Origin: Malacoraja senta
Taxonomy: Eukaryota
Direction: 5' to 3'
DNA: 64,000 bases
Assembly (NCBI GenBank): GCA_038087875.1
Contig: CM075995.1
Location: 932,001 to 996,000 of the forward strand
The position numbers and the translations under genes are program-made. The notes below the pieces were generated by a model. It worked only from the letters and a program-made list of their open reading frames with translations, was not told the DNA's origin and searched no databases. This document shows, piece by piece, positions 1 to 64,000 of this stretch. The stretch's first letter is position 1; each line of letters opens with the position of its first letter.

Positions 1-1361
1 ATGCAGACATACACCTCTACCAGACTCCAAAATCCATCAGCCGGAATTGAGCACATCACAAATATGTGTCATATTCAATTACTGAATCGAAGCAGGCTTT
101 TGTTTTTAAAGATGCGGATTTTTAAACATTGGTAGCATTCATTATTGAGCTTATTATTATTTTTAATGCTTCTGATGAGCACGCTATTCAAAAAACTAGA
201 AGAAACTTAAATGAAAAGATAAAATTAACCAGCTGACCTTGCCAGGCTTCCGCAAAACATGTGATTGACAAATGTTCTGATTTCAACAGTTTAATGGTGC
301 AATGGAGCTTTATTTGTCACACATGCAACTGCACAGTGAAATTCTTTTTGCATATATTACACATGCTGGTGCCGCTAATTTTGACGCCATTATTCAAAGT
401 CCAAAGTCCGGTCGGCCCACGTGTTCATTGTACTGGAGCAGTTCCTGCGAGCCGACATCCGTCTATGCTCCTCGCCCGGCCATCTTTGTGTCCTGGGGGG
501 ACGCGTCATGCAGTCTACTTGAAGGTGCTGGAGGCATCACCCCGGTTCATCCTCCTATTGGCCCGTGCTCCTTGCATCTGGCATCTCCAGCTCCCTCACG
601 GTGACACCGACCGACGAGACATCGGGCGGGTTCCCGGTGCAGCCATCCAACAAGCCATCATGCGAGGTCCCAGTCCCGTCGACCGATGAGCCTTTAGGTG
701 GGTTCTCAGTCCAGCTCTCCGACGAGCCTTCCAGCTGGGCACCAAGGCAACATAAAGTGTAGATGGAGTCAATGGAAAGGTGGTTGTTTCAGCTATATGA
801 GAAGTTATGACTTCAGGTCCATGTGTACTGACAGTCAATTACCCCATTGTACATTTCATAGCAAGAAATTATTACTGGTTATTATTGTACTTTTTTGGAG
901 ACATTTACCAAAATGTCACTCATCCGATGTCTCTAGAAATGTTTTGCTTCCGATCCGAGATGATGCAAAGCGAGTTCTTAGACTCACTTAGTTCTTAGAC
1001 ATGTGAGTTCTTAGACATGAGCTGATTTGTATGTATATGAGATTCATTGATCCGTACCCTGGATTAGTTAACCTTGATTATATTTATAAGATGTTTCATT
1101 TAATAATCTTAACATCATATTCTTGCCTGTGACGCCATTTTGTTTCAATTGTCTTCCTCAGCTAAGCTTGAGATTTAATAGTTTAATGAAGTTAATGACA
1201 TTCATGATACGTGTGGCATACTATGTTTCTTTGTCCAGTATTTCAACAAATCCAGTTATTCACATGCAACCAATATTAAATAATTGGCAGGAATTCCTTT
1301 AATTACTGTGAACAAATGGAGAATACTTCTGCTCGTTATACACCAACCAACTCTTCCACAA

Positions 1362-1897
1362 CATAGAAACATAGAAAATAGGTGCAGGAGGAGGCCATTC
1401 GGCCCTTCGAGCCAGCACCGCCATTCATTGTGATCATGGTTGATCATCCACAATCAGTAAACCATGCCTGCCTTCTCTCCATACCCCTTGATTCCACTAG
1501 CCCCTAGAGCTCTATCTAACTCTCTTTAAATTCATCCAGTGAATTGACCTCCACTGCCTTCTGTGGCAGAGAAATCCACAAATTCACAACTCTCCGGGTG
1601 AAAACATTTTTTTTTCATGTCAGTTTTAAATGACCTCCCCTTTATTCTTAGACTGTGGCCTCTGGTTCTGGACTCCTCCAACATTGGGAACATTTTTCCT
1701 GCATCTAGCTTGTCCAGTCCTTTTATAATTTTATATGTTTCTATAAGATTCCCTCTCATCCTTCAAAATTCCAGTGAATACAAGTCCAGTCTTTCCAATC
1801 TTTCCTCATATGACAGTCCCGCCATCCCGGGAATTAACCTTGTGAACCCACGCTTCACTCCCTCAATAGCAAGGATATCCTTCCTCAAATTAGGAGA
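1362..1897 (-). mobile_element. CR1 LINE 3' fragment
   Basis: LIETYKIIKGLD..SRTRGHSLRI; (ATGTTTCT)n tail. Confidence 0.9.
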
Positions 1898-2535
1898 AAT
1901 CAACCTTAGAATCATAGTCATAGAGAGAGCAATGTACAGCAAAGAAATGAGCCCATCGGCCAACCTTGTCTCTGCTTTTGAATATCTCCACTAATCCCAT
2001 TTGTCCACATTAGGACCATATCCTTTGATGCCTTGCCTATTTAAATGTCTGTTTAAATCTCCTTTAAAGGTAGCAATTGTATTTGACTTCTCTGGCAGCA
2101 TGTTGCATACGTCAACCACTCTCTGTTTAAAAAACATTCTCCCCTGTTTAAGAAACTTTCTCCACATTTCACCTTTAAAACTCCTTCGTCTCACATTAAA
2201 CCTTTAAAACTTTTTGTCAGATCACTTAACAACCCAGCGCTATGAAAACACAGATGATAATTCTCATTTTAAATCTCTTCTTCCCAGCTGTTTGCCAGCT
2301 GCTATCAGGCAACTGAACCATCTGACCTCAACAAGAGAGCATTCCTGAATTTCTATCTACCTCATGGAAGACCATCGGACTATGTGATCGGGCTTTACCT
2401 TGCACTAAACGTTATTCCCTTATCTTGTATCTGTACATTGTGAATGGCTCGATTGTAATCATGTATTGGCTTTCTGCTGACTGGTTAGCATGCAACAAAA
2501 GTTTTTCACTGTACCTAGGTACATGAGATAATAAT

Positions 2536-2822
2536 AGCCCTGTCCCACAGTACGAGTTCATTCCAAGAGCTCTCCCGAGTGTAAAAAAAATCAAACTCAT
2601 GGTAAGCACGGAGAATGAACATAGTGGGTACGTCGGAGCACGGGAACGTCTCTTAGCGGCTCGTAATGCTAACGGGAAGACTCGTGAAGATTTTTCAACA
2701 CGTTGAAAAATGTCCACGAGAGCCCCGAGTACCGACGAGTGGCCATTACCGTAAATCTCCGAGTTCGAATCAGGGCAAACTCGGGAGAACTCTTGGAATG
2801 AACTCGTACCGTGGGACAGGGT
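2536..2822. mobile_element. PIF/Harbinger-type MITE
   Basis: Long imperfect TIRs CCCTGTCCCAC.GTACGAGTTCATTCCAAGAG...; inserted in a Rex1-type LINE tail. Confidence 0.8.
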
Positions 2823-2913
2823 ACGAGTTTTAAGTTAAACTAAACTGAAACTAAACTATCTTATCTGATCAACTCAGTTGCTGGTTTGCTTCTTTATTAT
2901 TTAACACTCTTAC

Positions 2914-37685
<34,772 letters not shown>

Positions 37686-37984
37686 CTAAAAAAAATTAAA
37701 AGAATATACATTTATAAACTGACACACACTGGTGTCTGAAAATTACTAATAAGAGCAGCTGAAGAAGACTCTCGACCCGAAACGTGACCTATTCCTTCGC
37801 TCCATTGATGCTGCCTCACCCGCTGAGTTTCTCCAGCATTTTTGTCTACCTTCGATTTAAACCAGCATCTGCAGTTCTTTCTTAAACAATAAGAACAGCT
37901 CCATTGTTTGAGATTACTGAACAGCAATGCATGGAGTGGTGGATATTTCCTAATCATTTCCATGCTGTCTGTAGTTACTGCTTG

Positions 37985-38325
37985 GACTTTAGACTCTGGA
38001 CTTTAGTGTTTAGTCTTCACTTTAGACTATAGAGATACAGCATGGAAGCAGGCCCTTCAGACCACCGAGTCCATGCCAACCAGCGACCACACCATACACA
38101 AGCACCATCCCACACACTAGGGCTCAATTTACAATTTTACAGAAGCCAATTAACTTATATGCCTGTACCTCTTTGGAGTGTGGGAGGAAACCGGAGCACA
38201 TGGAGAAAACCCATGTGGTCACAGGGAGAACATACAAACTCCATACAGACAGCACCCATAGTCAGGATCGAACCCGGGTCTCTGGCGCTGAAAAGCAGCA
38301 ACTCTACCATTGCGCCTCTGCTCCG
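37985..38325 (-). mobile_element. tRNA-derived SINE
   Basis: Same family, (AAAGTCT)-type tail. Confidence 0.85.
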
Positions 38326-38542
38326 ACTTAGTGAATTCCACACATAACTACACTGAGAAAATGGATCAAATTAGAATCTCACTAGTATAACCAATACTTA
38401 AGGCTTACGTATACCACATCATAAAGCAAAGTGACTGTTCATCAAAGAGCGAGAGATTAATTATTATGGTTTACAATATGTATTTGGCTCAGGACAACCT
38501 GCAAGTACATGTCTGCCGAAGAATCAATTTTTTCGTAATCTG

Positions 38543-38774
38543 TAGGAAAGAACTGCAGATGCTGGTTTAAACCAAAGATAGACATAGAATGCTGGAGTAA
38601 CTCAGCGGGACAGCAGCATCTCTGGAGAGAAGGAATGGGTGACTATTCGGATCAAGACCCTTCTTCAGACTGGCCAGTCTGAAGAAGGGTCTCGACCCGA
38701 AACGTCATCCATTCCTTCTCTCCAGAGATGCTGTCTGTCCCGTTGAGTTACTCCAGCATTTTATGTCTATCTTT
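38543..38774. mobile_element. Palindromic Penelope-derived mini-element (inverted pLTR pair)
   Basis: Fold-back centred on CAGACTGGCCAGTCTG; same sequence as the pLTR of the GIY-YIG insert at 20980-21075. Confidence 0.8.
38679..38706 (+). ncRNA. Minimal hammerhead ribozyme-like core in a Penelope pLTR
   Basis: CTGAAGA-A-GGGTC-TC-GACCC-GAAAC-GTC: CUGANGA box, stem II, GAAA box, palindromic ACGT stem III and a GUC triplet; stem I is weak. Confidence 0.55.
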
Positions 38775-39277
38775 TGTGTGAACCACCATTAGCATTTCCT
38801 CAGCTACTGTCAATGCCATCAGCAGGAATATGTGAAGGGCTGGAATTGCATTGGGGAGAAATAGAGTAACAGTCATCAAATATGATCATAACAACTCAAA
38901 AATAAATTGTCTCCTGTTTCAATCTTCTTGACTCATGTTCTTATTCCTGAAAAACTGAAAGTACCTTGCAACCATGCTGGGCATGAATGTGATGTAACAT
39001 GTAATCAAGTTTCAAATGTATCGTTGAGCATGTAGTTTGTATTTAATAATTAACATAGCACTTTTTTTACTGCAAAAGCAAGAGTTTGAGGTATAATTTG
39101 GTACTGCATAATGCCAACTCAGAAGATGCCAGCTTTGTCTAAGTGAAATCCACTAAATAAAAGCCTCCTTCATGAAATAAGTATTCCCAGAACTGTGTTA
39201 CGATGTGCTGCAATCTATGTTTCTATTTATAATGAAAGGTATTTGACCTGAAACATGAACTGTTTTCTCTTTCCATA

Positions 39278-39521
39278 GGGCAGCACGATGGTGTAGCGGT
39301 AGTTGAGTTGCTGCCTTACAGCGTTTGCAGCGCCAGAGACCCAGGGTTGATCCCAAATACGGGTGCTGTCTGTACGAAGTTTGTACGTTCTTCCCATGAC
39401 CTTGTGGGTTTTCTCAATGTAAATTGTCCCTAGTGTGCGTAGGCTTGTGTTAATGTGCGGGGATCGCGGGTCGTTGTGGACTCGGTGTGCCGAAGGCCTG
39501 TTTCCATGGTGTATCTCTAAA
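39278..39521 (+). mobile_element. tRNA-derived SINE with an internal deletion
   Basis: Same family. Confidence 0.82.
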
Positions 39522-40689
39522 TTAAGATGCTGCTTGACTGGCTGAGTTCTTTCAGCATTTCTCATTTTTGTTTCAGATTCCAGCATCTGCAGTCTTATTT
39601 GTTTTCCATTTGTGATTTCTGGCTTAGGGGTTGTCCAATATCAGTAAAGTTTTAAAATTAAGGTACTCAGCAGGGGGAAAATCACTTTCTAGGATGAAGA
39701 AAAATGTAATCATGTCACTTTTGGTCCCCCTGTCAAATTAATTAAAGAATGGAGTTACAATGTGTTGAGGAATCTGTAATGGCACTGAGGAAATCTATTG
39801 TAGGGAAAATATACAAAGAAAAAGGAAATATTCCTGCAAAAAAAAAGCCAATATAATGATAAAGAATGGCATGTGTAATAGTTCAATTCATTTGTTAGCA
39901 GGTTTATCAATTTTATTTTGTTTGCATGCAATTCCCTTGCAATTCACCGTCATCATTTATGCACCAGGGCTAATTGTCACTTGTTTATCAAATAGTTCAG
40001 ATTCCTTTCAGCAGCAGAAAAGCAATATTGTTTGACTGTGAGATTCTCAGGGTCTCCTTCCCGATACACAGGGCCTATGTGGACAGCATTGTAAGACCAT
40101 GCAGATTAATGGCCAGCTCCAGGCAAAGCATTTCATATGTTGTCACTTCATATATACTAGCATTCTCCACAGGGCTTGGGAATTTCTGTTTGTAGAGAAC
40201 AGACGGGTGTTAGCATATTTAGAATCTGTAGACTTCATTTGCGTAAATGTCATTAGAATGCTGAAGTGCTTAGGCTTGGGTTTTTCCTAAGAATTTAACG
40301 CTCAGCTGAGATATTTGCCAACAGTTCTTCATCTGCTCCGTTTACAACCTTTAGTTCTAGGTTGCCTATGTAATACATTTTTGGACCAGTTTCATTGACA
40401 ATTGTTATCCATCTGACCCCATATTTCTCCTGAACTCTGCTAAACAAGGTCTTCCAACCTTGGGATTCTATTTAAGCATCTCTATCATTTTGAGCTCAGA
40501 AAGAGGTTAAACCAAAATGCAATGACATTCCTTCGCTCCATAGATGCTGCCTCACCCGCTGAGTTTCTCCAGCATTTTTGTCAAGTTTCAAATAATCCTT
40601 GTCTGAATGCCAAAACAAATGAAAACACTAGTGGGCAGAGAAGTCTCTAACTTAGAAGATCACTAGATATGACATTTATTGAATGAATT

Positions 40690-41775
40690 GGAACTTGGTC
40701 AGCACTCATCTCTGCTATTGGATCCTCGACTTCCTGACCAACAGACCACAATTAGTGAGGATAGGTGACAAATCATCCTCTATGATATTCCTCAACACTG
40801 TTGCTCCACAAGGATGTGTTCTCAGCCCCCTTCTTTACTCCTTGAAGACCCACACACTGTGCAGCCATGTACAAATCTAACTCAATTTACAAATTCGCAG
40901 ATGACACCACTGTATTGGGCTGGCTATCAAATAACGACAACACTGAGTACAGGACCTTGAGATTGAGAACCTCGTGACCTGGTGTCAAGGCAACAACTTT
41001 TCTAGCAATGTCAGCAAGACAAAGGAGATAGTGATCAAGCGTTACACATATCAATGTTATACATTGACGGCGTCAAAGTAGAGATGGTTGAAAGCTTCAA
41101 GTTCCTAGGAGAAAATATAACCAGCAACTTGTCCTGGACAAGCCATATTGAAGCACTGGCCATGAAAGAACACCAATGTCTCTACTTCCTTAGAATGCTT
41201 AGGAAGTTCTGCATGTCGCCAACCCTCACCGAGTTCTACAAAAGCGTCATAGAAAGCATTTAATCAAGATGCATCACAGCATCTCGCATGGTTTGGGAAC
41301 AGCTCCACCCAAAACTGCAAGAAATTGCAGAGAATTGTGGATGCAGCCCAGACAATCACACAAACCAACCTTCAATTGATTCCATCTACACTCGTGCTGC
41401 CTCGGCAAGGCCACCAGCGTAATCAAGGACCATTCCCCTCTCCAAACAAGCAAGAGGTACAGAGATGTGAAAACACACACCTCCAGATTCAGGGACAGTT
41501 TCTTCACAGCTGTTATCAAGCAACTGAAACACCCTATCAGCAACTAGAGAGCAGTCCTGAGCTACTATCTACCTCATTGGAGATACTTGGACTATCTTTA
41601 ATCAGACTTTACTGCACTTTATTTTGCACTAAACGTTATTCCCTTTATCCTGTAGCTATACACTGTGGATGAATCGATTGCAATCATGTGTGGCCTTTCC
41701 GCTGACTGGATTGCATGTGACTAAAAGCTTTTCACTGCACCTCGGTACACATAACAATAAATTAAACTAAACTAA
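40690..41775 (+). mobile_element. Rex1/Babar-type LINE 3' fragment
   Basis: [39 protein letters not shown]; the tail GCTTTTCACTG..ACAATAAA(CTAAA)n recurs at 2290-2535 and 55065-55325. Confidence 0.85.
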
Positions 41776-41992
41776 AAAAAATGAAGCCAAGAGATCCTTT
41801 TCCCCAGAGGTGCTGTCTGACCCGCTGAGTTACTCCAGGTTTTTGTGTCGAACTCAGCATGAATGTTGATCAGATGCCTCAGTAGTGTTAAAATATTAAG
41901 TTTCCATTTATATTTTTGTTTTTGCTGTACTCTTGCATTCCGTTTGCTTTAAAGCACCGTGTAATCAGCGACTACAGTCTGGATGATCTGAC

Positions 41993-42099
41993 CATTATAT
42001 TGTCCTCTAACGTGTAACCAGCCATGTTGGAGCAGGGCTGTGAGCCTGGCAAGCTGGTACAGATCTGACCACAATTTCCACCAAAACATTCATTGATGT
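41993..42099 (-). pseudogene. Degenerate calcium-binding EGF-like exon (probable pseudoexon) upstream of egf exon 2
   Basis: ctttcag acceptor, then (D)INECFGGNCGQICTSLPGSQPCSNMAGYTLEDNIM. C5 and C6 are missing, the gtcaga donor is out of phase, and read-through hits a stop. Confidence 0.7.
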
Positions 42100-42599
42100 C
42101 TGAAAGATAGAATTTACAACAGTGTGACTATTTGCTGTTATTCTTCCACACAATGCAATGATTAGTCATGTTGCACATGTAAACAGCGTAAAATACTTGG
42201 CTGGAGGATTATTTTGTCTGAACACCTGAACAATGTTTCACACAGTTTGTCTGCAAATTATACTTCATAACATTATATATCAGTGTTGACATCCTTATCT
42301 TGATCATTATCCAGCACGACCTCTTTAAAGATATTTTTATTCAGAGTCATTTAAAACGAAAGACCATATTGGATAGTAAATTTAAGACCATACTTCCTTT
42401 TCTCTGCAACTCAATAAATGACCCGTGAGAATGCATTGTTGCAGGTTGTTTTTGCAAGTGAGATTGCTTGCATGGATCAATTGAAAAGGGGAATAAAATT
42501 ATTTAAAACATATTTTGAGAGTAGCTATTTTTCATTCACCATAATTTCACATTCTCTCATATCCTAATCTGTAAAATGTCCTGAACAGTATACAGTATA

Positions 42600-43372
42600 A
42601 AGTATAAAGTTTCCTTTATTGTCATTCAAACATAGTTTGAACGAAATGCATACCTTGCAGTCATGACAGAAAATAAAATAACAGAACACACAATGAACAC
42701 AGTTTAACATCCACCACAGTGAGTCTACCAGGCACCTCTTCACTGTGATGGAAGGCAAAAGTCTTAAAGTCCTTGTCTCTTCCTTCCTTGTTCTCCCTCT
42801 GCGTTGAGGCGATCCAGGCTTTCGATGTTGGGCCCCCCGCTGGGTGATGGTAAGTCCCGCGGCAGAATCTGAGCTCTGCGAACGGGCCGGTTCAAACTCC
42901 ACGGCCCTGGGCAGTCGAAGCTGCCACCCTCCAGTCCAGTGGACGAAGCTGTTGTTGCAGGAGCTCCGGAGAATCGGTCACCAACCTGGGACCTGCGAGC
43001 TCCCGATGTTGTCGTCAACTGGGCCCGCGGCCGAAGCCTCCGAGGCTCCGAAGTCGCAGAGCCACCACAGCCCCGAAGTCGGCCAGCCTCGCGATGGTGA
43101 GTCCTGGCTGCCTCCGGAGCCTCGGTCGGTCCCAGTTGGAGGTCGCTAGCTCCACAATTAGGCCTCAGCCAGACGGAGACGGAGACGAAGATACAACCAA
43201 GAAAAGGTCGCAACCCCCCGAAGGAAGAGACTAAAACAAGTTTCCTCCACCCCCCACACATACACAACTAAAAATAAACTAAAACATACGTCCAACAGGA
43301 CAAAAGAAAACAAAAAAAAGAAAAGACAGACAAACTGCAGGCGAGCCGCAGCTGCATGGCAGCGCCGCCACT
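42600..43372 (-). mobile_element. Unclassified non-autonomous retroposon family (related copies at about 48470-49180 minus and 61745-62488 plus)
   Basis: Shared T-rich 5' block, GC-rich GGAGCT-repeat middle, CCATCACAGTGA..CACTGTGGTGGATGTT block and AATAAA plus short-repeat tail. Confidence 0.65.
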
Positions 43373-44256
43373 TCTGTGACCTGCCTGTCTGTGTATGATG
43401 GCCTATGTTAGCTCCTTTATTCCTCCAATCATCAATCTTAATTCCTAGTCTCATATTCGTCTCAGTATCTCTGCACTACCTTTCTAAATATCTCTGGAAA
43501 CACTCACCAGGCCAGTCAGCACCTGTGGAAAGAAAGTGGGACCTTTTGCCCATGCAGGAAAAGAGAGGTAACAAGTTAGTTTTCAGTGATACAGGTGAGG
43601 GAGAGATGGGTAGAACAAAGGGAATAAATCTGAATAGAAAGAAACCAAATAAATTAATATGGTAGTTAAAGGCAATCTATACTTTAGTAAAAGACAAACT
43701 GCTGGGGGAACTCAGTGGGTCGACATCTGTGGCGGGAAAGAGCCAGACGACTTTTCGGAAAGGTACCGACATAAAACATCATGCATGGTCTATTGCCCTC
43801 AGCCTGACCAGTTGAGTTCCTCCAGCAGTTTGCTTTCTGCTTGTTTCCTGTATCTGAAGTCTCCTCTGTCAGCAGTTTACTTGTGCTCATAAATTGATAA
43901 GTTTATAAGTTCTAGGAGCAGAATTAGGCCATTTGGCCCATCAAGTCTACCCTGCCATTCAATCATGGCTGATCAATCTTTCCCTCTCAACCCCATTCTC
44001 CTGCCTTCACCCCATAACCCTAATACCCTTACTAATCAAAAATCTGTCAATCCCCACCTTAAAAATATCCATTGACTTGGCCTCCACAGACTTCTGTGGC
44101 AATGAATTCCACAGATTCACCACCCTCTAAAGAAATTCTTTCTCATCTCCTTTCTAAAGGTACGTCCTTTTATTCTGAGGCTATGGCCTCTGATCCTAGA
44201 CTCACCCACTATGTGTTATGTGTTGCTAGCAGTAGGGCCATTGAATATGGGAAGAT

Positions 44257-44577
44257 GGGCGGTCACGGCGGCGCAGCGGTAGAGTTGCTGCCTTACAGCG
44301 AATGCAGCGCCGGAGACCCGAGTTCGACCCCGACGACGGGTGCTGTCTGTACGGAGTATGTACGTTTTCCCCGTGACCTGCATGGGTTTTCTCCGAGATC
44401 TTCGGTTTCCTCCCACACTCCAAAGACGTACAGGTTTGTAGGTTAATTGGCTTGGTAAATGTAAAAATTGTCCCTAGTGTGTGTAGGATAGTGTTAACAT
44501 GTGGGGATCGCTGGTCAGCACGGACCCGGTCGGTCGAAGGGCCTGTTTCCACGCTGTATCTCTAAACTAAACTAAAA
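44257..44577 (+). mobile_element. tRNA-derived SINE
   Basis: Full-length, CpG-rich (young) copy. Confidence 0.9.
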
Positions 44578-45955
44578 TGATACCACTGAACACAAATCAC
44601 GGGTGGGTGAGTGGCACAAATGGTCGGTGGAACATGAGGTGTTGTTCCTCAAACTTGCGTTGGGCCTTGATGTCACAGTGCAGGAGGCACTGATCGACAG
44701 GCAGCATAGGAGGTAGGGGGTGGGATAGAGATAAGTAAGAGGGGGCATAGCTGAACAAATTCCCTCATTCTCTAATCCCTATTCCCTCAGTGGATATATT
44801 TAAGGCAGTGATAGATAGATTCTTGATTAGTACGGGTGTCAGAGGTTATAGGGAGAAGACAGGAGAGAGGTTAGGAAGGAGAGATAGATCAGCCATGATT
44901 GAATGGTATAGACTTGATGGGCCGAATGGCCTAATTTTGCTCCTCTCACTTATGATTCTCACTCTACTCACTTTCCCAAGAGGAAAACAATGGGCACTTG
45001 CATGAGCTCAAGGTATGCTTGTTTTTTGTAGAATAGATGGAACAGTCTTTGTTTCAATCCCACTTGGACACACTCACTCAACACTTTTCCCAATACATCG
45101 GTGTCATTTATTGGTGCTGCTTACTGTACTCATGGAGTAAATGTTATCCTTTTTCCCCAGACAGTTTTCACCTTAGTCTCACCTCCACATGGTCCATTTC
45201 CACCTTTTCCCTTTTTTTATGGAACAATATCACTCTCAGCACATAGGCTGGCATCAAACATCGGAGGTTGAGGGGAGACTTGACAGAAGTATATAAAATA
45301 ATGAGGGGTGTAGATAGGGTAGACAGTCAGAGCCTTTTTTCCAGGGTGGAAACGTCCAACTAGAGGGCACAGCTGTAAGATGAGAGGGGGAAAGTTTAAT
45401 GGAGATGTGAGGGGCACATTTTATACATAGATAGTGGCGGGGGCTTGGAATGCATTGCCAGAGACAGAAATGATAGTGGTGCTTAGGAAGCTTTTACATG
45501 GAAGTGCAGGGAAAAGAAGGATATTGATCAGCTGATGAAATAAGTTTAACGGCATCATCTTTGACACAGACATTGTGGGCCAAATGGCCCGTTCCTGTGT
45601 TGTACTGTTCTATGTTGAATGTTCTAGCCTTTACAAACCCACAGGGTCCCACAGCAATCTTGGTTTCACTTCTTCCCACCCTGCCCCCTTGTAAAGACTC
45701 AATTGCTGTCTCCCAGTTATTCCATCGCTAATGATTTTCTCGACAGGTGAGTCTTTGACCAGTTGCAGGGTGTTCCGTTGCCTGATAATTTAATTTTGCA
45801 CTCCATTTCCAATCGAACCCTTTGGTCTGTGGCTTCCTGCACTGTTACAAAGTGATCCTTCACACGCTTTCCGAACAGCACCACTTCTTCAGCCTAGGCA
45901 CAGAGCAGTCTTCAGAACTCTATTGTCGTGGTGGAGATGCTTGTGTGGTCCTGAG

Positions 45956-47118
45956 CAGGGCCGGCCTTAAGCTGATTGAATCGATTGCTCCCAATTGGGC
46001 CCCGCGCCTAAGGGGGGCCCCGCGCCAGAGTAATCTACTCTCGGCTCAGGTAAATCTACCCCGGGTGGAGGGGAGGAGAGAGGGGTAGAGAGAGTAGAGG
46101 GGTGGAGGGGGAAGAAAGGGATAGACGGGGAGGGGGTGTGAGGAGGAATGGAGAAGAGGGAGGTGGCAGCGCTCCCGCCCCTCCAGTCGCCGTGCTTCAC
46201 GCACACAGCCCCAGCTCCACCCCTCTCTCTCCCCCGGAAGATGCAGTGAACACTACAGGGAGGGCCGGGCTGGGCCTGGGGTTGGAGCAACGTTTACAAA
46301 CCTCTGCCTCAGCTCACACCCGTCCGCCCGGACCCCGGCATCTGCTCCTGCCGCCGGCCCTCTCCCTCCCTTCTCTCCTCCCCTTCTATCCCTCCCTTCC
46401 CATCCCTTCTTCCCTCCCTCCCTTCTCTCCTTCCCTCCCTCCTTCCCCTCTCTCTTTTCCCTTCACTCCTTTCCTCCCTCCCTTCTTTCTCTCCTCCCTC
46501 TCTCTCTTTTCCTTTCTCTCCTTTCCTCCCTCCCTTCTTTCTCTCCTTCCTTCCCTCCATCCTTTCTCTCCTTCCCTCCCTCCCTTCTTTCTCTACTTCC
46601 CTCACTCCCTTCTCTCCTTTCTCCCTTCTCTCCCTCCCTTCCTTCTCTCCTTCCCTCCCACACACACACACACAACGCACAGACAACACACACACACACA
46701 CACACAATTTAAGTTAGGATGGGGCAGAAGCCCAGAATTTAATGCCTGGACCGTTTTTTCACCAATAGTTATTGGTTTTCCAGGATCTAGTTAATTAAAA
46801 CATTTTTTTTTCACTTCACAGTCACTAAAACAGGTGGTATTGTAACTATGTACTTTTCAGAGGTGATCTACACATTTTGATTGTTACTTGCAGGCTTACA
46901 TGTATGCAATTTTATATTAAAATGTAGCTTAGATCTGTTTGGTCCATTAACTCGCAGGCACTTTTCAAGCACACATTTTGATTACTTTCCATTCTACCAT
47001 AGAAATATAAATATTTAACTTTATTTGTAATTCTATGATTCTACAGAGCTTGGCTGGGAACCTGGGGCTCACCAAAATTGTTCCCAATTGGGCCCCGCAC
47101 CTTCTAAGGCCGGCCCTG
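45956..47118. mobile_element. hAT-type non-autonomous DNA transposon
   Basis: Perfect 14-bp TIR CAGGGCCGGCCTTA, subterminal CCCAATTGGGCCCCGC, 8-bp TSD GTCCTGAG at 45948-45955 and 47119-47126. Confidence 0.92.
46360..46706. repeat. Polypyrimidine low-complexity tract plus (CA)n inside the hAT element
   Basis: About 300 nt of almost pure C/T followed by CA repeats. Confidence 0.95.
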
Positions 47119-48049
47119 GTCCTGAGATCCTGAGTCCGATGCCGTCTGGAGCTTTGCTCCTGGTACCCATGGTGGTAAGGTCGAGGGAGAGGTCCCTGAC
47201 AAAGAGCAATCCAACCAAGACCTCAACGGTGGAACAGGCGGAGGATGATGGCTGACTTTAGTGAAGCGTCATAACGGCTGGGAAGGCGGATGAAGGATGC
47301 AGCAGAAAAGGGTCTCCGGTCGTCTTGGACTCCATGACCCAGATCTGTCAAGGACGTCTGTCTGTGCACCAGTCTCCCCACGTTAAACAAAGTCACGCAC
47401 AGGCATCCTCCATATATGGAATCCACCCTACGACCCTATGGAGAGGAGAGGACAGTCATACTCGTTTCAAGTGACTGCCAATGATGATGATATCTAACTC
47501 TCTATCTTTACATTCTTTCTTTCTGAAGTCTTTCTGAGTCTCCCGGTCATTCATTTGTGATTTGGCTCAGTTTCTCGGTCTCCAATCTAACCTGCAGGGC
47601 ATATCCCACAGCTTCACTGTTAGCAACACATTCAAGAGACTTTCTCAATGCCATTTTGCTGGTTTCACTGTTTCAGAGATAATCCCCTTGTTCTACTCAT
47701 CCCATCTCCTCCTTCTGTGCTATGAAAATTAATGTATTTTCTCCCTTTCCCAGTCAGGATGGAGGATTTTACACAAGACACATTAACTATTTCGCTTTCC
47801 ACTGATGCTGCCTGACCTGCCAAGTGATTCCAGCATTTTCCGTTTTGATTTGACACAAATGAAAATTGCTAATCTCATACAACTGGAGACGTAAACTAAA
47901 TACAGGAACTGTGAAATGATTGAGGTTTAACCAACACAGATATGATGGTTTTTGCACAAATGCCTATTTTCCACAGGTGAGGAATTGCACTGGAATTTTG
48001 CATTTGGAATATTCAACATGTAATTCACATTTGTCCAAATGCAATTACA

Positions 48050-48338
48050 GCAGCACGGTGGCACAGTGGTAGAGTTGCTGCCTTACAGCATCAGACACCA
48101 GGGTTTGATCCTGACTACGGGTGCTGTCTGTATGGAGTTTGTACGCTCTCCCCGTGACCATGTGGGTTTTCTCACAATGCTCCAGTTTTCTCCCACACTT
48201 CAAACACGAACAGGTTTGTAGGTTAATTGGCTTCTGTAAATTGTCCCTAGTGTGTGGGATAGTGTTAGTGTACAGGGTTAGCGCGGACTAGGCGTGCCGA
48301 AGGGCCTGTTTCCACATTGTATCTCTAAAGTCTAAAGC
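48050..48338 (+). mobile_element. tRNA-derived SINE
   Basis: Same family. Confidence 0.85.
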
Positions 48339-50026
48339 TACATCTGGTGAGAACTACTGCGGTTCCACCACGAGAGTTGTCTCTGTGTAAATATGTATAA
48401 TTTGCCTGTAGTATTAGGGTTTATATGGCAACTGAGGTGTTTTTGCCAACTTTATGCGTATCAAGGTTTCAAGGTTTCAAGGTCAGTTTATTGTCACATG
48501 CACTAATTAAGGTACAGTGAAATTTGATTACGATACAGCCATACTTAAAAAAGCAACTAGCCATACAACTATATAAAAGTTAACATAAACATCCACCACA
48601 GTGGATTCCCCACATTCCTCACTGTGATGGACGGCAATAAAGTCTAATCTTCTTCCCTTTTTATTCTCCCGCGGTCGGGGGAGTCAAACCATCCGCAGTC
48701 GGGGCGATCGAAGCTCCCACAGTCAGCAATCGAAGCCCCCGCGTCGAGGCGATCGAAGCTCCAGTGGCTTGGAGCTCCCGAAGTCAGTCCCTAACCAAGG
48801 ACCACGAGCTCCGCGATGTTAAAGTCCGCAGGTTCCCGCGGTTGGAGCTTCCAAGGTCGATCCCTAGTAAAGAGATCGGCAGTTCCGCGATGTTGTCCAC
48901 AGGCTCTTGCAGTTGGAGCTCCTGAAGTCGGTCCCCTGCAGAAGCCGCCAGCTCCTCGATGTTAGGCCGCAGTGCAAACGGAGATACGATACGGAAAAAG
49001 TCACATCTCCGTCGAGGTAAGAGATTTAAAAATGTTTCCCCAACCCCCTCCCCCACCCCCCACACACACATAAAACAAGCTAAAGTACACTAAAACATAC
49101 CTTTAACACGTACTAAAAACAACAAAGAAGGAATGGACGAGAGACTATAGGTGAGGCAGCCATTATGGGCACCATCCGGTGGACAGAGCCTGGTTCACAA
49201 TGACAAACGGTCAGAAGGATTTTGTTCACGGATATCTGATATCAACAGGCTAAGGAACGTCATTCAGATGTGATACACACTTGTTAATTTACATATTCAG
49301 CAATACCTTAAGTGATGCGTCTAATCTGCTTCTGGTTTCACGCAAGAAACCCACAAGACACCAGGTGTAATCTGTGCCAACAGCTGTATCTTAACTACAG
49401 TTTCCTCCATAGATGGTAAAAGTTGTTGAAAATCTCCATTCAGAGCCACAACCGTGCCTGAATCAAGGTTGTGATTGAGGACAACCTCAATTGTTACCCT
49501 TGATGCCACACTTAACCATCTTTTTAATTACCAGGAAAGACACATGTAGAAAGACAGCTCAAGTAAATATTATAAAATTAAAAAGCTGCAAAGAACATTC
49601 AAACTGAATTACTGCAAACCTTGGAAAAGGTCAAAGGTTTGCAGCACACTACACATCTGTAAGTACTTAATACCATTGACTACAACACATCTGAATCATC
49701 TCATGAAAAACCACTCCCTCCGCGGCTTACAATAGTGTTGATATTGCAAAAGTCTAAGTTGATGAAAAAGAATGTTCTTATCCGTTGCTCATTTGCTAAA
49801 TAGCTTCACTGCAAAATCCTTCTGACACTGCTGTGACTCAGTTGTTTGTCTTTTAAACAGATATCAGATAAGAAGATCTATCTATCTATCTATCTGCTTT
49901 TCCTTACATTTATGATGGCCACATGCAAACAAGGCCAGTGTGAGGCCAAATAAAACCACGAGGAAAAGCACCTCATATTCCCACTCAATAGTCCACAGCC
50001 CGATGGCATGAACATTGAATTCTCTG

Positions 50027-50548
50027 TTGTCAAGCTGGAAACCTGGAAAGGGTACAGAGAAGATTAACGAGGATGTTGCCAGGACTAGAGGGTCTAAGCT
50101 ATAGGGAGAGGTTGAGTAGGCTGGGACTCTATTCCCTGGAGCGCAGGAGGTTGAGGCGCGATCTTATAGAGGTGTATAACATCATGAGAGGAATAGATCA
50201 GGTAGATGCTTAGAGTCTCTTGCCCAGAGTACGTGAATCGAGGACCAGAGAACATATGTTTAAGGTGAAGGGGAAAAGGTTTAATAGAAATCTGAGGGGT
50301 AACTTTTTCACACAAAGGGTGGTGGGTGTATGGAACGAGCTGCCAGAGGAGGTGGTTGAGGCTGGGACTACCCCAACGTTTAAGAAACAGTTATACAGGT
50401 ACATGGATAGGACAGGTTTGGAGGGATACGGGCCAAATGCGGGCAGGTGGGACTGGTGTAGCTGGGACCGCGTTGGCCGGTGTGGGCAAGTTGGGCCGAA
50501 GGGCCTGTATCCACACTGTATCACTCTATTACTAAGACTAAGACTCTA
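50027..50548 (+). mobile_element. CR1 LINE 3' fragment (duplicated at about 51950-52470)
   Basis: FFTQRVVGVWNELPEEVVEAG; (ACTAAG)n tail. Confidence 0.88.
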
Positions 50549-53500
50549 ACTTCAGGTCTCCACTCCCACCCTTTGATTCCTCTACCACCCCCAATGTTCC
50601 TACATGTACACTTCTTCTTCCCCTCTTCACCCGCTCCCTCTAACCCAGCTCCTTCCTCATCCACACCATTTGTGCAGCACCCACACAATCCACCCCCCGG
50701 GAGGCAGAAGGCTCCCGTGATGCAACGCGGAGCCGAACTGAAAAGAACCCGGCGGGCCGCCATGAAGGAAGACCTGGCAGGTCACCCACGGCCACAGGCG
50801 GTGGCAGGCCCGGTGGGGCCGCTGACCGTAGTCGCCGAGCTCAGCCCCGAAGAGCAGAGTCGAGGAGGTCAGAGCCACTGACGACGGCGGACGTGAGGAG
50901 TGGGCCGGTAGTAGAGAGACTGGGGTATTACCTCCAGCACCTTCAAGGTTGGCTGCAGGAGGTGTCCCCGGGACAGGAGAGGGACATTGGTTCATGGGCC
51001 GAACTGGTCAACGGTGATGGAGGTGGCCCTGCAGTAGCTTGGGGCTTACCTGGATGGGTATCGAGCACGTGGACCGGACTTTGGACTTTTGTAAATGGCG
51101 CCAAAATATAGCGACTCGTGAGCTATGCAAAGAGAATTTCACTGTGCAGTGCATATACGTGACAGACAACTACCATTGTTATTAGTTATTAGTTTTCCAG
51201 GATCTAGTTAATTAAAACATGTTTTTTTCATTTCACAGTCACTAAAACAAGTGGTATTGTAACTATGTACTTTTCAGAGGTGATCTACACATTTTGTTTG
51301 TTACTTGTAGGCTTACATGCATGCAATTTTATATTAAAATGTAGCTTCGATCTGTTTGGTCCATTAACTCGCAGGCACTTTTCAAGCACACATTTTGATT
51401 ACTTTCCATTCTACCATAGAAATATAAATATTTAACTTTATTTGTAATTCTATGATTCTACAGAGCTTGGCTGGGAACCTGGGGCTCACCAAAATTGTTC
51501 CCAATTGGGCCCCGCACCTTCTAAGGCCGGCCCTGGTCCTGAGATCCTGAGACCGATGCCGTCTGGAGCTATGCTCCTGGTACCCATGGTGGTAAGGTCG
51601 AGGGAGAGGTCCCTGACAAAGAGCAATCCAACCAAGACCTCAACGGTGGAACAGGCGGAGGATGATGGCTGACTTTAGTGAAGCGTCATAACGGCTGGGA
51701 AGGTGGATGAAGGATGCAGCAGAAAAGGGTCTCCGGTCGTCTTGGACTCCATGACCCAGATCTGTCAAGGACGTCTGTCTGTGCACCAGTCTCCCCACGT
51801 TAAACAAAGTCACGCACAGGCATCCTCCATACATGGAATCCACCCTACGACCCTATGGAGAGGAGAGGCCAAATAAAACCACGAGGAAAAGCACCTCATA
51901 TGCCCACTCAATAGTCCACAGCCCGATGGCATGAACATTGAATTCTCTGTTGTCAAGCTGGAAACCTGGAAAGGGTACAGAGAAGATTAACGAGGATGTT
52001 GCCAGGACTAGAGGGTCTGAGCTATAGGGAGAGGTTGAGTAGGCTGGGATTCTATTCCCTGGAGCGCAGGAGGTTGAGGCATGATCTTATAGAGGTGTAT
52101 AACATCATGAGAGGAATAGATCAGGTAGATGCTTAGAGTCTCTTGCCCAGAGTATGTGAATCGAGGACCAGAGAACATATGTTTAAGGTGAAGGGGAAAA
52201 GGTTTAATAGAAATCTGAGGGGTAACCTTTTCACACAAAGGGTGGTGGGTGTATGGAACGAGCTGCCAGAGGAGGTTGTTGAGGCTGGGACTATCCCAAC
52301 GTTTAAGAAACAGTTATACAGGTACATGGATAGGACAGGTTTGGAGGGATACGGGCCAAATGCGGGCAGGTGGGACTGGTGTAGCTGGGACCGCGTTGGC
52401 CGGTGTGCGCAAGTTGGGCCGAAGGGCCTGTATCCACACTGTATCACTCTATTACTAAGACTAAGACTCTAACTTCAGGTCTCCACTCCCACCCTTTGAT
52501 TCCTCTACCACCCCCAATGTTCCTACATGCACACTTCTTCTTCCCCTCTTCACCCGCTCCCTCTAATCCAGCTCCTTCATCATCCACACCATTTGTGCAG
52601 CACCCACACAATCCACCCCCCGGGAGGCAGAAGGCTCCCGTGATGCGGATGCAGCAGAAGCACCCGTGATGCAACGCGGAGCCGAACTGAAAAGAACCCG
52701 GCGGGCCGCCGTGATGGAAGACCTGGCAGGTCACCCACGGCCACAGGCGGTGGCAGGCCCGGTGGGGCCGCTGACCGTAGTCGCCGAGCTCAGCCCCGAA
52801 GAACAGAGTCGAGGAGGTCAGAGCCACTGACGACGGCGGACATGAGGAGTGGGCCGGTAGTAGAGAGACTGGGGTATTACCTCCAGCACCTTCAAGGTTG
52901 GCTGCAGGAGGTGTCCCCGGGACAGGAGAGGGACATTGGTTCATGGGCCGAACTGGTCAACGGTGATGGAGGTGGCCCTGCAGTAGCTTGGGGCTTATCT
53001 GGATGGGTATCGAGCACGTGGACCGGACTTTGGACTTTTGTAAATGGCGCCAAAATATAGCGACTCGTGAGCTATGCAAAGAGAATTTCACTGTGCAGTG
53101 CATATACGTGACAGACAACTACCATTGAACCATTGATCTTTGAGACTTGTCAGTGAGCGATGACATTTGCTTGATCAATTATAGTCTCCACAATACTTCA
53201 CTATACTTGCTAACGGAAAAGAATACCTGCAGACCATTGAAACATTCAGAGAACTCTTTCCAGTTGCACCTCAGCTTTCAAAATCTGTTAGGTGTGGAAG
53301 AAACATTGGCAAGCAGTCAAAAGTCCAGTTTCCAACAATGAAAGTGTACACAATTGTATCTTTGAACAATGCTCAAAGTCTGATCGGCTCTGTTTCATTG
53401 GGAGCTGTTATAAGTTGGTGAGTCTCGCCTTGGAAGAAATACAAATATATCTACATTGAGTAATAGAGTAAATAGTTTCAATTTTATTGCCGCTACACAT

Positions 53501-54124
53501 CATTGACTTTTCAATCGTTTTTCAGGAAATACTTGAGGACAACACTGCTTTAAGACTTATCTTAAAATAATGAAATACTAAAATTTCCATCTGCTAGTTG
53601 TGAGGACTATACTCATTGTACATGTTTGAAACCAACTTAACTCTGACCTATTTTTTGTTTTGTGGAACTGAAAGTAACACGCAGATGGCATTAAAAAGCA
53701 AAAGGATGCAGGTCTTTGCTTGTATAATGACATGTTACCTGAATAAATAATTACAGAGTGTGGAAGGAACATTCCTCTCAATCTGCACAGATAGTAAACA
53801 GAATGACAGATATCTTTCATTAAACCACGCATTTTTATAAAACTGATAGTCATGTCGAGGAGTTCAAGAACTTGCTATAAAGAAAGCTCAGATTCCCTTT
53901 ACGATTTGGAATATTATTTCGTGCAGTTTTGTAGTGCAGTATTGCCTGAATTATAAGTGCACAGTCAATGACACTTTCATCACTGCTGATGAATTAGAGA
54001 AGAACAAATGGACATTAATTGAAAGAGAACCTGCTGTCTGTTGGTTGCAAGGACAAGAATGGTTTATGAAGATGACTGCTGTCTGAACATCTGCACCTTT
54101 GGATCATTCCAAAAGACAAGGCCC

Positions 54125-54436
54125 GGGCGGTGCGGTGGCGCAGCGGTAGAGTTGCTGCCCTACAGCGCCAGAGACCCGGGTTTGGTCCCGACTACGGGTG
54201 CTGTCTGTACGGAGTTTGTACGTTCTCCCCGTGACCTGCGCGGATTTTCTCCGAGATCTTCGGTTTCCTTCCACACTTCAAAGACATACATGTTTTGCAG
54301 GTTCATTGGCTTGGTATTAATGAAAAATTATCCCCAGGGTGCGTGGGGTAGTCTTAATGTGCGGAGATCGCTGGTCATTGCGGACTCGGTGAGCCGAAGG
54401 GCCTGTTTCTGCGCTGTTTCTCTAAACTAAACTAAA
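54125..54436 (+). mobile_element. tRNA-derived SINE
   Basis: Same family. Confidence 0.88.
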
Positions 54437-55583
54437 ACTGAACAAAGGACAACACTGTTGGCCACTCACAAATCCACTCACAGATGCTTTGTCACAATGT
54501 CATAGATTCTTGCAGCATAGGAACTTTGGCTCACTGTGTCCGCACTGACCTCTAAGCACCCTAAGTTAATCTCATGTTTAAAATACTTGCCACATTCCCA
54601 TCAACTCCCTTAAGATTCTATCAAGCACCGATACACTATGGGCAAATTACAGTGGGTCAACGGTTCAATAGACCAATGGTACTTTATTGTCACTTGTACC
54701 AATGTACAATGAAATTCGATTGTTGCATACAGTTCAGTAACGGTATTACTATACAGTGGGCAACAAACCAACTAAACACAGTCTGAAGAAGGGTCTCGAC
54801 CCTAACCATCACACATTCCTTCTCTCCACAGATGCTGCTTGTCCCGCTGAGTTACTCCAGCATTTTGTGTCTATCCACAGTCTTTGGTATGTTGGAGGAC
54901 ACCAGGGCACCAGGGGGAATAACCCATATGGCCACCGGGAGAACATGCCAACTCCACATAGACAGCACCTATAGTCAGGATTGAAGCCTGGAAGCTGGTG
55001 CTCTGAGGTTTAATTTGTCAAAGTAGAACTGATTGAAGAGGTTCTGTTAATGTGCACGTTACTGGCTGTACCTTGCACTAAACGGTCTTCCCTTTATCAT
55101 GTATCTGGACATTGTGAATGGCTCGATTGTAATCATGTATTGTCTTTCTGCTGCAGACAAAAATGCTGGAGAAACTCAGCGGGTGCGGCAGCATCTATGG
55201 AGCGAAGGAAATAGGCAACGTTTCGGGTCGAAACCCTTCTTCAGACTCTTCCTGCTGACTGGTTAGCACACAACAAAAGCTTTTTACTGTACCTCGGTCC
55301 ACGGGACAATAAACTAAGTGAACTCAACTGATCAGGAAGTAGGTTAGTGTGAGATTGTGCTTACCTTTCTCTGATCTGATGAGATAATTAAACTGCGTAT
55401 GACCCTGAGTCCAGTAGTAGGCAGCCCCACTGCTACAGTACATGAGTGTTGCTTCTAGGCCGCTACCTCCTAACAGAAGGGAATATGAACCTCTGAGTGC
55501 CCTAACTTACATCTTGTGTGACTTCCACCAAGGACAGCCACAGAGATTCCTCCCTCTGTTTTCCAAGCAATTACAGAGAACAG

Positions 55584-56443
55584 TGAAAGGCCTGGATAGA
55601 GTGGATTTGGAGAGGATGTTTCCACTAGTGGGAGTCCAGGATCAGAGGTCATTGCCTCAGAATTAAAGGACATTCCTTTAGGAAGGAGATGAGGAGAAAT
55701 GTCTTTAGTCAGAGGTTGGTGAATCTGTGGAATTCATTGTCACTGAAGGCTGTGGAGGCCAAGTCAATGGATATATTTAAGACAGAGATAGATAGTTTCT
55801 TGATTAGTAAGGATGTCTGGGGTTATGGGGAGAAGGCAGGAGAATGGGGTTAAGAAGGGAAAGATAGACCAGTCATGAATGAATGGCAGAGTAGACTTGA
55901 TGGGCTGAATGGCCTAATTTTGCTCCAATCACTTATGAACTTATGAATAGCAGAAGCTGGAAAGGGTGCAGAGAGGATTTACGAGGATGTTACCAGGACT
56001 ACAGGGTCTGAGCTATAGGCAGAAGTTGAGTAGGCTCAGACTCTATTCCTTGGAGTGCATGAGGATGAGGGGTGATCTTATAGAGGAGGATAAGATCATG
56101 AGAGGAATAGATCGGGTAGATGTACAGAGTCTATTGCCCAGAGTAGGTGAATCAAGAACCAGACATAGGTTTAAGGTGAAGGGGAAACAATTTAATATGA
56201 ATCTGAGGGGTAACTTTTTCACACAAAGGATGGTGGATGTATGGAACAAGCTGCCAGAGGAGGTAGTTGAGGCAGGGACTATCCCAACATTTAAGAAACA
56301 GTTAAACAGGTACATGGATAGGACAGGTTTGGAGGGATGTGGACCAAACGCAGGCAGTTGGGACTGGTGTAGCTGGGACATGTTGGCCGGTGCGGGCAAG
56401 TTGGGCAGAAGGGCCTGTTTCCATACTGTATCACTCTATGACT
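55584..56443 (+). mobile_element. Two adjacent CR1 3' fragments (further copies at 11553-11793, 13171-13351, 17905-18100, 36336-36555, 43896-44208, 56788-57121, 60003-60298)
   Basis: VQRGFTRMLPGL..RGDLIE..FFTQRMVDVWNKLP. Confidence 0.88.
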
Positions 56444-58249
56444 GTGAGATGCAGTGGAGCTGAATTTGAATTGCTGTGTGTCACCATTACGCCCACTAGA
56501 CCCTGTGATTATAATATGAAACCTATGGTTAAATTAAAATGACTGAAAGTTCCAATAGTTTCAGATTTGTCCGTGTTAGTTTGTCTCCACCTACCATCAT
56601 CAAATGTGTCAAAGCGTTAAAATCCAGCCCTGGGAGTCTGAATTGGAAACTATTGCATCGCCCAGTATGGGCAACATAAAAGTATGGGCAACTTAAAAGT
56701 AGAAAATAAATGTTTTAAAGGTATGGGCACAGTTATTGAACAAATCAGTGATACATTCAGATATTCTAGGTAGATATTCTAGATATTCTGGATGTGGAGA
56801 GGATGTTTTCAGTAGTGAGAGAGTCCAGGTCCAGAGTGCACAGCCTCAGGATAAAAGGGCGTACCTTTAGAATGCAAATGAGGAGGATTTCTATTCAGCC
56901 CAAGGGTCTGGAGGAAATTCAATGCCACACACAGTGGTGGAGGCCAAGTCTTTAGGTATTTTTAAGGCAGAGATCGATATTTATTCTTGATTATTAAGGG
57001 CGTCAAAGGTTACGGGGTGAAGGCAGAAGAATGGGGTTGAGAGGGAAAATTAGATCAGCCATGATTGAATGGTTCCAAAATCGATGGGCCGAATGGCCTA
57101 ATTCTGTTCCTATGTCTTATGGTTTTATTAAATTGAAAAATCTAAATGACACAGATGTTCTGGACTTCATGGGGGTCGGGATATAGTTCAAATTAATCAC
57201 CATCCTTAGCTACTGTATGACCCAGCTTTCACTTATCCTAGCAACAGTCTGCTCCAAAGTGAATTGTTTCCACTATAACATGAGCTAAGCTCTAACAAAA
57301 GTATCCAGAGAAACTTGACATGAAAGTCCAAAAATCTGGCAAAGACTCAATAACATCTTTAGAATGCACCGGGAGATTTTGCATTTAAATTCAGCAAAAA
57401 CCTTGCATGAGTTCACGGTGTAAGCTCTCTGAATGGCACAGTAATTAATATTCTAGCCATTTCCGAGCCTGAGAAAGTTAGTGAAAGCAGGATGACGTTT
57501 GATGGAGCAGACACAATTGTTGTCTGAAGCGTTTTTTGTGTTTGCCTTATTTGTGCTTGCTAGCACATTCAGTAAATGACGCCGGCAATCAGGTCTCATT
57601 TACATAGGCACATAAACAAAAGAGTTTAAAACATCCCTGTCAATTTTGGACAAAATGGATTATGGGAAATGCCAGTGAAAGCAAGTCATGGAAGCAACAA
57701 ATTAAAGGGAAGGTTAAATTGTGATATTGAACAGAAAATTATATTTGTCCGATTTCTCACTGTTTGGTTGGCATTATTTATTAGAACAAAATAGAAAGGG
57801 AAAATTAAATAACACCTTGCAACTCATGCCCTGAAATTAAAATGTTAAATGCTTTGGGTCGGCCTTTTTTTAATTGGTAAATAACTGGATTATAAATCTG
57901 AATACTATGTGAGGCGTTGAAAGGGCCATTGACAGGTTTATGCTAATGAAGGCACGCTAAACTGAATGCTTGTGATTGCTCATAGTTCGTTGCTACTGGC
58001 ATGGCGGCTACTTTTGGCTCATCATCTCTTACTCAGTCCTCTGATGCCCTGCATTCTGTTGTTTTAAAAGTCAGTGTTCAGTTATTTAAACTGTGAAGGT
58101 GTCCAAGCTCAAAACTATTTCAACTTTTACATTATTCCATTGGAAAGGATAAGTTTGGAATCTTGTCTAGCAATTATTTGCAGTGACTAAATATACAATG
58201 GAAAGGAGTTGACAATGATTATTCGAGCTTAAATAAACTCACATGTGGC

Positions 58250-58570
58250 ACAGGGTGGCACAGTGACGCAGCGGTAGAATTGCTACCTTACAGCACCGGA
58301 GACCCAGGGGTGATCCTGGCCGTGAGTGCTGTATGGAGTTTGTACGTTCTCCCTGTTACTGCATGGGTTTTTCTCTAGGTGCTCCGGTTTCCTCCCACAC
58401 TCCAAAGATGTACAGGTTTGAAGTTAATTGACTTCAGTAAAATTGGAAATTGTCCCTGATGTGTAGGATAGTGTTAGTGTACGGGGATCGTTGGTTGGCA
58501 CGGACTCTGTGGGCCGAAGGGCCTGCTTCCATGCTAAATCTCTAAAGTCTAAAGTCTAAAGCCTAAAGTC
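58250..58570 (+). mobile_element. tRNA-derived SINE
   Basis: Same family. Confidence 0.85.
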
Positions 58571-60359
58571 ATGTGAAATTATAAGAAATTGCCGGACAGA
58601 TTCTACAGTCATGCATTGGATCACAATACATCTGAAATGATTTTTAATGTTCTTTGAAGTTATCAGTGAATAATTGTGCAAAGCTTCTGCTGCATGGAAA
58701 TGTATGGGAAAATCCTCACTGTTTTCTCTGAGAGCTATGATTTAAACATGGTTCAAATGCCCAGGCAATTTAACAAATGTAGAATGAAATTCAAGGTGTA
58801 AGATTATTATTTTTTCAATATTATTTAGGTAATATAGCCTTATAGCCAAAAATGCACATAAGAATGCATTGAATGCAACTCATGATCATAAAACCAAACT
58901 GCTCCTGATACCACTCTCATTAAAGAGTCATGCCAATTTAGCTGAGACTCATGTGAATCTCTGCTGGGGTATAAGTTGACAAGCTGCCTGTGAGGAGCTA
59001 CCACTGTGAGGGTCCTTTAACACCTATCTTCTTGTGGCAATGTTGCTGCTGGTGCTGGCGTTTACGAGACCAATTTTTAATGGAAATAATACAGTGGATT
59101 ATACAAATGGTCAGCCCAGAGTGGGCGTCGAAGTTGACACAATACCACTGATTCAAATATCTTTGTGGCCCTTTCTCAAACAATGATAACATTTACCAGG
59201 TGCCAGTATTGGGAATAGAAATGTTACCGCAAGATGTTGTGCGAGAGTCTCTTTGATAAATTAGTATACTGATTGTGGTAAAACTGTGCTCCATGCATTT
59301 TGTCAAGATAAGGATCGAGTTAGCTATCTCTGTTCTTTCCTTGCCAAGAGGATCAGTTTATTTCCTTTACAGGGTAAACCAGAGTTTTTCTTAATATTAT
59401 AGTGGTTCCCTTTGGCTTCATTGGATGTATGCATTGGGTGTATGTATTGATCTTGGTTCCGTGTGAGAGAGAACCAAAGGATAATATAGTATTCCCTCAT
59501 TCTGGGGAAGAGTTGCTAACATGACAGACCAAATCATTCATGACGATGGACTTCATGTTGTGCTGTCGTGACCGTACAGAAAAAGGTGCTCTCCCTGTGT
59601 ATGAAGGAACTGCAGATGCTGGTTTAAATCAAAGATAGACTGCTGAACTCTCGTCGTAAAGAGGAAAAGTACTTCTTCAAGGTAGACATACCTGTACCTT
59701 GAGTCAAGAGTCAAGAGAGTTTATTGTTCTCCTTGGTGTTCTCCTTACATTATTCTTTGAACTGGCCATCTCCCACACTTTGTGCTTCACTCAGGACTGT
59801 GATGTTGATGTCAAAGTGTCCGAGTTCTTAATTTAAGGTAGCAGAACAACAGTCAGGTGTGTCACTCCTGCGACCGTCCACGAGGGTCCTCATGTTCCAC
59901 TTGCCAAACTTCAAATTGTGGTGGAAATCCATAACCTAAAGAAACTGATGGCAGCCGTACTAAACCATGAGAGGAATAGAATGGGTTGATGCCCAGAATG
60001 GGTTGATGCCCAGAATCTCTTGCCCAGAGTAGGGAAATCGAGGACCAGACGACATAGGTTTATGGTGAGGTGAGAAAGATTTAATAGGAACCTGAGGGGT
60101 AACTTTTTCACACAAAGGGTGGTGGGTGTATGGAACAAACTGCCAGAAAAGGTAGTTGAGGCAGGGACTATCACAACACCTAGACCTGGATAGAACAGGG
60201 TTAGAGGGATGTAGGCCAAATGCAGGCAGGTGGGACTAGTGTAGATGGGACATGTTGGTCAGTGTGGCCAATTTCTATGCTGTATGACTCTATGACTATG
60301 ATGCAGCTGCTCACTACAGCCATTACCTGTTTGAGTTCATGGTCATTTATGGCCCAAAC

Positions 60360-61720
60360 AAACAAGGATACACTACTGGGAGCCGAGAATGGCGAACATC
60401 TTAAAAACAGAGAATTGTAAACACCCACTGGAGGAACATTTAAAACAAAACCCTCATCACAAATTTGTCGTTGACATGAGGACTCTTGACCCCATCCTAC
60501 TACAGTTTATTTTGTCCAGTCTGACCAACCCTCATGACCAACAAGCTATGTCCAACCTAAAAAAATACAAGGCTTTGGGAGCAGATGGTATCATAGCTGC
60601 AGTTCTAAAATTTGGTGGTTAAGCCACCACAATCAGTCACAAATCCACAATCTCATTGTCCACAACTGGAAAGAGGAAGATAGATCGGTCCCCCCAGTGA
60701 TGCTTTTGTCATGATCATCTACAAGAAAGGATCAAAGTCCAATATATTAACCGTAGTCTGGTCTTCCATCTCATCCACCTCCAATCAGCCGCTCATCAGC
60801 TGCACCCCAAATCTCAAATCTATCGATCAAGAGGCACAGTGGACATCTCTTTTACCAGGCAGAAGACTCATGCAGCTGTGGAGCAGTACAGACAATGTCC
60901 CACCTACTGGAGTGTGATGACGCCCCCAGGACCTGGCTGAACCGACTCGACCAGCTGTGACCTGCGCCAGATACTGGCAGAACGACATCTGAGATTGCAA
61001 CGGACTCGAAGAAGAAGATCTCTTTTACTATTCATATTCATTTTCAGAACTGGGCATTCTTGACATGATTGGCATGAAATGCCCATTCAGGCCGGTCTTT
61101 CAGGGCTGTCACGGTGGCGCAGAGGGCGGTCACGGTAGAGTTGTTGCAGTTCGATCCCGACTATGGGTGCTGTCTGTACGGAGTTTGAATGTTCTCCCCG
61201 TGACCTGCGTGGGTTTCTCCGAGATCTTCGGTTTCCTCCCACACTCCAAAGATATACAGGTTTATAGGTTCATTGGCTTGGTAAAGGTAAAAATTGTCCC
61301 TAGTGGGTGTAGGATAGTGTTAATGTGTGGGGATCGCTGGTCAGCACGGAGCCAGTGGGCCGAAGGGCCTGTTTCCGCGCTGTATCCCTAAACTAAACTA
61401 AACTACCAACCAGGAGGAATTGCTGAGTACTCTCCTCAAGTGCAGCTGCCTACAGAATTTCATCCCTTTCTTACGTTTGCTTCATAATGGTTTGCATGTC
61501 GTGATCCTAACCAGGTTGTCAACAGAAGACCCAATCTCAGTGAAGGTCATTATCCAAAAAAAGTTGCCTCATCTACCCAATGGTTTTGTTCCTGTCCACC
61601 AAGAGTGCAGGAGTCTTCAGAAGTTACAGAAGGTGTTCAAGGAACAACCACTCCAGAACTAAAGTCACACAAACCTCTGGGGTCATGCTGAGAATGAAGA
61701 TGTTGCTTGCACATGCACAT
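60360..61720 (+). mobile_element. Highly degenerate RTE-clade LINE remnants, interrupted by a SINE (related 3' remnant at about 16330-16860, minus strand)
   Basis: KALGADGIIAAVLKFGG, IIYKKG and LLKCSCLQNFI..RLLHNG resemble RTE RT motifs. Confidence 0.6.
61084..61403 (+). mobile_element. tRNA-derived SINE with a rearranged head
   Basis: Duplicated GTCACGGT head and deleted anticodon region. Confidence 0.8.
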
Positions 61721-62740
61721 TTATTCAGTAATGAGACCATCAGGGGCGCCGGGGGCGATGGATGCTCCGCCGGCAGTCTGTTCGTTTTTTCATTCTTTTT
61801 GTTATTTTTAGTGTTGTTAAAAGTTTGTTTTAATGTTCTTCAGTTTGTTTTATATGGGGGAGGGGGGAGGGGATCGGGGGAAACTTTTTTTTCAAGTTCT
61901 TACCTTGCTGGAGATGTGATTAATTTTCGGATCAGATTCTCCGGCGTGCTCTGCGACCTTCCATCGATGGAGCTTGAAGCCTCCTCGGACTGACTTTGAG
62001 CCCTATCGCGGGGCATGGACTTAACATCAGAGCTGATCCCTTGCCTGGGATTGCTCCCACCGCGGACTTTAACATCAAGAGCTCGCAGTCTCGGGAGAGG
62101 CCGAGTCGGGAGCTCCAATGTCGCGGAAGGTTCGACCAGCCCCGACGCGAGGTTCGATCGTCCAGTGCGGAGGAGCTGATATCCCCCCGATGCGGGAGCT
62201 GATCGCCTCGACATGGAGGGCCGGATCGCCACCGGCTACGGGAGTCAAGATCATCCCGTCAACGGGGGCTCGAGGCCCACGACCGAGGAAGAACTAAGGA
62301 AAGGGACTTGAACTTTATTTCGCCTTCCATCACAGTGAGGAATGTGTAGGAGTCACTGTGGTGGATGTTCATGTTAAAATGTGTTTTTGAGTGATCTGTT
62401 GCTTTTAATTGTATGACCTGGCCAATGAAATTCCTCGTATGTTGCAAAACATACTTGGCGAATAAAGTGTGATTCTGATTCTGATTCGGAGAAGGTTGAG
62501 AATCGTGGCTGTTCTCAAACCCTTATTTAATCCAACATGGAGAAAAGCCACCTCTACTTCCTCAGACGACCAGGTACATTTGGTATGTTTACAATGAGTC
62601 TCACCAACTTCTACAGATGCACGGCAGAAACCGGTGCATGTATTGGGAATACCGCAAGAAATTGCAGAGTTGTTGATGTAGCCTAGTCCATCACACAAAC
62701 TCATCATGAGCAGAGCCGTCTGGAGCGCGTGACGTCATTT

Positions 62741-62996
62741 GAAGATAGACACAAAATGCAGGAGTAACTCAGCGCGACCGGCAGCATCTCTGGAGAGAAG
62801 GAATGGATGATGTTTCGGGTCGAGACTTTTCTTCAGTCTGAAGAAGGGTCTCGACCCAAAATGTCACCCATTGATGTTTCGGGTCGAGACTCTTCTTCAG
62901 TCTGAAGAAGGATCTCGACCCGAAATGTCACCCATTGCTTCTCTCCAGAGATACTGCCGGTCCCCCTGAGTTACTCCTGCATTTTGTGTCTATCTC
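62741..62996. mobile_element. Palindromic Penelope-derived mini-element with a duplicated 64-bp core
   Basis: Inverted arms; the central palindromic unit is repeated at about 62808-62871 and 62872-62935. Confidence 0.8.
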
Positions 62997-63131
62997 CAAT
63001 CGCCTTGGCCCCGCTCTGGGAGTATGAGTGGGGGCGGATCCGGATCCGCAACGGCCGTGAGCCCCAGGCCGAGCTCGGCGATCGCTTGCCTGCTTCTCCT
63101 GCTGTTGGAGGTGAGACGTTGCGCTACGCCA

Positions 63132-63331
63132 GGGTGTCCCACTTGGCCGTCATTTACGCGACAGGCCGGTGGTGCGCGAAGATTTCGTGCAGAACGAAAT
63201 CCTGGAGCGCTGCGCGATACCGAGCGCAACTCCACACTCCTCTACGCCGCTCCATGCGCCCGTCCCGCGCTACCCACATGCTACCAGGTCGCGTAAATGG
63301 TGCGCAGATGATGGCCAAGTGGGACTGGCCC
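63132..63331. mobile_element. PIF/Harbinger-type MITE
   Basis: GTCCCACTTGGCCGTCAT ... ATGATGGCCAAGTGGGACTGGCCCT inverted ends. Confidence 0.7.
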
Positions 63332-64000
63332 TTAGGTGACCCGTTTGTGGTTGCTTGAGAATACAAGAATAAAATTTAATGAAATGAAAGGCCCATGTAA
63401 AGTCTCATCTAGAAACCACCACAGGAAACATCACAGCTCTCTCACGGTATCACACATAATGCAGCCTAAATATTGTGTGGCTTAGATAACAATCATTTTC
63501 ATGCGAAGGCAGCAAATAACTCAGAAATTCCAGATTTATGCCCTGAGCAGCTGAAAGATAATGGGGAATTGTGCAGCATTGGTTGGAACTGGGAGGATTT
63601 GGGATTCTGATGGGGTTGAAGGACAGAAGATGGTCGCAGGGAGAAAGTAACCATGCTGCACCTCTAGGATGGGAATTATAAATGTTACCCAGATATACAG
63701 ATGCCCAACACAGTGTTATTTGCTGCCTACCTCAAATCATTAAAACCAAAGGGAGCTCTTCATATCTAACAATGACAATTTCTACTCACACAATAAGCAG
63801 TGCACAGATCCCAACAGTGTCACCTACACATTTGCACAACCAATATTTTCTAAAAGTTTTTTAGAAAGCTTTTGAAATCTTAAAATTAAGAGTCAACTTC
63901 AAATGTACAGAAGGCATATTTTTAAGATCATAAATTGAATTATATATAAATATTATATTGATTAAAAAATCTTACCAACATACTGGCTGTGTTTAAAAAA

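What the first reader, a model, noticed from the sequence alone, without database searches (positions are those of the whole stretch)
41993..42099. Decayed calcium-binding EGF exon upstream of the first YWTD propeller of egf
Seen: 4.3 kb upstream of exon 2, on the egf strand, a good acceptor (ctatctttcag) opens phase 1 into (D)INECFGGNCGQICTSLPGSQPCSNMAGYTLEDN, which fits the cbEGF pattern DINEC..C.Q.C...PGS..C. The C5 position reads AAC, and the end (AA TAT AAT G|gtcaga) looks like TGT-AAT-G|gt after a small frameshift. Known: mammalian pro-EGF, as recalled, has no complete EGF module before propeller 1, only a two-Cys remnant in exon 1, whereas LDLR-family proteins place EGF modules before the propeller. 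Inference: this is a fossil or dying exon of a longer, LDLR-like ancestral N-terminus. Loss of the C5-C6 pair together would leave disulfides balanced.
Basis: partly seen in the sequence, partly recalled or inferred. Interest (0 to 1): 0.72.

Follow-up and report, generated by a model that had tools for sequence, protein, structure and literature searches.

The report
Dead EGF-gene exon in skates
This is the broken remnant of an exon that, in most sharks, rays, birds, turtles and even starfish, gives the growth-factor precursor pro-EGF an extra calcium-binding module, and whose gene models lack it in skates, mammals and several other groups.

Summary
The feature is real and is a pseudo-exon of egf in a rajid skate. 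It is the orthologue of a 44-codon, phase 1-1 exon encoding a calcium-binding EGF (cbEGF) module between exon 1 and propeller 1 of pro-EGF. That exon is intact in 11 of 13 non-skate chondrichthyan genera, sturgeons, coelacanth, turtles, crocodilians, tuatara and birds, and in starfish, crinoid and hemichordate proteins labelled 'LRP4/5-like' whose propellers group with pro-EGF. The skate copy spans 42099-41976 (124 nt), longer than first read. It carries a 9-nt deletion, a +1 insertion and loss of C5 and C6; either candidate donor gives a frameshift and stop. Contigs of other organisms share the lesions and diverge there at intron rate. All 5 skate gene models skip it. In-frame skip models in sturgeon, paddlefish, zebra shark and coelacanth suggest the route: a skippable cassette became always skipped, then decayed. 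Models also lack it in bamboo sharks, amphibians, osteoglossomorph teleosts and therian mammals, implying about five independent losses. The module's function is inferred only.

The parts
41976..42099 (-). Pseudo-exon (124 nt = ancestral 132 - 9 + 1), orthologue of the N-terminal cbEGF exon of pro-EGF
   Evidence: tblastn E 8.7e-9 to sawfish pro-EGF; best score 130 to the N-terminal module against 78 for the best of 481 other EGF modules; 31 of 40 residues identical to sawfish once the indels are allowed for
42100..42125 (-). Retained splice acceptor and pyrimidine tract (phase 1)
   Evidence: Sequence; runs X11 and X20 carry a 12-nt insertion behind 42125, about 25 nt upstream of the AG
42074..42082 (-). 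Site of the 9-nt in-frame deletion between C1 and C2 (exact placement ambiguous)
   Evidence: Three-residue gap in the alignment; no gap here in runs X2, X11, X20
42035..42040 (-). Tyr-Thr before C4 changed to Gln-Pro; loses the cbEGF consensus aromatic
42026..42028 (-). C5 position reads AAC (Asn)
   Evidence: no difference listed here in runs X2, X11, X20
41996..41998 (-). +1 insertion (frameshift) near 41997
   Evidence: Homology resumes in another frame; shared by runs X2, X11, X20, and not removed in X4 by gap arithmetic
41986..41988 (-). C6 position reads GAT (Asp)
41970..41975 (-). Ancestral donor, now weak (ACT|gtagtc; gtaatc in runs X4, X11, X20)
   Evidence: matches 4 of 9 consensus positions
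41987..41992 (-).
37486..37685 (-). Functional egf exon, first exon of YWTD propeller 1
   Evidence: 94-96% identity to skate pro-EGF models

Best explanation
The segment is a non-functional pseudo-exon. Ancestral pro-EGF began signal peptide, two-Cys stub (the C5-C6 half of an EGF module, exon 1), one cbEGF module (this exon), propeller 1. The exon is symmetric (phase 1-1, 132 nt), so skipping it keeps the frame, and skip isoforms are modelled in several species that retain it. In the skate stem lineage skipping became constitutive, selection ended, and the exon gathered a 9-nt deletion, a +1 frameshift and about 12-14 amino-acid-changing substitutions, including C5 and C6. Skate pro-EGF is made by joining exon 1 to the propeller exon, as in mammals. 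Shown: orthology, lesions, sharing among skate-like organisms, intron-like drift, absence from skate models. Inferred: the order (skipping first, decay second), the timing, and the ancestral role. The likeliest role (about 50%) is a calcium-stiffened unit like the LDLR/LRP EGF pair, in which the stub's Tyr packs on the cbEGF hairpin, holding a conserved surface next to propeller 1.
For: Intact exon at the same position in 11 of 13 non-skate chondrichthyan genera and in sturgeons, coelacanth and sauropsids; 0 of 5 skate models carry it. Top scores go to batoid N-terminal modules. Both donors give a frameshift and stop. Run X2 is identical over 41865-42623; X11 and X20 have all their gaps outside the exon; X4 adds its own 5-nt insertion inside it. 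Run X11 differs at 5 of 124 exon bases against 24 of 534 flanking bases, Fisher p = 1.0, and 4 of the 5 change an amino acid. Exact 44-residue skip models: Stegostoma X4, Latimeria X4, Polyodon X4, two Acipenser isoforms. Packing rule for EGF-cbEGF pairs: PMC4826273, passages. Stub motif C-x-x-G-[YFH] in 22 of 23 retaining genera against 2 of 24 lacking genera.
Against: No RNA reads were laid, so rare inclusion is not excluded. The acceptor is still good. The drift test has low power (5 differences). 21 of run X4's substitutions were not listed, so C5/C6 loss is unproven for that organism. Absence from gene models can mislead: an older Scyliorhinus prediction lacked the exon but 6 of 6 RefSeq models of that species have it. 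The stub's aromatic itself survives in 8 of 24 lacking genera, skates included, so the co-decay is only partial.
Confidence: 0.92

Rival explanations
1. The remnant was co-opted as a poison exon: occasional inclusion causes a frameshift and early stop, and nonsense-mediated decay tunes EGF output.
For: The acceptor is intact and two GT donors follow; either inclusion gives an early stop.
Against: Exon divergence equals flank divergence. Two organisms have a 12-nt insertion in the branch-point region and one has a new insertion in the exon. The donors match only 4 and 6 of 9 consensus positions. No skate model includes it.
Confidence: 0.05
2. It is a stray fragment of another cbEGF gene (LRP, fibrillin, LTBP) or a duplicate of an internal egf exon.
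For: Generic cbEGF pattern; Pfam gives only sub-threshold EGF_CA and FXa_inhibition hits.
Against: Scores 130 to the pro-EGF N-terminal module against at most 78 to 481 other modules, internal egf modules included. Position, strand and phase match the intact exon, and so does the module-specific H-P-D tail.
Confidence: 0.01
3. The exon is intact in the animal and the lesions are assembly errors, or it is still included as a four-Cys module.
For: C1-C4 and the acceptor are retained.
Against: Run X2 matches with 0 differences (it may be the source sample), and runs X11 and X20, from other organisms, share the indels and Cys losses. No nearby GT restores the frame after C4 except a weak one at 81 nt, which would cut the module short.
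Confidence: 0.02

Closest known systems
N-terminal cbEGF exon of non-mammalian pro-EGF (e.g. chicken NP_001001292.2, sawfish XP_051901434.1)
   Same: Same position, phase and sequence family; 31 of 40 residues identical to sawfish.
   Different: Here it is frameshifted, lacks C5 and C6, and is absent from skate models.
LDLR/LRP 'EGF-precursor homology domain' (EGF-A, cbEGF-B, YWTD propeller)
   Same: Sawfish residues from the stub into propeller 1 align in one stretch with LDLR 340-535 (E 2.7e-28) and with LRP4 and LRP2 segments.
   Different: Pro-EGF keeps only the C5-C6 half of the first module, has no LDL-A repeats before it, and forms its own clade of propellers.
Lineage-specific exon loss through a skippable symmetric exon (pseudo-exonisation)
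   Same: Symmetric exon, skip isoforms in relatives, neutral decay in the intron.
   Different: The module is strongly conserved where kept (77% mean identity against 63% for mature EGF among 17 jawed vertebrates; 27 of 41 residues starfish to chicken) yet apparently lost about five times. The general mechanism is recalled, not taken from a paper read here.
Therian mammal pro-EGF N-terminus
   Same: Skate pro-EGF has the same layout: stub joined directly to propeller 1.
   Different: Reached independently; skates keep a readable fossil and the stub's Tyr. Mammalian intron DNA was not examined.

Membership tests
Calcium-binding EGF module (functional) | Six cysteines in EGF spacing | tested here: not met
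   C1-C4 present; C5 is Asn and C6 is Asp
Calcium-binding EGF module (functional) | Calcium consensus D/N-x-D/N-E/Q ... D/N ... Y/F | tested here: not met
   N-E kept; the Asn after C3 is Ser in this window (Asn in runs X4, X11, X20); Tyr is Gln; first Asp probably His
Calcium-binding EGF module (functional) | Pfam EGF_CA score above the curated cut-off | tested here: not met
   14.6 bits against 27; the intact hemichordate module passes
Orthologue of the pro-EGF N-terminal cbEGF exon | Lies between exon 1 and the first YWTD exon on the egf strand | tested here: inconclusive
   Upstream of exon 2 on the same strand; exon 1 is not in the window, so the other boundary is inferred
Orthologue of the pro-EGF N-terminal cbEGF exon | Closest in sequence to that module | tested here: met
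   130 against 78
Orthologue of the pro-EGF N-terminal cbEGF exon | Phase 1-1 boundaries, 44 codons | tested here: met
   124 = 132 - 9 + 1, with AG and GT at the expected ends
Pseudo-exon | Disabling lesions | tested here: met
   Frameshift and stop with either donor
Pseudo-exon | Neutral divergence | tested here: met
   5 of 124 against 24 of 534 in run X11; low power
Pseudo-exon | Excluded from mature mRNA | tested here: inconclusive
   0 of 5 skate models include it; no RNA run was laid
Poison (NMD) exon | Conservation above intron level and regulated inclusion | tested here: not met
   No excess conservation; inclusion itself not tested

The most novel reading that the evidence does not exclude
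Pro-EGF is a deuterostome-age protein whose N-terminal stub plus cbEGF module is a dedicated, calcium-dependent binding site for an unknown partner. It would give shark, bird, turtle and starfish pro-EGF a receptor-like or juxtacrine function, apart from releasing EGF, that was discarded independently in skates, bamboo sharks, teleosts, amphibians and therian mammals. The two-Cys stub of mammalian pro-EGF would be its orphaned cap, and the ambulacrarian 'LRP4/5-like' proteins would be unrecognised EGF receptor ligands.
Probability: 0.3. Interest if true: 0.72.

Novelty: new member of a known kind. Interest (0 to 1): 0.47.

Why it matters
The fossil itself is an ordinary pseudo-exon. It matters as physical evidence that the short, mammal-like N-terminus of pro-EGF is derived and has arisen more than once. 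It explains the two-Cys stub in exon 1 as the likely cap of a lost neighbour. It also points to a module more conserved than mature EGF among the species that keep it, with no known function, so comparing chicken or shark pro-EGF with and without the exon becomes a direct test of what the large pro-EGF ectodomain does. The intact exon is already in public annotation (chicken RefSeq). The loss pattern and the ambulacrarian orthologues were not found in print by the searches run here.

Tried and rejected
Whole-genome search: no genome held, so genome-wide copy number rests on the window and contig depth. Exon 1 search in six frames found nothing convincing. RNA: no RNA holder listed on record; no RNA run was laid, so there is no evidence on expression either way. 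AlphaFold model of sawfish pro-EGF: pLDDT under 50 over residues 1-33 and 38-87, uninformative for the stub-cbEGF contact. Scyliorhinus as a loss rejected. Ensembl-type bird and turtle skip models (P0139-P0148) were not counted as evidence of skipping because they may be projected from mammals. Squamates, monotremes, gar, bichir, lungfish, cyclostomes and amphioxus gave no informative N-terminus; their state is unknown. Paper searches found no description of this module or its loss. Earlier scan findings: nothing. The careful tree did not finish; the quick tree is cited.

Full report
Setting. The window holds part of egf on the - strand. Eleven exons from 37685 down to about 2913 match skate pro-EGF at mostly 90-98%, closer to Leucoraja and Amblyraja than to Rhinoraja, so the organism is most likely a rajid skate (inference). 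Exon 1 was not found in the window. No whole genome was available.

Observation. Sawfish pro-EGF hits the segment at E 8.7e-9. Scored against 589 EGF-type modules in the proteins fetched by then, the first 33 residues match the N-terminal module of pro-EGF best (130 for sawfish; range 72-130 over 108 such modules), and the best of 481 other modules scores 78. The exon is longer than reported. After a one-base insertion near 41997 the match continues in another frame as W-S-D-H-P-D up to a GT at 41975. The length, 124 nt, equals the ancestral 132 minus a 9-nt deletion plus one. C5 reads AAC, C6 reads GAT, and the Tyr-Thr before C4 reads Gln-Pro.

The intact exon in relatives. Searching with exon 2 and with N-terminal regions and opening clusters gave the following, read. 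An exact 44-residue cbEGF lies between exon 1 and propeller 1 in at least one model of 11 of 13 non-skate chondrichthyan genera: Pristis, Hemitrygon, Mobula, Narcine, Heptranchias, Mustelus, Cetorhinus, Carcharodon, Scyliorhinus, Stegostoma and Callorhinchus. It is also present in Acipenser, Huso, Polyodon, Latimeria, turtles, crocodilians, Sphenodon and birds, including the curated chicken record NP_001001292.2. It is absent from 5 of 5 skate models (Rhinoraja, Leucoraja, three Amblyraja isoforms), from 6 of 6 informative Chiloscyllium and Hemiscyllium models, from four amphibian genera, two osteoglossomorph teleosts and the 13 therian genera tabulated. On the accepted vertebrate tree (established knowledge) this needs about five independent losses. 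Only the skate loss is shown at DNA level. Absence from a model can mislead: an older Scyliorhinus prediction lacked the exon while 6 of 6 RefSeq models of that species have it.

How old the module is. Proteins labelled 'LRP4-like' or 'LRP5-like' in Ptychodera, Acanthaster and Antedon have the pro-EGF layout: signal peptide, two-Cys stub, cbEGF, two propellers, EGF modules, a juxtamembrane EGF-ligand-like module and a transmembrane helix. In a quick tree of 83 propellers from 27 proteins I chose, their first and second propellers group with vertebrate pro-EGF propellers 1 and 2 respectively, each at SH-aLRT 99, apart from LRP-type propellers. Their N-terminal cbEGF is 24-27 of 41 residues identical to sawfish, coelacanth or chicken. 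So stub plus one cbEGF is deuterostome-ancestral, and the ancestral N-terminus exceeded the mammalian one by a single module. Among 17 jawed vertebrates that keep it the module averages 77% identity, against 62% for propeller 1, 63% for mature EGF and 84% for the most conserved internal cbEGF.

The lesions are real and shared. Contigs of 4 of the 24 listed runs were laid on 41865-42665. Run X2 is identical over 41865-42623; it may be the source sample and is not independent. Runs X11 and X20, from other organisms, are about 4.4% divergent, and their gaps (14 and 13 letters) are fully explained by indels outside the exon, so they share the deletion and the insertion. No listed difference restores C5 or C6. 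Run X4 has a further 5-nt insertion inside the exon; 21 of its substitutions were not shown, so its Cys state is open. In X11 the exon differs at 5 of 124 bases and the flanks at 24 of 534 (p = 1.0); 4 of the 5 change an amino acid. The window differs from a batoid-shark consensus by at least 14 amino-acid-changing bases over about 96 sites (12 if two tied consensus positions are resolved the other way). That is roughly four to seven times the per-lineage divergence among these organisms, so the loss long predates their split; with Rhinoraja also lacking it, the skate stem is the likely place (inference).

How it most likely happened. The exon is symmetric, so skipping keeps the frame. Models that differ by exactly this exon exist in Stegostoma, Latimeria, Polyodon and two Acipenser genes. 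The simplest route is a skippable cassette that became always skipped and then decayed. The order is inferred. Skate models also imply that exon 1 now ends in C, which would turn the first calcium ligand from Asp to His (inferred).

What the module did. Sawfish stub, cbEGF and propeller 1 align in one stretch with LDLR residues 340-535 and with LRP4 and LRP2. In EGF-cbEGF pairs an aromatic four residues after C5 of the first module packs on the hairpin of the second, and a preceding domain raised calcium affinity at least 50-fold in Notch1 (PMC4826273, passages). The exon 1 stub is that C5-C6 piece. Its C-x-x-G-[YFH] motif is present in 22 of 23 retaining genera and 3 of 25 rows first listed as lacking, or 2 of 24 once Scyliorhinus is moved. 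Genera are not independent, and the aromatic alone survives in 8 of those 24, skates included, so this supports but does not prove a cap role. The structure prediction was uninformative here. I put a calcium-stiffened spacer or binding unit at about even odds; no partner is known.

Literature. Nine searches of the open library found no account of this module, its loss or ambulacrarian pro-EGF; most subscription papers are not covered. I read passages only of PMC2834686, PMC4914847 and PMC1618406. The last analyses only the ligand module, and PMC4914847 limited its ligand search to proteins with one EGF motif, which would exclude multi-module pro-EGF orthologues. I recall a 2007 chicken EGF cloning paper that may note the extra module; I did not see it. 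Supplements were not read.

Verdict. A confirmed pseudo-exon, ordinary as a genomic object, that marks an ancient and repeatedly lost module of pro-EGF. New member of a known kind; interest 0.47.

Noticed in passing
P0185 (XP_070544757.1), P0341 (XP_022087517.1), P0296 (XP_071954440.1): Hemichordate, starfish and crinoid proteins named 'LRP4/5-like' are pro-EGF orthologues by layout and propeller tree, with a juxtamembrane EGF-ligand-like module.
   Followed up: partly
P0012, P0038-P0042 (Chiloscyllium, Hemiscyllium): Bamboo and epaulette shark models lack the cbEGF exon and have also lost the first Cys of the exon 1 stub, a probable second loss within chondrichthyans.
   Followed up: partly
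window 28583-28684 (-): The EGF module after propeller 1 is shortened in batoids, with four or five Cys where Callorhinchus has a longer one; it is the least conserved module (45%) and one Amblyraja isoform gives no hit there. Possibly a second decaying module.
   Followed up: no
window 20587-24534 (+): Broken ORFs in an egf intron that look, from recall, like a DIRS-type retrotransposon (reverse transcriptase, RNase H, tyrosine recombinase); Pfam gave no hit for the three ORFs tested.
   Followed up: partly
window 50214-51108 and 52137-53057: Near-identical duplicated block, about 1.9 kb apart, in egf intron 1, containing repeat fragments.
   Followed up: no
window 37686-64000: egf intron 1 exceeds 26 kb, since exon 1 is not in the window.
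   Followed up: no
P0013, P0363, P0364: Some sturgeon and alligator predictions fuse an upstream leucine-rich-repeat/Ig gene to egf; probably annotation artefacts of neighbouring genes.
   Followed up: no
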